In this document: positions 1 through 64,000 of the stretch, one piece after another
Position numbering within the stretch: position 1 is the first letter of the stretch
Layout of the letters: every line of letters begins with the position of its first letter
NCBI GenBank assembly: GCA_964449075.1
Contig: CAYVBJ010000013.1
Span: forward strand, 12,436 to 76,435
DNA: 64,000 nt
Reading direction: 5' to 3'
Source of the DNA: an uncultured Balneolaceae bacterium
GTDB lineage: Bacteria; Bacteroidota; Rhodothermia; Balneolales; Balneolaceae
The notes under the pieces: model-generated
Database searches by the model: none
The model's input: only the letters and a program-made list of their open reading frames with translations
Told to the model about the DNA's origin: nothing
Made by a program: the position numbers and the translations under genes

Positions 1-18
1 CTGACGTATACTATTGAT

Positions 19-1068
19 CTAACTTGTCACCGGATAGGATGACTTCTTCATATTTGCAAATTTTACCAGTGAAAGCATCACCGGCACTTCAATCAATACT
101 CCTACAACAGTTACAAGTGCGGCACCCGATTCAATTCCAAAAAGCATAATCGCAACAGCAACGGCAAGTTCAAAAAAATTGCTTGCACCGATCATGGAGC
201 CCGGGGCACAAGTTTGATAGTTCAGGTTCAGCCATTGGCCGCCATACCATGCGATAAAAAAAATAAAATATGTTTGAATGATCAATGGAACTGCTATCAG
301 AAGGATAACCACCGGCTCACTTAAAATTCGATCACCCTGGTAGGCAAAAAGTAAAACAAGCGTGAGCAGCAAAGCGGTAATTGAGACAGGTTTAAATTTG
401 GGCAAAAATCGGATAGTATACCATTCCAGTCCTTTTTTATTGACAAGGATTTTGTATGTAATGTATCCGGCGGTTAAGGGGATAACCACAAAAGCTACAA
501 CAGAGGTTACAAGTGTATTGTATGGAATTGAAATATTAGTTATTCCCAGCAAAAAAGCGACAATTGGGATAAAGAGTATCAGGATCAAAATGTCATTTAC
601 TGACACCTGAACCAATGTATAGGTTGGGTCACCGTCGGATAGATAAGACCACACAAATACCATAGCCGTACAGGGTGCGGCTCCAAGAAGTATGGCTCCC
701 GCTATATATTCTTGTGCCATTGAGGGCTCAATCCAGGCACTGTAGATATTGGAAAAGAATATCCAGGCAAAAAAAGCCATGGTAAAGGGTTTAATGGCCC
801 AGTTAATTATGACTGTCCATACCACACCTTTTGGTGATTTACCGACATCTTTGAGTGCACCAAAGTCAATTTGCAGCATCATTGGATAAATCATAGCCCA
901 GATGAGAATCGCAATAGGGATATTAACTTCGTAGAGATTAAAATCGCTCAGTACCGCAATGGAGTCACCGGCTGTGTAACCAACCAATATGCCGGCAACA
1001 ATACAGAGTAAAACCCAGACGGTGAGATATTTTTCAAAAAAGTTGATTGATTTTTCAGATTCAGCCAC
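19..1068 (-). CDS. acr3: ACR3-family arsenite efflux permease
   Basis: 349-aa polytopic membrane ORF whose sequence resembles ACR3 family members. It is the last gene of a same-strand ars string (arsM-arsR-MPE-arsD-arsA-usp-acr3). Confidence 0.9.
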   Translation of the reverse strand: MAESEKSINFFEKYLTVWVLLCIVAGILVGYTAGDSIAVLSDFNLYEVNIPIAILIWAMIYPMMLQIDFGALKDVGKSPKGVVWTVIINWAIKPFTMAFFAWIFFSNIYSAWIEPSMAQEYIAGAILLGAAPCTAMVFVWSYLSDGDPTYTLVQVSVNDILILILFIPIVAFLLGITNISIPYNTLVTSVVAFVVIPLTAGYITYKILVNKKGLEWYTIRFLPKFKPVSITALLLTLVLLFAYQGDRILSEPVVILLIAVPLIIQTYFIFFIAWYGGQWLNLNYQTCAPGSMIGASNFFELAVAVAIMLFGIESGAALVTVVGVLIEVPVMLSLVKFANMKKSSYPVTS

Positions 1069-1109
1069 AGTGATCGTAATTAGTTTTAGATGATATTTTC
1101 TGTTTTTAT

Positions 1110-1955
1110 TTAATTTCGTGCGGGGATAAGCAGTAAAGGTTTTGATGTTAATCGTGCAACCCTCAAGCTGTTACTCCCTATAAATAATTGTTCAACGAAC
1201 CCTTTTCCCTGGGCTCCCATAATGATTAGTGTGTTATTATTTTTATTCGCAAAGTTTTCGATTTGTAGAGCCACGTGACCTTCCAATATTTTAGTATCAA
1301 TTTTATCCACTCCCTTTTTCCGGAGTTTATCTGCCCGGTTTTCAAGTTTTTCGCTTTCATTTTTCACGGCAGAACTGGTTCTTACGTATAAAAGTGTCAC
1401 ATTTGAACTTTTCAGCTGCTGATTTTCAAACAGGGATAACATTTTGTCTGCATTATCTGAGAAGTCTGTTGCTATGAGAAAATTTTTCGTCAAACTCTTG
1501 CAAATTGAAACAGCATTATTGCCGGGTTGATCTGATATTCTCAACAGTAAAACCGGCATATTTGCCCGCTGAAGTATTTCTGAAGCCACACTTCCCAGTA
1601 TCAATTCAGCCATTCGATTATGTCCGCGATGGCCCAGAATGAGCAGATCGGCAGAAAGATTTTTAGCCTCTTTCAAAATTGTAACAGGAGCGTATGTGCC
1701 GGATTCTATTTTTAATTTGTAATCTGTCTGAAACCCCTGGTTTTTCACCTTAGATGCATAATTTTTGAGCTTTTCTTCCATCGAAGATGTGTCAAATTTT
1801 TCGGGTCCGCCTGGGTATGGATTCGAAATCACTGTCAAAAGAGTCACTTGTTCAATTCCCAGATCTTTTAAATCGCCCACACAGTGAACCAAGTCATCAC
1901 TCGATTCAGACAAATCAAGAGCCAGGAGGGCATGGTTAAATTTCATAGGATTCAT
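1110..1955 (-). CDS. Universal stress protein, tandem UspA domains
   Basis: 281 aa with two Usp-like halves. Each ends in the ATP-binding-type motif G-x2-G-x9-GS (ILGHRGHNRMAELILGSVASEI and IMGAQGKGFVEQLFIGSNSLRV). It lies between arsA and acr3. Confidence 0.85.
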   Translation of the reverse strand: MNPMKFNHALLALDLSESSDDLVHCVGDLKDLGIEQVTLLTVISNPYPGGPEKFDTSSMEEKLKNYASKVKNQGFQTDYKLKIESGTYAPVTILKEAKNLSADLLILGHRGHNRMAELILGSVASEILQRANMPVLLLRISDQPGNNAVSICKSLTKNFLIATDFSDNADKMLSLFENQQLKSSNVTLLYVRTSSAVKNESEKLENRADKLRKKGVDKIDTKILEGHVALQIENFANKNNNTLIIMGAQGKGFVEQLFIGSNSLRVARLTSKPLLLIPARN

Positions 1956-1982
1956 CAGGTTTAAATTTTGTTGTTTACAACA

Positions 1983-3761
1983 CTAATGAGTTACGGTTTG
2001 CTTGTCCTCTTGCGCCATTGTTTTCAAAACATGATCCTGCGAAATCCAGGGAATAGCATAGAGTCGTTGGGCATGATCTTCTCTCATTTTTTTCAGCAGT
2101 GGTTTTTCTGCAGCAGCCCGCTGCTTCAAAAGCGGATCGTTTACCGTAGCCGCCGACATACTCTGATTCGCGATCCATCCGAAAGGCTCAATACCCGATC
2201 GTTTTAAATCGTCCTGCAGTTTTGCAGCTTCCGAAACAGGCGTGGTTTCGGGAAGCGATACGATTAAAAGTTTTGAATAGTCAGGATCTTTGAGATACAT
2301 GTAAGGTGTTCTGAGTTTATCTGCATCCACAATCGTATTTCTGAGCACTTCTCTGTGATAACCGCCGGTCGTATCCAAAAGCAGCAGGGTATGGCCTGTT
2401 GGAGCTGTATCAATCACTACAAACTTCTGTCTGGCCTTGTGAATGGCTTTAGAAAAAGCCTGAAATACAGCTACCTCTTCGGTACAGGGCGATTCAAGAT
2501 CCTCGCGCAGAAGCTTCAGTTCCTCTTCGGATCTGTTTTTGCCCTTTTGTTTCAGAACTTTTTCGATGTAAGCCTCTTTCTCCACATCCGGATCAATGCG
2601 GTCAACTTCCAGATTTTCAGGTAGTTTCAGTTCATCGACTTGATCCATCAGGTGAGCCGCAGGATCGGTTGTTGTTAAATGAACCGGATACCCTTTATCT
2701 GCCAGTTTCAAAGCCAGGGCCACAGCAATGGTTGTTTTGCCCACACCGCCTTTTCCCATAGTCAGGATCAGTCCGTGATCTTTTCTGTCTGTAAGTTCGT
2801 TTATCAGTTGATCAAGCCCCGTAAGATTACTTTCATGCTCTTCCGTTAAGATGGATTGGCTGTTTTGCCTGATCTCTTTTTTGTCAAGTGGTTCAAACAC
2901 TTTACGCAGTTTTTCGATTCCCAGAAGATTGTAGGGACGAAGAGGGAAGACCACACGGCTCATCACTTTCAAACGATCCGGCATATTTTCTAATGTCTTA
3001 TCCGCCATCTCTTTCATTTTTTGTGCGAAAGGGTCCGATTCATCTACCGGTTCAAAATAGCCGTTGATCAGTAAAAACTGGTTGGAAAGCCCCATTTCTT
3101 CCAGTTCCCTGCCTGAACGGTCTGCCTCTCTCAGTGCGGATTCATCGGGACGGCTCACCAGGTAGATTGCAGTTGCATCTTCATCTTTCAGTCTTTCCAC
3201 CACTTTCTGATACCGTTTCTGGCTGGTTTTCAAGGCTGAAGAGGGGCCAATACACGATGCACCATCCGGATTGGATTTGATATAATCGCTCCAGGCTGCC
3301 GGTAATTCAAGCAACCGAAGTGTATGTCCGGTGGGAGCTGTATCAAATATAATTACATCATAAGGCTGGTCATCACCATCGCCTGCAACATAACGGGCAA
3401 ATTCATCAAAGGCTGCAATCTCTGTTGTACAGGCGCCTGACAGTTCCTCCCTGATTTTTTCGATTTCATGACCGGGCAGGATCTCTTCCAAAGGTGAGAT
3501 CACACGTTGACGATACTCTTCAGCCGACTGTTCGGGGTCAATATTTACAGCATGGAGATTTTCGACGCCTTTAACAGGGTTGATTTTTTCAGTGATATCG
3601 GTTTCAAGCACTTCCTTAAGGTTGGAAGCGGGATCCGTACTGATCAGCAGAACAGATTTACCTTCATCGGCCAGTTTAACAGCGGTGGCACTTGCAAGTG
3701 AAGTTTTACCAACACCCCCCTTACCTGTGAAAAAGATATATGGAGTGATTTCAGGTAACAT
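1983..3761 (-). CDS. arsA: Arsenite-stimulated ATPase ArsA
   Basis: 592 aa with two homologous halves. Each has a P-loop GKGGVGKT(S/T) and the ArsA signature DTAPTGHTLRLL / DTAPTGHTLLLL. Confidence 0.95.
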   Translation of the reverse strand: MLPEITPYIFFTGKGGVGKTSLASATAVKLADEGKSVLLISTDPASNLKEVLETDITEKINPVKGVENLHAVNIDPEQSAEEYRQRVISPLEEILPGHEIEKIREELSGACTTEIAAFDEFARYVAGDGDDQPYDVIIFDTAPTGHTLRLLELPAAWSDYIKSNPDGASCIGPSSALKTSQKRYQKVVERLKDEDATAIYLVSRPDESALREADRSGRELEEMGLSNQFLLINGYFEPVDESDPFAQKMKEMADKTLENMPDRLKVMSRVVFPLRPYNLLGIEKLRKVFEPLDKKEIRQNSQSILTEEHESNLTGLDQLINELTDRKDHGLILTMGKGGVGKTTIAVALALKLADKGYPVHLTTTDPAAHLMDQVDELKLPENLEVDRIDPDVEKEAYIEKVLKQKGKNRSEEELKLLREDLESPCTEEVAVFQAFSKAIHKARQKFVVIDTAPTGHTLLLLDTTGGYHREVLRNTIVDADKLRTPYMYLKDPDYSKLLIVSLPETTPVSEAAKLQDDLKRSGIEPFGWIANQSMSAATVNDPLLKQRAAAEKPLLKKMREDHAQRLYAIPWISQDHVLKTMAQEDKQTVTH

Positions 3762-3832
3762 GATTTTTAATTATGAATGGTAAATTTTTAATGATGAACT
3801 GTCCTTGGATATGCTGAAAAAATTGTAAGGTA

Positions 3833-4261
3833 TTAACAACACCCTCTTTCCGGGGCACAACCCTTAGACTGCTCAACGGGTAATTCATCTGCCGCCATCG
3901 TTTTATTTTCCTGATCTACAGCAGTACCGTTTTTCCGGTCAAGATCTATCCAGTTGGTTAGTGCTGTCCGGCCGGGGTAGCCGCCTTCTGAAACCATCTT
4001 TCCATTTATGAAAATAAGAGGCAGTACTTTGGCGCCATCTTTTTTTAAACGTTCTAAAACATGAGGATTCATTTTAAAGGTTTCAGGTTCCTGTCCCAGG
4101 TTGTAACGTTTCACATCAACTTCCTGTGATTTCAGCCATTTTACATCATTGGCAAAATCCGCGAGGGAATCATCCACGTCAGACCCGCAGACACCGGTAC
4201 TGCAACACATGGCGGGATCGTATACTTCAATCAAAGTTTTTGTCTCTATTTTATCAGCCAT
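3833..4261 (-). CDS. arsD: Arsenic metallochaperone / repressor ArsD
   Basis: 142 aa. It has the N-terminal MCCSTGVCG motif (Cys12/13/18 equivalents), a thioredoxin-like body and a C-terminal CC pair. It sits immediately upstream of arsA. Confidence 0.9.
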   Translation of the reverse strand: MADKIETKTLIEVYDPAMCCSTGVCGSDVDDSLADFANDVKWLKSQEVDVKRYNLGQEPETFKMNPHVLERLKKDGAKVLPLIFINGKMVSEGGYPGRTALTNWIDLDRKNGTAVDQENKTMAADELPVEQSKGCAPERGCC

Positions 4262-4354
4262 TTCAATTCTTTTGTTTGTTATATTTAATTCATCGTAAAA
4301 ATACGATTAAATAAACTGAACTCCAACACCGGTTTTAGTCTTTAGAAAGAATGT

Positions 4355-5119
4355 TTAGCCTCCTTTCCTAAGCATATCCGCAAACGGATCTGGCAGGGGA
4401 CTCTCTTCAACAGCTTTCGCAGCTTTATCGATATCGTACTCAATGCGAATAAATTCAACACCAAGCGCGTCAGGATTCGAGAGATCAAGGTCGCCTTCCC
4501 AATCCAGCATTACATAACAGGCTCGCGGGTCACCGTCTTTTGGTTTTCCGACCGATCCGATATTTATGGCATGCCGAAAATTTCCATCATTATCTTTCAA
4601 TTTTTTGTGATACGGTTTATGCGTATGGCCAAAAGCCATGGTATGAGCATTTGAATTTTCCATCATACGTATCAGGCTTTTATCTTCACGGTCTTCGAAG
4701 AGGTACTCATTGATTTTTCGCGGGCTGCCATGTACGAGCAAAAGATGATACGGATCTGTATTGACTCCATATTCAACACGAATATGCGCCGGAAGAGAGC
4801 GGAGATAGGCACGGTTTTCATCCGAGATAATTTCATTGGTAAAAGCAATCGATTCAGCACCACGGGCTTTGTCTTCGTCTGTTTTATAGGCACATCCGCA
4901 GTCATCACTGTTCAGGCCAACACCCTGGTCGTAATTACCGGCAATAACCGGTATTCCCTTTTTTCGGATGGTTTCAATCACTTCATTGGGAAACGGTGCG
5001 TATCCTACAAGGTCTCCCAGGCAGTAGACCGCATCCGGAGATCGTGAGTAGATATCATCAAGTACTGGTGTAAGCGCGTCGATATTGGCATGTATGTCAC
5101 TAAATAAGGCAATTTTCAT
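4355..5119 (-). CDS. Calcineurin-like metallophosphoesterase (YfcE/MJ0936-like)
   Basis: 254 aa with ordered phosphoesterase motifs SDIHAN, GDLVGY, GNYD, VHGSP and GHTH. It is 6 bp downstream of arsR. Confidence 0.8.
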   Translation of the reverse strand: MKIALFSDIHANIDALTPVLDDIYSRSPDAVYCLGDLVGYAPFPNEVIETIRKKGIPVIAGNYDQGVGLNSDDCGCAYKTDEDKARGAESIAFTNEIISDENRAYLRSLPAHIRVEYGVNTDPYHLLLVHGSPRKINEYLFEDREDKSLIRMMENSNAHTMAFGHTHKPYHKKLKDNDGNFRHAINIGSVGKPKDGDPRACYVMLDWEGDLDLSNPDALGVEFIRIEYDIDKAAKAVEESPLPDPFADMLRKGG

Positions 5120-5124
5120 ATCGG

Positions 5125-5481
5125 TTAGCAGCAGGTTTTGATAAGTTCATCGGAAAGTTCAGAAAGGAGTATCTGTAGCTCCCGAATTCCATCCGGATTA
5201 AGACAGTAGCATGTACGTACACCTTCTACTTCGCCCTTTATGAGTCCGGCAGATTTCAGTGCTTTGAGGTGCTGTGATACTGTTGATTGAGCCAGCGGAA
5301 GGATTTCCGTGATGTCTCCGCAAAAGCAGGTGCTGCGGTCTGCAAGTATTTTTAATATGGCTATCCTTGCCGGGTGTCCGAGTGCTTTAGCAATAACCGC
5401 GGATCGTTCAATCGACGGATCTCCAATTTCTATGGATTTAACACTGCTCATAAGTTTTGATTTATTGAGTTGAAATTTCAA
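5125..5481 (-). CDS. arsR: ArsR/SmtB-family metalloregulator
   Basis: 118 aa with a winged HTH (ARIAILKIL...QSTVSQHLKALKSAGLI). It has the CFCGD motif at the alpha3 metalloid-site position plus a C-terminal CC. Confidence 0.85.
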   Translation of the reverse strand: MKFQLNKSKLMSSVKSIEIGDPSIERSAVIAKALGHPARIAILKILADRSTCFCGDITEILPLAQSTVSQHLKALKSAGLIKGEVEGVRTCYCLNPDGIRELQILLSELSDELIKTCC

Positions 5482-5513
5482 GGCGGATCAGAATGAAAAT
5501 CATTGGATTCACC

Positions 5514-6407
5514 TCATTTTTCTGCATAGAGTGTTATGCTGAAAATCCCTGTGTCCGAATTCCGGAATGCATCTTTTTCTTCGGGTGACAGATATTTAGA
5601 AAGCATTTCATCCGGAAGCTGAATCTCCTTTATTTTTTGAACTTTGATATTTTTAAACCCGGAGTCTTTTACAATTTCCAGGTAGAGGTCCTTGTCAATG
5701 GCTCCTGCCACGCAGCCTGCATACATTTCAGCATCTTCACGAATTTTGCCTGGCAGATCACCGGAGAGAACCACATCTGAGATGCTGAAATGCCCGCTGT
5801 TTTTAAGAATTCTGAATGTTTCGGAGAATGCTTTTCTTTTGTCGGGTACAAGATTCAGCACACAATTACTTATCACTACATCGGCAACGGAATCGTCAAG
5901 CGGAAGTTCTTCTATATCACCTGCAAAAAATTTCACATTTTCATAGTTGAGTTTTTCAGCATTATCCCTCGCTTTATCAACCATCGATTCAGTCATATCA
6001 ATACCAATCACCTGTCCGGTATTTCCCGTGAGCTGACGTGCCACAAAACAGTCATTACCGGCTCCGGAGCCCAGGTCAACAACAGTGTCGCCGGGTTTAA
6101 TTCCTGCAAATTCAGTTGGTAACCCGCAGCCAAGTCCGAGATCGGCATCAGGATTATATCCTTCCAGATGAGAGTAGTCGTCAGAAAAAATCGTGTAATC
6201 CGATTTTTCACTGGAACCGCAACAGCTGCCTGGTCCGCAACAAGCTGAATTTTTCGCATTCTGGCTGATCTCAGCATATTTTTCTTTCACCGATAGTTTA
6301 ATTTCATCCGGGGTTTGGATATGTTGTTTCATTTTTTTCTGGTTGTAAAGATCTGATTGATATATATTCATCGTATTACAACGATTAATATATTCTTTTG
6401 ACTCCAC
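5514..6407 (-). CDS. arsM: Arsenite S-adenosylmethionine methyltransferase
   Basis: SAM-MTase motif I VVDLGSGAGND, an N-terminal Cys cluster CCGPGSCCG, and further Cys in GCGLP and YAGCVAGA as in ArsM. The true start is probably the internal ATG at 6332 (MKQHIQTPDEIK...). Confidence 0.85.
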   Translation of the reverse strand: MESKEYINRCNTMNIYQSDLYNQKKMKQHIQTPDEIKLSVKEKYAEISQNAKNSACCGPGSCCGSSEKSDYTIFSDDYSHLEGYNPDADLGLGCGLPTEFAGIKPGDTVVDLGSGAGNDCFVARQLTGNTGQVIGIDMTESMVDKARDNAEKLNYENVKFFAGDIEELPLDDSVADVVISNCVLNLVPDKRKAFSETFRILKNSGHFSISDVVLSGDLPGKIREDAEMYAGCVAGAIDKDLYLEIVKDSGFKNIKVQKIKEIQLPDEMLSKYLSPEEKDAFRNSDTGIFSITLYAEK

Positions 6408-6760
6408 TAATACAACTTAATGGGGAAAGGTTGTTGAAACAGGTATTCTTTCGGGTATTATAGACATGTTACTCTAAATGCGGGAATGGACTCCGGGTCT
6501 GTGTAAAAAATGTACAAAATTCGATCTATCGCTCGATACTTTGGTTTCAGCCTGTGTTTTCGGATTAAAAACTGAAACTCGCAATCAAAGAGGCAAACGT
6601 TGTAAGCTCATAGGGTATAAGAAATAACAGCGATACGAGGTAAATGATCCATAGTTTGGTTTTTAATAACAAATGACTCCATATAAATTTTATATGCTCT
6701 TTTATCTTGTAAATAAATACAGCATCATTGCTGCTAATTTTTATTTAAAAAAATTGAAGA

Positions 6761-7528
6761 TTATTGAAGCAGTAGAAAAAGGCCGGCGGCAAGAAAAGCA
6801 CCAGCAATCGGTCCAAAAACCGGTACCCATGAATATGCCCAGTCACTACTGCCTTTGTGCGGAAAGGGAAGAAGTGCATGAGCAATACGTGGTCCCAGAT
6901 CCCGGGCAGGATTTATCGCATATCCCGTGGGTCCTCCCAGCGACAGACCAATCCCAAGTACAAGGAGTCCAACAGGCAGGGCAGATAATGCACCGAGACC
7001 AAACCCGATTTGTTCGCCGTTCAGGTTTATGGTTTCCAAGAACTCACCGTTCGGACCTATAAAACCCGGAGAGACCATGTACATCACACCAAATACAAGT
7101 ATAAAGGTCCCTATTACTTCCGTCATAAAGTTGGATGGATAATTTCTGATTTCGGGTGCTGTTGAAAAAATTGCAAGCTTAACCCCTTCATCTTCGGTTG
7201 CTGAAAAATGATCTTTATATGCAAGCCAAACGACTACAGCACCTAAAAAGCCACCCAGTGTTTGAGCGATTATATAGGGCACTACCATAATCCAATCGAA
7301 AAGACCTGCGGCTGCAAGGCCTATGGTTACAGCCGGATTGATATGAGCTCCGCTGAACTGGCCTACAGTAAAAACAGCGACAAAAACGCCCATACCCCAT
7401 CCCCACGTTATAACAATCCAGCCGCTGTTATTGCCCTTGGTTTTATTCAGAACAACATTTGCTACAACACCACCCCCAAAGATTATTAAAATAGCGGTGC
7501 CAATAATTTCAGCTATAAAAGGATACAT
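6761..7528 (-). CDS. glpF: Aquaglyceroporin / glycerol uptake facilitator (MIP family)
   Basis: 255 aa, 6 TM helices, two NPA boxes (HINPAVT and AINPARD). It is adjacent to glpD and glpK. Confidence 0.85.
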   Translation of the reverse strand: MYPFIAEIIGTAILIIFGGGVVANVVLNKTKGNNSGWIVITWGWGMGVFVAVFTVGQFSGAHINPAVTIGLAAAGLFDWIMVVPYIIAQTLGGFLGAVVVWLAYKDHFSATEDEGVKLAIFSTAPEIRNYPSNFMTEVIGTFILVFGVMYMVSPGFIGPNGEFLETINLNGEQIGFGLGALSALPVGLLVLGIGLSLGGPTGYAINPARDLGPRIAHALLPFPHKGSSDWAYSWVPVFGPIAGAFLAAGLFLLLQ

Positions 7529-7566
7529 ATTAGTTAGATTTAGAGTTAAGAATTCAAAACTTCCGG

Positions 7567-9141
7567 TTAGTTTTGTTCAGATAGTACGTAATTTTCAGCA
7601 ATTGCTGTATACTCTTTCACTTGTTCTTCCTGCCATTTTTTGTCGTGGCCGGCTTCTTCCGCCATGAGGCGGGCAACTTCAGGGGCCATTTCAATGCTGG
7701 CAGGTGCATCCAGTAAAATTGCCCTTGTTCTTCTTGCCAGTATGTCTTCTACAGTAACTGCAAGTTCCTTCCGTACTCCCCACACCACTTCCGCTTTCAG
7801 ATAAGGAAGACGTTCATGAAGTTTTTCGCCCAGTTCCGGACGTTTTTCAATCATTTTTTCAAGTGATACCTTATCCGAGCCGTAGTAATAAAGAGGATCT
7901 TTTTTATCAACGTTTTTTAGCCATCCGTGAATACGCAGATTTTCAGTAGTGCATTCCCTGATATTCAAACCAGCTACTGTTGCTGCCTGGTCGATCGTAT
8001 CCTGGGCCATTTTGCGATAGGTTGTCCATTTTCCGCCTGCAATCGTCACAAGACCTGATGGAGAAACAATTAGCGTATGATCACGTGATAACGAAGCTGT
8101 ATCTTTCGAATCTCCTGATTTTACGAGAGGTCGCAAGCCTGCAAACACACTTCTAACATCTTTCCTGGTCGGGTTGCCGGTGAGATACTGAGAAGCATGT
8201 TTCAGAATAAATTCAATCTCTGACTCCATAGCCACCGGCTCCAGTAATGGACTTTCAACAGGTGTATCAGTTGTTCCAAGTACAATTTTATCATGCCAGG
8301 GCACAGCAAAAAGTACGCGCCCGTCTTCCGTGTGCGGAACCATGATTGCACTCTCGCCCGGTAGGAATTTTTTATCAATGATAATATGGACTCCCTGGCT
8401 CGGAGCAATAATATTGTTGGCATCTTTGTTATCCATTTTCAGGATATCATCGGTAAATACGCCGGTGGCATTTATTACAACCCGGCCGTTTACTTCAAAT
8501 GATTCACCCGAAACCTGATCAGTAACTGTAACACCATTTGTGGTATCATTTGATTTCAGAAGTCCGGTTACTTTGGCGTAATTGAGAATGGTTGCATCAT
8601 GATCGAGTGCAGTTTGAACAAGGTTAATCGCAAGCCTGGAGTCATCGAATTGTCCGTCATAATAGATAACACCGCCTTTCAATCCTTCCGACTCAATTGT
8701 TGGCAGCAGCTCAAGAGTTTTTTCCCGGGAGAGATTTTTTGATGGTCCAAGACCAAGTTTACCGGCCAGCATGTCGTATACTTTCATCCCGATTCCGTAA
8801 AACGGGCCTTCCCACCAGTCATAATTAGGTACAATAAAAGATTGGTTGCGAACCAGGTGCGGGGCATTCTGAATTAGAAGTCCGCGTTCGCGCAAGGCTT
8901 CAAGTACAAGAGTTACATTTCCCTGCTGCAGATAGCGAACTCCACCATGCACCAATTTCGTAGATCTGCTGGATGTGCCTTTCGAAAAGTCATGCTGCTC
9001 CAGAAGCAGTGTTTTATATCCCCGTGATGCAGAATCAACAGCTGCTCCAAGTCCGGTTGCGCCTCCTCCGACAATTATGACATCCCAGTATTTTGCTTCG
9101 GATTTTACTCCGTCTAACATTTCATTTCTGTTTGGTTTCAT
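7567..9141 (-). CDS. glpD: FAD-dependent glycerol-3-phosphate dehydrogenase
   Basis: 524 aa with an N-terminal dinucleotide fold VIIVGGGATGLGAAVD and a DAO-type body plus C-terminal GlpD-type domain. It lies in a glp gene string. Confidence 0.9.
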   Translation of the reverse strand: MKPNRNEMLDGVKSEAKYWDVIIVGGGATGLGAAVDSASRGYKTLLLEQHDFSKGTSSRSTKLVHGGVRYLQQGNVTLVLEALRERGLLIQNAPHLVRNQSFIVPNYDWWEGPFYGIGMKVYDMLAGKLGLGPSKNLSREKTLELLPTIESEGLKGGVIYYDGQFDDSRLAINLVQTALDHDATILNYAKVTGLLKSNDTTNGVTVTDQVSGESFEVNGRVVINATGVFTDDILKMDNKDANNIIAPSQGVHIIIDKKFLPGESAIMVPHTEDGRVLFAVPWHDKIVLGTTDTPVESPLLEPVAMESEIEFILKHASQYLTGNPTRKDVRSVFAGLRPLVKSGDSKDTASLSRDHTLIVSPSGLVTIAGGKWTTYRKMAQDTIDQAATVAGLNIRECTTENLRIHGWLKNVDKKDPLYYYGSDKVSLEKMIEKRPELGEKLHERLPYLKAEVVWGVRKELAVTVEDILARRTRAILLDAPASIEMAPEVARLMAEEAGHDKKWQEEQVKEYTAIAENYVLSEQN

Positions 9142-9200
9142 TGTCTCTGATATTTTCTTGATAGATTTAAATTATTTTTAAAATAGATAGTTGCTGAATC

Positions 9201-10697
9201 TTATTTTTTAGACCACTCATTAGCAGCATTTAAAGCACGATTCCACCCATTAATTAAAACTTTTGAGTGTTTCTCTTCCATTTCGGGTGTAAACTGCCGG
9301 TCTTCCTGCCACTGTTCATTTATTTCATCGTGATCTGCCCAGTAACCGACAGCAAGACCCGCCAGGTACGCGGCACCCAGAGCGGTGGTTTCTAACACCT
9401 TTGGCCGGATGACAGGAGCCTGCAGGATATCGGACTGAAACTGCATCAGAAGATTATTGGCAGCTGCTCCGCCATCCACACGTAGTTCACGGATATCAAT
9501 CCCGGAGTCGGCCTGCATTGCATTCAGCACATCCATTGCCTGGTAGGCAATTCCTTCAAGGGCGGCCCGGGCAATATGTCCGGCGTTTGATCCTCTCGAC
9601 AATCCCACAATTGTACCGCGCGCATGCTGATTCCAGTGTGGTGCACCGAGACCTGCAAAAGCCGGAACCAGGTAAACTCCGTCGTTGTCGGGAACCGACT
9701 TTGCCAGTGCTTCTACGTCATATGAGTTGCGTATGATCCCCAGTTCATCCCGCAGCCACTGAACAACGGCTCCTGCAATAAAGATGCTTCCTTCAAGAGC
9801 GTACTCAACTTTTCCATTTACTTCCCACGCAATGGTTGTAAGTAAATTATTCTTGGATTCAATAGGTTTTTCACCGGTATTCATCACCATAAAACAGCCG
9901 GTGCCATACGTATTTTTAACCATGCCCGATTTGATGCAACGCTGGCCAAAGAGAGCGGCCTGCTGATCACCTGCAATTCCGGCAATAGGTACTTTTGAAG
10001 CAAAAATAGTGGTTTTAGTTCTTCCGTATATTTCACTTGAGGGCTTCACATCCGGTAGCAGGCTCTGCGGGATATCGAGAATCTCAAGAATATCCTGATC
10101 CCATTCACAGTCATGAATGTTATAGAGCATTGTACGCGAGGCATTGGTTACATCGGTGATATGGAGTTCTCCGCGGGTAAAATTCCAGATCAGCCAGCTG
10201 TCCATCGTACCGAAAGCAAGCTCTCCGTTTTTAGCTCTTTTGCGCACTCCGTCAATGTTGTCAAGAATCCACTTGATTTTTGTAGCTGAGAAATAGGAAT
10301 CAAGTATAAGCCCGGTTTTTTCCCGGAATGTTTCGGTTAGCCCGTCCTTTTTTAGCTTATCACAGAAATCGGATGTGCGGCGATCCTGCCATACGATGGC
10401 ATTGTAGACCGGTTTCCCGGTTTTTCTGTCCCAGATCAGCGTAGTTTCCCGCTGATTGGTAATGCCAATAGCAGCCATGTTGTTTCCATTTAAACCGGAC
10501 TTTGCGATAGCTTCAGCTGCAACACCGGCCTGGGTTGACCATATCTCATTTCCATCGTGTTCCACCCATCCGGCTTTTGGATAAATCTGTTTAAACTCTT
10601 TTTGAGCCGTAGAAATGATGGATCCTTTTTTATCAAAAATGATGGCTCTTGAACTTGTGGTTCCCTGGTCGAGTGCTAAGATATATTTTTCAGGCAT
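9201..10697 (-). CDS. glpK: Glycerol kinase
   Basis: FGGY kinase with N-terminus [17 protein letters not shown] and high similarity to GlpK throughout. I moved the start from the ORF-track 10769 to the ATG at 10697, verified in the sequence. Confidence 0.95.
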
Positions 10698-11060
10698 TAG
10701 ATTAGTTTTTGTGTTCTTGTTTAGTTGTCTATACAAGCTGCTTTCATCAATATCAGAAACCGCTTCCAAATAGTCAACAAAATTCGTTTGATTTTAGCAA
10801 CTTTTTTTTGAATTCGCCTGACAAGTGCAACCATTCCATTCCAGCCGGCTGGCATTGCACCGAACTCTACCAACCATCATAAACACCAGCCGAATTGAAA
10901 CTGACCTGCGACAGGCCTTCAGCCTGTGAAGACCGATTCGCAAAGATCTCCTCGGCTGGCAAATAATGATGGCGGGAAGTGAGCATCATTTGAGTATATT
11001 TTGCTGGGTGTAACCGCGGAGAACGCAGAGGAACGTGAAGGGTCATTTCCCGGTTGTGGT

Positions 11061-11843
11061 CTACCAATCCTGGTCAATCAAATCGAGAGGCAGGCCGGCC
11101 ATATTGTGATCATCTTCATAGGGGACCGTTTTTGTGGTGAAATTAATGCGGTCACTTCTGTATACATCTTCAGAATATTGAAAATAATCTCCATCTTTCG
11201 TTTGTATCAGTCTCTTTATTAGGAGAAGTGGGGTGCCAAGTGATACATTTAACATCTCGTGTTCAGATTTGCCTGCACTGATGGCTTCAATCCGCTGCGT
11301 TGCTTCACCCAGCCTCGTATCTGTATGATTATACAGGAGGTTAAAAATAGAATTTTTCTCTAAATCTTTGGAAAAGATAGGCTCAAAATATTTGTAACTG
11401 AAAAATGATCTCTCAATAATTAACGGCTGGTCGTTTCCAAAGCGAATCCGAACCAGCCTTACCAGTTTTTCATCTTGCTGCAGGTGCATCAGGTTTTTAA
11501 GATAACTGGAAGGTTCGATAATCTCTTTTTCGACAACTCTGGCATCAGGTTTGATGTCGTGTTTTTTCATCAATTCACTGAATCCAATCAGTTTGTCGGG
11601 ATTTTGTTCAATTTTTTTGTATGTAACAAATGTACCTTTTCCCTGTTCCCTGATCAGGTATCCCTGCTGAAGCAGAAGTTTCAGTGCTTCGCGCACCGTC
11701 CCCCGGCTTACGTTAAACGTTTTTACGAGCTCGGTATCGCTTGGGAAGCGGTCATTTTCTTCGAATTTACCATTTCGAATCTGATCGAGCAGCTCTTCAT
11801 AAATTCTGTAGTATTTCGGAATTGGTTGTTTGTAAGAATTCAT
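11061..11843 (-). CDS. GntR-family transcriptional regulator (HutC-like, UTRA effector domain)
   Basis: 260 aa with an N-terminal GntR wHTH (FPSDTELVKTFNVSRGTVREALKLLLQQGYL) and a C-terminal UTRA-like domain. It is upstream of the glp genes on the same strand. Confidence 0.85.
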   Translation of the reverse strand: MNSYKQPIPKYYRIYEELLDQIRNGKFEENDRFPSDTELVKTFNVSRGTVREALKLLLQQGYLIREQGKGTFVTYKKIEQNPDKLIGFSELMKKHDIKPDARVVEKEIIEPSSYLKNLMHLQQDEKLVRLVRIRFGNDQPLIIERSFFSYKYFEPIFSKDLEKNSIFNLLYNHTDTRLGEATQRIEAISAGKSEHEMLNVSLGTPLLLIKRLIQTKDGDYFQYSEDVYRSDRINFTTKTVPYEDDHNMAGLPLDLIDQDW

Positions 11844-11942
11844 TACGGAATATGTATTTATAACTGGTGTAAGTTAACCCGTTTTAAATTCAAGTACCAC
11901 AATTGCAGCTGAAGTATAAAAATGCAGATACCGGGCCAGATA

Positions 11943-12965
11943 TTAAAATTGTTGCAATCCGTAACCGAATTCACTCAGTATATCCCTGTTTCGTTCCAGG
12001 AAAATTCTTATCTGGTTAATACTCACAGCATGAGTAATCCCGTAGTTAATCCTGTTTTTACGCTCAACATAGATAGTATTTGTATATGGAATCTCTGGCC
12101 TGTAATCATTCATATTTATTTGTTCAGGAACTAAAACATACTCTATACTGGATGTAGATGACGAGAGCATCCCTACCCATTCCGGCAAAGAGGTTTCACT
12201 GTTAATAGCCAGGATCATTCCGCCGCTGAATCCGCGGTTGAACGAAGCATCTGTTGAAAATCCATTGCCACGCATTCGGTCTGTTTTACTTACGATTCCA
12301 CTGGTTATCATTTTTACTCCTTTGGGATATCCTATGGCATATACAAAGTCAGCCCACTCCAGTCGGTCCGAATCACCGGCTCTGATTGATCCTCTAACCA
12401 ATTCTTCGTCAATTTCAAACCGGGTGGATAAAACTGCTAAATCCAGGCTTCTGTTATTGATGATAACATCAGCCGGACCAAAATTATCACCGATAAATAC
12501 AGAATAGCTGCTGCGGGCTTTTACGGATACCGCTTCTACAACCTGGTTATTTGGAAAAGGTGAATTCTCAGAATAGTGCCAAACCGTATCCGGGTAATTT
12601 ACGATATGATCGGCAGTAAGCAGTGCTGCATTGCCATTGGATTCGGACAATACAACAGCTGTTCCGGCTCTTGATTCATTTTGTGTGATAATACCTAAGG
12701 AACGGCCTTCAAAGCCTGTATCAGAAAAATCTGCTTTTGTCAGTTGCTGATTAGGATCAAATTGATATGTGCGGTAAAAGACGGTTCCCTGAACTCTTGC
12801 AACCAAGTCCATATTTTCGCGGCTCCACTCCCCGATACGGGTCTGACTTGCGTCTTTCTTGTAATATCCTGAACGAATTGGTTGTTCAGCTGTCTTATTA
12901 TTGCTTGCGCAACTGCTTACCAGGAAAAGAAGTGCGATTGCGGAAATCAGGTATAATATTTTCAT
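11943..12965 (-). CDS. Lipoprotein with trypsin-like (S1) serine peptidase fold
   Basis: Signal peptide with lipobox LFLVSSC. Ordered His/Asp/Ser-type motifs: LLTADHIV, LDLAVL, GFSGGMIL. Confidence 0.55.
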   Translation of the reverse strand: MKILYLISAIALLFLVSSCASNNKTAEQPIRSGYYKKDASQTRIGEWSRENMDLVARVQGTVFYRTYQFDPNQQLTKADFSDTGFEGRSLGIITQNESRAGTAVVLSESNGNAALLTADHIVNYPDTVWHYSENSPFPNNQVVEAVSVKARSSYSVFIGDNFGPADVIINNRSLDLAVLSTRFEIDEELVRGSIRAGDSDRLEWADFVYAIGYPKGVKMITSGIVSKTDRMRGNGFSTDASFNRGFSGGMILAINSETSLPEWVGMLSSSTSSIEYVLVPEQINMNDYRPEIPYTNTIYVERKNRINYGITHAVSINQIRIFLERNRDILSEFGYGLQQF

Positions 12966-13766
12966 TATTCAATTTGTAATCTATGCCGACTTATTATCAA
13001 TAACGATACGAAAAAACAAATCATGTGCCAAAAAGCTATATGATTTAAGTAATGCGATCTGTTTTTAGATTCCAGAGTAAATTTTTTTGATATAGAGTCT
13101 TCTTTTGATTGTGGTTTGCTTACTACCTGCCCTTGTCAAAATTGTCCGGGAAGTAACCGCAATGGGCGCGGAGAAATTATCAATATAAAGGACCGGGCAG
13201 AAAAAACTGGCTGCTCGCGGCGATGGCCGGGAATTTAGCTAAAGAAATTCATCTATATGTGATCTCATTTCTGCGAAAATCAGTGGCTCACACGGCGTAA
13301 AACAGCGAGAAATAGACACGGGTCGATGTTTCTCGCAGAGTTTCGCGGAGCAGGTGGCTCCGATGGAGCCTGGTCAATGGGCACCCTTTTCATTTTCTAT
13401 GAACAGGAGGCTCCTTACGGAGCCGGTATACCGGGCAGTAATTCCATCATGATTCATTTTCAGTAAATCTCTACAGTTCAGAAAATTAACAGTTCTTCGA
13501 TTCAACAGTTCTACAGTTCAACAATTTTTAATCACCAACTAAAGTGCCAAAAATGAGATGATTAAGGGACCATTCAGCAAGGAAATTTCAGAGAATTCAG
13601 GCTTTTAAGTGTCAATAAGCGCAACGGAATCGGAGAACCGCGATGTTTGTCTTGGTAAATGTTTATGAATACTTTTTTTATTTAATATTATTTTGTACTC
13701 TGATTTAGTAAATGAGTATTTAATAAAATTGAATGAAAGAGATGTATATCGATTAAAAACAACATC

Positions 13767-14227
13767 ATGAAGAATACCAACCAACCAACCAACCTATTTC
13801 AAGTTATAAAGCCTTTGGAATTTCAGATTACCTTCTTGAGACATATAAAAATCAGTATTTTACGAAACCTGAGAAAAGTTGGAATGGTGATATTAAACGG
13901 GGAATTGAGCTTTTCAACAAAAAACTGTTTCAGCCGGAATGCAGTGTAAAAATAATTAAAGAGTTGAATAAAACTCCACAGAAGAATTATTCCGGTCGAT
14001 TTAAACGGCAAGTTGGTTTATCGCCAAGGGAGTATATAACTCACCACCGAATTGGTGCAGCTAAATTGTTGCTAATGGACAAACGCTTAAAAATATTATC
14101 GCTGGGCGATATTGGTTATGCAGTTGGCTATGAACGGTTGCACTCATTTTCGATGACATTTAAAAACAAAACGGCCAAATGGCCCGGAGAATGGAGAGAG
14201 GGGTATCTAATGGATGGAGAAAATTGA
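13767..14227 (+). pseudogene. AraC-family HTH-only regulator, out of frame with its only ATG (frameshifted or phase-variable)
   Basis: The frame beginning at 13757 is open to 14227 and encodes a complete double-HTH AraC DNA-binding domain (IKRGIELFNKKLFQPECSVKIIKELNKTPQKNYSGRFKRQVGLSPREYITHHRIGAAKLLL...IGYAVGYERLHSFSMTFKNKTAKWPGEWR). Its only upstream ATG (13767) is in another frame, and the two frames are joined across the CCAA tract. Confidence 0.6.
13776..13794 (+). repeat. Tetranucleotide simple-sequence repeat (ACCA/CCAA) of about 4.75 units
   Basis: The sequence reads accaaccaaccaaccaacc. It starts 9 nt after the ATG at 13767. Confidence 0.95.
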
Positions 14228-14315
14228 AGTAAATTTTGAAGTAGTTTTTGATGTAGTTTAAAAAAATTATGTTTTATTTGAGTTCAGTTTTAATAGGATT
14301 TTTTAAATCCTTTAA

Positions 14316-14570
14316 ATGAAAAATCAAATAAATCCTAATATTATGTTTAAAATAATAAGTAGCATATTTGTTACAATTGCATTAATACTTTTCTCACTGA
14401 ATATTAATCAAACCAATGATTCTGTTATAGAAGTCGGAGTAAGTGAGGCATTAGCCGGAGGTTGCACAGAATGCCATATGAGTGTAATTGAATGTCACCG
14501 AATTATACAAGGCAATGAAGTTCATATTTTTTACGGAGAAGCAGAGGATTGTAGTTCAACTTTCCAATAA
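14316..14570 (+). CDS. Small (84 aa) membrane-anchored or secreted Cys/His-rich peptide, function unknown
   Basis: N-terminal hydrophobic segment FKIISSIFVTIALILFSL, then SEALAGG followed by CTECHMSVIECH...DC. A strong intrinsic terminator follows directly. Confidence 0.5.
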   Translation: MKNQINPNIMFKIISSIFVTIALILFSLNINQTNDSVIEVGVSEALAGGCTECHMSVIECHRIIQGNEVHIFYGEAEDCSSTFQ

Positions 14571-14590
14571 TCAAAATCTTTAATTTTTAT

Positions 14591-14614
14591 AAACGGGCAT
14601 GTAATTGCCCGTTT
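14591..14614 (+). terminator. Rho-independent terminator after the small peptide gene
   Basis: Perfect 9-bp stem aaacgggca / tgcccgttt with a 6-nt loop, followed by the T-rich atttta. Confidence 0.7.
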
Positions 14615-14624
14615 ATTTTAAAAC

Positions 14625-15713
14625 ATGAATATTTTATACATACATTTAATTCTCATTGGATCAGCATTTTTAATTTCGTGTTCCTCTCCGTCAGAATCAT
14701 TTCACGAGCCAACGATATTGTTCCAGGATCTGCAAGAGAACAGAAGAAGCGCAGGTTCTTTTGAGAATATTCAATTAAGTACTCCACTACAGATCATGGT
14801 CTTTGATTCACTTTTATTAATTCATGATCAGTTTGAACATAATGGTGAATCATTTTTCTTTTCCTTTATAAATAGATTTTCAGGAAAAGAGGTTAAATTA
14901 TTTGGCAGAGAAGGCAGAGGGCCGGATGAGTTTCTATTTCCAGGTTACATAAGCAGAATACCGGGCAGAAATGATGTAATTGGAATGAATAATCGTAAGT
15001 TATTTTCCTTTGTGGAAGTATCCGTAAAAAAGGTTTTAGATGATTCTCTTCCTGCAACAGTCTCACAAATTGATGAACTGCATACAGACTATTCAATGGT
15101 TGGCAGGGTAGAAAATGACAGGATAATTGGGACCGGTTTTTTTGATGACGGAAGATATGCGGTCTCAAATCAGGAAAGTGAAATGATTGAGGTCGGGATT
15201 AGCTATCCATTCGAGGAAAAATTTGAAAATACTATAAGAAAACAACTGGGAATGCCCTACCAGTCCAATTTCAGATTGCATCCGGAAAAACCGATGCTTG
15301 TATCGGCAACGGTTTCTGCTGCTAATTTGGATGTAATTTCTTTTTATAATGATAAATTAAAAATTGAAAAACAGATTCATACCAACTATCCGTTGTTTGA
15401 GAATGAGTCAAATTCACAAATGTTATCGGCTAAGATTTTACCGGAAAACCTGGGAGGATATAGAGATTTAGATGTTTCAAAAGCATTTATTTATACATTG
15501 TATTCAGGGGTGAAACGCAAAGAGGGATTATCAAAATATTCATCGGGGAATAGGGTTTTAATTTTTGATTGGGAAGGAAATGCTTATAAACAATTAAATT
15601 TAGATAAAACCGCCATTAAACTGGCGGTTTCGCCCGATGATCAATACATGTATACGATTTCTTTAAACGAGGAGGATACATACGAAATCAATGTTTATGA
15701 ATTAAAATTATGA
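14625..15713 (+). CDS. Lipoprotein, 6-bladed beta-propeller (TolB-like / BF3164-type) family, function unknown
   Basis: 362 aa with lipobox AFLISCSS. Length and composition resemble Bacteroidota 6-bladed beta-propeller lipoproteins. The family assignment comes from recall, not a search. Confidence 0.55.
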   Translation: MNILYIHLILIGSAFLISCSSPSESFHEPTILFQDLQENRRSAGSFENIQLSTPLQIMVFDSLLLIHDQFEHNGESFFFSFINRFSGKEVKLFGREGRGPDEFLFPGYISRIPGRNDVIGMNNRKLFSFVEVSVKKVLDDSLPATVSQIDELHTDYSMVGRVENDRIIGTGFFDDGRYAVSNQESEMIEVGISYPFEEKFENTIRKQLGMPYQSNFRLHPEKPMLVSATVSAANLDVISFYNDKLKIEKQIHTNYPLFENESNSQMLSAKILPENLGGYRDLDVSKAFIYTLYSGVKRKEGLSKYSSGNRVLIFDWEGNAYKQLNLDKTAIKLAVSPDDQYMYTISLNEEDTYEINVYELKL

Positions 15714-15871
15714 ACATGTTTTTCGAATTCCTTTACATGAATAAGGTCTTCTATTCCTTGTCTTAATATCAAGTATATAACTCCCTGATTTTTTTACCAC
15801 AGAGTTGCGCGGTGTTTGCGTAGCACGGGATTGGCATCCAGTGCCCTGTTCCTGGCTAATACAAAAGGATT

Positions 15872-18307
15872 CTAAGGAAACACTCTACTTGTAAATGGAC
15901 TGCCTTTGATGCCTTCACCATTTAATTGAATGATAATTTCATCCGGACCGAAGAACAAGAATGTAGGTGTTGTCGGTGTGTAACTTGTGGTATAAACTCC
16001 ATTGCCGTCATCGATTATAGGTTCAACCTCGGCATCTTCGTTTACCCCCGAAACGCTTACCGAAAGGTTATCAGCTGCCCCTTCAACCCGGTTACCAAAT
16101 TGATCTTCCACAGTAATAGTAATTCTTGTCGGCTCACCGACACTTCCATTCGGTACCCTGGCTGTAGTTTGCCCGGGCTCACCGTCAGCACTTGTCACTT
16201 CAAAAGGGTTGGAACTCACATCAAGCCCTGCACCATTAAACAGTAAGGAGTATCTGTCGGCTTTGTTGATCACGAGATCTTCAAACAGAGCTTGGCCGTC
16301 ATTTCCGGTAGTAACTGTCTGGTTGCCGCTGTCAAATCCGGTGCCGCTCCCCAAACTGACAGTGACATCTACTCCTTCGACGGGATTTTCAAATGAGTCC
16401 GTAATCTCTGTGGTTGGCGGGCCGGTAATCGGCTGACCGGCTGTACTCTGCCCCGGATGAGTAATGACTATGATCGACTCCGGCGGGCCTGCTTCCACAG
16501 TAAACCGGCCGGAAGTTCCATTGATAGAGCCGTTGTCCGCAGTTATCGTTTGTCCGGCTCCGGCTTGCGTAACGGAGACGTCCTGTGTAGCCACTCCATT
16601 AGAGAAGCTGACACTTTCCGGGGTTATTATACCTGCCGTAGTACTCAGATTTGCCGTTTCACTGAAACCGGTGGCTTCATTTCCCCCGGCGTCAAGAGCA
16701 TTGATAGTAATACTAAAGGATTCGCCGGCTGTTTGCGGACTGGAAATTGTGTTAAAAGTAAACTCAGCTGCGGGGCCCGGTTCCACCGTACTGTTAAATG
16801 GACTTCCATTAACCTGGGTTCCATTTAATCGTATGTTAATTTGATCCAAACCGGTTTTTTGGGGTGTATAACTGGCTGAATAAACTCCGTTGCCATCATC
16901 TTTGACCGGTGATACATTATTGATATCATTGGCACCGGAAACACTTATGGACAAGCCATCTGCTGCCTCTTCAACCCCGTTTCCAAACGGATCTTCTACT
17001 GTAATTGTAATCTCCGAGGGCTCACCAGCCGTACCGTTTTCCGGTACATCGGCAACCGTTTGTGAGGGATCACCATTTGCACTATTTATAGTAAAACGAT
17101 CGGATGTTATTTGTCCGGCTCCGTCTACGGAAAAGACCAGCCTATAGCTGCCTGAACGGTTGATAACGAGATCTTCAAACTCAGCCACGCCGTTTGAATT
17201 TGTGGTGACAGTAAGTGTACCAGAGTCAAAATCGAGACCTCCCAGTTCGCTGACGGTTACCTCGATCTCGCCAAGCGGGGTATTCTCAAACCCGGTGACT
17301 ACAACAGTTGGAGCAGGGGATATAACCTCACCTGCTGTTGTGTTTGTGGGTTGAACGGTTACATTTATGGAGAGATTTGAAGTCAGAGATTCAAAAACAG
17401 CAGTAACAGATTTATCGCTGTCCATAACTAATATTGCAGGGTTATCTGATCCGGTAAGATCTTCCTGCCATTCTGAAAAAGCCCATCCTTCAGCCGGTTC
17501 TGCCGTTAACGTCACTTCCTCAGCTTCTTCATACATTTCTTTATCAGGGTTAAGATCAACGGTCCCCTCTCCCTGAATTCCGGCAGACAGTGAAAAGGTA
17601 ATTGAGCCTTCTTGTTGAAAAACAGCAACAATTGTTTTGTCTCTGTCAATCTCTACTATAGCAGGATTCTCATTTCCGGTCAGGTCTTCCTCCCAGCGGA
17701 CAAATTCCCAGCCTTCCGACGGTTCTGCAATAAGTCTTACGGTTCTAACCGGTTTTACTAAATTATTACCGGCTTGCAGGGTGCTATTATGTGTACTGAA
17801 TTTTTCACTTGGGCCGTCATCATTAGTAAATAATTCAGAAGTATTTATATTTTCTGCAGTTGTATCGGGTATGGTGCCTGTTTTGTGATCATGCGCTTTG
17901 CCTGGAACATCGTTATCTGTTGTTTTAGAATTTTCCTGAATCTCTTCTACTCTTACACTTCCGTTACCGTTGACTTCTATATTTAAATTAAATTCACTTT
18001 CCAGGAAGCGCGAAGTGATAAATTTATCACTATCCATTAGTATTGATTCCGGATTTCTGCTGCTCTCCAGGTCGCCTTCCCATCCGATAAAAATCCATCC
18101 TTCTGATGGCAGTGCTTCTACCTCGATTTGTGTATCTGCCGGAAATGTATCATCGGATGGAATAACAGTACCTCCCTCATCCGGTGTAACGTTTGTGGTA
18201 AGCGTAAAAAATTGAGGAACAGTCTCATCAAAAGGGGAGGTTGTATCTTCACAACCAACCGTATATACAAAAATGATCAAAGCAATTATAAATAGTGTTT
18301 TTCTCAT
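15872..18307 (-). CDS. Large modular cell-surface lipoprotein (InlB-B-like repeats plus Ig/filamin-like modules)
   Basis: 811 aa with lipobox YTVGCED. Three EGW-x-F-x2-W-x2-DL repeats (PSEGWIFIGWEGDLESSRNPE, PSEGWEFVRWEEDLTGNENPA, PAEGWAFSEWQEDLTGSDNPA). Two paralogous modules of about 170 aa each end in DDGNGVY-x-(A/T)SYTP. Confidence 0.75.
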   Translation of the reverse strand: MRKTLFIIALIIFVYTVGCEDTTSPFDETVPQFFTLTTNVTPDEGGTVIPSDDTFPADTQIEVEALPSEGWIFIGWEGDLESSRNPESILMDSDKFITSRFLESEFNLNIEVNGNGSVRVEEIQENSKTTDNDVPGKAHDHKTGTIPDTTAENINTSELFTNDDGPSEKFSTHNSTLQAGNNLVKPVRTVRLIAEPSEGWEFVRWEEDLTGNENPAIVEIDRDKTIVAVFQQEGSITFSLSAGIQGEGTVDLNPDKEMYEEAEEVTLTAEPAEGWAFSEWQEDLTGSDNPAILVMDSDKSVTAVFESLTSNLSINVTVQPTNTTAGEVISPAPTVVVTGFENTPLGEIEVTVSELGGLDFDSGTLTVTTNSNGVAEFEDLVINRSGSYRLVFSVDGAGQITSDRFTINSANGDPSQTVADVPENGTAGEPSEITITVEDPFGNGVEEAADGLSISVSGANDINNVSPVKDDGNGVYSASYTPQKTGLDQINIRLNGTQVNGSPFNSTVEPGPAAEFTFNTISSPQTAGESFSITINALDAGGNEATGFSETANLSTTAGIITPESVSFSNGVATQDVSVTQAGAGQTITADNGSINGTSGRFTVEAGPPESIIVITHPGQSTAGQPITGPPTTEITDSFENPVEGVDVTVSLGSGTGFDSGNQTVTTGNDGQALFEDLVINKADRYSLLFNGAGLDVSSNPFEVTSADGEPGQTTARVPNGSVGEPTRITITVEDQFGNRVEGAADNLSVSVSGVNEDAEVEPIIDDGNGVYTTSYTPTTPTFLFFGPDEIIIQLNGEGIKGSPFTSRVFP

Positions 18308-18529
18308 CTCAGATTTTATTTGTAATAAGCCTGTATTTCTGAAAATCCAGAACGACGCCTGATGAATAATAGAATAGGTGGGGCTTTCTTTTTAAATACC
18401 TAACCGTTATTAATTTATATACTTAAAAGCAGAGTGATATTTAAATTAAATTATTATAATGAATGCTTTTTGGAGCATTGATATTATAAATGCGCGGCAA
18501 TTATGGCAATTCTTTTATCAGAGAACCAT

Positions 18530-19216
18530 TCAAAGCGATAAGGATAATGCTTCAATTCCCGAAGCAAAAGCATCCGGTTCAGGCAATTCATGTGTATAAC
18601 GACCGTCACCTCTTGAAATGAATACTGTCTGAAACCCAGCCCAGGCGGCTCCCATGATATCCCAGTCGTGGGTGGCAATCATCATACAGTTGTCAGGTTT
18701 AGTCCTGAGTTTTTTAGCTGCTTTTTCGTAGACCACCCGATGAGGTTTATAAATCCCGAACTCTTCCACACTCAGATGTTTGTCAAAAAGGTCGTGCAGG
18801 CCTGAATTTTTCATCTGCTGCTCAAGGGCGGATGATGAAGAGTTGGTCAGGGTAATCAGTCGGTAACCGGCTTTTCGCAGCGTCTGCAGTCCGGGGATGA
18901 CATCGTCATGAGGTTTACAAGAAAGAATTGGCCGGATAGCTGTTTCAGCATCTGAAATAGAAAGTTCGATTTTATGATTTACGGCAACAGATACAAGAGC
19001 ATCGGCAGCCAGCTGACCAAAGGGCTTAAATTTTCCGCCCGCACTGTAAACGAGAGACAGGTGCAAAAGAGATTGAAACCAGAGGGGGACAAGCTCTCTT
19101 TTCCCATTCAGAGCTTCTGCTACCGATTCGCGAACCGGCGTGAGATCGAGCAGTGTTTCGTTAACATCGAAAAAGAGTGTTTTGGGCAGCATGGGAAGTG
19201 ATTTGGTTGTTTTCAT
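18530..19216 (-). CDS. HAD-superfamily hydrolase (haloacid dehalogenase type II-like)
   Basis: 228 aa with motif I FFDVNETLLDL, motif II LTNSS, and a C-terminal K...HDWD region typical of the HAD fold. Confidence 0.7.
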   Translation of the reverse strand: MKTTKSLPMLPKTLFFDVNETLLDLTPVRESVAEALNGKRELVPLWFQSLLHLSLVYSAGGKFKPFGQLAADALVSVAVNHKIELSISDAETAIRPILSCKPHDDVIPGLQTLRKAGYRLITLTNSSSSALEQQMKNSGLHDLFDKHLSVEEFGIYKPHRVVYEKAAKKLRTKPDNCMMIATHDWDIMGAAWAGFQTVFISRGDGRYTHELPEPDAFASGIEALSLSL

Positions 19217-19893
19217 GTGTAAGTGAAGTTTAAGGATTTATTTTTATGTGAGAAAGGAGCGGGATTTTTGAGGCTGTTGCCTGTAGAATGGGATCAGTCA
19301 GGAGACAGTACTGTCCCTCGGTGCGCCTTCCCGCCAACTGACGAACCGGCTTACGGGATGACAGGACCATTTTAGGATACTGTGCGGCGTATAAAGACCA
19401 TTATTAGAACAACGATAATCTCACGACGTGAGGAAGCAACAATAATCCTGGCGGCGTATGAAATATTTGTACAATTCTGATTTTTATACGCCGCCCACCA
19501 CTTACTGCGATCCCTGTCACCCCGAGTGCAACCCCGACAATTTCTTGCTCAATATCTTACATAAATTCAATCCTGTCGGGGTGGAATCGAGGGGTCTCAT
19601 GCTACAAGCAACTGCTGTGAACAAAAAACTCCCTGTCAACCAGCCAAAAACAAACTTTTCCCACCGGAACCATCGGATTAACTATCCAAATGTTGGCAAA
19701 TTTCACAACCGATGGTTTTAGGTTGGCAGGCTTGCTGTTCCCCCCGGCTAAAGCCGAGGGAAATCGATTTAATTTTGGAAAAATTTCAAACCCTAATGCC
19801 ATTAGCAGAGCTATTTTCCGGGCAACATCACTCCGTCACTCAGTCTCCCTTTATCCTCTCACTCAGTCACCCCGTCTCCCCTCCGTAACGGAC

Positions 19894-20988
19894 TTAACCA
19901 GGAATTTTTAAGATATCCGAAAGCACTCCGGCAGCGGTTACTTCTTTGCCCGCACCGGGACCCTGGATGATCAGGGGCTGGTCGTAGTAACGATTGGTTT
20001 TGATCTGAATCAGGTTGTTGGTTCCGGACAATTGTCCGATGGGCGACTCTTTGTCTGTCTCCCGGATTCCAATCCGGATGGAATCATTCGTAAATCTGCC
20101 GGCATAACGTAAGGTTTTACCGGTATTCTGAGATTTTTCAAGCCGCTCTTTCCAATAGTTATCCACTTGGTGCAGTTGCTGTAAAAACGTAGTTGAGTCG
20201 GCATTCTGCAGAAAATCGGGGATGAGAGATTCGACGTGAATCTGGTTTCGTTCCAGTTTCTGCCCGCAAGTCCTGGCCAGGATCAGAAATTTACGTGCCA
20301 CATCTTCGCCTGAAAGATCATCCCTCGGATCTGGTTCAGCATAACCGAGAGCTCTCGCCTGCACTACTGCTTCACTGAACGAGGCGCCTTTTCCAAGTTC
20401 ATCAAAAAGATAGGTCATAGTCCCTGAAAGCACACCACTAATTTCAACAATTTCATCTCCCGATTCAATCAAGTTACGGATAGGTTCAAGAACCGGCAGT
20501 CCCGCACCTACAGTTGTTTCATAATGATACTGAATACCGTTGGAATTCGCAGCTTCCAAAAGTGAGTCGAAGTAAAGCTGACTTTTGGTATTGGCAATTT
20601 TACTGGGAGTTACGATGTGAATTCCGGATTTGAGAATCGTCTCGTAAAGCCCGGCTACTTCCTGGCTTCCTGTTGCATCCACAAAAACGAGATTCTGATC
20701 AGAAAGCAGGTCAAGAGTATCCAGAACAGAGTCCCACTTTTTTGTTTTACCTCTGTAAAGCGTATCCGACAATTCAGAGACAGATTCGCCCCCGGATCTC
20801 CAGTTCACTTTTTCCCGGTTGCAAATGCCAATGATATTCAACGAAATATCACGATGTTCCAGGCTTTCAATCTGGTGCAACAGCGTACCGCCTATGGCCC
20901 CCACACCGGCCAGGAATATATTTAATCTCTTTTTGCTGATACCTTTTTGTTCAGCATGTTTTTTCAGTGCCAGAATTTGTTTTGTCAT
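19894..20988 (-). CDS. hom: Homoserine dehydrogenase
   Basis: 364 aa with an N-terminal NAD fold LAGVGAIGGTL and the signature region GYAEPDPRDDLSGEDVARKFLILAR. It is directly downstream of metX. Confidence 0.85.
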   Translation of the reverse strand: MTKQILALKKHAEQKGISKKRLNIFLAGVGAIGGTLLHQIESLEHRDISLNIIGICNREKVNWRSGGESVSELSDTLYRGKTKKWDSVLDTLDLLSDQNLVFVDATGSQEVAGLYETILKSGIHIVTPSKIANTKSQLYFDSLLEAANSNGIQYHYETTVGAGLPVLEPIRNLIESGDEIVEISGVLSGTMTYLFDELGKGASFSEAVVQARALGYAEPDPRDDLSGEDVARKFLILARTCGQKLERNQIHVESLIPDFLQNADSTTFLQQLHQVDNYWKERLEKSQNTGKTLRYAGRFTNDSIRIGIRETDKESPIGQLSGTNNLIQIKTNRYYDQPLIIQGPGAGKEVTAAGVLSDILKIPG

Positions 20989-20990
20989 AA

Positions 20991-22043
20991 CTATTGAATG
21001 GCTGCAGATTTATTGGTTTTGGTAAATTGACGGATAATTTTGTTCAGTTGTTCGAATTCAATCAGAAAAGCATCGTGGCCATGGTAGGATGATATCTCCC
21101 GGTATGTTCCGTTGGCGAGCAGTTTGGCGAGCTCTTTCTGTTCTTCAACAGGGTAGAGGAAGTCGGAGTCCACCCCAACTACAAGAACCGGAATCTTAAC
21201 ACGGTTAAGAATGAATTCATCGGAACCTCTGCCGCGCGCCGCGTTGTGCGTATCCATTGCCTTTGTAAGATTGATATACGAATGCGCGTCGAACCGTTTA
21301 ACAAGCTTTTCTCCCTGGTAATTCAGATAGGATTCAATTTGAAACAGATTCCCGGTTTCGTCTTGTAGTTTTCTGCTGAACTTGCGTTCAAAGTCGGCAG
21401 GGGACCTGTAGGTGATCATTGCCATCATCCGGGCTGCCGATAGTCCCCGGGCAGGCTGCTGTTCCAGTTCATAGTTTCCGCCATTCCAGGCCGGATCAGC
21501 TTTGATTGCACTGCGCTGCGCATGGCTGATGCCAATAGCCCACGGTGTGTGCTCTTTCCCCATGGCTATGCAAACGGCCGACCCGGGGCGGTGATCCATG
21601 ATCGCAAATTCCAATGCCTGCATACCGCCGAGGGAGCCGCCGATTACAAATTCAATACCGCGGATATCAAGCTGATCGAGAAGGAGCTGCTGAAACCGTA
21701 CCAAATCGCGGATAGTCAGTTCCGGAAAATCATTTCTGTAAGGCTTGCTTGTTTTTGGATTCTCGGTCCACGGTCCCACAGATCCGTAACAGCTGCCCGG
21801 CACGTTGATACAGATTACAAAATGAGTTTCCGGGTTAAAAATTCCATCGGGAGCAAAAAATCCCCAGAACCACTCATCAGCTGCAGCATGCCCCGTGAGC
21901 GCATGACAGATAAGAATCACATTATCACGCGACTCATTCAGCTCCCCCCAGGTTTTAAAAGCCGCGTCCGCCTGTTCAAAACGATGACCCGATTCGGTGA
22001 TAAAGGGTTCCGTAAGTTTTGTTTTTGTGATGCCTTCGTTCAT
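20991..22043 (-). CDS. metX: Homoserine O-acetyltransferase
   Basis: 350 aa alpha/beta hydrolase with the nucleophile elbow GGSLGGMQALEF and a C-terminal HGHDAFL, typical of MetX. Confidence 0.9.
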   Translation of the reverse strand: MNEGITKTKLTEPFITESGHRFEQADAAFKTWGELNESRDNVILICHALTGHAAADEWFWGFFAPDGIFNPETHFVICINVPGSCYGSVGPWTENPKTSKPYRNDFPELTIRDLVRFQQLLLDQLDIRGIEFVIGGSLGGMQALEFAIMDHRPGSAVCIAMGKEHTPWAIGISHAQRSAIKADPAWNGGNYELEQQPARGLSAARMMAMITYRSPADFERKFSRKLQDETGNLFQIESYLNYQGEKLVKRFDAHSYINLTKAMDTHNAARGRGSDEFILNRVKIPVLVVGVDSDFLYPVEEQKELAKLLANGTYREISSYHGHDAFLIEFEQLNKIIRQFTKTNKSAAIQ

Positions 22044-22072
22044 AGTTGTTTGGTTTAATTTCGTTTTAACAA

Positions 22073-22225
22073 TTCATCTGACGACTGAGGCCCAGGTATT
22101 GCTATGACCACGATCCAACAAGTCGTCTGATGAATCTCTGTGACAGCAATCCAGCCACCGCCATTCGCCGGACGACCTGAAAAATCCTGCCACTGGGTTC
22201 ATCCAGCCCTCAGTCGTCAGGCGAA
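22073..22225. repeat. 153-bp double-hairpin repeat, copy A
   Basis: By hand alignment it is 138/153 identical, without indels, to 22816-22968 in direct orientation. It contains four arms built on GACGAC/GTCGTC. Confidence 0.9.
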
Positions 22226-22231
22226 ACCTTT

Positions 22232-22768
22232 CTATTGCACAAACTGAACTTCACCTTCAACAGGTACCGGGTTTTTGATAATATCTAACACCGGGCACCG
22301 GGCGAATGACAGCTCCCGGAGTTTATCAAGTTTTTTTTGATCGGTTTCGTTTGTTTTAATTTTGGTGATATAGTTAATATCAGTAAAACCGGAACGAGCG
22401 TCAGTCAGGTTTAAAAATCCGTGTAGATCGATATTTCCATCAACCTCTACCGTCACTTCCGTAACATCTATTCCAAGTGCAATCGCATTGGCTTTTACAA
22501 CAATTTCCTGGCAGGCAGCAAGTGCTCCTAAAACATATTCAACAGGATTTGGTCCCGCATCTGTACCGCCAAGGCCTTCCGGTTCATCAGATTTAAAATT
22601 GAAATTCCGCACCTGCACATCAGTTAAAAAACTGTGTTCAAGTTTTGATTTTGCACTGAATGTTGCTTTGGCGCTGGCGGGATTTTCCCCGATCTTTTTA
22701 ACAACTTGCGTTATTACCTGACCGATTTCCCGGTCAGTCCGTTTTTTTTCTATGGTTGTAGTGCTCAT
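22232..22768 (-). CDS. OsmC/Ohr-family protein (peroxiredoxin-like)
   Basis: 178 aa with an OsmC-like core (GGTDAGPNPVEYVLGALAACQ ... FARCPV) carrying the two conserved Cys. Confidence 0.85.
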   Translation of the reverse strand: MSTTTIEKKRTDREIGQVITQVVKKIGENPASAKATFSAKSKLEHSFLTDVQVRNFNFKSDEPEGLGGTDAGPNPVEYVLGALAACQEIVVKANAIALGIDVTEVTVEVDGNIDLHGFLNLTDARSGFTDINYITKIKTNETDQKKLDKLRELSFARCPVLDIIKNPVPVEGEVQFVQ

Positions 22769-22815
22769 GGTTGAGTGATTGATATTATGGTTTTTGTTAT
22801 CTGAAAATTCTTCTA

Positions 22816-22968
22816 TTCATCTGACGACCGAGACAGTGGTACTGCTAAGACCGCGATCCAACAAGTCGTCTGATGAATATTCGTGGCAGCAATCCAGCCA
22901 CCGCTATTCGCCGGACGACCTGAAAAATCCTGCCACTGGGTTTATCCAGCCATCAGTCGTCAGGCGAA
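22816..22968. repeat. 153-bp double-hairpin repeat, copy B
   Basis: Direct repeat of 22073-22225. The 15 differences cluster mostly in the hairpin loops. Confidence 0.9.
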
Positions 22969-23117
22969 TTATATATATGCCTCCCGTACACATCTGAAGG
23001 TGTTTAAGCCAGTTCCTTCCCCTCTCGAGAGGGGACAGAATACTGCAAAAAGGCGTAGCCTGATTTGCAGTATACAGGGGTGTGTTCGGGACGTGTTAAA
23101 GATCATCAAACCTCCGA

Positions 23118-24449
<1,332 letters not shown>

Positions 24450-24493
24450 TTATTAATGGTTAGCGTAAAGTAACTTTTAGAAAATATTTCTGT

Positions 24494-24973
24494 TCAGATT
24501 TTTCTTTTTGGACGTATCAGGAATTGATGATCTACTTTCATACACCTGCTTTGAATCAGTTTTTTCCCGGCTTTTTCGGCTCTTTCTTTCTGCTCCGGAT
24601 GTACTCCGGTGCCAAGTTGCAGCCAGATAGCTTTCGGATCAATTTCGAGAGCCTGGTTTACCACTTCGGGTATGTAATCGGGACGGATGAATACGTCCAC
24701 AACATCAACTTGTAAGGGAATGGATTTTAAATCCGGGTACGCTTTTTCACCGAGTATTTCATCCGCGCCCGGATTCACGGGGATAATTTTATAACCGGCA
24801 TTCTGCAGATAGCGGCCAACATAGTAACTGTCTTTATGCTGGTTGCGCGAAATACCGACAATGGCGATTGTCTCTGTTTCATCCAGCAGATGTTCGATTT
24901 CATCCGTTTCTTCTGAGAGCTCCGTTGTTGCCCTCATCTTTTTGTCGTACCAGTCGTTAAATGTTGATCTCAA
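24494..24973 (-). CDS. CoA-binding domain protein (YccU/YneT-like)
   Basis: 159 aa with a Rossmann-like IAIVGISRNQHKDSYYVGRYLQNAGYKIIPVNP. It is the first ORF after the SAM-I riboswitch. Confidence 0.8.
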   Translation of the reverse strand: MRSTFNDWYDKKMRATTELSEETDEIEHLLDETETIAIVGISRNQHKDSYYVGRYLQNAGYKIIPVNPGADEILGEKAYPDLKSIPLQVDVVDVFIRPDYIPEVVNQALEIDPKAIWLQLGTGVHPEQKERAEKAGKKLIQSRCMKVDHQFLIRPKRKI

Positions 24974-25005
24974 TTGTTGTTAATTGTGTTTGATTTATAT
25001 GATTC

Positions 25006-25070
25006 CAAAAAAAAACCTCTTCTGAATTTCTGTCCCGTAAGTGCCGGGAAAAGATTTCAGAAGAGGTTTT
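25006..25070 (-). terminator. Expression-platform terminator of the SAM-I riboswitch
   Basis: Minus strand: a long hairpin with arms AAACCUCUUCUGAAAU and AUUCAGAAGAGGUUU, followed by a U8-9 run. The 5' arm AACCUCU can alternatively pair with AGAGGUU from the 3' strand of aptamer helix P1, forming an antiterminator. Confidence 0.8.
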
Positions 25071-25092
25071 TGGATTTCAAAAATTACTCAAC

Positions 25093-25226
25093 CTCTCATC
25101 TTTCCCCAAAACGTGCCGGGGCAGGAAGTAGCACCTGACTCCCCGACAAATTTTTCAAAGAAAATTAGTCGGGGACGGTTGCCAAGGCTTCACAGGGCCT
25201 GATCCCTCCGCCTTTCTCTATAAGAG
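25093..25226 (-). promoter_or_regulatory. SAM-I (S-box) riboswitch aptamer
   Basis: The minus strand reads CUCUUAUAGAGAAAGGCGGAGGGAUCAGGCCCUGUGAAGCCUUGGCAACC...GGUGCUACUUCCUGCCCC...GGGGAAAGAUGAGAG. This matches the S-box consensus (P1 CUCUUAU/AGAUGAGAG, GGCGGAGGGA-xx-GGCCC, GCAACC, GGUGCUA). It is upstream of met genes. Confidence 0.9.
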
Positions 25227-25265
25227 TTCAAAAAAATTTTAAAAGAACATTTCTGAAAACCATAA

Positions 25266-25300
25266 ACGAAAAAAGCCCTGCGAATGAACGGAGGGCTTTT
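25266..25300 (-). terminator. Intrinsic terminator-like hairpin between the mini-ORF and the SAM-I aptamer
   Basis: Minus strand AAAAGCCCUCCG-UUCAUU-CGCAGGGCUUUUUU. It has a 5-bp GC core, then one C-C mismatch, then 2 bp, with an A/U extension and a U-run. Confidence 0.6.
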
Positions 25301-25328
25301 AGAATAAAAAAATCGTAAACCCGCCGCT

Positions 25329-25403
25329 TTATGTATGCATATACATACAACAAATCATTCCCATGATTTTACAGCAACAGATATGTACGATTTCGGTTTT
25401 CAT
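25329..25403 (-). CDS. 24-codon Cys/Met-rich mini-ORF (candidate leader peptide)
   Basis: Hand translation of the minus strand from ATG 25403 gives MKTEIVHICCCKIMGMICCMYMHT, with stop TAA at 25331-25329. The ORF is too short to appear in the ORF track. Confidence 0.5.
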   Translation of the reverse strand: MKTEIVHICCCKIMGMICCMYMHT

Positions 25404-25725
25404 AGCAATGAATGATAATGGTTTTCAGGATAAGAATAAAATCAAATTTTAAAGTGTTTCAAATCAGGCAGAAAAAAACTCAGCGGCACACTGCGCTGAA
25501 CACCGCGCGACACTTTGGTTCCCTTCTGCGATGCACTTCGCAAGGGTGGTAAATTGAAGGTAAAGCAGATCTCGAAATCATGAATTTCAGCCGATTGTTG
25601 GGCTTTCGAGGTTTGGAACCCCGGCGTAGCGCAGAGGTTTCGCAGAGTTACACAGAGTTGTGCGATGTTTATTTTTAAAAATGCTATTTTGTTTGGTATC
25701 AATTTCGATTTAAATACCAAATGAA

Positions 25726-27414
25726 ATGTCCGGAAAGCTGTTTTTACTGTTTATTCTGAATTTTCTCTATACCTTTTCGATATCTGCCCAGAACGGTCTT
25801 GTCTATGAATCGGGCGGGGAACTGATTTATGAACAGGCGGCCTATGATGTAAAACACTACAAACTTGATTTGAAGATTAACCCGGCTGACAGTACGATTT
25901 CGGGTCATACTGATCTGAGTGCAGAAATTGTGTCTCCCACAAACAGAATCGCTCTTGATTTGCATCCGGATATGAAAATATCCAGGATTGAATGGCTGAA
26001 CTGGAGTGATATTTCGGAGCTTCCATTTTCGAGGGCTGGTTCAGATAAAAAATTTATGATACATTTTCCGGCAACACTGCAGCCGGGAGAAAATATTTCT
26101 ATTCGGATATATTATGAGGGAAAACCACGGGTTGCACCGAATCCGCCGTGGGATGGCGGGTTTGTCTGGTCAGAAACATCCGCAGGCGAACCCTGGATTA
26201 GTGTGGCAAACCAGACTACAGGTGCCTGGCTCTGGTGGCCAAATAAGGATCATCCGTCCGATAAACCGGATTCTGTGAATCTGCATTTCACCTTACCGGA
26301 AGGTTTGAAAGTGGCCTCCAACGGCAGGCTGCAAGAGGTATCGGTTAAAGAGGATGGCTGGGTCCGGTGGAGCTGGCATGTATCAACGCCCATAAATAAT
26401 TACAATATCTCTGTAAATGCGGCACCTTATGAAATTCTTACGGATACCTACCAAAGCATTGCAGGGGATGAAATAGAAATGACATTCTGGGTATTGCCTG
26501 AGTTTTTAGAACAGGGGAAAGACCTCTTTCCACAATTTGCAGAACAATTGCGGTTTATGGAAGAGCTTGCAGGACCCTACCCGTTCCGGGCTGATAAATT
26601 CGGAGTGGTTCACACTCCCTACCTCGGAATGGAACATCAGACGATTATATCATACGGGGCGAATTTTGAAGATGATAATCTGTTCGGCCTGAACAATGAA
26701 TTTGACGACCTGTTTCAGCATGAGCTGGCACATGAGTGGTGGGGAAACCTGGTCAGTGTGTGGGACTGGAGTGATTTCTGGATTCATGAAGGGTTCGGAA
26801 CCTATATGCAGGCACTTTATGCTGAGCATCTGAATGGCAAACGGGAATATCAAAAAACAATGGAATTATTCAGGCAGCGGATTAATTCTTCTTCACCTGT
26901 GGCCCCCTTACGGAAAATGTCTACAGCTGAAATAACAGAAGGAAATCGCGGCGGAGATGTTTACTACAAAGGCGCATGGATTCTTCACACACTGCGTTAC
27001 CTGATCGGAGATGATCATTTTTTTGAATCGCTGCGCCGTTTTGCTTACCCCGACCCGGCAATGGAGGAGCAGATTGATGGTTCACAGGTTCGGTTTGTGA
27101 CGTCCGAAGATTATATAAAAATCACGGAGAAAATATCAGGAATAGAACTTGGCTGGTTCTTTGATCTCTATTTAAGAGAAAGTGAATTGCCTGAATTGGT
27201 ACATGAGGTAACGGATCAACAAAAATTAAAACTGAGATGGGAGCTGCCCGGAGACAGAAGATTTCCAATGCCTTTGGATGTGAGTATAAATGGCAAAACA
27301 GAAAGAATTATAATTGATGGCAAAACTGAAATCGCAATTAAGCAAAATGCTGAAGTAGATATAGACCCCGAAAACCGGGTGTTAAAAAAAGAAAAGTCAG
27401 CTTCCCAGCAGTGA
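25726..27414 (+). CDS. M1-family zinc metallopeptidase (aminopeptidase N-like), secreted
   Basis: 562 aa with a signal peptide, the HEXXH motif in HELAHEWWGN, and the downstream Glu ligand region WIHEGFGTY. Confidence 0.85.
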   Translation: MSGKLFLLFILNFLYTFSISAQNGLVYESGGELIYEQAAYDVKHYKLDLKINPADSTISGHTDLSAEIVSPTNRIALDLHPDMKISRIEWLNWSDISELPFSRAGSDKKFMIHFPATLQPGENISIRIYYEGKPRVAPNPPWDGGFVWSETSAGEPWISVANQTTGAWLWWPNKDHPSDKPDSVNLHFTLPEGLKVASNGRLQEVSVKEDGWVRWSWHVSTPINNYNISVNAAPYEILTDTYQSIAGDEIEMTFWVLPEFLEQGKDLFPQFAEQLRFMEELAGPYPFRADKFGVVHTPYLGMEHQTIISYGANFEDDNLFGLNNEFDDLFQHELAHEWWGNLVSVWDWSDFWIHEGFGTYMQALYAEHLNGKREYQKTMELFRQRINSSSPVAPLRKMSTAEITEGNRGGDVYYKGAWILHTLRYLIGDDHFFESLRRFAYPDPAMEEQIDGSQVRFVTSEDYIKITEKISGIELGWFFDLYLRESELPELVHEVTDQQKLKLRWELPGDRRFPMPLDVSINGKTERIIIDGKTEIAIKQNAEVDIDPENRVLKKEKSASQQ

Positions 27415-28308
27415 ATCAAGCATTCCCTTGTTTTTGGATTTGTCTTTATAGACGAGAAGCGGGACTCCAAAGCCATAGTTAACAATTTTGTCTGACAAAT
27501 CTTCGTGAAGGAATGAAGCCATAGTCCGCTTGCTTTTGGAACCGACAACAATCAGGTCTGCCTGGACCTGGATTGACTGATCATAGATTTTATTCTGGAT
27601 TCTATCCTGTTTATTCAGGGTAAATACTACTTCTGTATCCTCAGTAAATCCTTTCTCTTTTTTGAATTCATCATACTTTTCTTTCAGCTGCTTACTCATC
27701 TTTTCTTCAAATTCATTTGATGGTAAAAAAGGAAAAAATTGTGCCGGGTAATCGTATACATGCTGTAAAAGTACATTTGCATCCGTTCTGTTTGCCAAAT
27801 CTTCAGAAAAACGAATAGCGGCTGCCGAGTGATCATTGAAATTGAAAGGTGTTAAAATCTGGTGAAGCTGATATCGGGAGGATTCAGGAACAAACAGAAC
27901 CGAACCGGGAACGTAACGCACAATTTTTTTTGAAAGAATTCCTTCGCCCTTAAATTTCTCTTTCTTACCCAAAACAAGCAGGTCCGGGTTTTGTTTTTTT
28001 ATCTGCTTGATAATTGCATTGGTCGGATCACCCTCATCGAGTACAAGTTGAGTAGATTCAAAATTCTTAAATGCTGAAGATATCTTCTCTTCCAGTTCTT
28101 GTTTGATAACAGAACTCAAGTCTTCCGGATCTTCAATTTCCGGAAACAGTTCCTGCATCTCTTTCGAAATATTCGCAGATTCAAGAATATGCATAAACGT
28201 AATTTTTTCCGGGTTTAGCTTTGAAGCCAGGAAACTTGTATAACCCAACAGTAAATCGTCCATATTAGTAAGATCAAGACTAACCAGCCAGCTTTTAGAT
28301 GTTTCCAT
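27397..28308 (-). CDS. Universal stress protein, tandem UspA domains
   Basis: 303 aa with two Usp-like halves (LVLGKKEKFKGEGILSKKIVRYVPGSVLFVP and VVGSKSKRTMASFLHEDLSDKIVNYGFGVPLLV). Its start is 1 nt after the BCCT stop. Confidence 0.8.
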   Translation of the reverse strand: METSKSWLVSLDLTNMDDLLLGYTSFLASKLNPEKITFMHILESANISKEMQELFPEIEDPEDLSSVIKQELEEKISSAFKNFESTQLVLDEGDPTNAIIKQIKKQNPDLLVLGKKEKFKGEGILSKKIVRYVPGSVLFVPESSRYQLHQILTPFNFNDHSAAAIRFSEDLANRTDANVLLQHVYDYPAQFFPFLPSNEFEEKMSKQLKEKYDEFKKEKGFTEDTEVVFTLNKQDRIQNKIYDQSIQVQADLIVVGSKSKRTMASFLHEDLSDKIVNYGFGVPLLVYKDKSKNKGMLDSLLGS

Positions 28309-28309
28309 T

Positions 28310-29950
28310 TTACTTTTCAGTTTGAGATTCTTCTTTGGATTTCCTTCTTTTTTCGATGAGATGTACCACCGTATCGCGGTACGATTCGCGTTCGGCCTCT
28401 TTTTCCATTCTCAGTTTTTTTGCATGCTCTTCATTTAACCCGGTATAGAGGCTATAGCACATAATCAGCAGTATAAGTGCGAAAGGCAAACCTGACGTAA
28501 TCGCAGCTGTCTGAAGAGCACCCAATCCTCCGCCTATCAGTAAAACAGCGGCGACAATTCCCTCGGTTTGTGCCCAGAAAATACGCTGACCTACCGGTGC
28601 GTCGAGCTTTCCTCCGCTCGTCAATCCGTCGATGACCAGAGACCCTGAATCAGATGATGTTACAAAAAAGCTGATGACAAGCACAATCGCGATCATGGAG
28701 GTTATGGAAACAAGTGGAAATTGCTCCAGCAGCACATACAGTGCTGTTGCAACGTTTTCCTGAACGGCAGCCCCGATCGTGCCAATTCCTTCCAGTTCAA
28801 GGCTGATTGCCGTTCCGCCAAAAGCAGATAACCATAAAAATGTAATGATACTCGGCACAATCAGTACTCCCAGTACAAACTCTTTTACTGTTCTTCCTTT
28901 TGATATTCTTGCTATAAACATACCAACATAAGGTGACCAGGAGATCCACCATGCCCAGTAGAATACTGTCCAGCTGTTCTGCCAGTCGGTGCCCTGGTAG
29001 CTCTCTGTCCAAAAACTGTAATTGGGAATATTGGTGATATAGTGGCCAACATTCTGTACAAATGAGTCAAAAATATAGATCGTTGGACCCACAAAGATCA
29101 TGAATATCAGAAATATAGCGGCAACACGAACATTAAATTCACTCAGTACTCTAACGCCTTTATCGAGGCCAAGTACAACCGAAACTGTTGCAATCATCGT
29201 AATTCCGAGAATCAATCCAACCTGCATCCAGACGGTATCGGGTGTTCCAAACAGGTAGTTAAGACCTGCACTAACCTGTGCCACACCGAGTCCGAGTGAA
29301 GTTGCAAGTCCGAAAAGTGTTGCAAGTACGGCAAGAATATCGATCAAATCACCAATCCATCCATTAATTCGATCACCAAGAAGCGGGTAGAAAACAGAAC
29401 GAAAAGAGAGCGGCAGCTTTCGGTTGAAAGCAAAAAAGGCAAGTGCTAAACCAACAACGGCATAAATGGCCCATGCATGAAATCCCCAGTGAAGAAATGT
29501 AAGTCCCATTGCTTCTCTTGCCGCTTCAACAGTACCACCTTCTCCCATAGGAGGCCCGGTAAAATGGAAGACGGGTTCGGCAACACTCCAGAACATGATT
29601 CCAATTCCCATTCCGGCGCTGAAGAGCATGGCAAACCACGCAAGGTTACTGAATTCAGGTTTTGCATCGTTACCACCAAGCCGTATCGAACCAACTTTAC
29701 TAAAAGCGATAAAGAGAGAGAACACCAAAAATATATTTACGGAAAGAACAAAGAACCAGCCTCCCATATTGGAAATGGTAGCTTGAGCAGCCGAAAACAT
29801 GGCATCCGCCTGATCGCCCAGTGCCAGGGTTGTAACTATCATGATTATGATCAAAATAGAAGCCGGCCAGAATACAGGTTTATGGATATCAAAATATCGA
29901 TTGATACCTGTGCGGGGCTTTGTTTCTTCATCTACATTTCGAAGTGCCAT
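28310..29950 (-). CDS. BCCT-family betaine/choline/carnitine transporter
   Basis: 546 aa, about 12 TM helices, with the BCCT signature WTVFYWAWWISWSPYVGMFIARISKGRT. Confidence 0.9.
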   Translation of the reverse strand: MALRNVDEETKPRTGINRYFDIHKPVFWPASILIIIMIVTTLALGDQADAMFSAAQATISNMGGWFFVLSVNIFLVFSLFIAFSKVGSIRLGGNDAKPEFSNLAWFAMLFSAGMGIGIMFWSVAEPVFHFTGPPMGEGGTVEAAREAMGLTFLHWGFHAWAIYAVVGLALAFFAFNRKLPLSFRSVFYPLLGDRINGWIGDLIDILAVLATLFGLATSLGLGVAQVSAGLNYLFGTPDTVWMQVGLILGITMIATVSVVLGLDKGVRVLSEFNVRVAAIFLIFMIFVGPTIYIFDSFVQNVGHYITNIPNYSFWTESYQGTDWQNSWTVFYWAWWISWSPYVGMFIARISKGRTVKEFVLGVLIVPSIITFLWLSAFGGTAISLELEGIGTIGAAVQENVATALYVLLEQFPLVSITSMIAIVLVISFFVTSSDSGSLVIDGLTSGGKLDAPVGQRIFWAQTEGIVAAVLLIGGGLGALQTAAITSGLPFALILLIMCYSLYTGLNEEHAKKLRMEKEAERESYRDTVVHLIEKRRKSKEESQTEK

Positions 29951-29984
29951 AAAAAGCAGTTTGTTAAGTTTATTAATTTAGATT

Positions 29985-31184
29985 TTAAAAGTAATAACCA
30001 ATATTGATATTAAATCTGCTGTTAAAGCGAGGGTCTTCTACTCCCTCATCCATGCCCACTCCAAAATCACTTGTGAGCCAGGGATGGTTCAGGCCTGATG
30101 CAAGATCAAAATAGATGAACATATTGCCTACTGTTGCAAGCATACCCAGTACATTTTGATGTGACTCGTTAAATGAAGAATTGGCTTTATCCATGAAGGT
30201 ATAATCATCATAGAAGGTTAAATTTGATACCGGGCCAAAGTCAACATCCCAGGAGTAAGCAATCCCTAAAGAGTACATGGCAGCTTCAGATGCAATATCA
30301 TAAGGAATTCCGTACGCACCAACATTTATGAGTTCAGCGCTGCTTCCATCATCATTCAGTGCATTAAAATTATAGTACGTAAACTGGCCTAAAATATTCC
30401 AGTTCCCATAATTGCCGTCTAAATGGAATGCCAGTGCAGAACGGTCGCTGAAGTCATCAAGCACTGAATTATAGATTCCGCCATACATCACGGAGCCCCC
30501 GATTTCAGTACTCCCGTTTCCGTGGGTCAGCAATCTTGAATAGCGGATATTTCCCTGTTGCTTTTCCTGGTTTGAAAATCCTTCAGTCGGAATCATGTCA
30601 TACGAGTACCTTCCGGATCCGCCAATGCCAAAAGAAGCTTCGCCATTTGCAGGACCGGACGGCTCCGGCTGGATAAAATAGGCGACCATCAAATCCCATT
30701 TTTTTTCTTTATGGATCACCTTTATACCCATATCGTGATCATCTTCAAGACCTACATAATAGGGACCCTGGAACCACCAGTTGTGAGAGTTGTATTGCAG
30801 GTTACCGAATGGTACCTGGGTAACTCCGAGCTGAACAGTGGTTTTATCGGTTATACCGTGTTCAAACCAGCCCTGTTTAATAAAATGTGTATTAAAAGTA
30901 GGGTAAAACCGGTATTCGAAATTGATACCCACTCCGGAATGCTCAGCGAGGATATTGATTCTCCAGGTGTCAAATGTGAACTGGGTTGAATTTGGATCTG
31001 TACCTCCCTCAAAATCGCGGTGAAGCAGATTAAAGCGAAGTGCACCCCCCACTTTCAGAAAATCTTCACTCTCGTCTTCATCTGACTGGGCATAAGCATT
31101 TGAAGCACCTGTAAACAGCAAGATTGAAGAGACGGCTACAAATATAGTAAAAGAATAAATGAATATTTTTAGCAATTTTTTCAT
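29985..31184 (-). CDS. Outer-membrane porin-like beta-barrel protein
   Basis: 399 aa with a signal peptide ending AYAQ, alternating beta-strand pattern, aromatic girdle residues and a C-terminal ...NIGYYF. It lies directly upstream of the BCCT gene. Confidence 0.55.
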   Translation of the reverse strand: MKKLLKIFIYSFTIFVAVSSILLFTGASNAYAQSDEDESEDFLKVGGALRFNLLHRDFEGGTDPNSTQFTFDTWRINILAEHSGVGINFEYRFYPTFNTHFIKQGWFEHGITDKTTVQLGVTQVPFGNLQYNSHNWWFQGPYYVGLEDDHDMGIKVIHKEKKWDLMVAYFIQPEPSGPANGEASFGIGGSGRYSYDMIPTEGFSNQEKQQGNIRYSRLLTHGNGSTEIGGSVMYGGIYNSVLDDFSDRSALAFHLDGNYGNWNILGQFTYYNFNALNDDGSSAELINVGAYGIPYDIASEAAMYSLGIAYSWDVDFGPVSNLTFYDDYTFMDKANSSFNESHQNVLGMLATVGNMFIYFDLASGLNHPWLTSDFGVGMDEGVEDPRFNSRFNINIGYYF

Positions 31185-31460
31185 AAAAAAATCCCTGAAA
31201 TTTTAGCAGGTTAGTAAATTGAGAATTTTAAGATTACATCTAAAATAGTAAACTTTTTTTCATCACGAAAATATATCTCATATAATATAAGAACATATTG
31301 CAAAAATTTATACTTTTACAAACGATTTCTCTCTTTTCTTATAAAAGAAAGATGAGCAGAGCAGTTTATGCATCTACATGGCAGAAAGCTGTTTAAGCAG
31401 ATTTGAATTAGCTTTAATTTTATTATATTCATCCGAAATCAAACTTTACGTAACAAAAAA

Positions 31461-32747
31461 ATGAAATTGAAAATATTCTTAATACTGACAGGTCTGCTTC
31501 TCTTTAATTTTTCTGAAGTTTATTCTCAGCGTACAATTTTACATGCCGGAAAGTTATTTGATGGCAGATCTGATGATATCATGTATGAAATGAGTATTAT
31601 CATTGAGGAGGGAAGGATTCTGAAGGTCAGTGACGGATATGAGCAGCCGGATCCGGAAGACACTGTAATCGATTTGAAGAATAAAACTGTAATGCCGGGC
31701 CTTATTGATTTGCATGTTCACCTGGAGGGTGAGACAAGTCCCACAAGATATATGGATGCATTTACTCTCAATGATGCAGATAAAGCTTATCGGTCAACAC
31801 TCTACGCAAAACGAACACTGTTGGCCGGATTCACCACTGTTCGTGAACTTGGGGGTACAGGGGTGAATATATCTTTGAGAAATGCAATCAACGAAGGTTT
31901 TGTCGATGGCCCGAGAATTATAACTGTAGGAAAATCGATTGCCACTACCGGTGGTCATGCAGACCCCACCAATGGCTGGAAGCATGATTTAATGGGTGAT
32001 CCGGGCCCGTCTCTGGGTGTTGCAAATGGTGTAGATGAGGCCAGAAAAGCGGTCCGCCAGAGATATAAAAATGGAGCTGATCATATAAAAATAACAGCTA
32101 CCGGTGGTGTTTTAAGTGTGGCAAAATCGGGTGACGCTCCCCAGTTTTTTGATGATGAATTGAAAGCAATCGTGGAAACAGCACGCGATTACGGGATGCA
32201 CGTTGCAGCTCATGCACATGGAGCAGAAGGAATGAAACGCGCTGTTGAAGCCGGCGTGCTTACCATCGAACACGGCACCAAAATGACAACCGAAGTGATG
32301 GATTTAATGATCGAAAAAGGAGCGTACTATGTACCAACGATCACGGCTGGAAAATGGGTTGCCGAAAAAGCTAAAGAGGATGGCTATTACCCGGCACTTG
32401 TGGTGCCCAAAGCACTGGAAATTGGCCCGATGATACAGAATACTTTTGCGGAGGCATACAGCCGCGGTGTGAAAATTGCCTTTGGAACTGATGCAGGTGT
32501 ATTTCCTCATGGTTTAAACGGACAAGAGTTTGCATATATGGCGGAAGCAGGAATGCCTGTTCTTGAATCGATCAAAAGTGCCACCATTATTGCAGCTGAG
32601 GTTCTTGGTCTTCAGGACGAAATTGGAAGTATAGAGGCCGGAAAAGAGGCTGATATTATAGCTGTTGATCAGAATCCTGTTGAAAATATTGAGACGATGA
32701 CCAGGGTATCCTTTGTGATGAAAGGCGGCAAGGTTTACAAACAGTAA
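31461..32747 (+). CDS. Amidohydrolase-family metallohydrolase, secreted
   Basis: 428 aa with a signal peptide and metal ligands in LIDLHVHLEG, AAHAHG and FGTDAGV, characteristic of the amidohydrolase superfamily. Confidence 0.85.
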   Translation: MKLKIFLILTGLLLFNFSEVYSQRTILHAGKLFDGRSDDIMYEMSIIIEEGRILKVSDGYEQPDPEDTVIDLKNKTVMPGLIDLHVHLEGETSPTRYMDAFTLNDADKAYRSTLYAKRTLLAGFTTVRELGGTGVNISLRNAINEGFVDGPRIITVGKSIATTGGHADPTNGWKHDLMGDPGPSLGVANGVDEARKAVRQRYKNGADHIKITATGGVLSVAKSGDAPQFFDDELKAIVETARDYGMHVAAHAHGAEGMKRAVEAGVLTIEHGTKMTTEVMDLMIEKGAYYVPTITAGKWVAEKAKEDGYYPALVVPKALEIGPMIQNTFAEAYSRGVKIAFGTDAGVFPHGLNGQEFAYMAEAGMPVLESIKSATIIAAEVLGLQDEIGSIEAGKEADIIAVDQNPVENIETMTRVSFVMKGGKVYKQ

Positions 32748-32768
32748 AAATTTTGAAACGAATCTCAC

Positions 32769-32805
32769 AAAAAAAGCCGGATAAGTAATTTACCCGGCTT
32801 TTTTA
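32769..32805. terminator. Bidirectional intrinsic terminator
   Basis: aaaaaagccgg-(13 nt)-ccggctttttt lies between convergent genes (amidohydrolase on plus, OMP on minus), with A/T runs on both sides. Confidence 0.7.
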
Positions 32806-32823
32806 TCAATCGAGGTAATTACT

Positions 32824-33558
32824 TTAGAAGTTCAGAACCATGCTGAATTCAAAATCTGTATTATAGGTTTTGCTGGTTTGATTATACTTCATAATCAATG
32901 CCGGAACTGCAGTTAGCGTTGTGTTGCCGGAAATATGTATTGATGTATCAAATCCAACTTTAGGACCGAACTGAAATCCGTTAAAAGCCTGTGTCGGGTT
33001 CGTTGAAGTATGAGAAGTTGTTGGCAACTGGTAGTCTCCATAACCCATATATGTACCGATATTGGGTCTGACCGTTATATTTTCAGCTGCTTCCATCTCG
33101 TAATAAACAGAAGAGAGAGCAACAGCAGAAACTGTACTTGGCGTATCACTTCCGGTGTCGGAGCTGAACAGAAATCCGCGGTAAGCTCTGAGTTCAACTC
33201 TGCCGGTAAAAGGTGAATTATTACTTAATTTATCAGTATAACCTGCAAGAATACCAATATTCATCATCGAAAAATTAAAACTCTGTTCTGTAAGTGATTT
33301 TGACTCATTTGAAAAAAATTCAGCATGCAGTGCGATATCGAAATTTTCATTAAAACGATATCCCGCCATCGGGCCTATTTTCTGAGTAGACTCTACAATA
33401 TTGCTTCTGATAAAAAATGAAGAGAGTACAGGTGAGAAAAAACCTTCATTTTGAGTATAAATAGTTTGTGCTTTTACTCCGGGTGCAGCAGTTAACATAA
33501 AACTGCTTAGAACAATAGCTGCTAATAAATAATGTGAAAATCGAAATGTCCCTTTCAT
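32824..33558 (-). CDS. Small outer-membrane beta-barrel protein
   Basis: 244 aa with a signal peptide (AAPGVKAQ), alternating hydrophobic pattern and a C-terminal ...SMVLNF. Confidence 0.5.
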   Translation of the reverse strand: MKGTFRFSHYLLAAIVLSSFMLTAAPGVKAQTIYTQNEGFFSPVLSSFFIRSNIVESTQKIGPMAGYRFNENFDIALHAEFFSNESKSLTEQSFNFSMMNIGILAGYTDKLSNNSPFTGRVELRAYRGFLFSSDTGSDTPSTVSAVALSSVYYEMEAAENITVRPNIGTYMGYGDYQLPTTSHTSTNPTQAFNGFQFGPKVGFDTSIHISGNTTLTAVPALIMKYNQTSKTYNTDFEFSMVLNF

Positions 33559-34057
33559 AATAAATTTCCCAATAAATTAAAACATGTTGAATAAATCCCG
33601 GGATCCGTATATGATATTTTTCTTTTTATTTAAATGATCCCATTCAACAGTTTGTTTAAATGTCTGATTCAATATACCCGTAGCTCTGTCACGTTTCAAA
33701 ATTAGCAAGATTAGAAAACGCTAATATTCAGAGTTCATTTGTAACAATTGTTCAGCTGCTTTGTCTCCCCGATTTGTAGATTTGGAATATATGCTGCATT
33801 AACTAAAAACCATTCTTATACAGTGTATAAAGCCACTTTCAGGAAATTTATTCTAATGAGAGTGCTCTTGTTTTTCTGGGATTATTGCACAAGAAACAGG
33901 CGATAAACGGAGAAGGGTTGTTTTCTTAGAGTTTTATTATAAACAGGTTGAATCTGAAAAATTCAGGAAAGCCAGTAGTTCAAAAGGAATCTATTTGTTT
34001 ATAAAAAGCACACGTAGTCTATAATACTTATAAATAATCTCAGAGAGAGATCAATAC

Positions 34058-35311
34058 TCAATACCCGATAATCCCGTAGGATACCGCACTGTGCCGGTCG
34101 CTCTCATCCCACCATTGATAATCCAGGATTTTTCCGTTGACTTTCGGAAACGTTTTTAAGAAGGTTAAAATAGGTGGAAATCCGCAAACTCTGAATGGAT
34201 CGTATCCGGTGCTGATATGTTCAAGCAGATCTTCTGATCTGTTTTTTGATGCCAGCTCAAGAAAAGCTTTATCAAATACGCTTACGCGGTTTCGCATATT
34301 GGAAGCGGGCCTGTCATCTCCGAATTTCATTCCGATATGGGAAAGGTCTCCGCTGATCAGATAGAAAGTATCAGGATCATCGAGGGATTTAATTAGATCA
34401 GAAAAGTTGTTTATATAGTTGTTAAGAGCGCCGTCTTTTTTGTAGAAAAGTTCTTCGAAGCTCCCTACAAGAATGGGAACAATTTTAAAATCATGGTTCC
34501 AAACGTGATTGGCAAAAAGCAGGTGGAGCTCAATGCTATGTTCTGTGCGATGTGCACGGTCTTTTTCGGTGTATCCTATTGATTCAGAGTTTTTTTTCAG
34601 CTGATCCAGGTACTCTTCATCAACTTTCAAATTTCCGGCGGCAGATAAATGTGTTTTACGTGACCCAATAAAGGGTTTGTTTTCATATAACCCGGGATAA
34701 TAACCTGAATAGTGGGAAGTGGCTAAAATAACCACCCTTTTCGGAGTGAGTGATTTTATAGTGGAAAAAGCTTTAGCATAACTGCTGCCACCGATATCCG
34801 TATCTATATGGGGTGCAAACAGCGCTTTCTGTGGTTTATAAGGTGAAGATGAACTTTCAGAATCAAGTAAACTTCGAACATATTCATACTGTTCTTCTTT
34901 CTCCGCAGGATATGAACTGCCGGCAAGTAAAGGCTGACGAACAGACTGCTTTTCATAATTTTCTTCAACAGATCGAGAATAATTTTTAAATTGATCTGTT
35001 TCAAGAAGCATTTCCTGATCCAGCATCTGTATAAATTTGAGCAGATCTTCCTTTTCAATACTTCCACCCAGCATCTCCCGGATTTGCTCTATACTCAGCC
35101 GTCCGTTAATCAGAGAAAGTACAGGTTCAACCTGCCTGTTCAGGGCAAATTCCGGGTTTGTATACTTCAGGGCGTCGTAAAAATAAAAGTAAAAATCGCC
35201 ATTGCTCTGGACAGGTATCATTTGAATATCCCGCCTGACAGGCGGAACAGGTTTTGTGACTGAATTAAAATAAACAGTATGATCCATAATCAGTTTCTCA
35301 TCTTTTGGCAT
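34058..35311 (-). CDS. MEMO1-family protein (AmmeMemoRadiSam system protein B-like) with an N-terminal extension of about 110 aa
   Basis: Memo motifs appear in order: AGSSYPAE, FAPHIDTDIGGSSYAKAF, ILATSHY, EHSIELHLLF, IVPILVG, ISGDLSHIG, VCGFPP, AVSYGIIGY. An alternative start at ATG 35287 lies 2 nt after the nth stop. Confidence 0.75.
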   Translation of the reverse strand: MPKDEKLIMDHTVYFNSVTKPVPPVRRDIQMIPVQSNGDFYFYFYDALKYTNPEFALNRQVEPVLSLINGRLSIEQIREMLGGSIEKEDLLKFIQMLDQEMLLETDQFKNYSRSVEENYEKQSVRQPLLAGSSYPAEKEEQYEYVRSLLDSESSSSPYKPQKALFAPHIDTDIGGSSYAKAFSTIKSLTPKRVVILATSHYSGYYPGLYENKPFIGSRKTHLSAAGNLKVDEEYLDQLKKNSESIGYTEKDRAHRTEHSIELHLLFANHVWNHDFKIVPILVGSFEELFYKKDGALNNYINNFSDLIKSLDDPDTFYLISGDLSHIGMKFGDDRPASNMRNRVSVFDKAFLELASKNRSEDLLEHISTGYDPFRVCGFPPILTFLKTFPKVNGKILDYQWWDESDRHSAVSYGIIGY

Positions 35312-35982
35312 TTACATTTTTTGCCATAATTTACACAGAGCGGGTGATCCGGAGGAGAAGATATTCTCGCCTTACAGGCATTACGGCCATGATGGATCAG
35401 TAAGTGAGATAGATTTGTCCAGTGTTCACGGGGAAATAGTGCCATCAGGTCTTTTTCAATTTTTGCAGTATTCTTTTTTTCTCTGGTTAAGCCGAAGCGA
35501 TTGGATAATCTTTTTACATGAGTATCAACTACGACTCCTGCATTAATACCATATGCGTTGCCAAGTACTACATTTGCTGTTTTCCGCGCTGCTCCGCGAA
35601 GAGATAACAAATCATCCATATTATCCGGCACCTTGCCATCAAACTCTTCAACTATTTTCTGAGATGCCTCCTTTAATGCTTTTGCTTTATTCCTGTAAAA
35701 TCCTGTCGTTCTGATCAGCTCCTCCAATTCCGGAAGGGGGGCTTCAGACATTGCTTCAGGCGTAGGATATTCCTTAAAAAGTTGCGGAGTAACTTTATTC
35801 ACTCTTACATCTGTGCACTGGGCACTAAGAATCGTTGCAATTAAAAGTTCAAACGGGTTACTGTGATTCAGCTCGCACCTCGGATTCGGGTAAAATTCAT
35901 ACAACTGATCCAGGATCTCTCTGGCTCTCTCTTTTTGTTTTTTTGATTTTCGGGGAAGTGATGGAATGTCGTGCTGATTCAT
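35290..35982 (-). CDS. nth: Endonuclease III (DNA-(apurinic/apyrimidinic site) lyase / glycosylase)
   Basis: 230 aa HhH-GPD protein with ELLIATILSAQCTD, LRGAARKTANVVL, VVVDTHVKRLSNRFGL and four C-terminal Cys. Confidence 0.9.
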   Translation of the reverse strand: MNQHDIPSLPRKSKKQKERAREILDQLYEFYPNPRCELNHSNPFELLIATILSAQCTDVRVNKVTPQLFKEYPTPEAMSEAPLPELEELIRTTGFYRNKAKALKEASQKIVEEFDGKVPDNMDDLLSLRGAARKTANVVLGNAYGINAGVVVDTHVKRLSNRFGLTREKKNTAKIEKDLMALFPREHWTNLSHLLIHHGRNACKARISSPPDHPLCVNYGKKCKCQKMRN

Positions 35983-36239
35983 TTCTGATCGTCGGGATAA
36001 AAAAATTAAAATGTATTCTCAAACATCGCTATAAAGATAACTCAAAGCAAAATTTTCTAAATATCAGTGAGTAATGAAGTATATGCTGATAACGTAATTT
36101 TTTATTTTTTACTGTTAACTGTTTCATGATGCAGTTATAGACTGAAGAAATAATATTTCTATATTATTTACAGAGTCTGGTTCCAATATATAAGCGAATC
36201 CTCGATATTTAATGCTTAAAATTAATTAACCTGTTTAAA

Positions 36240-37904
36240 ATGCCTTACAGAGCCTCAGAGCAGACGCTAAAAATACTAAAAAAAGGTCTCCAAAGGGAAG
36301 CTGAACCCTTTAGATTTTTAATGAGATGTATTGAAGTTATTACAATCACTTTTATTCTTGCCGGTTTCGCAATGATTTATTTTAATCTTGAGCTGGCAGG
36401 TATATTAATGATTACAGGAGGTTTGATACTCTATGGTTTTGAAGAACTTTTCCTCCAAAAAAGGAGTACTATTGTTCGAATATACGGGCCTCTCGGAAGA
36501 ATGAGGTATGTATTTGAACAGGAATTCCGCGACAAGTTTCTTCAGTATTTTAACGAGAGAAATACTGACGGCCGCCCGATACCCAGAATTGTAAGAGACT
36601 ATATCTATCAACGTTCGAAGGATGTACCGGCTTTGTCAAGTTTCGGAACTGAACTGGACAATTTTGATATCGAAAATACGGTTAATGCCCGCCTGCTTCA
36701 CAATAATTTCGGACAGCCTTCCAGATGCCATGAATTCAGAGTTACAGTTGGTGCACACCGAAAGGAAGTGGCGTCATTTGATGTTATCAATACAATGAAT
36801 GTTTCGGCAATGAGTTACGGTGCAATAAACTGGAAATCAGCGGAATCGCTTAGCAACGGCGCGGCAGGAGTCGCTTTCGTCAACACAGGAGAAGGAGGGT
36901 TCGGACCGCACGGTGTTGGAGGAAATGATACGGTATTCCAGCTTGGAACAGGTAAATTTGGTGCCGGTGACAGTGTAAAACTTGACGACGGAACAGAAAC
37001 ACGAAAACTGAATGAAGAGCTGTTATGTGAACTTGTGAGAGAGCATGACAATATCAAAATGATTCAGTTAAAAATTTCGCAGGGAGCTAAACCAGGAATT
37101 GGCGGTCACCTCCCCGGCTGCAAAGTTAATGAAGAGATTGCGTCAGTAAGAAAAATTCCCGTTGGTGTGTCGGCGATCAGTCCGCCTCAGCACTATGAAC
37201 TTATGTCCCGAAATCCTAAAGAAGCCATTTTGAAATTGATGGATTTTACCAAACAGATCAGGAAACTGACAGAGCTGCCGGTTAGTATTAAACTGACAGT
37301 TGGAAAGCTCAGCGAATTAAATCTGCTCGTGGATGCTATGAAAGAAACCGGGGAAGGGCCGGATGATATTCAGCTTGACGGAGCAGATGGCGGAACGGGG
37401 GCCGGGCCTAATTTATATCTCAATTATATCGGGTATGGCGGAGCTGTTGAACCGCTTTCCTATCTTCACAATAAATTGAAGAAAGCCGGATTGCGTGATA
37501 AAGTTACACTCAATACGTCCGGACGATTTTTTACACCGGCTCACGCTGTGGTTGCATTTGCACTGGGAGCCGATTACGTTCAGTCAGCCCGTGGCCCGAT
37601 GCTGGCACTCGGCTGTATTCAGTCGTTACGATGTCATACCAATAAATGTCCCGCAGGTATTACTACAAATAATGCATGGCGAATGCGAGGAATTGATATA
37701 CCTGATAAATCGGTTCGGGTAAATTGTTACTTGCGAGGATTTCATCATGATATGATGGAGATTACACGCACTCTCGGCCATGAAGATCCGAGAGATATCA
37801 ACCCTGAAGATATACGGCTAATGTCGAAAGACATGCCATTTGAAGAGTATTTTGCCGACGATCCTGATGGTATTGTATATCCGCCTCGTGCAATTCTTCA
37901 GTAA
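36240..37904 (+). CDS. FMN-binding glutamate synthase-family protein (GltB central-domain-like), membrane-anchored
   Basis: 554 aa with an N-terminal TM pair. Motifs KISQGAKPGIGGHLPG and LDGADGGTGAGP parallel the GltS FMN domain (QGAKPGEGGQLPG / GHDGGTGA). Confidence 0.85.
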   Translation: MPYRASEQTLKILKKGLQREAEPFRFLMRCIEVITITFILAGFAMIYFNLELAGILMITGGLILYGFEELFLQKRSTIVRIYGPLGRMRYVFEQEFRDKFLQYFNERNTDGRPIPRIVRDYIYQRSKDVPALSSFGTELDNFDIENTVNARLLHNNFGQPSRCHEFRVTVGAHRKEVASFDVINTMNVSAMSYGAINWKSAESLSNGAAGVAFVNTGEGGFGPHGVGGNDTVFQLGTGKFGAGDSVKLDDGTETRKLNEELLCELVREHDNIKMIQLKISQGAKPGIGGHLPGCKVNEEIASVRKIPVGVSAISPPQHYELMSRNPKEAILKLMDFTKQIRKLTELPVSIKLTVGKLSELNLLVDAMKETGEGPDDIQLDGADGGTGAGPNLYLNYIGYGGAVEPLSYLHNKLKKAGLRDKVTLNTSGRFFTPAHAVVAFALGADYVQSARGPMLALGCIQSLRCHTNKCPAGITTNNAWRMRGIDIPDKSVRVNCYLRGFHHDMMEITRTLGHEDPRDINPEDIRLMSKDMPFEEYFADDPDGIVYPPRAILQ

Positions 37905-37950
37905 ACAGAGGTGTTAAAACATTTTTATGAGCGAACCGTGCATTCTGAAA

Positions 37951-38787
37951 TCAAACATCCTTGTTTAAGTAAAAGCGTGATGGCAGGTTGATATCAAGTG
38001 CACCCAGGCCAAAAAGCCCGTAGTCATATTTGACCGGGTCTTCGGGATCCAGAATTCTGAGTACTGAGGTCAGTTCAAGTACAGATTGCCAGTCGCTGGC
38101 TCTGCGCGTGAGTAGCCCAAGCTGCCGCGACTGACGGGCTACGTGAACATCAAGCGGAATTTTCAGATCATAAGGATTGATAAAATTCCATATACCAGGG
38201 TCAACAGGGCTATCTTTCCTTATACACCATCGAAGATACATATAAAGTCTTTTACAGGAACCGTTCTTTTCAGGAGTTGAAATGTGCTTGTATGTTCTCT
38301 TTTTAAAACGGGGATAATGAGAAAAAAAACGATTGTGAAACACAGTCATAAGTGGGAGGCCTGATTTTGATGAAATTTCATCACAGCTTTCCCAGAATTT
38401 TTCAAAATCAGTGTAACTCAGATAAATCGCCTGAAGTGCCAGTGTTAACCCGTGTAAATCTACCGGTTTGAAAGTGCGATGCTTAAAAAAACGGAATAGT
38501 GGAAAGTCGGATTCAGTATAACCCGTGATAAATTGAAAAGGCTTGTAATTCATGATTCCGATCAGCTCTTCAACTTTTCTGCATACAACATCCCGCCGGC
38601 CCCACGCCATTAATGCAGCAAAAAAACCGGCAATTTCTCTATCTTTTTTTGAGTCAAAAGCATGCATAAACTGTACGGGATCACTATTGATATAGTCTGG
38701 CGTTTCCACTCTTTGATTCAGGTCATCCAGGTAAGGTTTCAGCTCAAACAGTAACTTTTTGCTTCTTTTACGAAGGCGTTTCTTCAT
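37951..38787 (-). CDS. DUF2400 / TIGR02757-like protein, function unknown, with an HhH-like motif
   Basis: 278 aa. The family call is from recall (FFAALMAWGRRD..., PLDVHVARQSRQLGLL). It lies 54 bp downstream of mutY on the same strand. Confidence 0.55.
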   Translation of the reverse strand: MKKRLRKRSKKLLFELKPYLDDLNQRVETPDYINSDPVQFMHAFDSKKDREIAGFFAALMAWGRRDVVCRKVEELIGIMNYKPFQFITGYTESDFPLFRFFKHRTFKPVDLHGLTLALQAIYLSYTDFEKFWESCDEISSKSGLPLMTVFHNRFFSHYPRFKKRTYKHISTPEKNGSCKRLYMYLRWCIRKDSPVDPGIWNFINPYDLKIPLDVHVARQSRQLGLLTRRASDWQSVLELTSVLRILDPEDPVKYDYGLFGLGALDINLPSRFYLNKDV

Positions 38788-38841
38788 ATTTTTTTATGTA
38801 ATGAACAGAAAAACAACTTTTGAATCGATAGTTTAAAATAT

Positions 38842-39924
38842 TTATTTATCTGCAGGATAATTCTGTTTCAATCGCTGAACCAAATCTTTGTTCGCTTTCG
38901 GAAAAGGATAGCGGTCAATATCTGTAAGGTCTATCCATTTGATTTCCTGGCTGCTAACGGGTTCAGGTTTACCCTTCCTGATTTTACAAATATAAGATTT
39001 GAGTGTAATTCTGAAGTGGGAGTATGCATGTTTAACGGTCATAAACTCTTCCAGTATTTCTGCTTCCACTCCCAGCTCTTCTTGCAGCTCCCTGCGTACA
39101 GTATCACGAATATCTTCGTCTTTTTTTCGTTTTCCGCCGGGGAATTCCCATAAACCGCCAAGCATTACATCTTCAGGTCTCAGTGCGATCAGAACCTGGT
39201 TTTTGTTGTTAAACAGAATGCCGACACCAATATCGTAGTGAGGAATTTTTTTAGAAGGTGATTTATATGGGATTTTTTCAGTCATAGCTGATTTGAAAGC
39301 ATTACATGCAGCAGATATCGGACAGGATTCACATAGCGGGTTAGAAGGCAGGCAAATAGTTGCACCGAGTTCCATCACTGCCTGGTTGAAATCACCGGGG
39401 TTCGAATGTGGAATCACCTCACTGGCAAGCTGCTGAATACCGTTTTTGGTTTGTTGATTTCTGATATCATCGATAATTCCAAAATAACGGCTTAATACAC
39501 GAAGCACATTCCCATCGACCACAGCATGTGGTTTTTGAAATGCAATGCTGAGTATGGCAGCTGCCGTATAGGGACCGATTCCTTTGAGGGTTTTTATTTC
39601 GGACAGGGTATCCGGCAGATTTCCATCATACTTGTCTATAACCATCCGGGCTGCATCCTGAAGGTTCCTTGCACGGCTGTAGTAACCAAGGCCTTCCCAT
39701 AATTTTAAAACACGCTGGCGGTCTGCCAGTGCCAGATCATATACAGTCGGGAACTCGTTTAAAAACCTTTGATAGTATGGAATAGCGGTGCTGACCCTGG
39801 TTTGCTGGAGCATGATTTCAGACACCCAGATTTTATACGGGTCTGAAGTCTCCCGCCATGGGAGGTTACGCTTATTCTCAGAGTACCAGTTCAAAATATT
39901 CTCAACAGGAAAAAATTGCTGCAC
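38842..39924 (-). CDS. mutY: A/G-specific adenine DNA glycosylase
   Basis: 360 aa with an HhH-GPD domain (WVSEIMLQQTRV, GIGPYTAAAILSIAF, VVDGNVLRVLSRYFG). It has a canonical 4Fe-4S loop C-x6-C-x2-C-x5-C (CLPSNPLCESCPISAAC) and a C-terminal NUDIX-like domain (GGLWEFPGGKRKKDE). Confidence 0.9.
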   Translation of the reverse strand: MQQFFPVENILNWYSENKRNLPWRETSDPYKIWVSEIMLQQTRVSTAIPYYQRFLNEFPTVYDLALADRQRVLKLWEGLGYYSRARNLQDAARMVIDKYDGNLPDTLSEIKTLKGIGPYTAAAILSIAFQKPHAVVDGNVLRVLSRYFGIIDDIRNQQTKNGIQQLASEVIPHSNPGDFNQAVMELGATICLPSNPLCESCPISAACNAFKSAMTEKIPYKSPSKKIPHYDIGVGILFNNKNQVLIALRPEDVMLGGLWEFPGGKRKKDEDIRDTVRRELQEELGVEAEILEEFMTVKHAYSHFRITLKSYICKIRKGKPEPVSSQEIKWIDLTDIDRYPFPKANKDLVQRLKQNYPADK

Positions 39925-39925
39925 G

Positions 39926-41479
39926 TTAATTCAAATTTCCGGTTTCGCCTGTTGTCATTTCGATCACATTGATTTCAATATTTTGCGAAGAGGCTGCGCC
40001 GAACTGATCGGTGGCAATAACCTTGAATTCCCATGTACGTACCTGGCGCAAAGTAGGGGTCCATCGGAAAAGGCCGGTTTGTTCATCAAGAGAAGCACCA
40101 TCAGGGAGATCTACACCCAGATATCTGAGAAGGTCAGGATTCACACCGTCTGGGTCAACAGCCTGAATTTCAAGTTCAAACGGCTCATTAGCAGGAATAG
40201 TTATCGGTCTCCGGGGGGTAAATCGAGGCGGAGCGTTGAATGACTTAAGATCAATCCAAAATGATGTACTGTCTTTCAGACCTTTTGAAGTTTGGGCAAT
40301 AATATTTACCATGTGGCGTCCTGTTTGAGTTGCCATCGGCTGCCAGTAGAACGATTGCCCCTTAATTTTTGCATTGCTTATGGAAGATTGATAATAAAAT
40401 TCAACATCGGCTGCATCATAATTTTCTTCTATTTCAAGCGGGATTAACACAGTTTTTGGAAATGGTATTGTGATATCCGAAACCTCTTTTAGTGTAACGG
40501 AGTTTGGCACATCAATGCTTTCTGGCTTCTGGTTCTCTACAGAGACCTGCCTTACAGGAAAAACCTGGTTGAATTCTGAAATCCAGAGAGATCCGCTTGT
40601 TACTGTAAAATAATTTCCGGAGCGCTGATCATCTTTCCAGTTTTCAGTCTCATCTTCATTTCTGACAATCCATAATAACCCGTTCTCAGTTCGGATTATG
40701 ACATTCTCATTCCAGGTATCCAGTTTGGTAACAGAGCTGCTGAGAGTTGCAATCACATTACTTTCGCCATTCGCCCCAACTTTGAAAACTGTTCCCGCAC
40801 TGTCAGAAGCATAAATGTTGTCATTAGTAAAAAAGAGTTTTGAAGCTGATCTGTCTATTTGCACGGATCGCTGATAGGCCGGCGGGGTGGCGCTGCTTTC
40901 ATGACGAAATAACTCAATAGTATTTTGATCAGTTAAAACATAGAGGTTATTGCTTCGATCAGCAGTTATATCAATAATATTTTTTCCAGAGAATGCATCA
41001 GAAGTTATAACTTCAGCCTCAGTATCCACTGCTTCAGGAGAATCGAGTGCAATTCTGGCCAGTTGAAGATTATTCAGTACGATATACAAACTGTTGCCTA
41101 TTCGTTTCACAGTCATAGGTTGTTCAGGTAAAACAGTGGCTGAGTAGACTCCCAGAACTGATGTAGGTTCAATAACAGTTAATCTGCGGCCATCGCCGTA
41201 CAGATAGGCGAAACGAGTATCCGCCTGCAATTTATTTCCACGCCGCTGCATTCCTGTTGATGAATAGAGCCATTGCAATGAATCGGCATGCGCACGGAAT
41301 ACGATTAATCCTTCAGTGTCAGAAAGAACATAGAGGTGAGTAGCAGAACTTTCAAGTGATTTGATTTGAGGTATCTCCATTAACTGAGAATAATCCTGCA
41401 TCATAACCGGTTGGGCAGAAAGGTCAATTGCACAGTTATATATAGTAAAAAGTAAAAATATTGATATCGCTTGCTTCAT
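39926..41479 (-). CDS. Secreted protein with a C-terminal cadherin-like / Ig-like (He_PIG-type) domain
   Basis: I trimmed the start to ATG 41479 (MKQAISIFLLFTIYNCAIDLSAQ signal peptide). The longer ORF-track start would overlap the upstream SDR gene by about 190 bp. C-terminal region: PPRFTP...AVDPDG...LPDGASLDEQTGLFRWTP. Confidence 0.6.
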   Translation of the reverse strand: MKQAISIFLLFTIYNCAIDLSAQPVMMQDYSQLMEIPQIKSLESSATHLYVLSDTEGLIVFRAHADSLQWLYSSTGMQRRGNKLQADTRFAYLYGDGRRLTVIEPTSVLGVYSATVLPEQPMTVKRIGNSLYIVLNNLQLARIALDSPEAVDTEAEVITSDAFSGKNIIDITADRSNNLYVLTDQNTIELFRHESSATPPAYQRSVQIDRSASKLFFTNDNIYASDSAGTVFKVGANGESNVIATLSSSVTKLDTWNENVIIRTENGLLWIVRNEDETENWKDDQRSGNYFTVTSGSLWISEFNQVFPVRQVSVENQKPESIDVPNSVTLKEVSDITIPFPKTVLIPLEIEENYDAADVEFYYQSSISNAKIKGQSFYWQPMATQTGRHMVNIIAQTSKGLKDSTSFWIDLKSFNAPPRFTPRRPITIPANEPFELEIQAVDPDGVNPDLLRYLGVDLPDGASLDEQTGLFRWTPTLRQVRTWEFKVIATDQFGAASSQNIEINVIEMTTGETGNLN

Positions 41480-41498
41480 CTTCGCAATCCTGTTTTTT

Positions 41499-42473
41499 TC
41501 ATAACCAATGATGTTTTTTATACCAGGCAATCGTTTTTTGCAATCCATCTTCAAGTGAATACCCGGGTTTGTAATCAATTTCCTCAACTGCTTTTTCATT
41601 TGAACAAGTCCATTCGTGAACCATCTCATTCGCCTTTTCTTTATTAAATACAGGATACTTACCAAAAAAAGAAGCCGAAGTTTCAACAACTGAAGATAAT
41701 TTTTTTACAAGTTTCGGTTTGATTCGAATCGGCAGCGTTTTTTTTCCGAGGGCTTTACCTGCTGCGCGCCGTATCTGATTCCAGTTATATATTTCAGGAC
41801 CAGATACAAAATAGGTGTGAACACCCGGATTTTCCAGGGCTGCGGCTTTTGAGATTCCCTGAATTACATCATCTACATAAACCATCGAAATCTCTGGCTT
41901 TTCACCATCCCCGACAATCGGACAGAGTCCGTAATTCATAATCTTAAAGAAAGAGTAGATCTGATCTTCACGTGGCCCGTACACTGCAGGCGGACGCAAA
42001 ACAGAAACAGTCATGTCGCCCAGCGCAGCCTGGTGAATCATCTCCTCCATCTTCTTTTTAGACTTGCCGTATCTGCTTACAGGATTCATCGGGTCAGATT
42101 CAGTGAGTGGTTTTCCATTAGCAGGTCCGGCTGCCGCAAGCGAAGATAAAATCACCATTTTTTTAACACCCGCTTTTTTCGCAACAAGTAACATATTTTC
42201 TGTTGCTTCAACATTTGCACGGTCAAACTCTTTTTGTGACTTTGCCATTACAAGTCCGGCAAGATGAAAAACAACATCTATATTTTCCATGGCTTTATGA
42301 AGCAGGGAGATACTGTACAAATCACCGGAAATTCGTACATAATCTTTTCCCCGGAGCCATTTTTCCCGGTTTCTGACAAGACATCTTACCTCAGAAATAT
42401 TTCCGGATTCAAGCAAACAATCAACAAGATGACTTCCGATAAAACCGGTGCCGCCGGTAACAAAAGTGTTCAT
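41499..42473 (-). CDS. NAD(P)-dependent epimerase/dehydratase-family (extended SDR) oxidoreductase
   Basis: 324 aa with the Rossmann motif VTGGTGFIGSHL and a catalytic YGKSK (YxxxK). Confidence 0.85.
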   Translation of the reverse strand: MNTFVTGGTGFIGSHLVDCLLESGNISEVRCLVRNREKWLRGKDYVRISGDLYSISLLHKAMENIDVVFHLAGLVMAKSQKEFDRANVEATENMLLVAKKAGVKKMVILSSLAAAGPANGKPLTESDPMNPVSRYGKSKKKMEEMIHQAALGDMTVSVLRPPAVYGPREDQIYSFFKIMNYGLCPIVGDGEKPEISMVYVDDVIQGISKAAALENPGVHTYFVSGPEIYNWNQIRRAAGKALGKKTLPIRIKPKLVKKLSSVVETSASFFGKYPVFNKEKANEMVHEWTCSNEKAVEEIDYKPGYSLEDGLQKTIAWYKKHHWL

Positions 42474-42554
42474 ATAATTATTATATTGATAAGCTTATTT
42501 AAACAGATACTGCAAAGCAACAAGATACGGGTTTGCAGTCTGCATTAAAAAATT

Positions 42555-43700
42555 ATGAGCAAATTTCGAGTAGCTATTTTTACGGGCAATTACAATCACA
42601 TCCGGGACGGTGTTTCGTTGACATTGAATCGTCTCGTCAGTTTTTTAATTCAGAATGATGTTGAGGTTGTTGTATTTGGTCCTACTACCGAAAATCCTGA
42701 GGTAGACCATGTGGGTGAATTTATACCGGTTCCCTCTAAGCCGGCACCGGGCAGACCTGAATACCGTCTTTCAACAGGCCTGTCGAAAGAGGCTAAAAAC
42801 CGGCTGGAAGAGTTCGATCCGGATATTATTCACATTGCAACTCCTGATCTGTTGGGATACCGTGCTTTAAAATGGGCAAAAAAACAGAGAAAAGTGATTG
42901 TAGCTTCCTATCATACCCATTTCCCAAGTTATTTGAAATACTATGGATTTCAATGGCTTGAACCGGCCGGCTGGAAATATCTGCGGTGGTTTTACAGCCA
43001 CTGTTCTCAGATTTATGTACCAACTCCTTCGATGGCAGCAGAGCTAAAAGAAAATAACATATCAAACGGCCTGATTGTCTGGGCGAGAGGAGTAGATACA
43101 AATCTGTTTAATCCGGAGAGAAGATCGGAAGAGTGGAGAAGCAAATTGGGTATTTTACCTGGTGATATTGTGGTCACGTTTGTTTCAAGGCTTGTTTGGG
43201 AGAAGAATTTGAAGATGTATGCAGATGTGCTGCGAACTCTGCAGAAAGATCATGTAAACGTGAAAGCTGTTGTAGTTGGAAGCGGGCCGGCAGGTGATGA
43301 ATTTAAATCTTTACTTCCATCTGCAATTATGACCGGGTTTCTTGAGGGCGAAGAATTGGCCAGATCGTATGCCAGCAGTGATATATTCTTTTTCCCGTCT
43401 GATACAGAAACCTTTGGCAGTGTCACTCTCGAAGCAATGGCAAGCGGATTACCGTGTGTGGTTGCAGATGCTGCCGGCAGTAAATCATTGGTTGAAAATA
43501 GTGTTAATGGCTACAGAGCTGAAGCAGAAGACTTTGGAGCATTTTTAGATGATACAGAGTCTCTGATTAAATATCCGGAATTACGTAAAGAGATGGGAAC
43601 TAATTCTTTGGAAAAGGCTAAAGAGTACAGCTGGGAAAATATCAACAGGAAACTGTTATCCTGTTACAGAGAAATGTTGTCAAATAAGCAGGAAGAGTAA
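42555..43700 (+). CDS. Glycosyltransferase family 4 (GT-B, group 1)
   Basis: 381 aa with a C-terminal donor-binding region FFFPSDTETFGSVTLEAMASGLPCVVAD (EX7E-type). Confidence 0.85.
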   Translation: MSKFRVAIFTGNYNHIRDGVSLTLNRLVSFLIQNDVEVVVFGPTTENPEVDHVGEFIPVPSKPAPGRPEYRLSTGLSKEAKNRLEEFDPDIIHIATPDLLGYRALKWAKKQRKVIVASYHTHFPSYLKYYGFQWLEPAGWKYLRWFYSHCSQIYVPTPSMAAELKENNISNGLIVWARGVDTNLFNPERRSEEWRSKLGILPGDIVVTFVSRLVWEKNLKMYADVLRTLQKDHVNVKAVVVGSGPAGDEFKSLLPSAIMTGFLEGEELARSYASSDIFFFPSDTETFGSVTLEAMASGLPCVVADAAGSKSLVENSVNGYRAEAEDFGAFLDDTESLIKYPELRKEMGTNSLEKAKEYSWENINRKLLSCYREMLSNKQEE

Positions 43701-43954
43701 GACAGTTTAATTACAGGGAGAATATAAAACCGTATATCGGTAATTTTCCTGAAACAAAAGAAAGGATTTGTCAGTAGTAATATACCCCTGAAAATTTAAA
43801 TAATATATCTAAGGGAATGCAGTTTATACCAGCTATGTTACTAAGCTGAATCAGAAAAACGGGAAACAAAATAGAATAGCGGCAAATCAATAATTTGATA
43901 GAATTTTAATACTGCCTATATTCCAACGATAATGTAAATTATAAGCACCTCGCG

Positions 43955-45196
43955 ATGGGCGAATTCAGAGCCGAAATTAAACGAGCAGACATTTTTACGA
44001 AAGCCTTTGAATTTACAAAGGCAGATGAAATTAAAGAAGCTGGTCTGTACCCTTACTTTAAACCGCTGCAAGCCACTGATGGAACGACCGTTCAGATTGA
44101 AGGTCGTGATGTGATCATGGCAGGTTCAAATAATTATTTGGGTTTGACAAATGATCCCAGAACCATGAAAGCAGCTCAGGATGTGATTAAGGTTTATGGA
44201 ACCGGCTGTACAGGTTCAAGGTATTTAAACGGAACCCTCGATTTGCATCTTGAGCTTGAAGAGAAACTTGCTGAATTCATGAATAAGGAGGCCTGTGTTC
44301 TGTTTAGCACAGGATATCAGACGAATGAAGGAAGTATACAGACAATTGCAGGCAGAAATGACATAATTTTTTCTGATAAGGACAATCATGCCTGTATTGT
44401 TGTCGGAACACAGGTATCGAATGCAAAAACTGTGCGCTACAAACACAATGATATTACACATCTCCGAAGACTTCTGGAGAACGCTGATCCTGAAGCGGGA
44501 AAAATTATCATCAGTGATGGTGTCTTTTCAATGTCCGGAACCATTGCCAGGATTCCGGAATTGCTGGAGCTTGCAAAAGAATACGGCGCACGATTGTATC
44601 TCGATGACGCTCATGCTATCGGAGTAATCGGTGATGGCGGCAGGGGCTCTGCCTCTGTATTTGGTCTGCTTGACCAGGTTGATCTTATCAGCGGAACATT
44701 TTCCAAATCTTTCGCGTCACTTGGTGGGTTTATTGTTGGTGAGAGACCTGTTATTGAATATATTCGTCATAATTCCCCCGCTCACATCTTTAGTGCGAGT
44801 ATGCCGCCTGCCAATGTCGCCACAGTATTAAAAGCTCTTGAAATACTGCAGGAGGAGCCCTGGAGACTCGAAAGGCTGGAAGAAATTTCTAATTATATGC
44901 GCACAGAGCTTCGGAAACTTGGCTTTAATGTATGGACAAGCCAAACTCCAATTATTCCTGTGGTAATCGGGGGTATGAATGAATGTTTCAGTTTTTGGAA
45001 AGATCTCTTTGAGGAAGGGGTTTACGTAAATGCAGTCGTCCCCCCTGGTGTTCCTGCTGGTCAGTCACTGGTTCGTACAAGCTATATGGCAACTCATACC
45101 AATGAACAGCTCGATCGTATTCTAAGTGCATTTCAGATTGTTGGAATAAAACATGGTATCATTGATAAGAATGGCCATTCTCTAATTGATATTTAA
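43955..45196 (+). CDS. spt: Alpha-oxoamine synthase, serine palmitoyltransferase-like
   Basis: 413 aa with the PLP lysine in GTFSKSF. Long stretches parallel Sphingomonas SPT as I recall it (GSRYLNGTLDLHLELEEKLAEF..., FSTGYQTN, YVNAVVPPGVPAG). BioF or Kbl cannot be excluded without a tree. Confidence 0.65.
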   Translation: MGEFRAEIKRADIFTKAFEFTKADEIKEAGLYPYFKPLQATDGTTVQIEGRDVIMAGSNNYLGLTNDPRTMKAAQDVIKVYGTGCTGSRYLNGTLDLHLELEEKLAEFMNKEACVLFSTGYQTNEGSIQTIAGRNDIIFSDKDNHACIVVGTQVSNAKTVRYKHNDITHLRRLLENADPEAGKIIISDGVFSMSGTIARIPELLELAKEYGARLYLDDAHAIGVIGDGGRGSASVFGLLDQVDLISGTFSKSFASLGGFIVGERPVIEYIRHNSPAHIFSASMPPANVATVLKALEILQEEPWRLERLEEISNYMRTELRKLGFNVWTSQTPIIPVVIGGMNECFSFWKDLFEEGVYVNAVVPPGVPAGQSLVRTSYMATHTNEQLDRILSAFQIVGIKHGIIDKNGHSLIDI

Positions 45197-45199
45197 AAA

Positions 45200-46333
45200 A
45201 TGCCCGATACTGAAACGAACGGGGTAACATTTGTAACCACCAAAGCGGAGAAAAAAGAGTTTCTCGAGTTTCCCTACTCGCACTATGCAGATGACAAGTA
45301 CTGGGTGCCGCCTCTTAAAATTGAGCAAAAAAAGCTTCTCGATACAAAAAAGAATCCTTTCTTTGAAAACGCTGAGATATCACTTTTTGTAGCATTCCAC
45401 AATGATAAACCTGCTGGCCGGATAGCTGCGATCATTGATCACAGATACAATGAATTTTATGAAAGCAAAACCGGTTTTTTTGGCTTTTTTGAGGTAATTG
45501 ATAATCAAAGCACGGCCGATTTGCTCTTCAGAGTTGCTGAAGACTGGCTGAAAGACAAAGGTATGGAAAATGTACTGGGGCCGGCAAGTCCCGGAATGAT
45601 GGATATGATAGGTGTTCTCGTTGAGGGGTTTGATAAATATCCGGCAATTATGATGCCCTACAATAAGCCTTACTACGATACATTGATAAAAAAATCCGGA
45701 TATGAAAAGTCTGTGGACCTGTTTACCTATATCGTATCTCAAGAATCTGTTGACAGGGACCGTATAAACAGAGCTGAGGCAATCGTTAAAAGACGTCTTC
45801 CAAATTTGGAAATCAGACCACTCGATCTGAAAAATCTTGAAAAAGAGGTAGAGATTGTTCGGGGTATCTTTAATGAAGCCTGGCAAGATAACTGGGGATT
45901 TATTCCCATTAGTGAAGAGGAGTTCAGGCATTTTGCTAATGATCTGAAAATGATCGTGGATACAGATTTTGCTCATATTGCTGAAGTGGATGGTGAACCG
46001 GTTGCCTTTTCGATTGCACTGCCTGACTATAACCAGGTCTTTAAAGAGATGAATGGCACACTTTTTCCGGTTGGAATACTAAAACTCTTATGGTATCGCA
46101 GAAAAATAGATAAGCTTCGAACCGCACTGATGGGAGTGAAAAAGGAGTACCAGGGAAAAGGAATTGATGTACTTTTACACAGAGAGACGATTCAAAATGG
46201 ACTTTACCGGGGCATGAATAGTTCTGAGATAGGATGGATTCTTGAGAATAATGTTAACATGATTCGTGTTGCCGAAAAAATTGGCGGACACTTTGAAAAG
46301 CGTTACCGGATGTATCAAAAAAGATTGATTTGA
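45200..46333 (+). CDS. GNAT-like N-acyltransferase family protein (about 377 aa)
   Basis: It starts 4 bp after spt. The C-terminal half has an acyl-CoA-binding motif-A-like LMGVKKEYQGKGIDVLL. Confidence 0.5.
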   Translation: MPDTETNGVTFVTTKAEKKEFLEFPYSHYADDKYWVPPLKIEQKKLLDTKKNPFFENAEISLFVAFHNDKPAGRIAAIIDHRYNEFYESKTGFFGFFEVIDNQSTADLLFRVAEDWLKDKGMENVLGPASPGMMDMIGVLVEGFDKYPAIMMPYNKPYYDTLIKKSGYEKSVDLFTYIVSQESVDRDRINRAEAIVKRRLPNLEIRPLDLKNLEKEVEIVRGIFNEAWQDNWGFIPISEEEFRHFANDLKMIVDTDFAHIAEVDGEPVAFSIALPDYNQVFKEMNGTLFPVGILKLLWYRRKIDKLRTALMGVKKEYQGKGIDVLLHRETIQNGLYRGMNSSEIGWILENNVNMIRVAEKIGGHFEKRYRMYQKRLI

Positions 46334-46377
46334 ACGAACAATTTTCTTTTAATCTTTGAAATAATCGAAAAAAGGTA

Positions 46378-47412
46378 TCATAATCGGTCAAGATTCCTGA
46401 AAATCTCAACTTCATTTTCATCCAGGATATAAACATTGTCAAGCTGCTCAATGTGATAAACTGGTATCTCATCCATTTTTATCTTTGATTCGGGATCGAC
46501 AACCAGGATTCTGTTCAGGTGATACCCCCCGCTTGGTATCACCTTCAGATAACGTTTTCTTGTGGCAGAGAGGCCAATATAAACCCGATTCTTTTTTAAT
46601 GAGAAATCCACACCACGACCGAATCCACCATTTTCAATTTCAGTAATGAGCTCCCAGTTACTATTATAAATCTTTGTAGAGAAGTCACCACTGTCCTGAA
46701 TCCAGTAATCTCCATCGATCATTCTCAGTGAATGAGGGCTTTGCAGTTTCAATGGAACCACAGTTTCTTTATCAAGATTGATCACACCACCATCTCCCTG
46801 GTTTTTAACCAGTTTTTCGAGCAGTATCCTGTAATATTGCCATCCGCTGACATGATGAATCAGTACGCACAAATTGCCTTCGTAATTCCTGAAAACCTGG
46901 TTGCAGTGAAACCGGTCTCTTACCTTTTCTTCGCTTGCCTTTTGAAGCTCCTTTTGAGTTCTGAATTTATCAAGGGAAATACGCCTGATGATGTTCTCTT
47001 GTTTGGTATTGTACTCAATTACCTCATCGAATTCGGTGTTTGAAATCCAGAGAGAATCTCCTAAGTAATGGATGTCGTGCAGATCATAAATACGGGGAAT
47101 ATCCAGTTTTGTAAATTTGCCTGTTTTGGTATCGAGTTTTCTCAGCTCATCATTGATGGATACAATCAGCTGATTCCTATTATGTTTTTTCCAGGCAATA
47201 GAACTGACCCCGACTTTTCCCCAGTTATTAAAAAAATTCACAGGTTCTGAATGTGCGTCCCGGTGCAGAATCTGAACCGGACGGATCTCATCTCTGTCCA
47301 GGTTTTGATCAGCCGGATTGTTGTTCTGCGATCCCAGTATTAAAAGATTATGCTTTAAAGACATTTGATCGATAATATTCAAAGTGTCTAATATGCGGCA
47401 TATTTTGATCAA
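46378..47412 (-). CDS. Hypothetical protein (beta-rich, possibly propeller-like)
   Basis: 344-aa ORF with no strong competing ORF. I recognised no motif. The start is uncertain (alternative MSLKHN...). Confidence 0.4.
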   Translation of the reverse strand: MIKICRILDTLNIIDQMSLKHNLLILGSQNNNPADQNLDRDEIRPVQILHRDAHSEPVNFFNNWGKVGVSSIAWKKHNRNQLIVSINDELRKLDTKTGKFTKLDIPRIYDLHDIHYLGDSLWISNTEFDEVIEYNTKQENIIRRISLDKFRTQKELQKASEEKVRDRFHCNQVFRNYEGNLCVLIHHVSGWQYYRILLEKLVKNQGDGGVINLDKETVVPLKLQSPHSLRMIDGDYWIQDSGDFSTKIYNSNWELITEIENGGFGRGVDFSLKKNRVYIGLSATRKRYLKVIPSGGYHLNRILVVDPESKIKMDEIPVYHIEQLDNVYILDENEVEIFRNLDRL

Positions 47413-47477
47413 ATTGAATCAAAAGTGGTTTTTTTTATTCAAGCAGGTTATCATTCATCTTCATATTATCTTACCCT

Positions 47478-49826
47478 ATGCTTAGCAATCTGAAATTCAT
47501 TTATCTTTTGCTGTTATTTATGCTTTCTGCCGGAGGACAGATCTCAGCACAGCAGCTGGGAACCTGGAGAGCCAGCACTTCTTTCAACAGCATTACAGAT
47601 ATTACAGCCTCTGATAACAGTACCATTTGGGCAGCTACTACGGGCGGACTTATGTCGGTCGAAAACGGGGAGGTTTCCGGTACATTTACCACAGTGAACG
47701 GGATGCATCGCCTGAGTCCGGATGTTATTGAATTTGATTCTGGTAATAACAGGTTATTCCTTGGATATGTTGATGGAATGATTGATATATTTGATATCGA
47801 TACTCAAGAGTTTACCAGGCTAGAGGATATCTTCAGAGCTTCATCATTTACTACAAGGTCTGTTAACCAGATGAAGGTTCGTGATCAGCAGCTTTTTGTT
47901 GCCACGTCGTTTGGGATTGTTGTTTTCAATCTGAATACTCTGTTTGTGGAAGATACATTTTCAAAACTTGGAGAGTTTGATCGTGCGATTAATATCAATG
48001 CGATAACATTTGTAAACAATAATTTATGGGCTGCCACCCAGCAGGGAGTGGCCACCGGTTCCCTGGATACCAATCTTGCAACAGATGAGAACTGGATTAA
48101 TTTTGATAGTTCCGGCGGATTTGTCGATTTACCCGTTCGGGCGATCGAATCGCTCGGCGGACGTATCTTTGCCTCAACGGATGACCGCAACTTCGAATTT
48201 AATGGTCTGGAGTGGTCTGAGAGTACTCTCTTTACGGGAACAAATGTTATTAAATTTAAAAAAGGTACAAGTTCAGAAAGTATAATCGGAATCCAGGAGC
48301 GCCGGCTGATTCTTGTGGATGAAACGTTTGAACGGGAGATCCGGAACGTGAATACGTCCCGCCTGACATCCGGATTTTTGATCGATGACAATTTCCGGTT
48401 TCAGCTTTTTGCAGGATCTGCAATAGATGGCCTGGGGGTATCTGCAAATTCTGATACCGGTTTTCGGTTTATCTCGCCTGAAGGGCCAAGTGTAAATCTG
48501 ATCGATGGAATGACTTTCGATGAAAATACTCTGATCTCCGGCACCTCCCGTTTTTCTGACAGGGATGCCACAATTGATAATACGAAAGGGTACCTGATAA
48601 GAAGGGAAGGAGAGTGGAATGCGTTTAATATCAATAACACCAGTACGCTTGCAGAAAACCGGTTTGATCTTGTTTTTACAACTGCTGTAACCGACTCTTT
48701 TTACTATTTTGGAAGCTGGGGAAGAGGAATTGCGAGGCACGAGAAAGAGACGGATGAAATCAGAATTTTCAATAATGAAAATTCCACACTGGAAGGCTGG
48801 GTTGCCGATGATCCGGGTTTTCCGGTTATCAGTGGATTGCAGGCAGACAGTGAAGGACGCGTATGGGCGGTAAGCCGTTTTGGTTCCACCCCGCTCTACA
48901 ACCAGCTGCCAGGTGACGAAGACTGGGTTAATTTTGCACCGCTTGGTGGATTGTCCTCTTCAGATTTATACGTAGGCCTCTTTATTGATTCGAGAGACTG
49001 GAAGTGGGTATCTCTGCAGTCAAACAGAAGAATTGGCCAGGGGATGGTGATTATTGATACAGGTGATCCGAATGATGAATCGGACCAGAGAGGTATAAAG
49101 CTGGTTGATGATTTCAACCAGGGGAATTTGCCAAACAACCAGGTCACCGCAATTATTGAAGATTTAAATGGTGAAGTGTGGATCGGGACTGAGCGTGGCA
49201 TCGCAAAATTTGTGATACCCCAATTTATACTGGATGGATCACCCAATGATATCAGGGCACAATGGCTTATCAATGCAGATACAACTGCGGCTTCTCCTTT
49301 TCTGCTAAGAGATATTCAGGTAACAGCGATGGCTGTTAACGGGGCCAATCAAAAGTGGGTTGGCACATCCAATGAAGGTGTTTTCCTGTTAAATGAACAG
49401 GGAAACAGAATACTGAATCAATTTACAACTGAAAATAGTCCGCTGCTTTCCAACGATATTCAGTCAATGGCTGTAAATCCTGAAAACGGCGAACTTTTTA
49501 TTTCCACCAGTGTGGGGCTGATCTCTTTCCTGGATGTTCCGCGAATTGCAGAAACCAGTATGGACAAGCTAAAAGTATTTCCAAATCCATTTGTCTATGA
49601 CCGGCACGACAGAATATTTATAGACGGAATGTCTCAGGAAACAAAAGTGAGAATTCTTGCATCCAACGGATCACTTATTCAGACGATTGAGGCAAGAGGG
49701 GGCAGAATTGAATGGAATGCAAGAGACTTTGAGGGAAAACGGGTAGGGTCTGGTGTATATCTTGTTGTTGCAATTGATGAAAACAACAGTGAAAGGGGTG
49801 TAGGAAAAGTGGTAATCATACGCTAA
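47478..49826 (+). CDS. Two-propeller secreted protein with a T9SS C-terminal sorting domain (PorZ-like)
   Basis: 782 aa with a signal peptide and repeated two-component-regulator-propeller-like blades (WAATxxGL, WIGTERGI, WVGTSNEGV). The C-terminus KVFPNPFVYDR...GSGVYLVVAIDENN...GKVVIIR is typical of type-A T9SS CTDs. Size and architecture match PorZ (recall). Confidence 0.55.
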   Translation: MLSNLKFIYLLLLFMLSAGGQISAQQLGTWRASTSFNSITDITASDNSTIWAATTGGLMSVENGEVSGTFTTVNGMHRLSPDVIEFDSGNNRLFLGYVDGMIDIFDIDTQEFTRLEDIFRASSFTTRSVNQMKVRDQQLFVATSFGIVVFNLNTLFVEDTFSKLGEFDRAININAITFVNNNLWAATQQGVATGSLDTNLATDENWINFDSSGGFVDLPVRAIESLGGRIFASTDDRNFEFNGLEWSESTLFTGTNVIKFKKGTSSESIIGIQERRLILVDETFEREIRNVNTSRLTSGFLIDDNFRFQLFAGSAIDGLGVSANSDTGFRFISPEGPSVNLIDGMTFDENTLISGTSRFSDRDATIDNTKGYLIRREGEWNAFNINNTSTLAENRFDLVFTTAVTDSFYYFGSWGRGIARHEKETDEIRIFNNENSTLEGWVADDPGFPVISGLQADSEGRVWAVSRFGSTPLYNQLPGDEDWVNFAPLGGLSSSDLYVGLFIDSRDWKWVSLQSNRRIGQGMVIIDTGDPNDESDQRGIKLVDDFNQGNLPNNQVTAIIEDLNGEVWIGTERGIAKFVIPQFILDGSPNDIRAQWLINADTTAASPFLLRDIQVTAMAVNGANQKWVGTSNEGVFLLNEQGNRILNQFTTENSPLLSNDIQSMAVNPENGELFISTSVGLISFLDVPRIAETSMDKLKVFPNPFVYDRHDRIFIDGMSQETKVRILASNGSLIQTIEARGGRIEWNARDFEGKRVGSGVYLVVAIDENNSERGVGKVVIIR

Positions 49827-49830
49827 GATC

Positions 49831-51942
49831 ATGAGTAAACCGGCCGGGTATGACATTACGATTATCATCGTCAACTACAATGTAAAAGAGTTCCTGGCTA
49901 ACTGCCTGCGATCGGTTGAAAATGCATCCCGGGGATTGAATACAGAGTGTATTGTAGTAGATAACGCCTCAAAAGATGGCTCCCTGGAATTTCTCAAAAA
50001 TCGCTTCAAAGACGTTCGGTATATTGAAAATTCTGAAAATTATGGATTTGGAAAAGCAAATAATCAGGCAATACGTGAAGCAAAAGGGAAATACACACTT
50101 CTTCTGAATCCTGATACACTTCTCCAGGAAGATACACTCAGAGTTCTGATCCGTCATATGGACGAAAACAGTGACTGTGGGGCATGTGGTTGCAAAATTG
50201 TAAATCCGGATGGTACGTTTGCCCCGGAATCGAGAAGGACTGTCCCGACAATATCAACAGCACTTTTCAAGGCATCAGGACTCACTGCCCTGTTTCCGGA
50301 AAGCCGGTTATTTGGCAGGTACTATGAAAGCTGGAAAAATGAGAATGAACCGGGAGAGATTGAAGTATTATCGGGTTCTTTTATGTTTTTTCGCAGCAGT
50401 GCATTAAAGGAAGCAGGCGGTTTTGATGAACGTTTTTTTATGTATGCGGAGGATATTGATCTCTGTTACCGTGTCAGGAAAAATGGCTGGAGAATCGACT
50501 ATGTACCCGAAACTTCCATTATTCACTACAAGGGAGAGAGCTCAAAACAGAATAACATGCAGTATGTACGTCATTTTAACCGGTCTCTTTACCTCTTCTT
50601 CGAAAAGCATTATTCATCCAGGTATTCGTCCTTTTTCAGACTCATGGTTTTTATTGCCATTTTTATCAGATCGATTGTCTCAATGAGTTCAGTATTCATC
50701 AAAAAACATCGCTTTGTGATTGTTGATCTGCTGATCCTTAACCTGGCACTTCTGATCAGCTACGCAGCGAGGTTTAACTTTGATCCGGTTGAAATTTCAA
50801 ACCGGGTTCGATTTGAATTTTTGTCACTGAATCTCATTTTGTCAATATTCTATCTTATCTACGGTCAGCTATTTGGTATCGTCAGCAAGCACAGGTACTC
50901 TGTGATTGGCAGTCTGAAAGCTGTGGTGATGAGTTTTGCAACGCTGGCCGTGATTGCCTTTTTTGCAAGGGAACTTGCTTTTTCTCGTATAATATTTGCA
51001 GTAAGCGGAGTTTTGGGTTTTTTCTCAGTTGCCCTGGTACGTATACTGCGCCTGAATTTTTCCAAAGATTCGGTATCTGCCAGGGGGCGTTTCAAAACGC
51101 CGGGAATACTGATAGCGGGGGTAAGTGAAAAGACTGCAGACCTGGTAAGGAAGATTTCTGCTAATGCCGGCAGACAAAAAAAGATACTTGGAATTATTCA
51201 CCAGGAAAAGTGGGACGGTAAAACCGAGATTGAAGGTGTATCGGTAATCGGGTCCATTCAACAACTGCCGGAGCTGATCAGGGCTACAGAAGCTGATCAA
51301 ATATACTACCTTACAGATGCTCTTTCGTTCAGTGAAATCCTGAAATCGCTTGAAAAAATCAAATACCTGGATGCTGAATCGAAAATTGTCTCATCAGATA
51401 TCAACTTTTTACTTGGGAAAGCTAATGTTGAATACCTGGATGATATTGCTGTTATAGAGGCTGATATGTCGTTTTTAAATCCGCTGCAACGCTTTTTGAA
51501 AAGAGCTTTTGATATCGTATTTAGTTTTACAGCGATTCTGCTGCTGACCCCCTTTGTCTTTTTCGGCTGGCTGATGCACAAAAACAAATCCGGAAAAATT
51601 CCTTGCTACGATGGCAAGAAAATGACATCAATGACTCTTCTGAAACCTGTTCGTGATCATAAGTGGGTGAACCGGTGGCTCTGCTGTTTGCACGTATTGA
51701 CCGGTAAGATCAGCTTCACAGGTTCGGATTTAATCCTGGCGGGCGGTAACGGATATAATTACAAATATAAAAGCGGTCTCACAGGTTACTGGCAACTGCA
51801 TAAGAATGATAATTATATCTCTGAGAACCGGCAGAGATTTGATTTGTACTATCTTCAGAACTATTCGGTATGGTTTGATGTGGATATTCTGATTAAATCG
51901 TTTTTAAACGGATCGATCCTGGATCAGTTCTCAGAGCTATAA
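49831..51942 (+). CDS. Fusion protein: N-terminal GT2 glycosyltransferase, polytopic middle, C-terminal degenerate sugar-phosphotransferase (PGT)-like domain
   Basis: 703 aa. GT2 motifs ITIIIVNYN, VVDNASKDGS and YAEDIDLCYR. The C-terminus aligns with the bacterial sugar transferase family (LKRAFDIVFSFTAILLLTPF..., KSGLTGYWQL, DLYYLQNYSVWFDVDILIKS) but lacks the KFRTM and DELPQ motifs. Confidence 0.75.
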   Translation: MSKPAGYDITIIIVNYNVKEFLANCLRSVENASRGLNTECIVVDNASKDGSLEFLKNRFKDVRYIENSENYGFGKANNQAIREAKGKYTLLLNPDTLLQEDTLRVLIRHMDENSDCGACGCKIVNPDGTFAPESRRTVPTISTALFKASGLTALFPESRLFGRYYESWKNENEPGEIEVLSGSFMFFRSSALKEAGGFDERFFMYAEDIDLCYRVRKNGWRIDYVPETSIIHYKGESSKQNNMQYVRHFNRSLYLFFEKHYSSRYSSFFRLMVFIAIFIRSIVSMSSVFIKKHRFVIVDLLILNLALLISYAARFNFDPVEISNRVRFEFLSLNLILSIFYLIYGQLFGIVSKHRYSVIGSLKAVVMSFATLAVIAFFARELAFSRIIFAVSGVLGFFSVALVRILRLNFSKDSVSARGRFKTPGILIAGVSEKTADLVRKISANAGRQKKILGIIHQEKWDGKTEIEGVSVIGSIQQLPELIRATEADQIYYLTDALSFSEILKSLEKIKYLDAESKIVSSDINFLLGKANVEYLDDIAVIEADMSFLNPLQRFLKRAFDIVFSFTAILLLTPFVFFGWLMHKNKSGKIPCYDGKKMTSMTLLKPVRDHKWVNRWLCCLHVLTGKISFTGSDLILAGGNGYNYKYKSGLTGYWQLHKNDNYISENRQRFDLYYLQNYSVWFDVDILIKSFLNGSILDQFSEL

Positions 51943-52160
51943 ATTGCTTTCTAAGACTTGTCTCTGATAGCTTTTTGATACAATCCCGGTGATTTCTCTC
52001 GTTGAGTCTCGCAGATAAATCCGCAGTGTTGCGCTGATGTTTTATTTTGCCACGAGGGCACGATGACACAAGGTTTCACGAGGATTTATTGATTGCTTTC
52101 TGCATACTGTTAACTGTCTGTTTTTACAATTCCATAAATCCGTGCAAACCGGTTAATTGT

Positions 52161-53288
52161 TCAAATTCTTGAATCAACTGTCTTTGACATATCATCATAC
52201 CAGCCGGCAAATGAATTGTCTTTGATCCGGTTCCTGATCTCCTGCATCAGCCAAAGATAAAATGTGAGATTGTGCAAAGAGGCGAGCTCAAGCCCCAGGA
52301 TCTCATTACACCGGAAGAGATGGTGCATGTAACTCATATTGTATTTGCTGCAGAGATCAGTCGGGAAATCAGTATCAAACGGTTTGTGATGGTGTTTCCA
52401 TTTGGCATTCCGGATATTGATGGTACCGTGCTTTGTGAAAAGCATGCCGTTGCGGGCATTCCTGGTTGGCATCACGCAATCAAACATGTCGATACCGAGC
52501 GCCACACACTGCAGCAGGTTGGCCGGTGTTCCAACACCCATAAGATAACGCGGTTTGTCGGCAGGAAGGACGTCAGTGTTCAGGTTTGTCATCTCGTACA
52601 TCAGTTCGGCAGGCTCGCCCACGCTGAGTCCGCCAATCGCGAGACCCTCAAAATCCAGGGAGGCCATATATTCAGAGGATTCTTTCCGAAGATCGGGAAA
52701 GGTTCCGCCCTGAACAATCCCAAACTGAAACTGACTGTGGCTGTAAAGTGATGTTGTCCGGTTAAAAGCATTTCGCCCGCGTTTAGCCCATCGGTGGGTG
52801 AGTTCCATGGAGTTTTTCACGTACCCGTAATCGGCAGGGTAGGGAGGACATTCGTCCAGGATCATGATAATATCTGAACCGAGGGTTCGCTGAATATCAA
52901 CAATATTTTCTGCTGTAAAGAGATGTTTCGATCCATCAAGGTGGCTTTTAAAGTGAGCCCCCTCCTCAGTCAGCTCACGATTATCAGAGAGTGAGAATAT
53001 CTGGTACCCACCCGAATCGGTAAGAATGGGCTTCTCCCAGTTTATGAATTTATGCAGTCCGCCGGCATCCTTCATGATATCAAGGCCGGGACGAAGGTAA
53101 AGATGGTAGGTGTTTCCCAGTATGATTTGAGCTTTCACTTTGTTTACCAGCTCGTCCTGTTTTACCGCTTTTACTGAGCCGACAGTTCCCACAGGCATAA
53201 AAATCGGAGTTTCAATTTTGCCGTGATCTGTATCAAGAATTCCCAGGCGGGCTTTGGTTTTTCCGGAGGTTTTTAAATGAGTAAACAA
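52161..53288 (-). CDS. tgt: tRNA-guanine transglycosylase (queuine tRNA-ribosyltransferase)
   Basis: 375 aa with LTDSGGYQIFSL, YLMGVGTP, GIDMFDCVMPTRNARNG and SYMHHLFRCNEILG, all canonical Tgt blocks. Confidence 0.95.
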   Translation of the reverse strand: MFTHLKTSGKTKARLGILDTDHGKIETPIFMPVGTVGSVKAVKQDELVNKVKAQIILGNTYHLYLRPGLDIMKDAGGLHKFINWEKPILTDSGGYQIFSLSDNRELTEEGAHFKSHLDGSKHLFTAENIVDIQRTLGSDIIMILDECPPYPADYGYVKNSMELTHRWAKRGRNAFNRTTSLYSHSQFQFGIVQGGTFPDLRKESSEYMASLDFEGLAIGGLSVGEPAELMYEMTNLNTDVLPADKPRYLMGVGTPANLLQCVALGIDMFDCVMPTRNARNGMLFTKHGTINIRNAKWKHHHKPFDTDFPTDLCSKYNMSYMHHLFRCNEILGLELASLHNLTFYLWLMQEIRNRIKDNSFAGWYDDMSKTVDSRI

Positions 53289-53379
53289 GTGAGTTATGGA
53301 AATTAATTATAAATTTGTTTTAGGATGCTGAAAAATCGTTATTTTCATTGTCCATTAATAATAATTTTCGAAAAATAGT

Positions 53380-54789
53380 TTGCCAAGAATAAATCGTTTC
53401 AGAGAAATCACGTTTACTTTTCTTCTGGATGCCTTGATTCTGTGTCTTGCCTGGTTTCTGTTTTATATCACGGAGACCCGCATGCTGGATCAATTTATAG
53501 AAAGAAGTAGTTTTACCCCGCTTACATTGGGTTTTGTGCATGTGGCTTTCTGGCTCACAGTTACTTCAGGAATGGGACTTTATAAAAAGTTATACCTCAT
53601 TTCCAGGTTCGACGAGTTCCTGAAGGTATTGAAGGCCACGATTACAGGTACATTAATTTTGTATTTTGTTTCCACACTCGATCCCAGAATTAACTTCCAG
53701 GACGCAATAAGCACAACGGCTATTTATTTCTTTTATGTAGGATTTTGTCTTTCTGTTAACCGGTTTGTAATCCGAACTGTTCAGCGAATGTATGCAGTGA
53801 GGGGAAAAGGACTGCACAGGGCCATTATTGTAGGTACGGGAAAATCAGCCCAAACGGTTTTTGAAGATCTTCAAAGAAATAAAACTCTTGGTATGCAGGT
53901 GTTGGGTTTTATTCATCTTAACGGCAAAGCAGGGGAATCGGAACCGCTGGTTAATGAAAAAGAGATTTTAGGTGAATTATCGGAAATCGGATCGGTGATC
54001 AGCAATCTAGAGATACAGGAGGTGATTGTTGCCCTGGAACCGGAACGAAGAGAAGACCTGGTACGTGTTATCAGCAGTGTGGATTATCCCGACATATCAC
54101 TGAAACTTCTGCCCGACTTTTTTCAGCTTGTGAACGGTCTCAATAAAACCAATCAAATTTTTGGACTTCCTCTTGTTGACGTATCACCTGCGCCTCTTTC
54201 TTACCATGAACGATTTTTAAAACGAATGCTTGATGTAATCGTTTCCCTGGTTGTGCTCCTGTTATCGATACCACTTATAATTATTATATCGATTTTGATT
54301 AAGACTACTTCAGAAGGCCCGGTTATTTATCGTCAAAAGAGGGTTGGGCGTAACGGCAGAAATTTCACGATGTATAAATTCAGAACAATGATAGATAATG
54401 CCGAAGCAAAGAGCGGGCCAACATGGGCCAGTGACAACGATCCGAGAATTACAAATGTTGGCCAGTGGCTTCGAAAATTACGACTGGATGAGTTACCACA
54501 ATTTATAAATGTATTGAAAGGTGATATGAGTCTGGTAGGTCCTCGTCCGGAAAGGCCGCATTTTGTCGAAAAATTTCAGAAACAGATTCCTCTGTACACA
54601 AGACGCCTTCGGGTTAAGCCCGGAATTACAGGCTGGGCACAGGTTAAGTGGAAATATGACACCTCTCTCGATGATGTCATTGAAAAAACAAAATACGATC
54701 TTTTTTATGTAGAAAATATGTCTTTGAGAATGGATTTCAAGATCTTGATAAATACAATTTTTACTGTTGTAAGAGCCAAGGGGAAGTAA
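53380..54789 (+). CDS. Polyprenyl-phosphate glycosyl-1-phosphate transferase (WbaP-like PGT)
   Basis: 469 aa with N-terminal TM helices, a CoA-binding-like middle domain, and an intact C-terminal catalytic domain (YKFRTM, LDELPQFINVLKGDMSLVGPRPERP, KPGITGWAQV). The ORF-track start is a TTG, so the true start is uncertain. Confidence 0.85.
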   Translation: MPRINRFREITFTFLLDALILCLAWFLFYITETRMLDQFIERSSFTPLTLGFVHVAFWLTVTSGMGLYKKLYLISRFDEFLKVLKATITGTLILYFVSTLDPRINFQDAISTTAIYFFYVGFCLSVNRFVIRTVQRMYAVRGKGLHRAIIVGTGKSAQTVFEDLQRNKTLGMQVLGFIHLNGKAGESEPLVNEKEILGELSEIGSVISNLEIQEVIVALEPERREDLVRVISSVDYPDISLKLLPDFFQLVNGLNKTNQIFGLPLVDVSPAPLSYHERFLKRMLDVIVSLVVLLLSIPLIIIISILIKTTSEGPVIYRQKRVGRNGRNFTMYKFRTMIDNAEAKSGPTWASDNDPRITNVGQWLRKLRLDELPQFINVLKGDMSLVGPRPERPHFVEKFQKQIPLYTRRLRVKPGITGWAQVKWKYDTSLDDVIEKTKYDLFYVENMSLRMDFKILINTIFTVVRAKGK

Positions 54790-54790
54790 A

Positions 54791-55522
54791 GTGAAAAGCA
54801 GAAACTCATTAGTAATTATTCCCACTTTCAACGAAGCTCATAACATCAGCAAGATGATAGACAATATTATGAATTTGCCTGTCTGGGTTGATTTACTGAT
54901 TGTGGATGATAATTCGCCCGATGGAACAGCTGAAATTGTCCGGCAAAAACAGAAGTTATACGAAAACAGAATTCATTTAATAGAGCGACAGGAAAAGTGT
55001 GGTTTGGGAACAGCGTATGTAAGAGGGTTCAGGTTTGCTCTTGAACATGAATACCAGTTTATATGCGAAATGGATGCTGATTTTTCACACAACCCGGAAG
55101 ATCTTCCAAAACTTATTGAACCAGTCCAAAAAGGTGAAGCAGATGTCGCTATCGGGTCCAGATATTCTGATGGAATCAGTATTGTAAACTGGCCGCTGAG
55201 CCGGCTAATTTTATCGTACGGGGCAAACCTTTATGCCCGCTTTATTACAGGTCTCCCTATCAAGGATACCACTGCCGGGTTTAAATGCATAAGGCGGGAG
55301 GTACTTGAACACATCGATATTGATAAAATCAGATCGAATGGTTACGCATTTCAAATCGAAATACATTTCAGGGCCTGGAATGCAGGTTTCAAACTGAAAG
55401 AAGTTTCAATCATATTCAGGGAAAGGGAAGAAGGAGAATCCAAGATGAGTAAATCGATTGTGCGTGAAGCGGTTTGGAGGGTCTGGGCTCTGAAGTTCAG
55501 AAGCCTTACAGGATCTCTCTGA
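54791..55522 (+). CDS. Polyprenol-phosphate mannosyl/glycosyl transferase (GT2, Dpm1/Ppm1-like)
   Basis: 243 aa with LVIIPTFNEAHNI, IVDDNSPDGT and EMDADFSH. The GTG start is 1 nt after the PGT stop. Confidence 0.85.
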   Translation: MKSRNSLVIIPTFNEAHNISKMIDNIMNLPVWVDLLIVDDNSPDGTAEIVRQKQKLYENRIHLIERQEKCGLGTAYVRGFRFALEHEYQFICEMDADFSHNPEDLPKLIEPVQKGEADVAIGSRYSDGISIVNWPLSRLILSYGANLYARFITGLPIKDTTAGFKCIRREVLEHIDIDKIRSNGYAFQIEIHFRAWNAGFKLKEVSIIFREREEGESKMSKSIVREAVWRVWALKFRSLTGSL

Positions 55523-55540
55523 ACCTGAACAGAAAGATAT

Positions 55541-55960
55541 CTAACGCCGGCGCTTTCGTTTTAATTTCTGATCCATACTGTAGCGACCCGGTCCCGTAAG
55601 AAGTAGAGCTGCAAATGCAATGGCAGCTTTGAGCGGATGCGCAATTTGAGAAAAAGAATCACCCTGGGCCACATGATGCAAAGATGCCACCGCCATTGTG
55701 ATTATTAACAGCAGAAGTGCGGGCATCATATAGAGACCGAAAATGAGCAGTATTCCGCCGAAGAATTCTGCAAAAGCCGCCATAAAACCAAAAAATACAG
55801 GCGCAAAATCAATGCCAATACTCTGCATTGCCATTCCAACCCGGCCCCACATTTCAGGACCTCCAAAAAGTTTGGGAAACCCGTGAAGTATAAACAGAAC
55901 ACCCAGTCCTACGCGGAGAAGAAGGAGTCCGAAATCGGTATATTTTCCTGAGAGATACAC
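55541..55960 (-). CDS. DoxX-family membrane protein
   Basis: 139 aa, 4 TM helices, N-terminus LLLLRVGLGVLFILHGFPKLFGG typical of DoxX. Confidence 0.8.
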   Translation of the reverse strand: MYLSGKYTDFGLLLLRVGLGVLFILHGFPKLFGGPEMWGRVGMAMQSIGIDFAPVFFGFMAAFAEFFGGILLIFGLYMMPALLLLIITMAVASLHHVAQGDSFSQIAHPLKAAIAFAALLLTGPGRYSMDQKLKRKRRR

Positions 55961-55976
55961 GCTATTTTTTTATCTT

Positions 55977-57128
55977 TTATGCGTTCTGGTTATACTTGTT
56001 ATATGATATTCTGTAGATTTTGTTCCGGTGATCATCTGATACAAGCAGAGACCCGTCGCGTAACTGGACAAGGTCAACCGGTCTTCCCAATACGGTTTCA
56101 TCCTCCTGCAGCCATCCGTCTACAAAAGGTTCGTAAGAAACTGCCTCACCTCCTTCAAGTCGAACGAGAGTTACCCTGTATCCGATTTTTTCACTTCTGT
56201 TCCAGCTTCCGTGTTCAGCAATCAGAATTTGATTCCTATATTCGTCAGGAAACATTTCGCCTTTGTAAAACAGCATTCCAAGTGCTGCAACATGCGGTCC
56301 AAGATTCTGTACCGGGGTTGTGAAATTGATATCAAGCTCTTTTCCTTTTTCTCCAAATTCGGGATCCCAAATATCATTTCCATGCAGGTAGGGATACCCG
56401 AAATGCTGTCCGGGTTCTTCAAGCCGGTTCAGTTCATCAGGAGGTATGTTATCACCCATCATATCCCGGCCATTTTCTGTAAACCATAACTCACCGGTTT
56501 CGGGATGCCAGTCGAATCCGACTGAATTTCTGACTCCTTGTGCAACTATTTCCATCTCTGAGCCATCCGGATTGATCCGGGTAATGGTGGAGAAAATCTC
56601 CTCTTCCCGTTCACAGATGTTACAGGGTGCGCCAACCGGAACATAGAGTTTATCATCCGGACCAAACGCAATATATTTCCATCCGTGATGCGTTTCTGTC
56701 GGGTATTGATCTGTTACCACTACCGGGTCAGGCGGATTTTGAAGATTATTGTCAATATCCTCAATCCGAAGAATCCTGTCGACAGCCGACACGTAGAGAT
56801 CTCCGTCTTTCCAATCTACTCCCACAGGCATATTCAGGTCGGATGCGATCGTTATCAGAGAATCAGCACGGAAATCATTATTAAGATCCAGTATAGCATA
56901 AACATTTCCTGCACCCCGTGAACCGGCATAAATCACACCATTGGGACTTACTGCCATAGCGCGCACATTGGGTACATTCTCTGCAAAAAGCTCAACCTTA
57001 AAACCTTCGGGGTACGAGAGATAATCAACCTGTCCCGGTTCAGGTGTTACAGAACCTGATCCCGTCCCGGAAGTGCACGAAAGTAAAAAACAGAGAGAAA
57101 GTAAAAGAATGCCTGCAGATGGTTTCAT
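55977..57128 (-). CDS. PQQ-dependent sugar (glucose/sorbosone) dehydrogenase-family lipoprotein
   Basis: 383 aa with lipobox FLLSCTS. Beta-propeller GSDH-like blocks (HHGWKYIAFGPDDKLYVPVGAPCN, WFTENGRDMMGDNIPPDELN, GQHFGYPY). Confidence 0.8.
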   Translation of the reverse strand: MKPSAGILLLSLCFLLSCTSGTGSGSVTPEPGQVDYLSYPEGFKVELFAENVPNVRAMAVSPNGVIYAGSRGAGNVYAILDLNNDFRADSLITIASDLNMPVGVDWKDGDLYVSAVDRILRIEDIDNNLQNPPDPVVVTDQYPTETHHGWKYIAFGPDDKLYVPVGAPCNICEREEEIFSTITRINPDGSEMEIVAQGVRNSVGFDWHPETGELWFTENGRDMMGDNIPPDELNRLEEPGQHFGYPYLHGNDIWDPEFGEKGKELDINFTTPVQNLGPHVAALGMLFYKGEMFPDEYRNQILIAEHGSWNRSEKIGYRVTLVRLEGGEAVSYEPFVDGWLQEDETVLGRPVDLVQLRDGSLLVSDDHRNKIYRISYNKYNQNA

Positions 57129-57258
57129 TAGTCAGATTAAATTAGCAGCTTTATTTATATAAAAAATTATGAACAGATTACATAATCAAACTTTTTAAAA
57201 GTTGTGAATGTTGTAAAATCACTTTAAACAGATCTGCAAAACAGTAATTATACCCGGC

Positions 57259-58647
57259 ATGATTCAACTTGTATGGTTCAGGAATAATCTAAGACTTCAC
57301 GATAACACGGTATTGAGAGCTGCGTCTGAGAATGGCCCCGTCATCTGCTTTTACTGTTTTGATGAGAGACACTTTTTAAAAAACAGGTATGGATTCTTAA
57401 AAACCGGAGAGATCCGGACACAGTTTTTAATAGAATCGGTATCAGACCTTAAGCATAATCTGGCTGAAAGAGGCGGAGATTTAATTGTTTCTGTCGGCAA
57501 GCCTGAAGTTGAAATTCCAAAACTGCTGAATAATTACCCGGTTAGCCGAATATTTGCACCTAAAGAGGTGACGAGTGAAGAGATAAATGTTGAAAAATCA
57601 CTTGAGAAAAATAGCGCGGTGCCTGTTACCTGGATTTGGGACTCTACATTATACCATCTGAATGATCTTCCTTTTGATGCTGATGCGATTCCCGATGTTT
57701 TTACATCATTCAGAAAAAAAATTGAAAAGCAAGTTGAATTGCGAAAACAGGCAGATTATCAGAACAAATTGGTATTTGCCCGGATTCAGAATGCCGGAAA
57801 GATACCTGCCTGTGAAGATTTGTTAATGGAGAATGCCAAAATAGATAAACGGTCTGTACTTCAGTTTAAAGGCGGAGAGAGAAGCGGATTGAAAAGATTG
57901 TCGGAATATATTTGGGAAGGCAACCATCTTAAAAATTACAAAAAGACGAGAAACCAGCTTTTAGGTGCTGATTATTCATCAAAATTTTCAGCCTGGCTTG
58001 CGAACGGATCATTATCTCCGCGTAAAGTTTATGATGAGGTGAAAGCGTATGAAAATGAACGGGAAAAAAACAGTTCAACTTACTGGCTGATATTTGAATT
58101 GATGTGGCGGGATTATTTTCGGTTTTCAGCTTTGAAACATGGAAACAAGATTTTTAAACCGGGTGGAATCCAGGGAAAAAAGATGAATCCGCAGGCAAAC
58201 GAATACCTGTTTGAGGCATGGGCGAAAGGAGAGACAGGCATCCCTTTTATTGATGCAAATATGCGTGAACTCAACTCTTCAGGATATATGAGCAACAGGG
58301 GCAGGCAAAATGCAGCCAGCTTTTTGTCCCAGGATCTGAATATTGACTGGCGAATGGGTGCATCATGGTTCGAAGAGAAACTGATCGATTACGATGTGTG
58401 CAGCAACTGGGGTAACTGGGCTTACAATGCTACTGTAGGACTTGATCCCCGAAACCGCCGGTTTAATGTCATCCATCAGGGTAAAAAATATGATAAAAAA
58501 GGGGAGTATATCCGTCACTGGATTCCGGAATTAAAATTGGTTCCTTCTGAATTTATCCATGAGCCCTGGAAGATGACGCCGGACCAGCAGGTACTGTTCG
58601 GTATGGAAATCGGGAAAACCTATCCCGGGCCAGTCATCAGCCTTTAA
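57259..58647 (+). CDS. Cryptochrome/photolyase family protein, DASH type
   Basis: 462 aa with the N-terminal photolyase alpha/beta domain (LVWFRNNLRLHDN). The C-terminal FAD domain has WRDYFRF, GIPFIDANMREL, GYMSNRGRQNAASFL, DWRMGASWFE and NWGNWAY. Confidence 0.85.
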   Translation: MIQLVWFRNNLRLHDNTVLRAASENGPVICFYCFDERHFLKNRYGFLKTGEIRTQFLIESVSDLKHNLAERGGDLIVSVGKPEVEIPKLLNNYPVSRIFAPKEVTSEEINVEKSLEKNSAVPVTWIWDSTLYHLNDLPFDADAIPDVFTSFRKKIEKQVELRKQADYQNKLVFARIQNAGKIPACEDLLMENAKIDKRSVLQFKGGERSGLKRLSEYIWEGNHLKNYKKTRNQLLGADYSSKFSAWLANGSLSPRKVYDEVKAYENEREKNSSTYWLIFELMWRDYFRFSALKHGNKIFKPGGIQGKKMNPQANEYLFEAWAKGETGIPFIDANMRELNSSGYMSNRGRQNAASFLSQDLNIDWRMGASWFEEKLIDYDVCSNWGNWAYNATVGLDPRNRRFNVIHQGKKYDKKGEYIRHWIPELKLVPSEFIHEPWKMTPDQQVLFGMEIGKTYPGPVISL

Positions 58648-59033
58648 TAGCATGAGATCCTTGTTACTCCCACACCAATGCAAGCCTGCACCGGGAGATG
58701 TCTCGACTCCATTCGTCGCTCTGCTCCTCATTACGCTCGACACGACAATGACCGCGGGAGTGAGTCCGGGCGGCGCAACTCCAAACCCTATACTAATTTT
58801 ACAAGCCGTATGCGCCGCCGGATGAATATGAACGATCCTGTCACTGGTAACGGAAACCTGCGAACCGGCAGCGAGGACGGTTGGAGTCGAGAGATCCTGC
58901 TGAGAATGTTGAACTGTTTAATTGCAGATTTGTTGAGAATAAGTAACGGTAAAATCAAAAGAGCAAAATAACGGACAGAACTGAAATTCTATATCGGGTT
59001 AAACTGATAATTTATTTACATTTCATAGTATAA

Positions 59034-60830
59034 ATGTTTTCGAAATCAGGCTTAAAAATAAACAAAATGAAATTTTTCTCTGTTATTCTGTTTCCCTTAC
59101 TGCTGCTTTTAATGAGCTGCGGCTATCCCGAAGAGGATCTTCAGGAGCTTTTTGATGATCACTATGAGTATCGGCTTCAAGCCGATCCGCTGTTTGCTAC
59201 CGACCAGGGAGTGCACAAATTTAATGACAAGCTCCCGGATACATCACTCGATGCACTTGAAGAGAGGTATAATCAAAATAAAAATTTTCTTGACAGGCTT
59301 GAGTCAATTTCATACCAGCGGCTTTCACGCGAGGATCAAATCAATTACGATATATTTAAGCTGCAGCTCGAAAATGATATCACAAATTATGAGTTGAACG
59401 GGCATCTTCTGCCGCTGAACGGATGGTGGGATTATCATGCAACGTTTGCGGATCTGTCCAACCGGGTTCCTCTCAATAACAGGAAAGATTATGAGAACTA
59501 TTTGAAGCGGCTTGAAGCGTTCCCATCATACAATGATGGATTTATTGAACGAATGGAAAAGGGAATTGAAGAAAACTGGGTACGGCCAAAAGTTGTGTTC
59601 GATAACTATGTGGAGTCAGTTGAATCTCACATTACGGATGATCCTTCTGAAAGTGTTCTGTTTGAACCATTTACAAATTTCCCGGTCTCAGTTGAGCCGG
59701 AAGAACAGGAACTGTTGATCTCACGGGCGGAAGAGGTGATTCGGAATGTTATTGTTCCTGAATATGAGAGACTTCGGGATTTTCTCACAGAAACCTATAT
59801 CCCAAATGGATCGGAATCTATAGGTATCACAGACCTGGAAGGCGGCAGTGAATATTATGATTTTTTGATTAGCAGGTATACGACACTGGATCTTGCACCG
59901 GAAGAGGTGCATCAGGAAGGATTGCGCGAAGTGAAAAGAATCCGTGAGGAGATGATGAAAATCGTTGAAGAAGAAGATTTTGAGGATGATTTTGATACCT
60001 TTGTCGAGTTCCTGAGATCAAATCCGCGATTCTATGCAAATAGTCCGGAAGAACTTTTAAAAGAGACTGCGCTTGTTTTAAAAAAGATGGATGGAAAATT
60101 GCCAGAACTTTTTAAAACACTTCCCAGGCTGCCCTATGGCATACGGGAAGTGCCATCTTACCTTGCACCACGAACTACTACCGCCTATTACAGCCGGGGA
60201 GCTGCTGATGGAACCCGAGCAGGTTACTATGCTGTGAATACTCATAATTTGAACAGCCGGCCACTATATGAAATAGAGGCACTATCTTTTCACGAAGCAG
60301 TTCCGGGTCATCATTTGCAAATTGCTCTGCAGCAAGAGCTGCAAAATCTTCCGGTTTTCCGAACGGCTTCCGGCTTTACTGCCTTTACAGAAGGATGGGC
60401 ACTCTATTCTGAGAGGCTGGGTCTTGAAGTTGGATTTTACGAAGATCCGTACAGTAATTTTGGCCGGCTGAGTTACGAGATGTGGCGTGCACTTCGGCTT
60501 GTTGTAGATACTGGAATTCATTCAATGGGCTGGGAAAGACAGCAGTCTATTGATTATATGGCACAGAACTCAGCTCTCTCATTGCATAATATCCGATCTG
60601 AAGTTGATCGCTATATTTTCTGGCCGGGACAGGCACTTGCCTACAAAATGGGAGAGATAAAAATTCGTGAGTTAAGAGATTTAACCGAACTCGAACTTAA
60701 GGAGGAATTTGACATCCGTGAATTTCATGATGTGGTTTTGCTGAGTGGCAGTGTACCGCTTTATGTATTGGAAGAGAATGTGAATCGGTATATTGATGAG
60801 AAAGCAGAAAGTTCAGGGCAAAACAGGTAA
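59034..60830 (+). CDS. DUF885-family protein (lipoprotein)
   Basis: The HEAVPGHHLQ motif and overall length fit DUF885. The likely true start is ATG 59067 (MKFFSVILFPLLLLLMSCGY lipobox). Confidence 0.8.
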   Translation: MFSKSGLKINKMKFFSVILFPLLLLLMSCGYPEEDLQELFDDHYEYRLQADPLFATDQGVHKFNDKLPDTSLDALEERYNQNKNFLDRLESISYQRLSREDQINYDIFKLQLENDITNYELNGHLLPLNGWWDYHATFADLSNRVPLNNRKDYENYLKRLEAFPSYNDGFIERMEKGIEENWVRPKVVFDNYVESVESHITDDPSESVLFEPFTNFPVSVEPEEQELLISRAEEVIRNVIVPEYERLRDFLTETYIPNGSESIGITDLEGGSEYYDFLISRYTTLDLAPEEVHQEGLREVKRIREEMMKIVEEEDFEDDFDTFVEFLRSNPRFYANSPEELLKETALVLKKMDGKLPELFKTLPRLPYGIREVPSYLAPRTTTAYYSRGAADGTRAGYYAVNTHNLNSRPLYEIEALSFHEAVPGHHLQIALQQELQNLPVFRTASGFTAFTEGWALYSERLGLEVGFYEDPYSNFGRLSYEMWRALRLVVDTGIHSMGWERQQSIDYMAQNSALSLHNIRSEVDRYIFWPGQALAYKMGEIKIRELRDLTELELKEEFDIREFHDVVLLSGSVPLYVLEENVNRYIDEKAESSGQNR

Positions 60831-60864
60831 ACAGATTTGCTGCCTCTTCCCGGATTAAAATATA

Positions 60865-60895
60865 CCGGGACTTCACTTGAAATGTAAAGTCCCGG
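60865..60895. terminator. Hairpin between convergent genes (possible terminator)
   Basis: 9-bp stem ccgggactt / aagtcccgg with a 13-nt loop, between DUF885 (plus) and the betaine-binding protein gene (minus). There is no clear U-run. Confidence 0.4.
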
Positions 60896-60921
60896 CAGTA
60901 GATTCGTCTTTAAAACAGATT

Positions 60922-61827
60922 TCAGTTTGCAGCCATTTCACCGGTTTCTTCCGGTATCCAGCTATTTACAAGCTCTTCGTGTTCATTCATCCATTGTTTG
61001 GTAACCGTTGCCACATCCTGGTCAGATTCATTTACTTTAACCATCAAGTCTGCGAGTTGCTCTTCATTGAAAAACATATTTTTGAGAAACTGAGCCAGTA
61101 CCGGCTTATCTTCTTCGATATTTTTACGGCCCATGATATGAATGTTCCCGGTTTCCCATAGCGTTTTATTTTCATCCTGTTTCAGAAACTTCAGATCCCA
61201 CCGGCCAAACTTCCAGTGTGGCTGCCAGCCGGTTACCACGATCCACTCCTCATTCTCGATTGCGCTGCTGAGTGCGGCTGTCATGGCCGGCCCGCTTGAT
61301 GTCAGTAAGTCATAATCCAGGTTATACTCTTGAATCAGTTCCTCGGTTGTCTGCATAATCCCGGCACCGGCATCTATCCCGACTATTTCACCGTCAAATT
61401 CATCCCTGTATTCATTCATTTGAGAAATACTGTCAATCTCAACATATTCGGGTACAACAAGACCACTTTGAGTTCCCTCATATACATGTCCTAGATCTAC
61501 GATATCCTCCTCAAATCTCTGCATATAGTTCCGGTGCAGAACGGGCAGCCATGTCTCCATAAAAGCATCCTGGTCGCCGTTGGCAATAGCTGTATAGGCA
61601 GGACCGACATCCGCCGAAGTAATTGAAACTGTATATCCCATCTTTTCTTCAAGAACGTTTTTTGCAAGATTTGTGTAAGCTATTCCTTCAGCCCAGTTTA
61701 CATAGACAAGATCAGCGGTTTTCGTGGTATCATCCTCAGGTGCACAGGATGTGGCATAAAGTCCGAAACTGACTAAGATTGCCAAAAAATAACCTGTGCA
61801 GGTTTTTAATGTATTCTGTGTATTCAT
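60922..61827 (-). CDS. proX: Glycine betaine/proline ABC transporter substrate-binding lipoprotein
   Basis: 301 aa with a lipobox (LYATSC) and an OpuAC-type fold (VNWAEGIAYT..., WLPVLH, TGWQPHWKF). It is downstream of proV and proW. Confidence 0.85.
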   Translation of the reverse strand: MNTQNTLKTCTGYFLAILVSFGLYATSCAPEDDTTKTADLVYVNWAEGIAYTNLAKNVLEEKMGYTVSITSADVGPAYTAIANGDQDAFMETWLPVLHRNYMQRFEEDIVDLGHVYEGTQSGLVVPEYVEIDSISQMNEYRDEFDGEIVGIDAGAGIMQTTEELIQEYNLDYDLLTSSGPAMTAALSSAIENEEWIVVTGWQPHWKFGRWDLKFLKQDENKTLWETGNIHIMGRKNIEEDKPVLAQFLKNMFFNEEQLADLMVKVNESDQDVATVTKQWMNEHEELVNSWIPEETGEMAAN

Positions 61828-61876
61828 AATAAAACCTCTTATTATTTGATTTGAATGTTAGTTTGTTTGATTAGAA

Positions 61877-62707
61877 TTAAGTTTTTTGCGTAGCTGTTCC
61901 CAGCGACTGGGTAACTCTGTCAAGGAAAATGGCAAGAATAACTATGGCAATCCCGCCTTCAAAGCCCAGTCCAATGTTTAATTGCTGGATTCCAACCAGA
62001 ACAGGTTGGCCCAGTCCGCCGGCGCCTATAAGAGAAGCAATAACAACCATTGAAAGAGCAAGCATAATCGTTTGATTTACACCAGCCAGGATGGTTGGCA
62101 ATGCAACAGGGAGTTCAACTTTATAAAGCATCTGCCTGGAGTTTGACCCAAATGCCAGTGCTGCCTCTTTAATCTCTTCGGGAACCTGCCTGATTCCAAG
62201 ATTGGTAAGCCGCACGGCCGGAGGAGTGGCAAAGACAAGAGTTGCTACCACTCCTGGTACTTTTCCAAGCTGAAAAAACAGAACAGCAGGTATCAGGTAG
62301 ACAAATGCAGGCATTGTCTGCATAAAATCGAGTATGGGCCTGACAATTTTTTCAACTGTGTCATTTTTAGAAGCCCAAATACCTACGGGAATGCCAATAA
62401 TCAAAGCGATAATCACAGCAGTGAATATGAGCGCCAGGGTATCCATGGTCTGAGGCCATAAATTCATGCCTTCAATGACGAACATTCCAGCAAGCGTAAA
62501 AGCAGCAACACCGTAGCCGGATATATACCAGGCAATGGCAGAGAAAAGAAAGATCATAATGAGCGGATGAGGAAACATCAAAACTGACTCAAATGCTGTC
62601 AGGGTTGCACTTACAGTTGCCGTAATAAGATCAAAAAATCCACTCAGGTTATCGATCAGCCATTGTATAATAAATTCAAAAAACTCTCCAACAGGAATAT
62701 CAATCAT
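61877..62707 (-). CDS. proW: Glycine betaine/proline ABC transporter permease
   Basis: 276 aa polytopic protein with the BPD-transporter EAA-type loop (EEIKEAALAFGSNSRQMLYKVELP). It overlaps proV by 4 nt. Confidence 0.9.
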   Translation of the reverse strand: MIDIPVGEFFEFIIQWLIDNLSGFFDLITATVSATLTAFESVLMFPHPLIMIFLFSAIAWYISGYGVAAFTLAGMFVIEGMNLWPQTMDTLALIFTAVIIALIIGIPVGIWASKNDTVEKIVRPILDFMQTMPAFVYLIPAVLFFQLGKVPGVVATLVFATPPAVRLTNLGIRQVPEEIKEAALAFGSNSRQMLYKVELPVALPTILAGVNQTIMLALSMVVIASLIGAGGLGQPVLVGIQQLNIGLGFEGGIAIVILAIFLDRVTQSLGTATQKT

Positions 62708-63954
62708 TTGAGCACCTCTTCTTTATTATCGGCTATGTCTGCTTTTTCATTTTCATCCACATAGTCAGGATCGTTCAAATTGACTTCACTGATAATCGAA
62801 GCACGGTCAACGGCACCCAGAAATTTTCCCTGTTCGTCAATCACTGCAATGGGATGACTGGTTTCGATCGCAGTCCCAATAAGTTGCTTGATGGGAGTGT
62901 CAGGTGAGGTTGATTTGGCATCAGTTTGTATAATTGTATCGAGGCTTTTGATTTTCTTTTTGTGCAGTTCTACGGCATCTTCAATCGAAACAATTCCTTT
63001 GAATTTGCGATCGCCATCAATAACGAAGGTAGTGGATACACCATGCTGCTCCATCTCTCTGACAGCAACTCCTGGTCCGTCCTTTTTTATATTGACAAAC
63101 GGAGCCTTTCGCATAATGCTGCCGGCGGTTATAATCTTTGTCCGATCAACATTCTGTACAAACGCTTTTACGTAATCTGTTTCGGGCTCGGTTAAAATCT
63201 GTTCAGGCGTGCCTATTTGCACAATCATCCCATCTTTCATAATCGCAATTCTGTCACCAATTTTCAGAGCTTCATCCAGGTCGTGAGTAATGAATACAAT
63301 TGTTTTATGCATCCGGTCCTGTATCTGCAGCAACTCTTCCTGCATATCGGCACGTATAAGCGGGTCAAGTGCACTAAAAGCCTCATCCATCAATAGAACT
63401 TCGGGTTCGTTAGCGAGTGCCCGTGCAAGACCAACCCGCTGCTGCATTCCGCCACTTAATTCCGATGGCTTCATATTTTCATAACCTTTAAGGCCAACAA
63501 GATCGATTGCTTTCATTGCTTTATCTTCTCTTTCCGGCTTAGCCATACCACCTATTTCAAGTCCGTAAGCCACATTATTCAAAACCGATCTGTGGGGAAA
63601 GAGTCCGAAATTCTGAAAAACCATCGACATTCTTTTGCGTCGCAAATCAAGCAATCGTTCATGGTCAACATTGAGTATATCTTCATTGTCTTCGCCGATG
63701 TAAATTTCTCCATCCGTAGGTTCAATTAATCGGTTCAGGCAACGCAGTACAGTTGACTTGCCGCTTCCGGAGAGCCCCATGATAACAAAGGTTTCAGATT
63801 GGTGGATTTCGAAAGAAGCGTTATTAATTGCTACTGTACATCCTGTTTGTTCCAGAATTTCAGGCTTTGAAACACCATCTTGAAGCATTGGAATTGCCTG
63901 TTCAGGTTTTTTTCCAAAAATTTTATAAAGATTATTAACGGTTATTGCACTCAT
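62704..63954 (-). CDS. proV: Glycine betaine/proline ABC transporter ATPase with C-terminal CBS pair
   Basis: 416 aa with Walker A GLSGSGKST, signature LSGGMQQRV and Walker B LLMDEAFSALD, then tandem CBS-like domains. Confidence 0.9.
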   Translation of the reverse strand: MSAITVNNLYKIFGKKPEQAIPMLQDGVSKPEILEQTGCTVAINNASFEIHQSETFVIMGLSGSGKSTVLRCLNRLIEPTDGEIYIGEDNEDILNVDHERLLDLRRKRMSMVFQNFGLFPHRSVLNNVAYGLEIGGMAKPEREDKAMKAIDLVGLKGYENMKPSELSGGMQQRVGLARALANEPEVLLMDEAFSALDPLIRADMQEELLQIQDRMHKTIVFITHDLDEALKIGDRIAIMKDGMIVQIGTPEQILTEPETDYVKAFVQNVDRTKIITAGSIMRKAPFVNIKKDGPGVAVREMEQHGVSTTFVIDGDRKFKGIVSIEDAVELHKKKIKSLDTIIQTDAKSTSPDTPIKQLIGTAIETSHPIAVIDEQGKFLGAVDRASIISEVNLNDPDYVDENEKADIADNKEEVLK

Positions 63955-64000
63955 TCATAAATTATTGAGACATGGTTTTAAAATTTTTCCCGAAATATTT

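Follow-up and report, generated by a model that had tools for sequence, protein, structure and literature searches.

Within a 64,000-nt stretch of DNA from an uncultured Balneolaceae bacterium (the window; all coordinates are positions in it, and the cassette features lie on the + strand), an intact reading frame for an AraC-type HTH regulator has no start codon of its own, and the nearest ATG lies in another frame on the far side of a short tetranucleotide tract. This arrangement raises the question of whether the locus is a slipped-strand ON/OFF switch, as the first-pass annotation proposed, or a gene that has been broken, misread or misassembled. The reading favoured here, with a probability of roughly 0.6, is that the window locus is an OFF copy of a simple-sequence-repeat (contingency) module that occurs across the Balneolaceae. 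The features discussed are listed in Table 1.

Table 1. Features of the repeat-regulator locus and its cassette (positions in the window)
Feature	Position	Strand	Remarks
Leader ATG	13767..13769	+	Context 'acatcATGaagaa', conserved; sole canonical start 5′ of the HTH domain; frame +1 relative to HTH
Perfect tetranucleotide tract (ACCA)4.75, equivalently (AACC)/(CCAA)	13776..13794	+	Present length = OFF phase
OFF-frame ORF from the ATG (MKNTNQPTNLFQV...), 60 codons / 60 aa	13767..13949	+	Ends at TAA 13947-13949; no Pfam family match
Standalone AraC-type double-HTH regulator frame, 143 codons	13796..14227	+	Intact, without in-frame canonical start; HMM, homology and PDB matches
87-aa ORF from TTG 13964, as annotated by gene callers	13964..14227	+	Start inside first HTH
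AT-rich islet with three-gene cassette	13400..15800 (about)	.	GC 28-37% vs genome 42%
Three 12-nt direct repeats (TTGAAGTAGTTT)	14224..14259	+	Between regulator stop and peptide gene; candidate operator
84-aa peptide, second cassette gene	14316..14570	+	N-terminal hydrophobic segment and Cys/His-rich tail (…VSEALAGGCTECH…); no Pfam match
362-aa lipoprotein, third cassette gene	14625..15713	+	TolB-like six-bladed beta-propeller family (PF15869), E = 1e-32

A tetranucleotide tract divides the ATG from the HTH frame

Tandem Repeats Finder returned the tract with period 4, 4.8 copies and 100% matches; it can also be read as (CCAA)4.5 from 13777. It starts 9 nt after the ATG and codes TNQP in every frame. 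The HTH frame is open from 13757, directly after a TAA (13754-13756), to a TGA (14225-14227). Sequence reading and translation bore out exactly the earlier description of an ATG split by the tract from a start-less, intact HTH frame, and confirmed that this frame holds no ATG or GTG before the domain and that its first TTG (13964) lies inside the domain, with no ATG, GTG or TTG ahead of it. A 4-nt unit is not divisible by 3, and since the tract stands after the start codon but ahead of the part of the ORF that carries the function, changes in unit number toggle the frame. The arithmetic given earlier was right: one additional CCAA unit (+4 nt) fuses the ATG to the HTH frame in a 154-aa product (MKNTNQPTNQP-ISSYKAF...), and removal of two units (-8 nt) does so in a 150-aa product. 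The 60-codon OFF-frame ORF exists only because of the frameshift.

In shuffles of the window, 0.02 occurrences of CCAACCAACCAA were expected, and tracts of at least 19 nt numbered 0.0 in twenty order-3 Markov genomes. The tract is the longest tetranucleotide tract of the 3.94-Mb genome and one of only two with at least four units. The first-pass annotation had suggested looking for further 5′-proximal CCAA tracts, and a genome-wide survey found no 5′-proximal tetranucleotide tract besides that of the window. A survey of tetranucleotide repeats in Haemophilus influenzae gives a threshold of 3 units (PMC2651432), which the window tract exceeds.

The frame behind the tract is predicted to encode a complete AraC-type domain

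The HTH frame scored 51.4 bits against Pfam HTH_18 (cut-off 33.6), covered positions 186-285 of 292 of the NCBIfam AraC model and aligned with PDB chain 6swi over chain residues 7-107; the AraC DNA-binding domain 2k9s was also matched. The agreement of these matches upholds the earlier assignment, and by homology the predicted product is a complete AraC-type double-HTH DNA-binding domain. The N-terminal sensor/dimerisation domain is absent (the fused product has 150-154 aa and family members have 130-175 aa), which places the regulator in the MarA/SoxS-like standalone class. An additional conserved N-terminal segment of ~45 aa (…Y..(L)T.P...W…) is specific to the Balneolales group. Intact relatives of 161-173 aa are homologous from the last codon of the tract onwards (PISSYKA vs PVSRYKA and PVPIYRA). 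In a 41-member family alignment, all invariant residues (F69, G111) and near-invariant residues (F45, G74, P77, R85, F118, F122, P130) were kept, and the 143 AT-rich codons contain no internal stop or other further disabling mutation.

Gene callers predict the 87-aa ORF in several assemblies, and the stop of the upstream ORF at 13949 is only 15 nt from TTG 13964, so that reinitiation after the 60-codon ORF could possibly yield this shorter product as a real functional protein. However, since TTG 13964 lies inside the first HTH, the annotated product is truncated: of the AraC fold it lacks helix 1 and the greater part of HTH1, homology reaches 56 codons further upstream, up to the tract, and no family member is so short, fragments aside. 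A functional 87-aa protein is therefore considered very unlikely.

The regulator heads a cassette in an AT-rich islet

The AT-rich islet with a small Cys-rich peptide and a lipoprotein, noted in the first pass, was confirmed, and the arrangement of regulator, Cys-rich peptide and lipoprotein is kept in 10 of 12 relatives. In these the regulator is followed by analogous Cys-rich secreted peptides of 66-110 aa, and the place of the lipoprotein is taken by propeller lipoproteins of the families DUF5128, TolB_like and DUF4221. Assignment of the 84-aa peptide to the NVEALA family, which the string 'VSEALAGG' had suggested, was rejected, as there was no Pfam match even at E = 1. No SNPs were found in the islet among public contigs, whereas its flanks do have SNPs. 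Besides the 12-nt direct repeats, ACAGTTC repeats are present at 13471-13524.

No Rfam family was found in 12800-14700, and a sigma-70 promoter scan gave fewer matches than shuffles in the scanned region. The Bacteroidota-type -7 motif TAnnTTTG has zero copies in 12487-19769, and the locus was left with no assigned promoter. Among genomes of the same genus, G003 and G001 retain the GntR-protease pair (genomes of the comparison set carry such G numbers), and a synteny check showed that the islet is absent from the GntR-protease site in G003. A weak AraC match at this site in a same-genus genome was dismissed as spurious, as it overlaps the protease gene.

The tract has one length in all assemblies of the species

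Ten other public contigs (JGI, ENA, NCBI, Logan; at least 99.9% identity), all of them consensus assemblies, carry the same 19-nt, 4.75-unit tract; the contigs with this length span at least three flank SNP haplotypes and align without gaps over up to 7.9 kb. The Logan contigs derive from SRR14626311, SRR5468416 and SRR5209943, and the JGI samples are 3300007535, 3300007626, 3300007712 and 3300026157. A single assembly may miscount a repeat, and the first-pass annotation had named an assembly error as a real alternative. The identical length in ten records from different pipelines (JGI, ENA k141-type names, NCBI MAG, Logan) excludes this explanation, and the tract is far shorter than the read length; the probability left for a sequencing or assembly error is practically nil.

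The expectation of repeat-number differences among strains was not borne out at the window locus: neither an ON allele nor a length variant was present among the consensus sequences of the 11 assemblies, all with 4.75 units. Gene calls in a 15-billion-protein collection included no ON allele of the protein (word-indexed search, 3 matches), and a metagenome locus scan for closer relatives gave only loci of at most 58% identity. The window tract is also the shortest of the perfect tracts found among 216 Balneolaceae genomes. Slippage is faster in tracts with more repeats (De Bolle 2000, cited in PMC2651432 and PMC11868660), and 4.75 units lie at the low end of the range, where slippage is slow. 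The shortness of the tract together with its constant length in every assembly implies that switching is probably slow, and the window copy is probably a stable, slow or nearly locked OFF allele.

The same observations, uniform length, no ON allele and the shortest tract of the family, also speak for a fixed frameshift pseudogene, in which an in-frame ancestor changed its unit number or lost an older start, leaving a recently dead gene with no meaningful switching. In addition, the HTH frame 5′ of the tract has the sequence KQHHEEY, similar to the MNH(D)E at the N-termini of intact relatives, the closest homologues that lack a tract; this likeness hints at a possible older start in the HTH frame and makes a start loss conceivable. 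Loss of a start codon as the primary lesion was nevertheless set aside, since tract-bearing relatives share the ATG context, and is kept only as part of the pseudogene explanation. This conservation indicates that ATG 13767 is the module's own start and argues against a pseudogene, as do the 143 AT-rich codons without a second lesion and with every conserved residue kept. The plain pseudogene that the first-pass annotation had put forward as an alternative thus draws support from tract length, uniform and OFF in the 10 other assemblies as well, and loses it on the integrity of the ORF; two further points against it come from the family comparison described below. Overall, a pseudogene is a serious alternative that we nonetheless hold to be unlikely.

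Repeat-regulator modules recur in the Balneolaceae

In the comparison set of 216 Balneolaceae genomes, 19 genomes were found to carry perfect (AACC)n tracts, 24 in all, with 4.75-11.75 units; G218 has one of 11.75 units, and G175 has four loci of 8-10 units. At least 20 of the 24 stand directly 5′ of a small GerE/LuxR-type or AraC-type HTH ORF (HMM-identified), and one precedes a lipoprotein signal peptide. The tracts are preceded at close range by one or two ATGs, which lie in different frames; two ATGs in different frames, 4-16 nt apart, are present in G001, G180, G174, G189, G215 and G218, and the window copy has a single ATG. The distance of the tract from the module leader (…catcATGaagaa…) is 4-50 nt, and the tract is without a stop in any frame. 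The 'catcATGaa' leader of the window is also present in G180, G174b, G189a, G209, G212, G215 and G218. The regulator of most relatives is a LuxR/GerE-type HTH of ~70 aa, whereas that of the window is AraC-type and MarA-like. In most cases the tract-linked regulator is the first gene of a cassette that also encodes a Cys-rich secreted peptide and a six-bladed-propeller lipoprotein, and VKOR-type disulfide enzymes are among the other cassette content in relatives.

The closest tract-bearing homologue, in G180 from another genus, has (AACC)7.25 at the identical codon position. It shares 55% identity with the window, ungapped, over 143 codons from the first codon after the tract, and the two have the leader 'catcATGaagaa' and the same downstream cassette in common. 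On this comparative evidence the module appears to be portable, with leader and repeat attached to two unrelated minimal HTH regulator families.

AraC-short homologues in other genera carry different repeats (G9, C9 and (TCTAT)6) at 30-100 nt upstream; runs of at least G9 occur at only ~5 places each in the first two of these genomes. Among the matches listed for (AACC)6 in species representatives (at least 120 stretches), the repeat was common in other phyla and in other gene contexts, with no Balneolaceae record.

Length polymorphism that changes the frame was observed at a LuxR-type sister locus, where (AACC)7 is ON (87 aa) and (AACC)4 is also ON (83 aa) with 1 mismatch in 300 nt of flank (99.7%), and (AACC)6 in G221 is OFF with 9 differences in 300 nt of flank (97% identical). 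Natural ON alleles use either start: the protein P0198 is made via ATG1 and P0179, the G189a protein, via ATG2. The ON-allele protein of G001 was found only in G001. The HTH ORFs are open and conserved in nearly all OFF copies. Decay does occur in relatives, with TGA for a conserved Trp in G011, an internal stop in G158 and a stop in one G033 copy, which lends the pseudogene explanation some support. However, open conserved HTH ORFs behind OFF tracts in ~17 genomes are not expected of dead genes, and the 4-unit allele of the sister locus belongs to a live polymorphism.

Taken as a whole, the slipped-strand ON/OFF switch of the first-pass annotation gains from the family comparison and from the sister-locus length polymorphism; the invariance of the window locus and the lack of a further 5′-proximal tract in its genome speak against it. 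The slippage reading is strongly supported by comparison, rather than demonstrated at the window locus.

Most intact loci are in the OFF frame

An unexpected bias was seen in the family: 15 of 18 intact loci are in the OFF frame, reached by neither ATG. Intact two-ATG loci were ON in 3 of 13 cases, against 2/3 expected, and intact single-ATG loci in 0 of 5; as the counted genomes are related, this OFF excess is overstated. The bias could point to a regulator made without any change in DNA, by a frame shift of ribosome or RNA polymerase in the repeat or from a non-canonical start such as ATT 13796, the OFF phase then being normal low expression. A tRNA on AAC, ACC, CAA or CCA can pair again at a distance of 4 nt and so change the frame by one; typical family members of ~135 aa start at the position aligned with ISSY (13796); and a 2026 preprint describes leaky, frame-dependent expression from OFF-phase repeat constructs (10.64898/2026.04.01.715767).

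Against this, no X XXY YYZ slippery heptamer is present in 13767-13800, and the predicted fold of 13740-13900 does not surpass those of shuffled sequences (z = 0.44), which gives no sign of a frameshift stimulator. ATT starts are rare, and G212 has a (TAAC)n block after the tract with stops in all frames, impassable by recoding. Perfect tracts that vary in length between and within lineages are the kind that DNA slippage generates, and natural ON alleles are fused to either ATG. Production of the regulator without a DNA change is accordingly judged improbable. A bolder form of the idea, to which still less weight is given, is that the OFF frame would be the designed working state, with a small fraction of ribosomes or transcripts re-pairing on the tract at a distance of 4 nt to give a trickle of regulator and DNA slippage only setting its level. 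Such a working state would account for the position of 15 of 18 intact loci in the frame out of reach of both ATGs and, if true, would give tetranucleotide repeats a second role, as a recoding signal, beside that of a mutational switch.

Proposed mechanism and significance

Under the contingency-module reading, the short conserved leader (…catcATGaagaa…) would start translation, and the (AACC)n tract would lead straight into a small standalone HTH regulator. Replication slippage would gain or lose 4-nt units, and the regulator would be produced only when the frames of ATG and HTH coincide. At 4.75 units, translation from the ATG would end at 13949 without yielding a full-length regulator; one unit more would give the 154-aa regulator and two fewer the 150-aa regulator. 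The window copy may still be able to switch in this way. The regulator presumably controls its own cassette of Cys-rich secreted peptide and six-bladed-propeller lipoprotein; both this action on the neighbouring genes and its direction are what we infer from the arrangement.

Repeat-driven phase variation is usually described for surface molecules of small-genome, host-adapted pathogens, according to PMC11475388. Here the classical tetranucleotide design is met in free-living Balneolaceae, on minimal HTH regulators; sample names such as 'BRINE' suggest a saline habitat. A literature search found no paper linking Balneolaceae with phase variation. Should the switch prove real, one slippage event would be enough to set up a subpopulation with whole peptide cassettes turned on, and environmental bacteria would thereby have a device for bet-hedging or division of labour. 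For annotation, the module would account for a class of small regulator genes in Balneolaceae genomes that look 'truncated' or start-less.

Comparison with known systems

The likeness to the classical 5′-coding contingency design of Haemophilus, claimed in the first pass, holds in particular for the hgp genes of H. influenzae, which undergo (CCAA)n translational phase variation in the 5′ coding part (PMC9341677; Ren et al. 1999 cited there). In hgpA, hgpB and hgpC, as at the window locus, the repeat unit is CCAA (= AACC = ACCA), the tract lies in the 5′ part of the ORF, and unit gain or loss by slipped-strand mispairing puts the gene body in or out of frame. Fractions of hgp ON alleles in isolates are 22-31%, near or below one third (PMC9341677). 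The hgp products are outer-membrane haemoglobin-haptoglobin receptors of a host-restricted pathogen, whereas the target in the window is a cytoplasmic mini-regulator of a free-living Balneolaceae bacterium; the hgp genes are phase-variable, whereas the window locus is a candidate for phase variation. The hgp tracts are also much longer than the 4.75 units of the window.

The lic1/licA locus of H. influenzae has a (CAAT)n tract with alternative ATGs in different frames. As in the Balneolaceae relatives, the tract stands just 3′ of more than one ATG, and the repeat number decides which start is engaged. The window copy differs in having a single ATG and a regulator, not an LPS-modifying enzyme, as its target, and the Balneolaceae family differs in its excess of the frame that neither ATG reaches.

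MarA and SoxS resemble the window regulator in their architecture, a double-HTH AraC domain that stands alone and lacks any domain for ligand binding or dimerisation. The relation of the window regulator to solved AraC domains is at family level only (Pfam HTH_18, ~30% identity or lower), and it has the conserved ~45-aa N-terminal segment in addition. MarA and SoxS are controlled transcriptionally, whereas the window regulator would be controlled by a coding repeat.

Homopolymer switches are known in regulators, in Campylobacter flgR/flgS and Bordetella bvgS. DNA methyltransferase phasevarions are further phase-variable regulators (PMC5909438, PMC11868660), and the switching criterion given for contingency loci is reversible change at ~1e-5 per generation or more, without selection (PMC11868660). 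The Balneolaceae regulators share with these systems that one slippage event would alter the expression of other genes, but they are minimal standalone HTH proteins of 70-150 aa with a local cassette, not global methyltransferases or two-component systems, and, unlike in the known phase-variable regulators, the tetranucleotide module is common to two unrelated HTH families.

The tract separates a start codon from an intact regulator frame

The first-pass annotation proposed that a short repeat separates an ATG from an otherwise intact AraC-type reading frame. Translation bore this out: the frame of ATG 13767 differs from the HTH frame, and the latter is open throughout and contains no ATG, GTG or TTG before TTG 13964. 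The two frames are joined by a perfect tract (AACC, ACCA and CCAA denote the same unit), and gaining 4 nt or losing 8 nt would, as proposed, fuse the ATG to the HTH frame, with predicted products of 154 or 150 aa. Chance does not account for the tract: one of its 12-mers has 0.02 expected occurrences in window shuffles, it is the longest tetranucleotide repeat of the 3.94-Mb genome, and no tract of at least 19 nt was found in 20 order-3 Markov genomes. The suggested genome survey of repeats, run for tetranucleotides, yielded one other repeat with at least four units in 3.94 Mb. Outside the window, the same genome contains about 20 heptanucleotide arrays (units such as TACTGCA, ATCAGCT, TATCGGC, ACTGCCG and GTTTTGC) and two octanucleotide arrays, mostly of about 5-9 copies and apparently intergenic; these are probably longer than assembled, because many lie at contig ends or beside N gaps.

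Coordinates of features at the regulator locus (window positions) and elsewhere (genome or locus named)
Feature	Position	Description
ACAGTTC words	13471-13524	four, within a 16-nt tandem repeat ~250 nt upstream of the regulator; candidate binding sites
Contig ends, regulator-segment borders	13637-13647; 14286-14339	metagenome contigs L034, L035, L036, L029, L030
HTH frame	13757-14227	143 codons after the tract
Upstream ATG	13767	frame MKNTNQPTNLFQV…, 60 codons, stop 13947-13949
Tract	13776-13794	period 4, 4.75 ACCA units
ATT codon	13796
First TTG of HTH frame	13964	inside the first HTH
12-nt direct repeats	14224-14259	three (TTGAAGTAGTTT), between regulator stop and peptide gene; candidate binding sites
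Array examples, own genome (G000)	C10:76567-76621; C16:8705-8756; C32:27698-27754; C72:6208-6269; C40:28318-28379
Small-gene pair	L018 2040-2643; L037 650-1250	~66-69 aa and ~148-150 aa
AraC-short homologue L044 (G011)	C2:9194-9644	behind (AACC)5.75, OFF
Double tract L068 (G212)	C41, ~372780-372803	(AACC)6.75, then immediately (TAAC)6, then LuxR-type ORF
Second G9 run (G025)	C1:60752	1.9 kb from the first

The regulator heads a conserved three-gene cassette

The HTH frame encodes a complete AraC-type DNA-binding domain, as had been claimed: Pfam HTH_18 scored above its gathering threshold, positions 186-285 of NCBIfam AraC are covered, and PDB matches comprise the entire 6swi domain and the AraC DNA-binding domain 2k9s. 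The predicted architecture is MarA/SoxS-like, and an exhaustive HMMER search placed it in a wide-ranging family whose members are standalone AraC-type proteins 130-165 aa long. Because TTG 13964 falls inside the first HTH, the 87-aa protein of the gene callers is a stump. Intact relatives from Balneolaceae MAGs and JGI metagenomes (161-173 aa) share 57-60% identity with the window regulator, with homology beginning exactly at the tract-ending codon (PISSYKA in the window versus PVSRYKA and PVPIYRA), and all invariant and near-invariant residues of a 41-member alignment are kept in its 143 codons.

Two same-strand genes come after the regulator in 10 of 12 relatives, encoding a secreted Cys-rich peptide (73-84 aa) and then a lipoprotein (~330-375 aa where complete, with a GxGPGE motif in most). 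The islet was likewise found to encode the Cys-rich peptide (84 aa) and lipoprotein (a PF15869 propeller) described at first pass. Since this gene order matches that of the relatives, the gene probably serves a conserved three-gene cassette as its dedicated regulator, and conserved synteny suggests the peptide and lipoprotein genes beside it as its targets.

An (AACC)n module recurs across Balneolaceae

Inspection of relatives' 5' regions revealed (AACC)6 near the regulator in a same-genus genome. When (AACC)4 was searched for, 6 of 61 relatives proved to have a tract, each at a single locus, as did 19 of 216 Balneolaceae genomes; the total came to 24 tracts of 4.75-11.75 perfect units, the window tract being the shortest. 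HMMs for two HTH types showed that at least 20 of the 24 directly precede a small HTH ORF, either GerE/LuxR-type (16, ~70 aa) or AraC-type (five: G000, G003, G011, G180 and, more weakly, G189b); in G022 a lipoprotein signal peptide follows the tract, which is preceded by ATGAAGAAA. A conserved leader, '(a)aaaccATCATGaa…', can be recognised, often with a second ATG 4-16 nt downstream in another frame. In G180, from another genus, 'acatcatcATGaagaagaATGgagat(AACC)7.25' is followed by a 143-codon AraC-type ORF that is 55% identical to the window ORF, without gaps, from the first post-tract codon, with peptide and TolB-like propeller genes downstream as in the window. This shared arrangement of leader, tract and ORF establishes ATG 13767 as the start codon belonging to the module and shows that the tract keeps its position between genera. 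The cassettes of LuxR-type copies contain a Cys-rich peptide and a DUF5128/TolB_like/DUF4221 propeller, or a VKOR-domain protein.

L044 has TGA in place of the family's conserved Trp and is thus a decaying copy. In the double tract of L068, (TAAC)6 has stops in all three frames, and translation from the upstream ATG cannot pass it. In other genera, AraC-short homologues (L010 in G044, L013 in G025, L015/L017 in G033) are preceded at a distance of 30-100 nt by different repeats (G9, C9 and (TCTAT)6); in the two genomes with homopolymer repeats, runs of G9 or longer number only about five apiece. A tandem pseudogene copy in G033 retains only (TATTC)3.

Tract length varies at a LuxR-type sister locus

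Searching with a profile of the LuxR-type ORFs retrieved natural proteins beginning M…(TNQP)n, and two proteins of one 90% cluster are distinguished by a single QPTN block and a single substitution. At this locus a JGI brine contig carries (AACC)7 (ON, 87 aa); relative to its 300-nt flank, an ENA contig with (AACC)4 (ON, 83 aa) has one mismatch and genome G221 with (AACC)6 (OFF) has nine. ON alleles use either start (the first ATG in P0198, the second in P0179, the G189a protein). These length differences bear the signature of slipped-strand phase variation, and they show that a 4-unit allele can be part of a live polymorphism.

The window copy is uniformly OFF in assemblies

Contigs of the window locus were fetched via three encoded proteins, namely the propeller lipoprotein beside the regulator, the protease and the 87-aa stump. 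Ten other public records span the tract (JGI 3300007535, 3300007626, 3300007712, 3300026157 and 3300026167; ENA ERZ27257090; NCBI GCA_035312545.1; Logan SRR14626311, SRR5468416 and SRR5209943), and all ten carry the identical 19-nt tract, which rules out assembly error, a negligible explanation of its length. They match the window at 99.9% identity or more, differing by 0-4 SNPs in the protease gene alongside (at least three haplotypes) and, in all ten, by none inside the AT-rich islet; no in-frame allele of the window regulator was present among the gene calls of a large protein collection. Every sampled population is OFF at consensus level. The proposed comparison of repeat number and frame in related strains gave a divided answer: the window locus is uniform, and across the family the number varies.

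Several independent metagenome contigs end at the regulator-segment borders. Three of them end at 13637-13647, and two of these three are the haplotypes with the greatest divergence (10-12 SNPs). Co-occurring strains may lack the islet or have a different one. One small-gene pair flanks the regulator cassette in a metagenome contig and the protease gene in the same-genus genome G003, suggesting a recombination-prone neighbourhood.

Under the proposed mechanism, replication slippage would alter the number of AACC units, and the tract, free of stops and coding for TNQP in all frames, would serve as a neutral N-terminal linker. The regulator would be produced only with an upstream ATG in frame. 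With a single ATG and 4.75 units the window copy is OFF, and gaining one unit or losing two would switch it ON. More repeat units mean faster slippage (De Bolle 2000, cited in PMC2651432 and PMC11868660), so slow switching is expected of this shortest tract, consistent with uniform OFF in all assemblies.

A recently fixed pseudogene is a less likely but credible reading of the window copy: its tract is uniform and the shortest seen, extra stops occur in G011, G158 and one G033 copy, and its pre-tract HTH frame (KQHHEEY) looks like the MNH(D)E N-termini of the nearest relatives without a tract. Expression without DNA change, whether through a frame change inside the repeat or by initiation at ATT 13796, the point at which typical family members start, is quite improbable: there is no slippery heptamer or stimulatory structure, and natural ON alleles exist. 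Its main support is a strong OFF-frame bias among (AACC)n loci (L041 in G003, L042 in G001, L044 in G011, L045 in G022, L058-L071 and L080-L084). ON was found in 3 of 13 intact two-ATG loci versus two thirds expected (binomial p ~0.002, overstated as the genomes are related) and in none of five single-ATG loci; leaky OFF frames have been reported at another repeat (preprint 10.64898/2026.04.01.715767). Selection for a default OFF state explains the bias equally well if being ON carries a cost and populations stay in the single OFF frame; in OFF two-ATG loci a one-unit slip either way engages one of the two ATGs. The slipped-strand ON/OFF switch proposed at first pass is supported in its design and by its family, and the window copy itself is uniformly OFF in assemblies. 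We give a probability of roughly 0.6 to its being a slow contingency switch in the OFF phase.

Comparison with known systems

A literature search found no paper linking Balneolaceae with phase variation. New here are Balneolaceae as the host group of such a tetranucleotide switch, minimal HTH regulators heading Cys-rich-peptide cassettes as its targets, and one leader-plus-repeat module common to two unrelated HTH families and a lipoprotein. Tracts of (AACC)6 or longer are common in other phyla, in other contexts among 80 loci inspected, such as prepilins and restriction-modification enzymes. In Limisphaerales OZ242022.1 (L085) and Bdellovibrionales OZ241911.1 (L117), (AACC)11 and (AACC)34, respectively, lie directly after an ATG and before prepilin-type signals (GFTLIELL… and GFSLIEIL…), making these candidate phase-variable pseudopilins.

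Homopolymer switches operate in the regulators flgR/flgS and bvgS, and the two-ATG arrangement of the Balneolaceae module recalls that of lic1. Repeat-switched regulators are already known, for example phasevarions (PMC5909438, PMC11868660). The closest described system is that of the H. influenzae hgp genes, whose (CCAA)n tract lies in the 5' coding region (PMC9341677), with unit, position and logic as in the window module.

Follow-up and report, generated by a model that had tools for sequence, protein, structure and literature searches.

Systems in which REP palindromes occur with REP-associated tyrosine transposases (RAYTs) have been studied mostly in Proteobacteria. TnpA-Y1 subclass 2.4, an abundant one in the Bacteroidetes, has in-frame REP insertions as its hallmark, and in the same group subclass 2.6 is found with atypical REP structures that carry no GTAG (PMC6006769). 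A further class, the CGTC-tagged REPs, occurs in Bacteroidetes, Chlorobi and other phyla, mostly as head-to-head dimers and sometimes inside genes; these repeats have an unpaired CGTC tag, a stem of 8-9 bp, a loop of 4-5 nt and a CCA tail. They have no associated transposase (PMC3733652).

Two copies of a palindromic repeat, here termed E1, were found on either side of an OsmC-family gene in a methionine operon of an uncultured Balneolaceae bacterium, within a 64-kb stretch of DNA (the window). The E1 units are likely to be BIME/REPIN-like clusters of REP-type hairpins, because their arms alternate in orientation, their presence in relatives is patchy, copies are dispersed and RAYT-like genes adjoin hairpins of the same family.

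The E1 repeats and the operon around them

The features of the locus are collected in Table 1. Pfam and Rfam agreed with the original prediction on the gene assignments and on the SAM riboswitch, and the metX role of the alpha/beta hydrolase gene is taken from its operon context. Across the whole window the SAM riboswitch was the only Rfam match at the gathering score, and a search of positions 21900-23300 at an E-value threshold returned chance-level matches only.

Table 1. Features of the methionine operon and of the E1 repeats, with positions in the window.
Feature	Position	Strand	Basis
SAM-I riboswitch aptamer, operon head	25093..25226	(-)	Rfam RF00162, 73.7 bits, above gathering score
CoA_binding_2 gene, first gene of operon	24494..24973	(-)	PF13380
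metY-like O-acetylhomoserine sulfhydrylase gene (Cys_Met_Meta_PP)	23118..24440	(-)	PF01053, E 1.8e-131
E2, second composite palindrome, unrelated to E1, between metY and copy B	22982..23091	(-)	Fold z -4.6
E1 copy B, upstream of osmC	22815..22969	(-)	Repeat family, alignment, folds
Copy B parts, layout as in copy A	H1 22969-22906, linker 22905-22879, H2 22878-22815		
Copy B arm 1	22956..22968	(-)	Motif scan
Copy B arms 2/3/4, partners of arm 1	22907-22919 / 22865-22877 / 22816-22828		Motif scan
OsmC-family gene, 178 aa, conserved operon member	22232..22768	(-)	Pfam PF02566, E 1.7e-21; synteny
E1 copy A, downstream of osmC	22072..22226	(-)	Direct repeat family, alignment, folds
Copy A parts, gene strand	H1 22226-22163, 27-nt linker 22162-22136, H2 22135-22072		
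Copy A arm 1, TTCGCCTGACGAC	22213..22225	(-)	Motif scan
Copy A arms 2/3/4, partners of arm 1	22164-22176 / 22122-22134 / 22073-22085		Motif scan
metX-like homoserine O-acetyltransferase gene (alpha/beta hydrolase)	20991..22043	(-)	PF00561
Homoserine dehydrogenase gene	19894..20988	(-)	PF00742 and PF03447

A repeat search of the 64 kb returned one two-copy direct family, 154 nt in length (22072-22225 and 22815-22968; 90% identity, spacing 743), and the E1 pair is the sole long repeat of the window. In our own alignment the segments 22073-22225 and 22816-22968 were identical at 138 of 153 positions and ungapped. Both copies are intergenic. Copy A is separated from the osmC stop by 6 nt and from the metX start by 29 nt, and the distance between copy B and the osmC start is 47 nt. 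Each copy contains four arms of 13 nt (TTCRYCNGACGAC) that alternate in orientation. A motif scan of the window matched this motif eight times, always within the E1 copies, where 0.65 matches were expected. Weaker arm copies, with three mismatches, gave 38 matches across the window against an expected 29 +/- 6, and the good ones all lay inside E1. The arms, which can be written as the pattern ATTCRYCNGAYGAC, are of two subtypes, TTCGCC and TTCATC; module H1 has the arms ATTCGCCNGACGAC and module H2 the arms ATTCATCNGACGAC. In each module a 36-nt loop is closed by a stem of ~14 bp that has a mismatch at its centre, and the linker connects the two modules.

E1 is predicted to fold into a pair of hairpins or, alternatively, into a nested form in which the outer arms pair. 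Both strands fold much more stably than shuffled sequences (z -4.5 to -5.3), with ~-70 kcal/mol for the gene strand. The 15 differences between the copies fall at element positions 17, 26, 64, 83, 87, 88, 90, 116, 121, 127, 132-134, 136 and 140, and none of them is in the arms, which make up 52 of the 153 positions (P ~0.002 under uniform differences). The original description was thus borne out as to the identity without indels, the distances from osmC, the number of arms, the ability of the outermost arms to pair and the conservation of the stems between copies.

The 5' flanks of E1, AAAGGT and TATATAA, contain neither GTAG nor GTGG. Inverted termini are present, and no target-site duplication was found in the flanks of either copy. 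The gene strand of E1 was also scanned with promoter and terminator consensus sequences, the consensus not being that of Bacteroidota-type promoters, and no match was obtained; nor was a U-tract found 3' of the hairpins.

E2 has a closing stem of the type ACACACC.../...GGTGTGT around inner hairpins that include CCCCTCTCGAGAGGGG. Homologues of E2 were observed in the related loci L014, L020, L021 (twice) and L022. L023 has two elements that share the design of E2 but have diverged further.

The metY-osmC-metX locus in relatives

The gene order CoA-binding gene, metY, osmC, metX and hom is kept across Balneolaceae, whether the repeats are present or not. In all relatives examined an OsmC gene stands between metY and metX, with protein identities of 94, 86, 85, 81, 75, 74 and 59%, and in the Rhodohalobacter locus L023 there are extra genes between metY and osmC. 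The original prediction had osmC inserted in the operon. Judged by synteny, osmC is instead a long-established gene of this operon and not an inserted cassette, because the metY-osmC-metX order is kept in relatives, even in those without repeats. Long-standing membership of OsmC in the metY-metX-hom operon of Balneolaceae is a small functional clue.

The same comparison bears on the headline of that prediction, which was a pair of attC-like sites around the inserted gene. E1 would then be a CALIN-like pair of attC sites bounding a mobile osmC cassette, with the integron integrase encoded elsewhere; a nearby integrase is not required for CALIN. As with attC sites, imperfect palindromes with stem mismatches, thought to fold as single strands, lie beside an ORF, here two of them around a single one, and the terminal boxes of E1 (GCCTGAC ... 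GTCAGAT) are one complementary change away from RYYYAAC/GTTRRRY. However, the GTT/AAC core is missing, and the box in relatives is GAT/ATC (...GATGAC / GTCATC... in the orthologous copies of L018 and L022). In the predicted folds the paired arms are of equal length, with mismatches and no bulged extrahelical bases. Each unit has four arms and not two box pairs, and the same hairpins stand alone behind unrelated genes and also form tandem arrays free of ORFs. Pfam analysis of the genes called at ~12-32 kb, together with scans of another 20 ORFs (260-460 aa), gave housekeeping families, with one ORF unmatched, and no integrase was found among these ORFs. Since the flanked osmC is at the same position in all relatives, repeat-free ones included, and is not mobile, the attC reading is contradicted by synteny and we regard it as exceedingly improbable. 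This removes a false lead, that of an integron-like cassette in the methionine operon.

In the relatives overall, the counterpart of E1 may be one 65-nt hairpin, a form with a deletion or a mere remnant, or it may be missing. In L014 (OsmC 94% identical) the upstream copy is full length with a degraded arm 2 (GTCGCCCGGCGA) and a shorter linker, and the downstream copy is missing 50 nt between two GGCTGGAT repeats. In L018 (85%) osmC has a single 65-nt hairpin on each side; the one downstream has the stem ATTCATCGGATGAC/GTCATCCGATGAAT, and the one upstream has an imperfect 3' arm (ATCATCCGGTGAAT). Downstream of osmC, L022 (74%) has one hairpin and L021 (75%) a degenerate one; L020 (81%) has a remnant only. 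Upstream of osmC the element is missing in L016 (86%), L020, L021 and L022. The stem changes are compensatory, GACGAC/GTCGTC becoming GATGAC/GTCATC and TTCGCC/GGCGAA becoming TTCATC/GATGAA.

A hairpin is present in the osmC-metX spacer of the window and of five of the six relatives with a readable spacer (L014, L016, L018, L021 and L022; the sixth is L020, with its remnant, and L023 is not among the six). Its persistence at this site could instead reflect a selected local function.

Could the pair have arisen by a purely local duplication, in which one copying event carried part of the osmC-metX spacer into the metY-osmC spacer and no mobile family is involved? The two copies are 90% identical and are the sole members in the window, as would be expected. 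The original prediction had allowed for a unit that occurs nowhere else and for relatives of the same gene order that all lack the repeats. In fact, the relatives vary and several carry hairpins, and related hairpins were found elsewhere in the home genome and in other genomes. In L018, too, osmC lies between hairpins, but these are of the single-module type. A tandem segmental duplication is ruled out, as only one osmC is present and none is visible. A purely local origin is accordingly quite improbable.

For the preferred reading, that E1 belongs to a REP-type family, a course of events can be proposed. Each 153-bp unit would be a small cluster of REP-type palindromes made of the two modules H1 and H2. 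The osmC-metX spacer hairpin would predate the divergence of these Balneolaceae species, and in the lineage of the window a single element would have become a double module. The second copy, in the metY-osmC spacer, could then be a product of transposition, gene conversion or recombination. The element is not connected with mobility of osmC.

A dispersed hairpin family and its RAYT-like neighbours

A third site in the home genome was located at L145:13734-13799, 6 nt 3' of an aldehyde dehydrogenase stop codon; the L145 contig is from the same genome and shares 11,955 nt with the window at 100% identity. The density is low, with three sites in ~80 kb (two in the window, one in L145). At each of the three, the neighbouring genes run in the same direction, and two sites begin 6 nt past a stop codon. 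On another Balneolaceae contig a GACGAC-armed 66-nt hairpin lies 17 nt 3' of argH, and the same hairpin type was also found 3' of mdh.

A metagenome scan with the pattern ATTCNNCNGAYGAC-N20-50-GTCRTCNGNNGAAT matched at least 119 contigs, none of those listed being recognizable as part of the home genome. The family has the consensus arms ATTCATCNGATGACT / AGTCATCNGATGAAT and is spread through the Bacteroidota/Ignavibacteria group. Among the matches listed, 127 of 155 family hairpins are intergenic. Some family contigs have tandem hairpin arrays without ORFs, and in other genomes near-identical hairpins are present on several contigs per sample. The E1 loops are 65-68% identical to copies at other loci, against 51 +/- 5% for shuffles, which is marginal, and the assignment of E1 to the family is therefore based mainly on the arms and the geometry, with no claim of homology for the loops. 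A strict three-arm pattern, run on a collection of one genome per species in which the E1 locus itself was not found, matched tandem hairpins in Neolewinella marina and two further sites, apparently by chance. A literature search for the arm sequence gave unrelated matches only, and the sequence was not found in the text and supplements of PMC6006769.

The arm core, TCATC-N-GATGA, is itself nearly palindromic, and the arms might therefore be double-stranded DNA binding sites, serving as operators at which a dimeric regulator or a nucleoid protein binds, and not sequences that form hairpins. The central base is moreover the same in both arms in a share of the hairpins (T/T in 26 of 136, A/A in 22 of 136), which leaves a mismatch when the hairpin forms. 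However, the free positions of the pattern are complementary in the distinct hairpins among the matches listed (NN in 122/136, Y/R in 132/136), so that these positions, like the flanking parts of the arms (AT...CT vs AG...AT), show inverted and not direct symmetry in 122-132 of 136. The stems also run past the palindromic core, and the family hairpins are associated with Y1 HUH enzymes, whose substrates are hairpins of single-stranded DNA. A role as protein-binding sites on duplex DNA is highly doubtful.

All RAYT-like ORFs in 703 kb of matched loci, at four independent loci, lie within ~150 nt of a hairpin. The family that fits them best is that of the REP-associated tyrosine transposases, NCBIfam NF047646 (E 4e-15 and 2e-11), and Pfam Y1_Tnp was matched at 25.9 bits. 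The RAYT-like gene of locus L101 has arm motifs on both sides, exact on the 5' side and diverged on the 3' side (two mismatches each), and beside it the arms stand in a nested forward-forward-reverse-reverse arrangement. A second contig from that sample carries a copy of the 66-nt hairpin of this locus, with ~90% identity. In-frame REP insertions were also seen inside RAYT-like genes. Y1 HUH REP-associated tyrosine transposases are the likely agents of the family's spread. A search for RAYT genes in the window and a 16-kb extension of it gave none, the link being shown at four metagenome loci and for no Balneolaceae genome, and for the home genome we infer RAYT-mediated mobility.

With a dispersed hairpin family and RAYT-like neighbours in metagenome relatives, the MITE/REP-like element that the original prediction listed first among its alternatives gains support; that part of its interpretation is supported and the attC-bracketed osmC cassette is not. 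The family, defined by the arms ATTCATCNGATGACT, is common to Balneolaceae and many Bacteroidota/Ignavibacteria-like metagenome contigs and is tied to RAYT-like Y1 transposases. Conservation of the arms over so wide a group could aid the study of hairpin recognition by these enzymes, and a repeat family record could keep annotators from miscalling such repeats.

Possible effects on the mRNA and comparison with described systems

Because both E1 copies lie inside the polycistronic transcript, they must, according to the predicted folds, form very stable hairpins (~-70 kcal/mol) in the SAM-riboswitch-controlled mRNA, as a by-product. They are not canonical terminators, because no U-tract follows them. 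By analogy with E. coli REP/BIME sequences, E1 would probably act as a barrier to 3'-exonucleases or as a processing site. Copy A, which begins 6 nt after the osmC stop, may for that reason hinder termination or ribosome release. Any effect of E1 on the mRNA is one that we infer.

One alternative places the RNA first, with E1 as an operon-specific cis-acting element, a set of selected intercistronic stabilizer, processing or attenuation hairpins that sets the expression of metY, osmC and metX, its likeness to repeats being secondary and co-opted. The persistence of the osmC-metX spacer hairpin, the compensatory stem changes, the very high predicted stability and the placing of the three home-genome sites in co-directional pairs, two of them 6 nt past a stop, are consistent with this. 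However, the element is missing or a remnant in L020 and is missing upstream of osmC in the relatives named above; its forms vary freely between single, double and deleted; the same hairpin follows unrelated genes (aldehyde dehydrogenase, argH, mdh); and there is neither an Rfam match nor a terminator-like tail. We consider this reading unlikely.

For REP-type hairpins, the reading preferred here, intra-operon regulation has been proposed in E. coli where REPs lie within 15 nt of stop codons. It is a tentative and minor possibility that the hairpins just past the stops of osmC, the aldehyde dehydrogenase gene and argH have been co-opted as translation-coupled or decay-blocking punctuation, such that OsmC output would be uncoupled from the SAM-riboswitch-controlled methionine genes. 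If so, Balneolaceae would have a REP-based layer of intra-operon regulation.

Of the described systems, MITEs such as Correia, ERIC and RUP resemble E1 in being small and non-coding, with terminal inverted repeats, in being found in operon spacers and in their possible effects on mRNA. Unlike them, E1 has no visible target-site duplication, and the associated enzyme is of the Y1 HUH type and not a DDE transposase. The CGTC-tagged REPs (Di Nocera et al. 2013, PMC3733652) share the CGTC. In the E1 family, however, the CGTC is inside a stem of 13-18 bp, the loops are of 3-36 nt, many members have CATC and RAYT-like genes adjoin; identity with the CGTC-tagged REPs is ruled out on geometry. The TnpA-Y1 subclass 2.4 REPtrons of Bacteroidetes (Quentin et al. 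2018, PMC6006769) are matched in the in-frame REP insertions in RAYT-like genes, described there as a feature that no other subclass has, and the REP structures of subclass 2.6, like E1, are without GTAG.

Compared with the REP/BIME sequences of Enterobacteria and the REPINs of Pseudomonas (Bertels and Rainey 2011, PMC3116915; Ton-Hoang et al. 2012), E1 differs from classical REPs in having no GT[AG]G guide tetranucleotide at its foot, and its family differs in its much longer loops (20-36 nt) and in its low density in the home genome. As in those systems, the units are short imperfect extragenic palindromes, often located just 3' of genes or in operon spacers. They stand in alternating orientation and form larger hairpins, with more than one arm subtype per genome; they occur in clusters and tandem arrays and are patchy in relatives; and, here in the metagenome relatives only, RAYT genes are flanked by the same repeats.

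The E1 repeats and the place of osmC in the met operon

The two direct repeats around osmC (E1; copy A downstream, copy B upstream) were first predicted from a hand alignment, and both the repeats and the count of 138/153 identical positions were confirmed. A repeat search returned them as a 154-nt two-copy direct family (22072-22225 and 22815-22968; 90% identical, ungapped, spacing 743), the sole long repeat within the 64-kb window. None of the 15 differences between the copies falls inside the four 13-nt arms, which occupy 52 of the 153 positions (P ~0.002 under a uniform model), in agreement with the claim of conserved stems. All eight matches to the arm motif TTCRYCNGACGAC in the window (0.65 expected) lie within the two E1 copies, and no further credible arm copy was found in the window with three mismatches allowed. 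Read on the gene (minus) strand, arm 1 (TTCGCCTGACGAC) is followed after 36 nt by arm 2 (GTCGTCCGGCGAA), after a further 29 nt by arm 3 (TTCATCAGACGAC), and after another 36 nt by arm 4 (GTCGTCAGATGAA), the last of the unit. Each module of two arms forms, with its flanking ATTC/GAAT bases, a hairpin of ~64 nt, and two arm subtypes are present within the window, TTCGCC/GGCGAA and TTCATC/GATGAA. RNA folding of the gene strand gave ~-70 kcal/mol (z -4.6 to -5.3, with similar z on the other strand) and predicted two hairpins side by side or, alternatively, a nested structure with the arm pairs 1/4 and 2/3, the former of these pairs being the outermost-arm pairing already proposed.

Features of the riboswitch-controlled operon carrying E1 (window coordinates)
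Feature	Coordinates	Strand	Score
SAM-I riboswitch	25226-25093	minus	73.7 bits
CoA_binding_2 gene	24973-24494	minus	
metY-like PLP enzyme gene	24440-23118	minus	
E2, second palindromic element	~23091-22982	minus	
E1 copy B	22969-22815	minus	
osmC	22768-22232	minus	
E1 copy A	22226-22072	minus	
metX-like alpha/beta hydrolase gene	22043-20991	minus	
homoserine dehydrogenase gene	20988-19894	minus	

Both E1 copies lie inside this polycistronic unit. Copy A is separated by 6 nt from the osmC stop and by 29 nt from the metX start, while copy B ends 47 nt ahead of the osmC start; the predicted distances of 6 and 47 nt were thus accurate. In the leader, P3 of the SAM aptamer contains a 32-nt insert when compared with the Rfam consensus, and an inverted repeat with 27-nt arms just downstream of it (25011-25071, minus strand) is probably the expression platform (terminator).

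The exact OsmC protein was found on ~20 metagenome and MAG contigs with an identical gene layout, and the names of its homologues place the organism within the Balneolaceae. In relatives with 94, 86, 85, 81, 75 and 74% OsmC identity, osmC directly follows the CoA-binding and metY genes, and metX and hom come after it in every such relative whose contig continues (the contigs of the 86% relative, L016 and L017, stop ~40 nt past osmC). In Rhodohalobacter sp. SW132 (59% OsmC identity) the order is metY, two extra redox genes, osmC, metX, hom. Given this conserved position across relatives from 94 to 59% identity, osmC is evidently an ancestral member of the metY-metX-hom operon. The original prediction held that osmC had been inserted there; the comparison of relatives' metY-metX loci found osmC in all of them, down to 59% identity, and the premise of a captured cassette therefore fails. 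The extra genes in strain SW132 (L023:1316-2988) encode luciferase-like monooxygenase and FMN-reductase/flavodoxin-like proteins; together with the family-wide osmC-metX linkage, they hint at a redox or sulfur-related role of the OsmC-like protein tied to methionine synthesis.

That the repeats are integron attC sites, as the cassette reading proposed, is accordingly given almost no credence. Besides the conserved synteny of osmC, the GTT/AAC core is missing from E1, bulged bases are absent, and no integrase was detected among the ORFs checked: Pfam matches of the genes called at ~12-32 kb were all to housekeeping families, as were those of another 20 ORFs (260-460 aa), one of which had no match. 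An absence of integrase had been noted from the outset. The integron lead is closed for the osmC repeats.

Variation of E1 among relatives, and the E2 palindrome

The osmC spacers of relatives carry different forms of E1. In the 94% relative (L014) the upstream copy is full-length with arm 2 degraded and a shorter linker, and the downstream copy has no arm 2, since 50 nt are missing between two GGCTGGAT direct repeats. The 85% relative (L018) has one 65-nt hairpin in each spacer, the downstream one with the stem ATTCATCGGATGAC/GTCATCCGATGAAT and the upstream one with an imperfect 3' arm (ATCATCCGGTGAAT). No E1 was found upstream of osmC in the 86% (L016; 49-nt spacer), 81% (L020), 75% (L021) and 74% (L022) relatives; downstream, these show, respectively, the beginning of an E1 copy within which the contig ends, a possible remnant, a degenerate hairpin and a single hairpin. 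Stems are kept via double changes (GACGAC/GTCGTC to GATGAC/GTCATC among relatives; TTCGCC/GGCGAA versus TTCATC/GATGAA within the window), and loop identity is 66-77% inside the clade of the window and L014 and 55-68% elsewhere (shuffled loops, 51 +/- 5%). Compared species by species, the single module in the osmC-metX spacer looks old, and the double module and upstream copy are younger and patchy. Both assemblies of the 86% relative stop a few dozen bases into the downstream E1 (L016:3543-3578 and L017:2360-2385); as repeats break assemblies, this suggests more E1-type copies in that genome.

The composite palindrome E2, which directly follows metY, recurs at L014:2438-2492, L020:2818-2948, L021:2772-2920 and 3642-3788 (both sides of osmC), L022:2518-2648 and L023:930-1062. 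Its conserved closing stem, (GT)ACACACC(CCTG) ... (CAGG)GGTGTGT(AC), holds 0 to 4 inner hairpins, one being CTGTCCCCTCTCGAGAGGGGACAG, and the set varies by species. Predicted folds gave z -4.6 to -11.8, E2 matched nothing in Rfam, and its occurrences in the fetched loci are confined to the met operon. E2 looks like nested palindromic insertions, or could be a structured RNA.

A dispersed hairpin family

E1-type hairpins were also sought elsewhere in the genome. The window was extended 8.2 kb leftward by a contig (L145) 100% identical over 11,955 nt, and a third hairpin was found at L145:13734-13799, ~1.8 kb outside the left end of the window. It reads cTTCATCGGATGACT-N36-AGTCATCCGATGAAt, a perfect 14-bp stem with a 36-nt loop (z -7.0), and sits between an aldehyde dehydrogenase gene, 6 nt past its stop, and a DUF779 gene 23 nt further on. 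No E1-type hairpin was found in a 7.8-kb right extension. At least three sites are thus present across ~80 kb of the genome, each in a spacer between co-directional genes, and the third site makes a purely local duplication of the E1 pair very unlikely.

The pattern ATTCNNCNGAYGAC-N20-50-GTCRTCNGNNGAAT, which fixes part of each arm, matched at least 119 metagenome contigs, where chance would give an estimated handful. Among the matches listed, the free NN pair is complementary in 122/136 distinct hairpins (1/16 expected) and the free Y/R pair in 132 of the 136 (1/2 expected). The central base of the arm is, in these matches, either a G:C pair or identical in both arms (T.T or A.A), the latter being the source of the central stem mismatch seen also in the window. 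The dominant arms among them, ATTCATCNGATGACT/AGTCATCNGATGAAT, are found unchanged in L018 and L022. There are two length clusters, 48-50 and 64-66 nt, and a minimal 33-nt form in L088 and L091. Again among the matches listed, 127/155 hairpins are intergenic, in every gene orientation and least often between divergent pairs, and several contigs from a single sample often have one loop type in common, which is what a population of repeats inside one genome would show. By its arms and geometry, E1 belongs to this dispersed family with compensatory stem changes, and its operon is conserved.

Part of the matched contigs carry tandem arrays with a period of 101-104 nt (L105:6080-7140, at least 10 units; L069:6489-7082; L070:9439-10001; L031:10322-10579; L088:4420-5150, a dense run of 33-nt minimal hairpins), with conserved arms and spacers and variable loops. 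A CRISPR-like nature was rejected, as the arrays are without a constant repeat and unique spacer pattern. The isolate genome of Neolewinella marina also has tandem hairpins, with arms TTCGTCCGACGAC. One further match, a near-perfect palindrome of ~125 nt with two ~53-nt arms and a short loop at the start of an Acidimicrobiaceae MAG contig (L012:1-143), is a chance pattern match unrelated to E1; it represents a hairpin end or else a fold-back artefact of the assembly.

The matches that weigh most are the third site and, on L064, a GACGAC-armed hairpin of 66 nt that follows argH by 17 nt. No other copy is present on the 14.7-kb contig from that genome, and the L064 ArgH has its best named homologues in Balneolaceae and Rhodohalobacter. 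The met operon is absent from the pattern-matched metagenome loci among the matches listed. Co-option of E1 as an operon-specific regulatory RNA is unlikely, since it leaves unexplained both the copies after unrelated genes and the free loss of E1 in relatives.

Link to RAYT-like transposases and likely nature of E1

All ORFs of the matched loci (119 loci, 703 kb) were clustered, and among the matches listed one recurrent family sits at the hairpins; its proteins are 180-215 aa long and show the HUH motif LMPNHFHLM as well as YIHxNP at the C-terminus. The best curated family was NCBIfam NF047646, 'REP-associated tyrosine transposase' (RAYT; E 4.4e-15 and 2.4e-11, below the equivalog cut-off), and one protein scored 25.9 bits with Pfam Y1_Tnp (cut-off 23). 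Within the matches listed, RAYT-like genes are present in L024, L043 and L074 (one locus type), L062, L091 and L101, every one within ~150 nt of a hairpin; none was found in the window or its left and right extensions. Arm motifs flank the L101 gene: those 5' of it are exact, and those 3' of it have diverged by 2 mismatches each. A second contig from that sample (L047) bears a ~90% identical copy of the 66-nt hairpin at this gene. The L101 protein has 4,867 homologues at E <= 1e-8, with those labelled transposase or RayT coming from Ignavibacteria, Chitinophagales, Cyclobacteriaceae, Reichenbachiella and Fulvivirga. The association with HUH enzymes, together with the inverted symmetry of flanking arm positions, speaks strongly against the arms being duplex operator sites, for all that the arm core is palindromic.

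In-frame REP insertions encoding THPMTPSHRMS-like peptides were observed in the RAYT-like genes at L062:1999-2031, L091:5209-5241 and L043 ~4500-4560 (protein THGVTLSHPVS). [quoted passage not shown] 2018, PMC6006769). At L062:316-6970 and L024:6705-8767 (the locus type of L043 and L074), the RAYT-like Y1 HUH gene is directly upstream of cas1-cas2, in L062 between cas9 (1559 aa) and cas1; the two loci are divergent (Cas1 57%, RAYT 61% identical). We know of no described role for a RAYT within a type II CRISPR-Cas operon.

E1 fits a BIME/REPIN-like cluster of REP-type hairpins: its arms are of two subtypes and alternate in orientation, it is extragenic, its occurrence in relatives is patchy and variable, further copies exist in the same genome, and a link to RAYT-like enzymes is seen at the family level. 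A MITE/REP-like element had been listed among the initial alternatives, and its REP side suits the arms, the dispersal and the RAYT-like link. A RAYT would move, or have moved, E1-type copies in the home genome, and the hairpins may affect the transcript. No U-run follows the E1 copies, and in a scan for promoters and terminators E1 scored as neither. Judged from E. coli REP/BIME, where such effects are established (cited in PMC6006769), the E1 hairpins would likely block 3' exonucleases or serve as a processing site. Where a copy lies no more than ~15 nt from a stop codon (6 nt for both osmC and aldehyde dehydrogenase), interference with translation termination is, by the same kind of analogy, possible.

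A hairpin family of Bacteroidota and Ignavibacteria with a transposase link is hereby documented, the arm sequence of E1 not being found in the searchable literature. CGTC-tagged REPs have a tetranucleotide in common with E1, but not its geometry, and have no associated transposase (PMC3733652). The closest known systems are the REP, BIME and REPIN elements with their RAYTs, from which E1 differs in being without a GT[AG]G foot, in its long loops and in its low density.

Follow-up and report, generated by a model that had tools for sequence, protein, structure and literature searches.

A predicted cysteine/methionine-keyed leader-peptide attenuator directly upstream of a SAM-I riboswitch in a Balneolaceae hom-metX-metY operon

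Organization of the locus

The stretch of DNA analysed here, referred to as the window, comprises 64,000 nt of contig CAYVBJ010000013.1 (assembly GCA_964449075.1) from an uncultured Balneolaceae bacterium. On its minus strand, the open reading frame list and domain matches delineate an operon at positions 19894..24973, in which a CoA-binding protein (CoA_binding_2, 24973-24494) is the first gene after the leader and is followed by a MetY-like O-acetylhomoserine sulfhydrylase family protein (Cys_Met_Meta_PP, 24440-23118), an OsmC-like protein (OsmC, 22768-22232), a MetX-like alpha/beta hydrolase (22043-20991) and a homoserine dehydrogenase (hom, 20988-19894). An initial annotation of this DNA had listed CoA-binding protein, metY, osmC-like, metX and hom genes behind the leader, and the matching domains were found downstream. 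The short ORF, a first terminator, the SAM-I aptamer and a second terminator that it had described were likewise all in place. For comparison, 57 related loci from Balneolales and neighbouring groups were used, with 49 distinct leaders among them and subsets of 47 or 48 in the folding tests.

The SAM-I aptamer (25226-25093, minus strand) was matched by the covariance model RF00162 with 73.7 bits (gathering score 44.4, E = 2.2e-15), and the fold displays a long hairpin followed by a U9 run at 25070-25007, representing terminator 2 of the SAM-I expression platform. The riboswitch with its own terminator proposed in the initial annotation was thus recovered. SAM-I is present in 56/58 related loci. 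Terminator 1 and the aptamer are separated by a spacer that contains a GUUCUUU box (25248-25242, minus strand), part of the riboswitch module. Most Balneolales loci have this box conserved 16-30 nt ahead of the aptamer, among them one locus devoid of the leader (L041). When a partner for the box was sought in the expression platform, some loci but not others showed a tendency to pair with GAGRAC immediately 3' of P1. The possibility that GTTCTTT is a promoter element was ruled out because L041 carries the box downstream of its own promoter.

A cysteine- and methionine-rich ORF precedes the aptamer

The leader ORF (25403-25329, minus strand) extends from an ATG at 25403-25401 to a TAA at 25331-25329 and encodes 24 codons plus the stop, MKTEIVHICCCKIMGMICCMYMHT, with Cys at codons 9, 10, 11, 18 and 19 and internal Met at codons 14, 16, 20 and 22. 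The Cys/Met-rich mini-ORF was therefore found as first reported, with five Cys and four internal Met making up nine of the 23 non-start codons. No reason for the presence of Cys codons ahead of a Met-pathway operon was evident within the window.

Cys/Met-rich ORFs were called as ORFs having at least five Cys/Met per 8-residue window and located no more than 300 nt upstream of a SAM aptamer. By this definition, 46/57 related loci carry one upstream of the aptamer, compared to 1/2,740 control 300-nt windows from the same loci, 0/57 reverse complements and 0 across 10 rounds of shuffling; homologous Cys/Met-rich ORFs occupy the same position in 46-50 of the 57 loci. The 49 distinct leaders contain 16.8% Cys and 11.0% Met and use both Cys codons; the promoter-proximal start codon was ATG (36), GTG (4) or TTG (3). 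Their N-terminal parts differ in sequence and in length (about 16-34 aa), unlike the Cys/Met run, which is retained although its residues come in different numbers and orders from clade to clade (ICMMCMCC, CCCKIMGMICCMYM, PICCLMCC, CSCCCMMARM). The final residue is in most cases Thr, encoded with a variable third base.

The comparison of related loci suggested in the initial annotation gave a consistent picture, since the mini-ORF, the Cys/Met run, the antiterminator box described below and the terminator are kept across Balneolales and some neighbouring lineages, and the N-terminal peptide is not. Altogether, about 50 related genomes have kept the element, and natural variants among these approximately 50 species include boxes inside or outside the ORF, Cys-only leaders and forms with no U-run. 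A metagenome scan with a pattern describing the attenuator only returned ten matches, of which two were discarded as chance matches in coding DNA and eight were true copies; wherever the contig is long enough, SAM-I and the same operon gene order come after the copy, and the scan revealed no attenuator in other genetic contexts.

Terminator 1 and the antiterminator box at the stop codon

Terminator 1 (25300-25269, minus strand; regions 3 and 4) folds with -14.3 kcal/mol and is composed of a 5' arm AAAAGCCCUCCG (25300-25289, region 3), a UUCAUU loop (25288-25283), a 3' arm CGCAGGGCUUUU (25282-25271) and a U6 run (25274-25269). A hairpin with a U-run is kept between ORF and aptamer in the relatives as well, with a median of -14.7 kcal/mol, so that the terminator-like structure with U6 noted after the mini-ORF is found here and in related loci, termination itself being a prediction.

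Directly 3' of the leader stop, AGCGGCGGG was seen at 25328-25320 (minus strand), as had been pointed out, and region 2, the putative 5' strand of an antiterminator, AGCGGCGGGUUU (25328-25317), starts right after the stop codon. The pairing of this region with the 5' arm of terminator 1 claimed in the initial annotation does exist but had been given too short an extent, as CGGCGGGUUU (25326-25317) pairs with AAAGCCCUCCG through nine pairs interrupted by one C/U mismatch. In the window, the strand that pairs with the arm occupies positions +5 to +14, the first stop-codon base serving as reference. The complement of the terminator 5' arm always adjoins the stop codon, at +2 to +9 in most loci; in one clade the box is located inside the last codons (EGFK followed by the stop), and the stop codon moves along where the box enters the ORF.

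Across clades, box and arm display matched changes (AGAGGG/CCCUCU, GAAGGG/CCCUUC and GAGAGCC/GGCUCUC), which were read straight from the sequences with the box placed by eye, MAFFT having lost its register. The all-clade alignment of 49 leaders was set aside for pair counts, as it aligned the terminator and not the box, which is in the ORF in some clades, and formal counts are limited to the 33-sequence alignment A1. In A1, the antiterminator helix is 85% paired, compared to 29-61% in slid controls, with one covarying pair (A-U 22, G-C 7, G-U 3, other 1). Formal covariation support amounts to one or two pairs, terminator and antiterminator being highly conserved within Balneolaceae.

Two further helices involve the coding sequence. 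Region 1, AUCUGUUGCU (25382-25373, minus strand), corresponds to codons Ile8-Cys11 and pairs with region 2 in the minimum free energy structures of the untranslated RNA, strongly so in the clade of the window; the homologous helix is 78% paired in A1 with one covarying pair (C-G 14, U-A 9, U-G 6, other 4). The antiterminator box also shows covariation with the wobble position of a Cys codon. The second one, an ORF-end hairpin (UGUAUGU-AUAU-GCAUACA, 25349-25332, minus strand), spans codons 19-24 in the fold, including the last Cys/Met codons, and its homologue AUGUG..CACAU is 92% paired in A1. From its predicted structure, the ORF-end hairpin could possibly act as an RNA polymerase pause hairpin.

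This abundance of structure raises the question of whether the element is a structured non-coding RNA, either a cis element or an sRNA ending at terminator 1, in which the ORF would be an untranslated by-product of UG-rich helices. Consistent with such an RNA, the leader fold is far more stable than shuffled sequence (z = -5.1), several wobble positions of the Cys/Met run are invariant, and in relative L006 the ORF-end hairpin is preserved by compensatory change while a Cys codon is replaced. On the other hand, a frame remains open from a promoter-proximal start to a box-adjoining stop in around 50 loci despite the variation at the N-terminus, the other two frames of the 49 leaders are full of stops (127 and 75 per 1,456 codons), and the stop codon shifts together with the box. 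The invariant wobbles and the exchange of a Cys codon for the hairpin in L006 thus indicate that RNA-level and coding constraints are mixed, and structure and coding occurring jointly are the hallmark of leader-peptide attenuators. An untranslated RNA is consequently considered very unlikely.

Promoter and continuity of the transcript

The region immediately upstream of the ORF (25462..25412, minus strand) contains a -10 element TATCAT (25417-25412), located 8 nt before the ATG, which corresponds in alignment to the (TGn)TATCAT -10 box conserved among the relatives; there the box stands 6-9 nt ahead of the start codon, and a TTGCAT -35 is found. An alternative promoter pair is formed by TTGAAA (25462-25457) and TATTCT (25438-25433) with an 18-nt spacer and 9/12 consensus matches. 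Using a promoter rule based on the E. coli-type consensus, which may not be that of Balneolales, a -10 box 5-9 nt before the start codon was detected in 43/49 leaders as compared to 5.7% of 6,436 control ATGs, and a -10 box together with a TTG -35 in 33/49 leaders as compared to 0.8% of the same controls. In L001 and L003, the promoter block is the best-conserved stretch of the upstream region. The sequence thus suggests a sigma-70-type promoter close to the ATG and a leaderless-like mRNA.

The same search revealed no sigma-70-type promoter between the leader stop and the aptamer in any of the 49 loci, while L041, which has no leader, presents a promoter in the region before its aptamer. The presence of a promoter before the ATG and the lack of one after terminator 1 fit a single transcript that begins upstream of 25403. 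A hairpin with a T7 run at 25501-25478, considered as the end of an upstream sRNA or as a third attenuator, was rejected for want of conservation, L001 being without the stem and L003 without the T-run.

These data also bear on a different reading, in which the mini-ORF would be an independent small-protein gene encoding a Cys-rich metal-binding, redox or membrane peptide, with the operon transcribed separately. The ORF is indeed flanked by a conserved promoter of its own and by an intrinsic terminator that is both strong and conserved, and Cys-rich motifs such as CxC or CC are capable of binding metals. Nevertheless, it is the Cys/Met composition alone that is conserved and not the sequence or length of the peptide, the conserved complement of the terminator arm at the stop codon would be purposeless for a simple terminator, all 49 loci lack a promoter between terminator and aptamer, as opposed to L041, the locus without the leader, which has one, and the element was found only together with this riboswitch and operon. 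An independent gene is therefore regarded as very improbable.

Folding of the nascent leader RNA

In order to imitate the nascent transcript, folding was carried out with region 4 withheld and with the ribosome represented by masking of the RNA. Under this condition, the terminator arm and the box that follows the stop codon pair with each other in the window as well as in 42/48 relatives, the antiterminator reaching a median of -16.6 kcal/mol as against -9.6 kcal/mol with shuffled upstream sequence and -14.7 kcal/mol for the terminator. In the comparison of energies proposed in the initial annotation, antiterminator and terminator are therefore of comparable stability.

In the window, a ribosome placed on any one of the nine Cys/Met codons leads to capture of 9 terminator-arm nucleotides, and 0 are captured either without a ribosome or with one on the stop codon. 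Over the set of 47 loci, which contains the window, the arm is captured at 357/370 Cys/Met stall positions, with 47/47 loci represented; with a ribosome on the stop codon it is free in 41/47 loci and captured in 6/47. With no ribosome, the arm is free in 16/47 loci, the window among them, and captured in 31/47. These masked folds predict the pattern of an attenuator, in the window for all three states and in most relatives for the stalled and stop-codon states, in agreement with the earlier suggestion that a ribosome at the stop codon would occlude the antiterminator and a stalled one would leave it free. Equilibrium folding of the full leader with ribosome masks was also tried and set aside in favour of the nascent folds, as the terminator was favoured in nearly all states and such folding says nothing about a kinetic switch; given this preference, the model depends on kinetic, co-transcriptional folding.

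Proposed mechanism

Taken together, the sequence elements, conservation, complementarity, covariation, geometry and promoter pattern computed here make it likely that the leader of the hom-metX-metY operon, which leads from homoserine to homocysteine, comprises a Cys/Met-keyed, ribosome-mediated transcription attenuator directly upstream of the SAM-I riboswitch and on the same transcript. As judged from the promoter, transcription would start either on the ATG at 25403 or a few nucleotides ahead of it, and with the start codon so near the 5' end a ribosome would load once the RNA emerges and translate the ORF. When Cys-tRNA and Met-tRNA are plentiful, the ribosome would reach the stop codon (25331-25329) and cover the box AGCGGCGGGUUU, which would allow the terminator hairpin (25300-25271) and its U-run to form and transcription to stop near 25269. 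When Cys-tRNA or Met-tRNA is scarce, it would instead stall at one of the nine Cys/Met codons, and the box would be unmasked because the ribosome then sits on its partner at 25382-25373 and on the ORF-end hairpin. The free box would pair with the 5' arm of the terminator while the 3' arm is still to be transcribed, and RNA polymerase would read into SAM-I, which would then decide independently at terminator 2 (25070-25007) by predicted termination. The operon would thus be on only if both Cys/Met charging and SAM are low.

The same ORF-antiterminator-terminator architecture would equally serve a translated ORF in which a small molecule, redox state or metal causes the nascent peptide to arrest its ribosome, as tryptophan does with TnaC, and the terminal Thr with its variable third base hints at a constraint on the C-terminal residues. 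An arrest peptide of this type requires a specific conserved sequence, though, and here the clades differ freely in how many Cys and Met they have and in how these are arranged. The ORF-end hairpin also offers an explanation for the conserved terminal codons, and it is simpler to suppose that a biosynthetic operon is induced when its end products run short. Arrest is accordingly considered very unlikely as the sensing mode, and stalling at Cys/Met codons is retained as the preferred one.

It is also conceivable, although unlikely, that the terminated RNA of ~135 nt and/or the Cys/Met-rich peptide act in trans, or that the nascent peptide senses redox, metal or sulfur, so that the leader would be a multi-output device reporting sulfur status and more than a two-step gate. 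In Sinorhizobium, the trp attenuator RNA rnTrpL and the peptide peTrpL act in trans, and by analogy the terminated leader may be a trans-acting form, which would then be a stable, highly structured RNA with a leaderless start, made under sulfur-replete conditions.

If the attenuator model is correct, a terminator-type attenuator reading Cys and Met codons would add to the handful of amino acids sensed in this manner, and a ribosome-based sensor and a metabolite-binding riboswitch would be placed in series, combining two read-outs of the sulfur pool. It would moreover represent a probable leaderless mRNA with a sensing ORF at its 5' end in the little-studied phylum Balneolota. Compact, modular and provided with natural variants, the element would be convenient for the study of transcription-translation coupling and of combinatorial RNA control, and it is open to direct test in cultured Rhodohalobacter or Aliifodinibius strains, since Rhodohalobacter halophilus JZ3C29, Rhodohalobacter sulfatireducens WB101 and an Aliifodinibius sp. 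are among the carriers.

Comparison with known leader systems

Control of methionine and cysteine pathways at the RNA level has been attributed to SAM riboswitches and T-boxes and, in Actinobacteria, to translational poly-Cys uORFs, and the classical leader-peptide attenuators are those of the E. coli/Salmonella trp, his, leu, thr, pheA and ilv operons. None of the Rfam leader families (Thr_leader, Phe_leader, His_leader, Leu_leader, Trp_leader and Bacteroid-trp) matched the window at gathering score, the best matches within 25230-25725 being at chance level (Thr_leader, 17.3 bits for a gathering score of 55, E = 1.1; Phe_leader, 15.3 bits). No description of a terminator-type attenuator for Cys/Met was found in Rfam or in the literature searched, nor did that literature yield a SAM riboswitch preceded by a leader-peptide attenuator, and the statement of the initial annotation that a Cys/Met attenuator stacked on SAM-I lacked prior description held in these searches. 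The predicted system is classical leader-peptide attenuation with a new Cys and Met specificity, in series with a riboswitch.

The locus shares with the classical attenuators a short 5' ORF containing codons for the pathway product, a terminator before the structural genes, an antiterminator 5' strand that would lie under a ribosome at the stop codon, and a candidate region 1 overlapping the regulatory codons; the distance from stop codon to terminator end (~60-70 nt) resembles that of trpL. It differs from them in its Cys and Met codons, in an apparently leaderless or nearly leaderless transcript, in that a full riboswitch bearing a second terminator comes next in place of the structural genes, and in that termination in the absence of translation is predicted in some clades only. 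Further leaders of this kind are the Bacteroidetes trp leader and the Flavobacterium ilvE and hisG leaders (PMC9723704 supplement).

Cys codons are found in the polycysteine leaderless sORFs of mycobacteria, which exert translational control by sequestering a downstream Shine-Dalgarno and not through transcription termination (bioRxiv 10.1101/834739), and in predicted Cys leaders of Actinobacteria, for which a 2005 survey found no terminator hairpins (PMC1262725). These leaders resemble the present one in their short, probably leaderless 5' ORF, in a Cys cluster near the stop codon, in their association with sulfur amino-acid genes and in the proposed signal, Cys-tRNA availability. They are unlike it in that a conserved terminator and antiterminator, interleaved Met codons and a riboswitch are present here, in another phylum. 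Sequestration of a Shine-Dalgarno of the mycobacterial type does not apply to the window, where a terminator and a riboswitch follow the ORF and no gene start is nearby.

Two sensors in one leader RNA are encountered in Bacillus clausii metE, which has tandem SAM-I and AdoCbl riboswitches. They are also encountered in Salmonella, where mgtA combines a Mg2+ riboswitch with the proline-codon ORF mgtL and mgtCBR has tandem attenuators (PMC3641672). As in these systems, serial terminators at the present locus would require both permissive signals. The mgtL ORF, unlike the separate upstream attenuator with its own terminator seen here, is embedded in the riboswitch expression platform, and the signals of mgtA and mgtCBR (Mg2+, proline and ATP) are different ones, while both sensors of metE are riboswitches, with no ribosome-based sensor. 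Compared to standard RF00162 riboswitches, finally, the downstream module is an ordinary member with a full-length aptamer match and a terminator-type platform, and it is distinguished by the extra module upstream, by having no detectable promoter of its own and by the GUUCUUU in its 5' flank.

Organisation of the methionine operon leader

Leader-peptide attenuation is the probable mode of control of the methionine operon at this locus, on evidence that is wholly computational and from which we infer the transcription start, translation, ribosome stalling and both termination events. The Cys/Met mini-ORF in tandem with a SAM-I riboswitch reported in the initial annotation was confirmed as an observation, and its interpretation as an attenuator was supported. 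Read from the sequence of the minus strand, the leader ORF opens at ATG 25403, encodes MKTEIVHICCCKIMGMICCMYMHT and ends with TAA at 25331-25329, exactly as first described, and it is the sole Cys/Met-rich ORF of its kind at an intergenic position in the window. Directly 3' of the stop codon lies a box, AGCGGCGGGUUU (25328-25317, minus), the putative 5' strand of an antiterminator, followed by a hairpin, terminator 1 (AAAAGCCCUCCG, loop UUCAUU, CGCAGGGCUUUU; 25300-25271, U-run ending at 25269, minus). A full-length SAM-I aptamer (25226-25093, minus; RF00162, 73.7 bits against a gathering score of 44.4) begins 42 nt beyond this U-run and is followed on its 3' side by terminator 2, a long hairpin with U9 (~25070-25007, minus), so that the aptamer and the terminator of its own previously attributed to this segment were both recovered. 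Gene and domain assignments also bore out the expected operon, which encodes on the minus strand a CoA-binding-domain protein, a MetY-type PLP enzyme of Cys/Met metabolism, an OsmC-like protein, a MetX-like alpha/beta hydrolase and homoserine dehydrogenase. Since an M1 peptidase gene is divergently transcribed on the other side of the leader with its start at 25726, the segment 25725-24974 constitutes a divergent control region.

The CoA-binding-domain protein (24494-24973, minus) is consistently encoded by the first gene of the operon, and the OsmC-like gene (22232-22768, minus) consistently lies between the metY-like and metX-like genes; neither protein has an obvious part in homocysteine synthesis, and the gene order of the window recurs in three metagenome loci (L081, L085, L090). 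Because N-terminal residues of the CoA-binding protein (FNDWYDKKM...) are conserved 5' of the first ATG (24940-24973, minus; same in relatives), its gene probably starts at TTG 24973 or another non-ATG codon, ~33 nt past the riboswitch terminator.

Conservation of the Cys/Met-rich ORF

Species-representative genomes were scanned with the first operon protein as probe, yielding 80 loci (numbered with the prefix L), the closest of which, at 91-65% identity, belong to Balneolaceae MAGs and isolates (Rhodohalobacter, Aliifodinibius, Halalkalibaculum), which assigns the window to a Balneolaceae bacterium. A SAM-I aptamer was present upstream of the gene in 56/58 loci from Balneolales, other Bacteroidota and Ignavibacteria-type MAGs, and a search of the 300-450 nt 5' of the aptamer revealed in most loci a similarly placed ORF, its Cys/Met codons in a dense run and its end ~100-110 nt 5' of the aptamer (e.g. 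MKKSDQNIICSICMMCMCCFT, MKNSAENILCPMCMCMCCCT and MKTNSTTPICCLMCCL, and MEMIIDKCRVFIQCSCCCMMARMQKSSTEGLK in another clade). With a fixed threshold of at least five Cys/Met within any eight residues, such ORFs were found in 46/57 loci as compared to a single one of 2,740 control windows of 300 nt from the same loci, none of the 57 reverse complements and none across ten rounds of shuffling, and several further leader ORFs appeared when GTG or TTG starts were permitted. The conservation of the mini-ORF at orthologous SAM-I loci, on which the original proposal depended, is therefore borne out. The exceptions include L045, with only 2 Cys and 2 Met (a degraded or variant form), and L041 and L050, which are without leader.

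What is kept across leaders is the Cys/Met run and the placement of the stop codon, the N-terminal half being weakly conserved and variable in length. Among 49 distinct leaders, Cys accounts for 16.8% and Met for 11.0% of residues other than the start, Cys being encoded by both TGT (173) and TGC (59), and the other two frames contain 127 and 75 stop codons per 1,456 codons. The order of Cys and Met varies, making it unlikely that the leader acts as a ligand-dependent arrest peptide. As a plausible, if speculative, reason for Cys codons in the control of a homocysteine/methionine operon, cysteine may be made from homocysteine in these organisms, or the operon may respond to a general shortage of sulfur amino acids.

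Pairing within the leader RNA

The alignments display a common order of promoter, start codon, variable codons, Cys/Met run, 1-3 more codons (the final sense codon usually being Thr), stop, box, spacer, terminator, spacer and SAM-I. The box (consensus example uGCAGAGGGu) is followed by a ~25-nt A/U-rich spacer and by terminator 1 (aGCCCUCUGG-loop-CCAGCAGGGCU plus U6-8), ~44 nt from SAM-I. Terminator 1 is near-invariant within Balneolaceae, which leaves little scope for covariation. Its 5' arm is complementary to the box, and in alignment A1 (33 sequences) the resulting ten-pair helix was 85% paired as compared to 29-61% with the partner slid by 1-3 columns, with one position covarying cleanly (A-U 22, G-C 7, G-U 3, broken 1). 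Matched changes of box and arm were also observed in distant clades, namely GAAGGG with CCCUUC (L023, L024, L026, L031, L034), GGAGAGCCU with AGGCUCUCU (L044, L048) and GGAGGGC with GCCCUCC (L039, L043, L057), all read directly from the sequences since MAFFT lost the box register in these clades. Upstream, 78% pairing was seen for the helix between the start of the Cys/Met run and the box, with covariation between the box and a Cys-codon wobble base (C-G 14, U-A 9, U-G 6, other 4). A possible pause hairpin, small and 92% paired, is formed by the last Cys/Met codons together with the final codons.

The box is tied to the stop codon, beginning 2-9 nt after its first base in most loci; in clades where the box lies within the reading frame (read as ..EG..), the stop comes a few codons later. 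A purely non-coding RNA is unlikely, given that reading frame, start codon and stop-to-box relation persist despite extensive sequence change; RNA-level constraints are clearly superimposed on coding, as an attenuator would show. A natural variant is provided by the Aliifodinibius/Halalkalibaculum clade (L023, L024, L026, L031, L034), where the box is inside the ORF (…IEGFK*) and promoter spacing indicates the second in-frame ATG as the true start; here the ribosome has to translate the box itself instead of halting ahead of it.

Between terminator 1 and helix P1 of SAM-I, a conserved GUUCUUU box (25242-25248 in the window, minus) lies 16-30 nt 5' of the aptamer in most Balneolales loci and belongs to the riboswitch module, as it is present in the leader-less L041. 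It can pair, inconsistently, with GAGRAC directly 3' of P1 in some loci. Many relatives (L004-L036) have an extra small stem-loop in the ~20 nt between the terminator 1 U-run and this box, its stem kept and its sequence variable between species (e.g. CCGCAAUUUCGG, GUUCAGUUUUCUGAAC, UCCGUACUUCCGGA); no obvious counterpart is seen in the window clade.

Predicted effect of ribosome position

The leader RNA was considerably more stable than shuffled sequence (-50.3 kcal/mol, z = -5.1). Equilibrium folds of the complete leader favour the terminator, which is not decisive since attenuation is settled co-transcriptionally. Nascent transcripts were therefore folded from the stop-codon region through the terminator loop, with the 3' arm still unmade. 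At least 6 nt of the 5' arm paired with the box in 42/48 loci (in the window, with 25326-25317), at a median of -16.6 kcal/mol (-14.7 for the terminator, -9.6 when the upstream sequence was shuffled), so the proposed competition of antiterminator and terminator withstood folding. A ribosome was then represented by a mask covering the RNA from its 5' end to 12 nt past the A-site codon's first base. Capture of the arm was predicted at 357/370 Cys or Met stall positions, across 47/47 loci, and for a ribosome on the stop codon in just 6/47 loci, in agreement with the initial annotation, in which a ribosome on the stop codon occludes the antiterminator and a stalled one frees it. In the window the full classical pattern is obtained, with 9 nt captured wherever the ribosome stalls on one of the nine Cys/Met codons and 0 nt when it occupies the stop codon or is absent; the no-ribosome state is classical in only 16/47 loci, a departure from the classical model.

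Promoter pattern and probable single transcript

Most Balneolaceae loci have TTGCAT, 17-18 nt, (TGn)TATCAT and ~7 nt ahead of the start codon. A -10 element, defined as TAnnnT whose end lies 5-9 nt 5' of an in-frame start codon, was found at 43/49 leaders and 5.7% of 6,436 control ATGs, and together with a TTG at proper -35 distance at 33/49 and 0.8% respectively. This enrichment places the predicted transcription start at or within a few nt of the start codon, suggesting a leaderless or near-leaderless mRNA; distant clades have TTGACA-17-TAnnTT and a UTR of ~20-25 nt. The homologous -10 box of the window is TATCAT at 25417-25412 (minus), 8 nt 5' of the ATG, and a consensus scan also gave an alternative pair, TTGAAA (25462-25457) and TATTCT (25438-25433), 18 nt apart on the same strand. 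By the same rule, no promoter was found between leader stop codon and aptamer in any of the 49 leader-bearing loci, and L041, which has a riboswitch without ORF or terminator 1, carries TTGTGT-17-TATTCT with its end 40 nt 5' of the aptamer. In leader-bearing genomes, riboswitch and operon thus appear to depend on read-through of terminator 1. An independent small-protein gene is an unlikely reading of the mini-ORF, since composition alone is conserved, the antiterminator would be purposeless and the riboswitch would be left without a promoter of its own.

Upstream of the leader promoter, the divergent intergenic region contains a terminator-like hairpin with T7 (25478-25501, minus) that probably does not function as a terminator, the stem being lost in L001 and the T-run in L003, the two closest relatives. 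Over ~250 nt, the DNA separating the leader promoter from the M1 peptidase gene (25520-25660, minus) shares 70-76% identity with these two relatives and has several invariant blocks (e.g. CTGAAATTCATG, CGAAGTGCA, GTGTCGCGC). It matched no Rfam family, contains no convincing ORF and may act in regulation of either divergent promoter.

Relation to known leaders and distribution

The predicted mechanism and geometry are those of classical trp/his/leu/thr-type attenuators, and trp, ilvE and hisG provide known examples of such leader peptides within the same superphylum (PMC9723704 and supplement). Actinobacterial poly-Cys leaders are without terminators (PMC1262725), and those of mycobacteria control translation by sequestering the Shine-Dalgarno sequence, cysteine uORF-mediated attenuation being stated there as previously undescribed (bioRxiv 10.1101/834739). 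In the Salmonella mgtA and mgtCBR leaders, short ORFs accompany a riboswitch-type sensor (PMC3641672). In its ORF, codon clustering, terminator and antiterminator, the present element has the structural features of a leader-peptide transcription attenuator, and it falls outside the mycobacterial type and every Rfam leader family. No Rfam family covers the leader region, and in the literature searched neither a Cys/Met leader peptide preceding a SAM riboswitch nor any riboswitch of Balneolaceae was described, so the lack of precedent noted initially holds for both sources. The new features would be the combined Cys and Met specificity, the arrangement in series with a SAM-I riboswitch and the leaderless-like start.

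A metagenome scan with a pattern of the attenuator only (Cys/Met run end, box and terminator 5' arm) gave ten matches, of which two were chance occurrences inside unrelated coding DNA. Where contigs were long enough, each of the 8 genuine copies preceded a GTTCTTT box, SAM-I and the same operon, and none of the matches placed the attenuator in another genetic context. Ignavibacteria-like and Bacteroidota MAGs (L051-L056) have an altered leader 45-200 nt 5' of SAM-I, with a sigma-70-type promoter, a ~20-nt UTR and an ORF with 3-5 Cys only (e.g. MTNFQYSMCPCMCCSIPYEGHMGLNQTRSR). Its box, CGAAGGGC (..EG..), lies within the ORF and is complementary to a downstream hairpin, GCCCUUCGAC...GUCGNCGGGC, which has no U-run, and this leader may use a different termination or folding mechanism.
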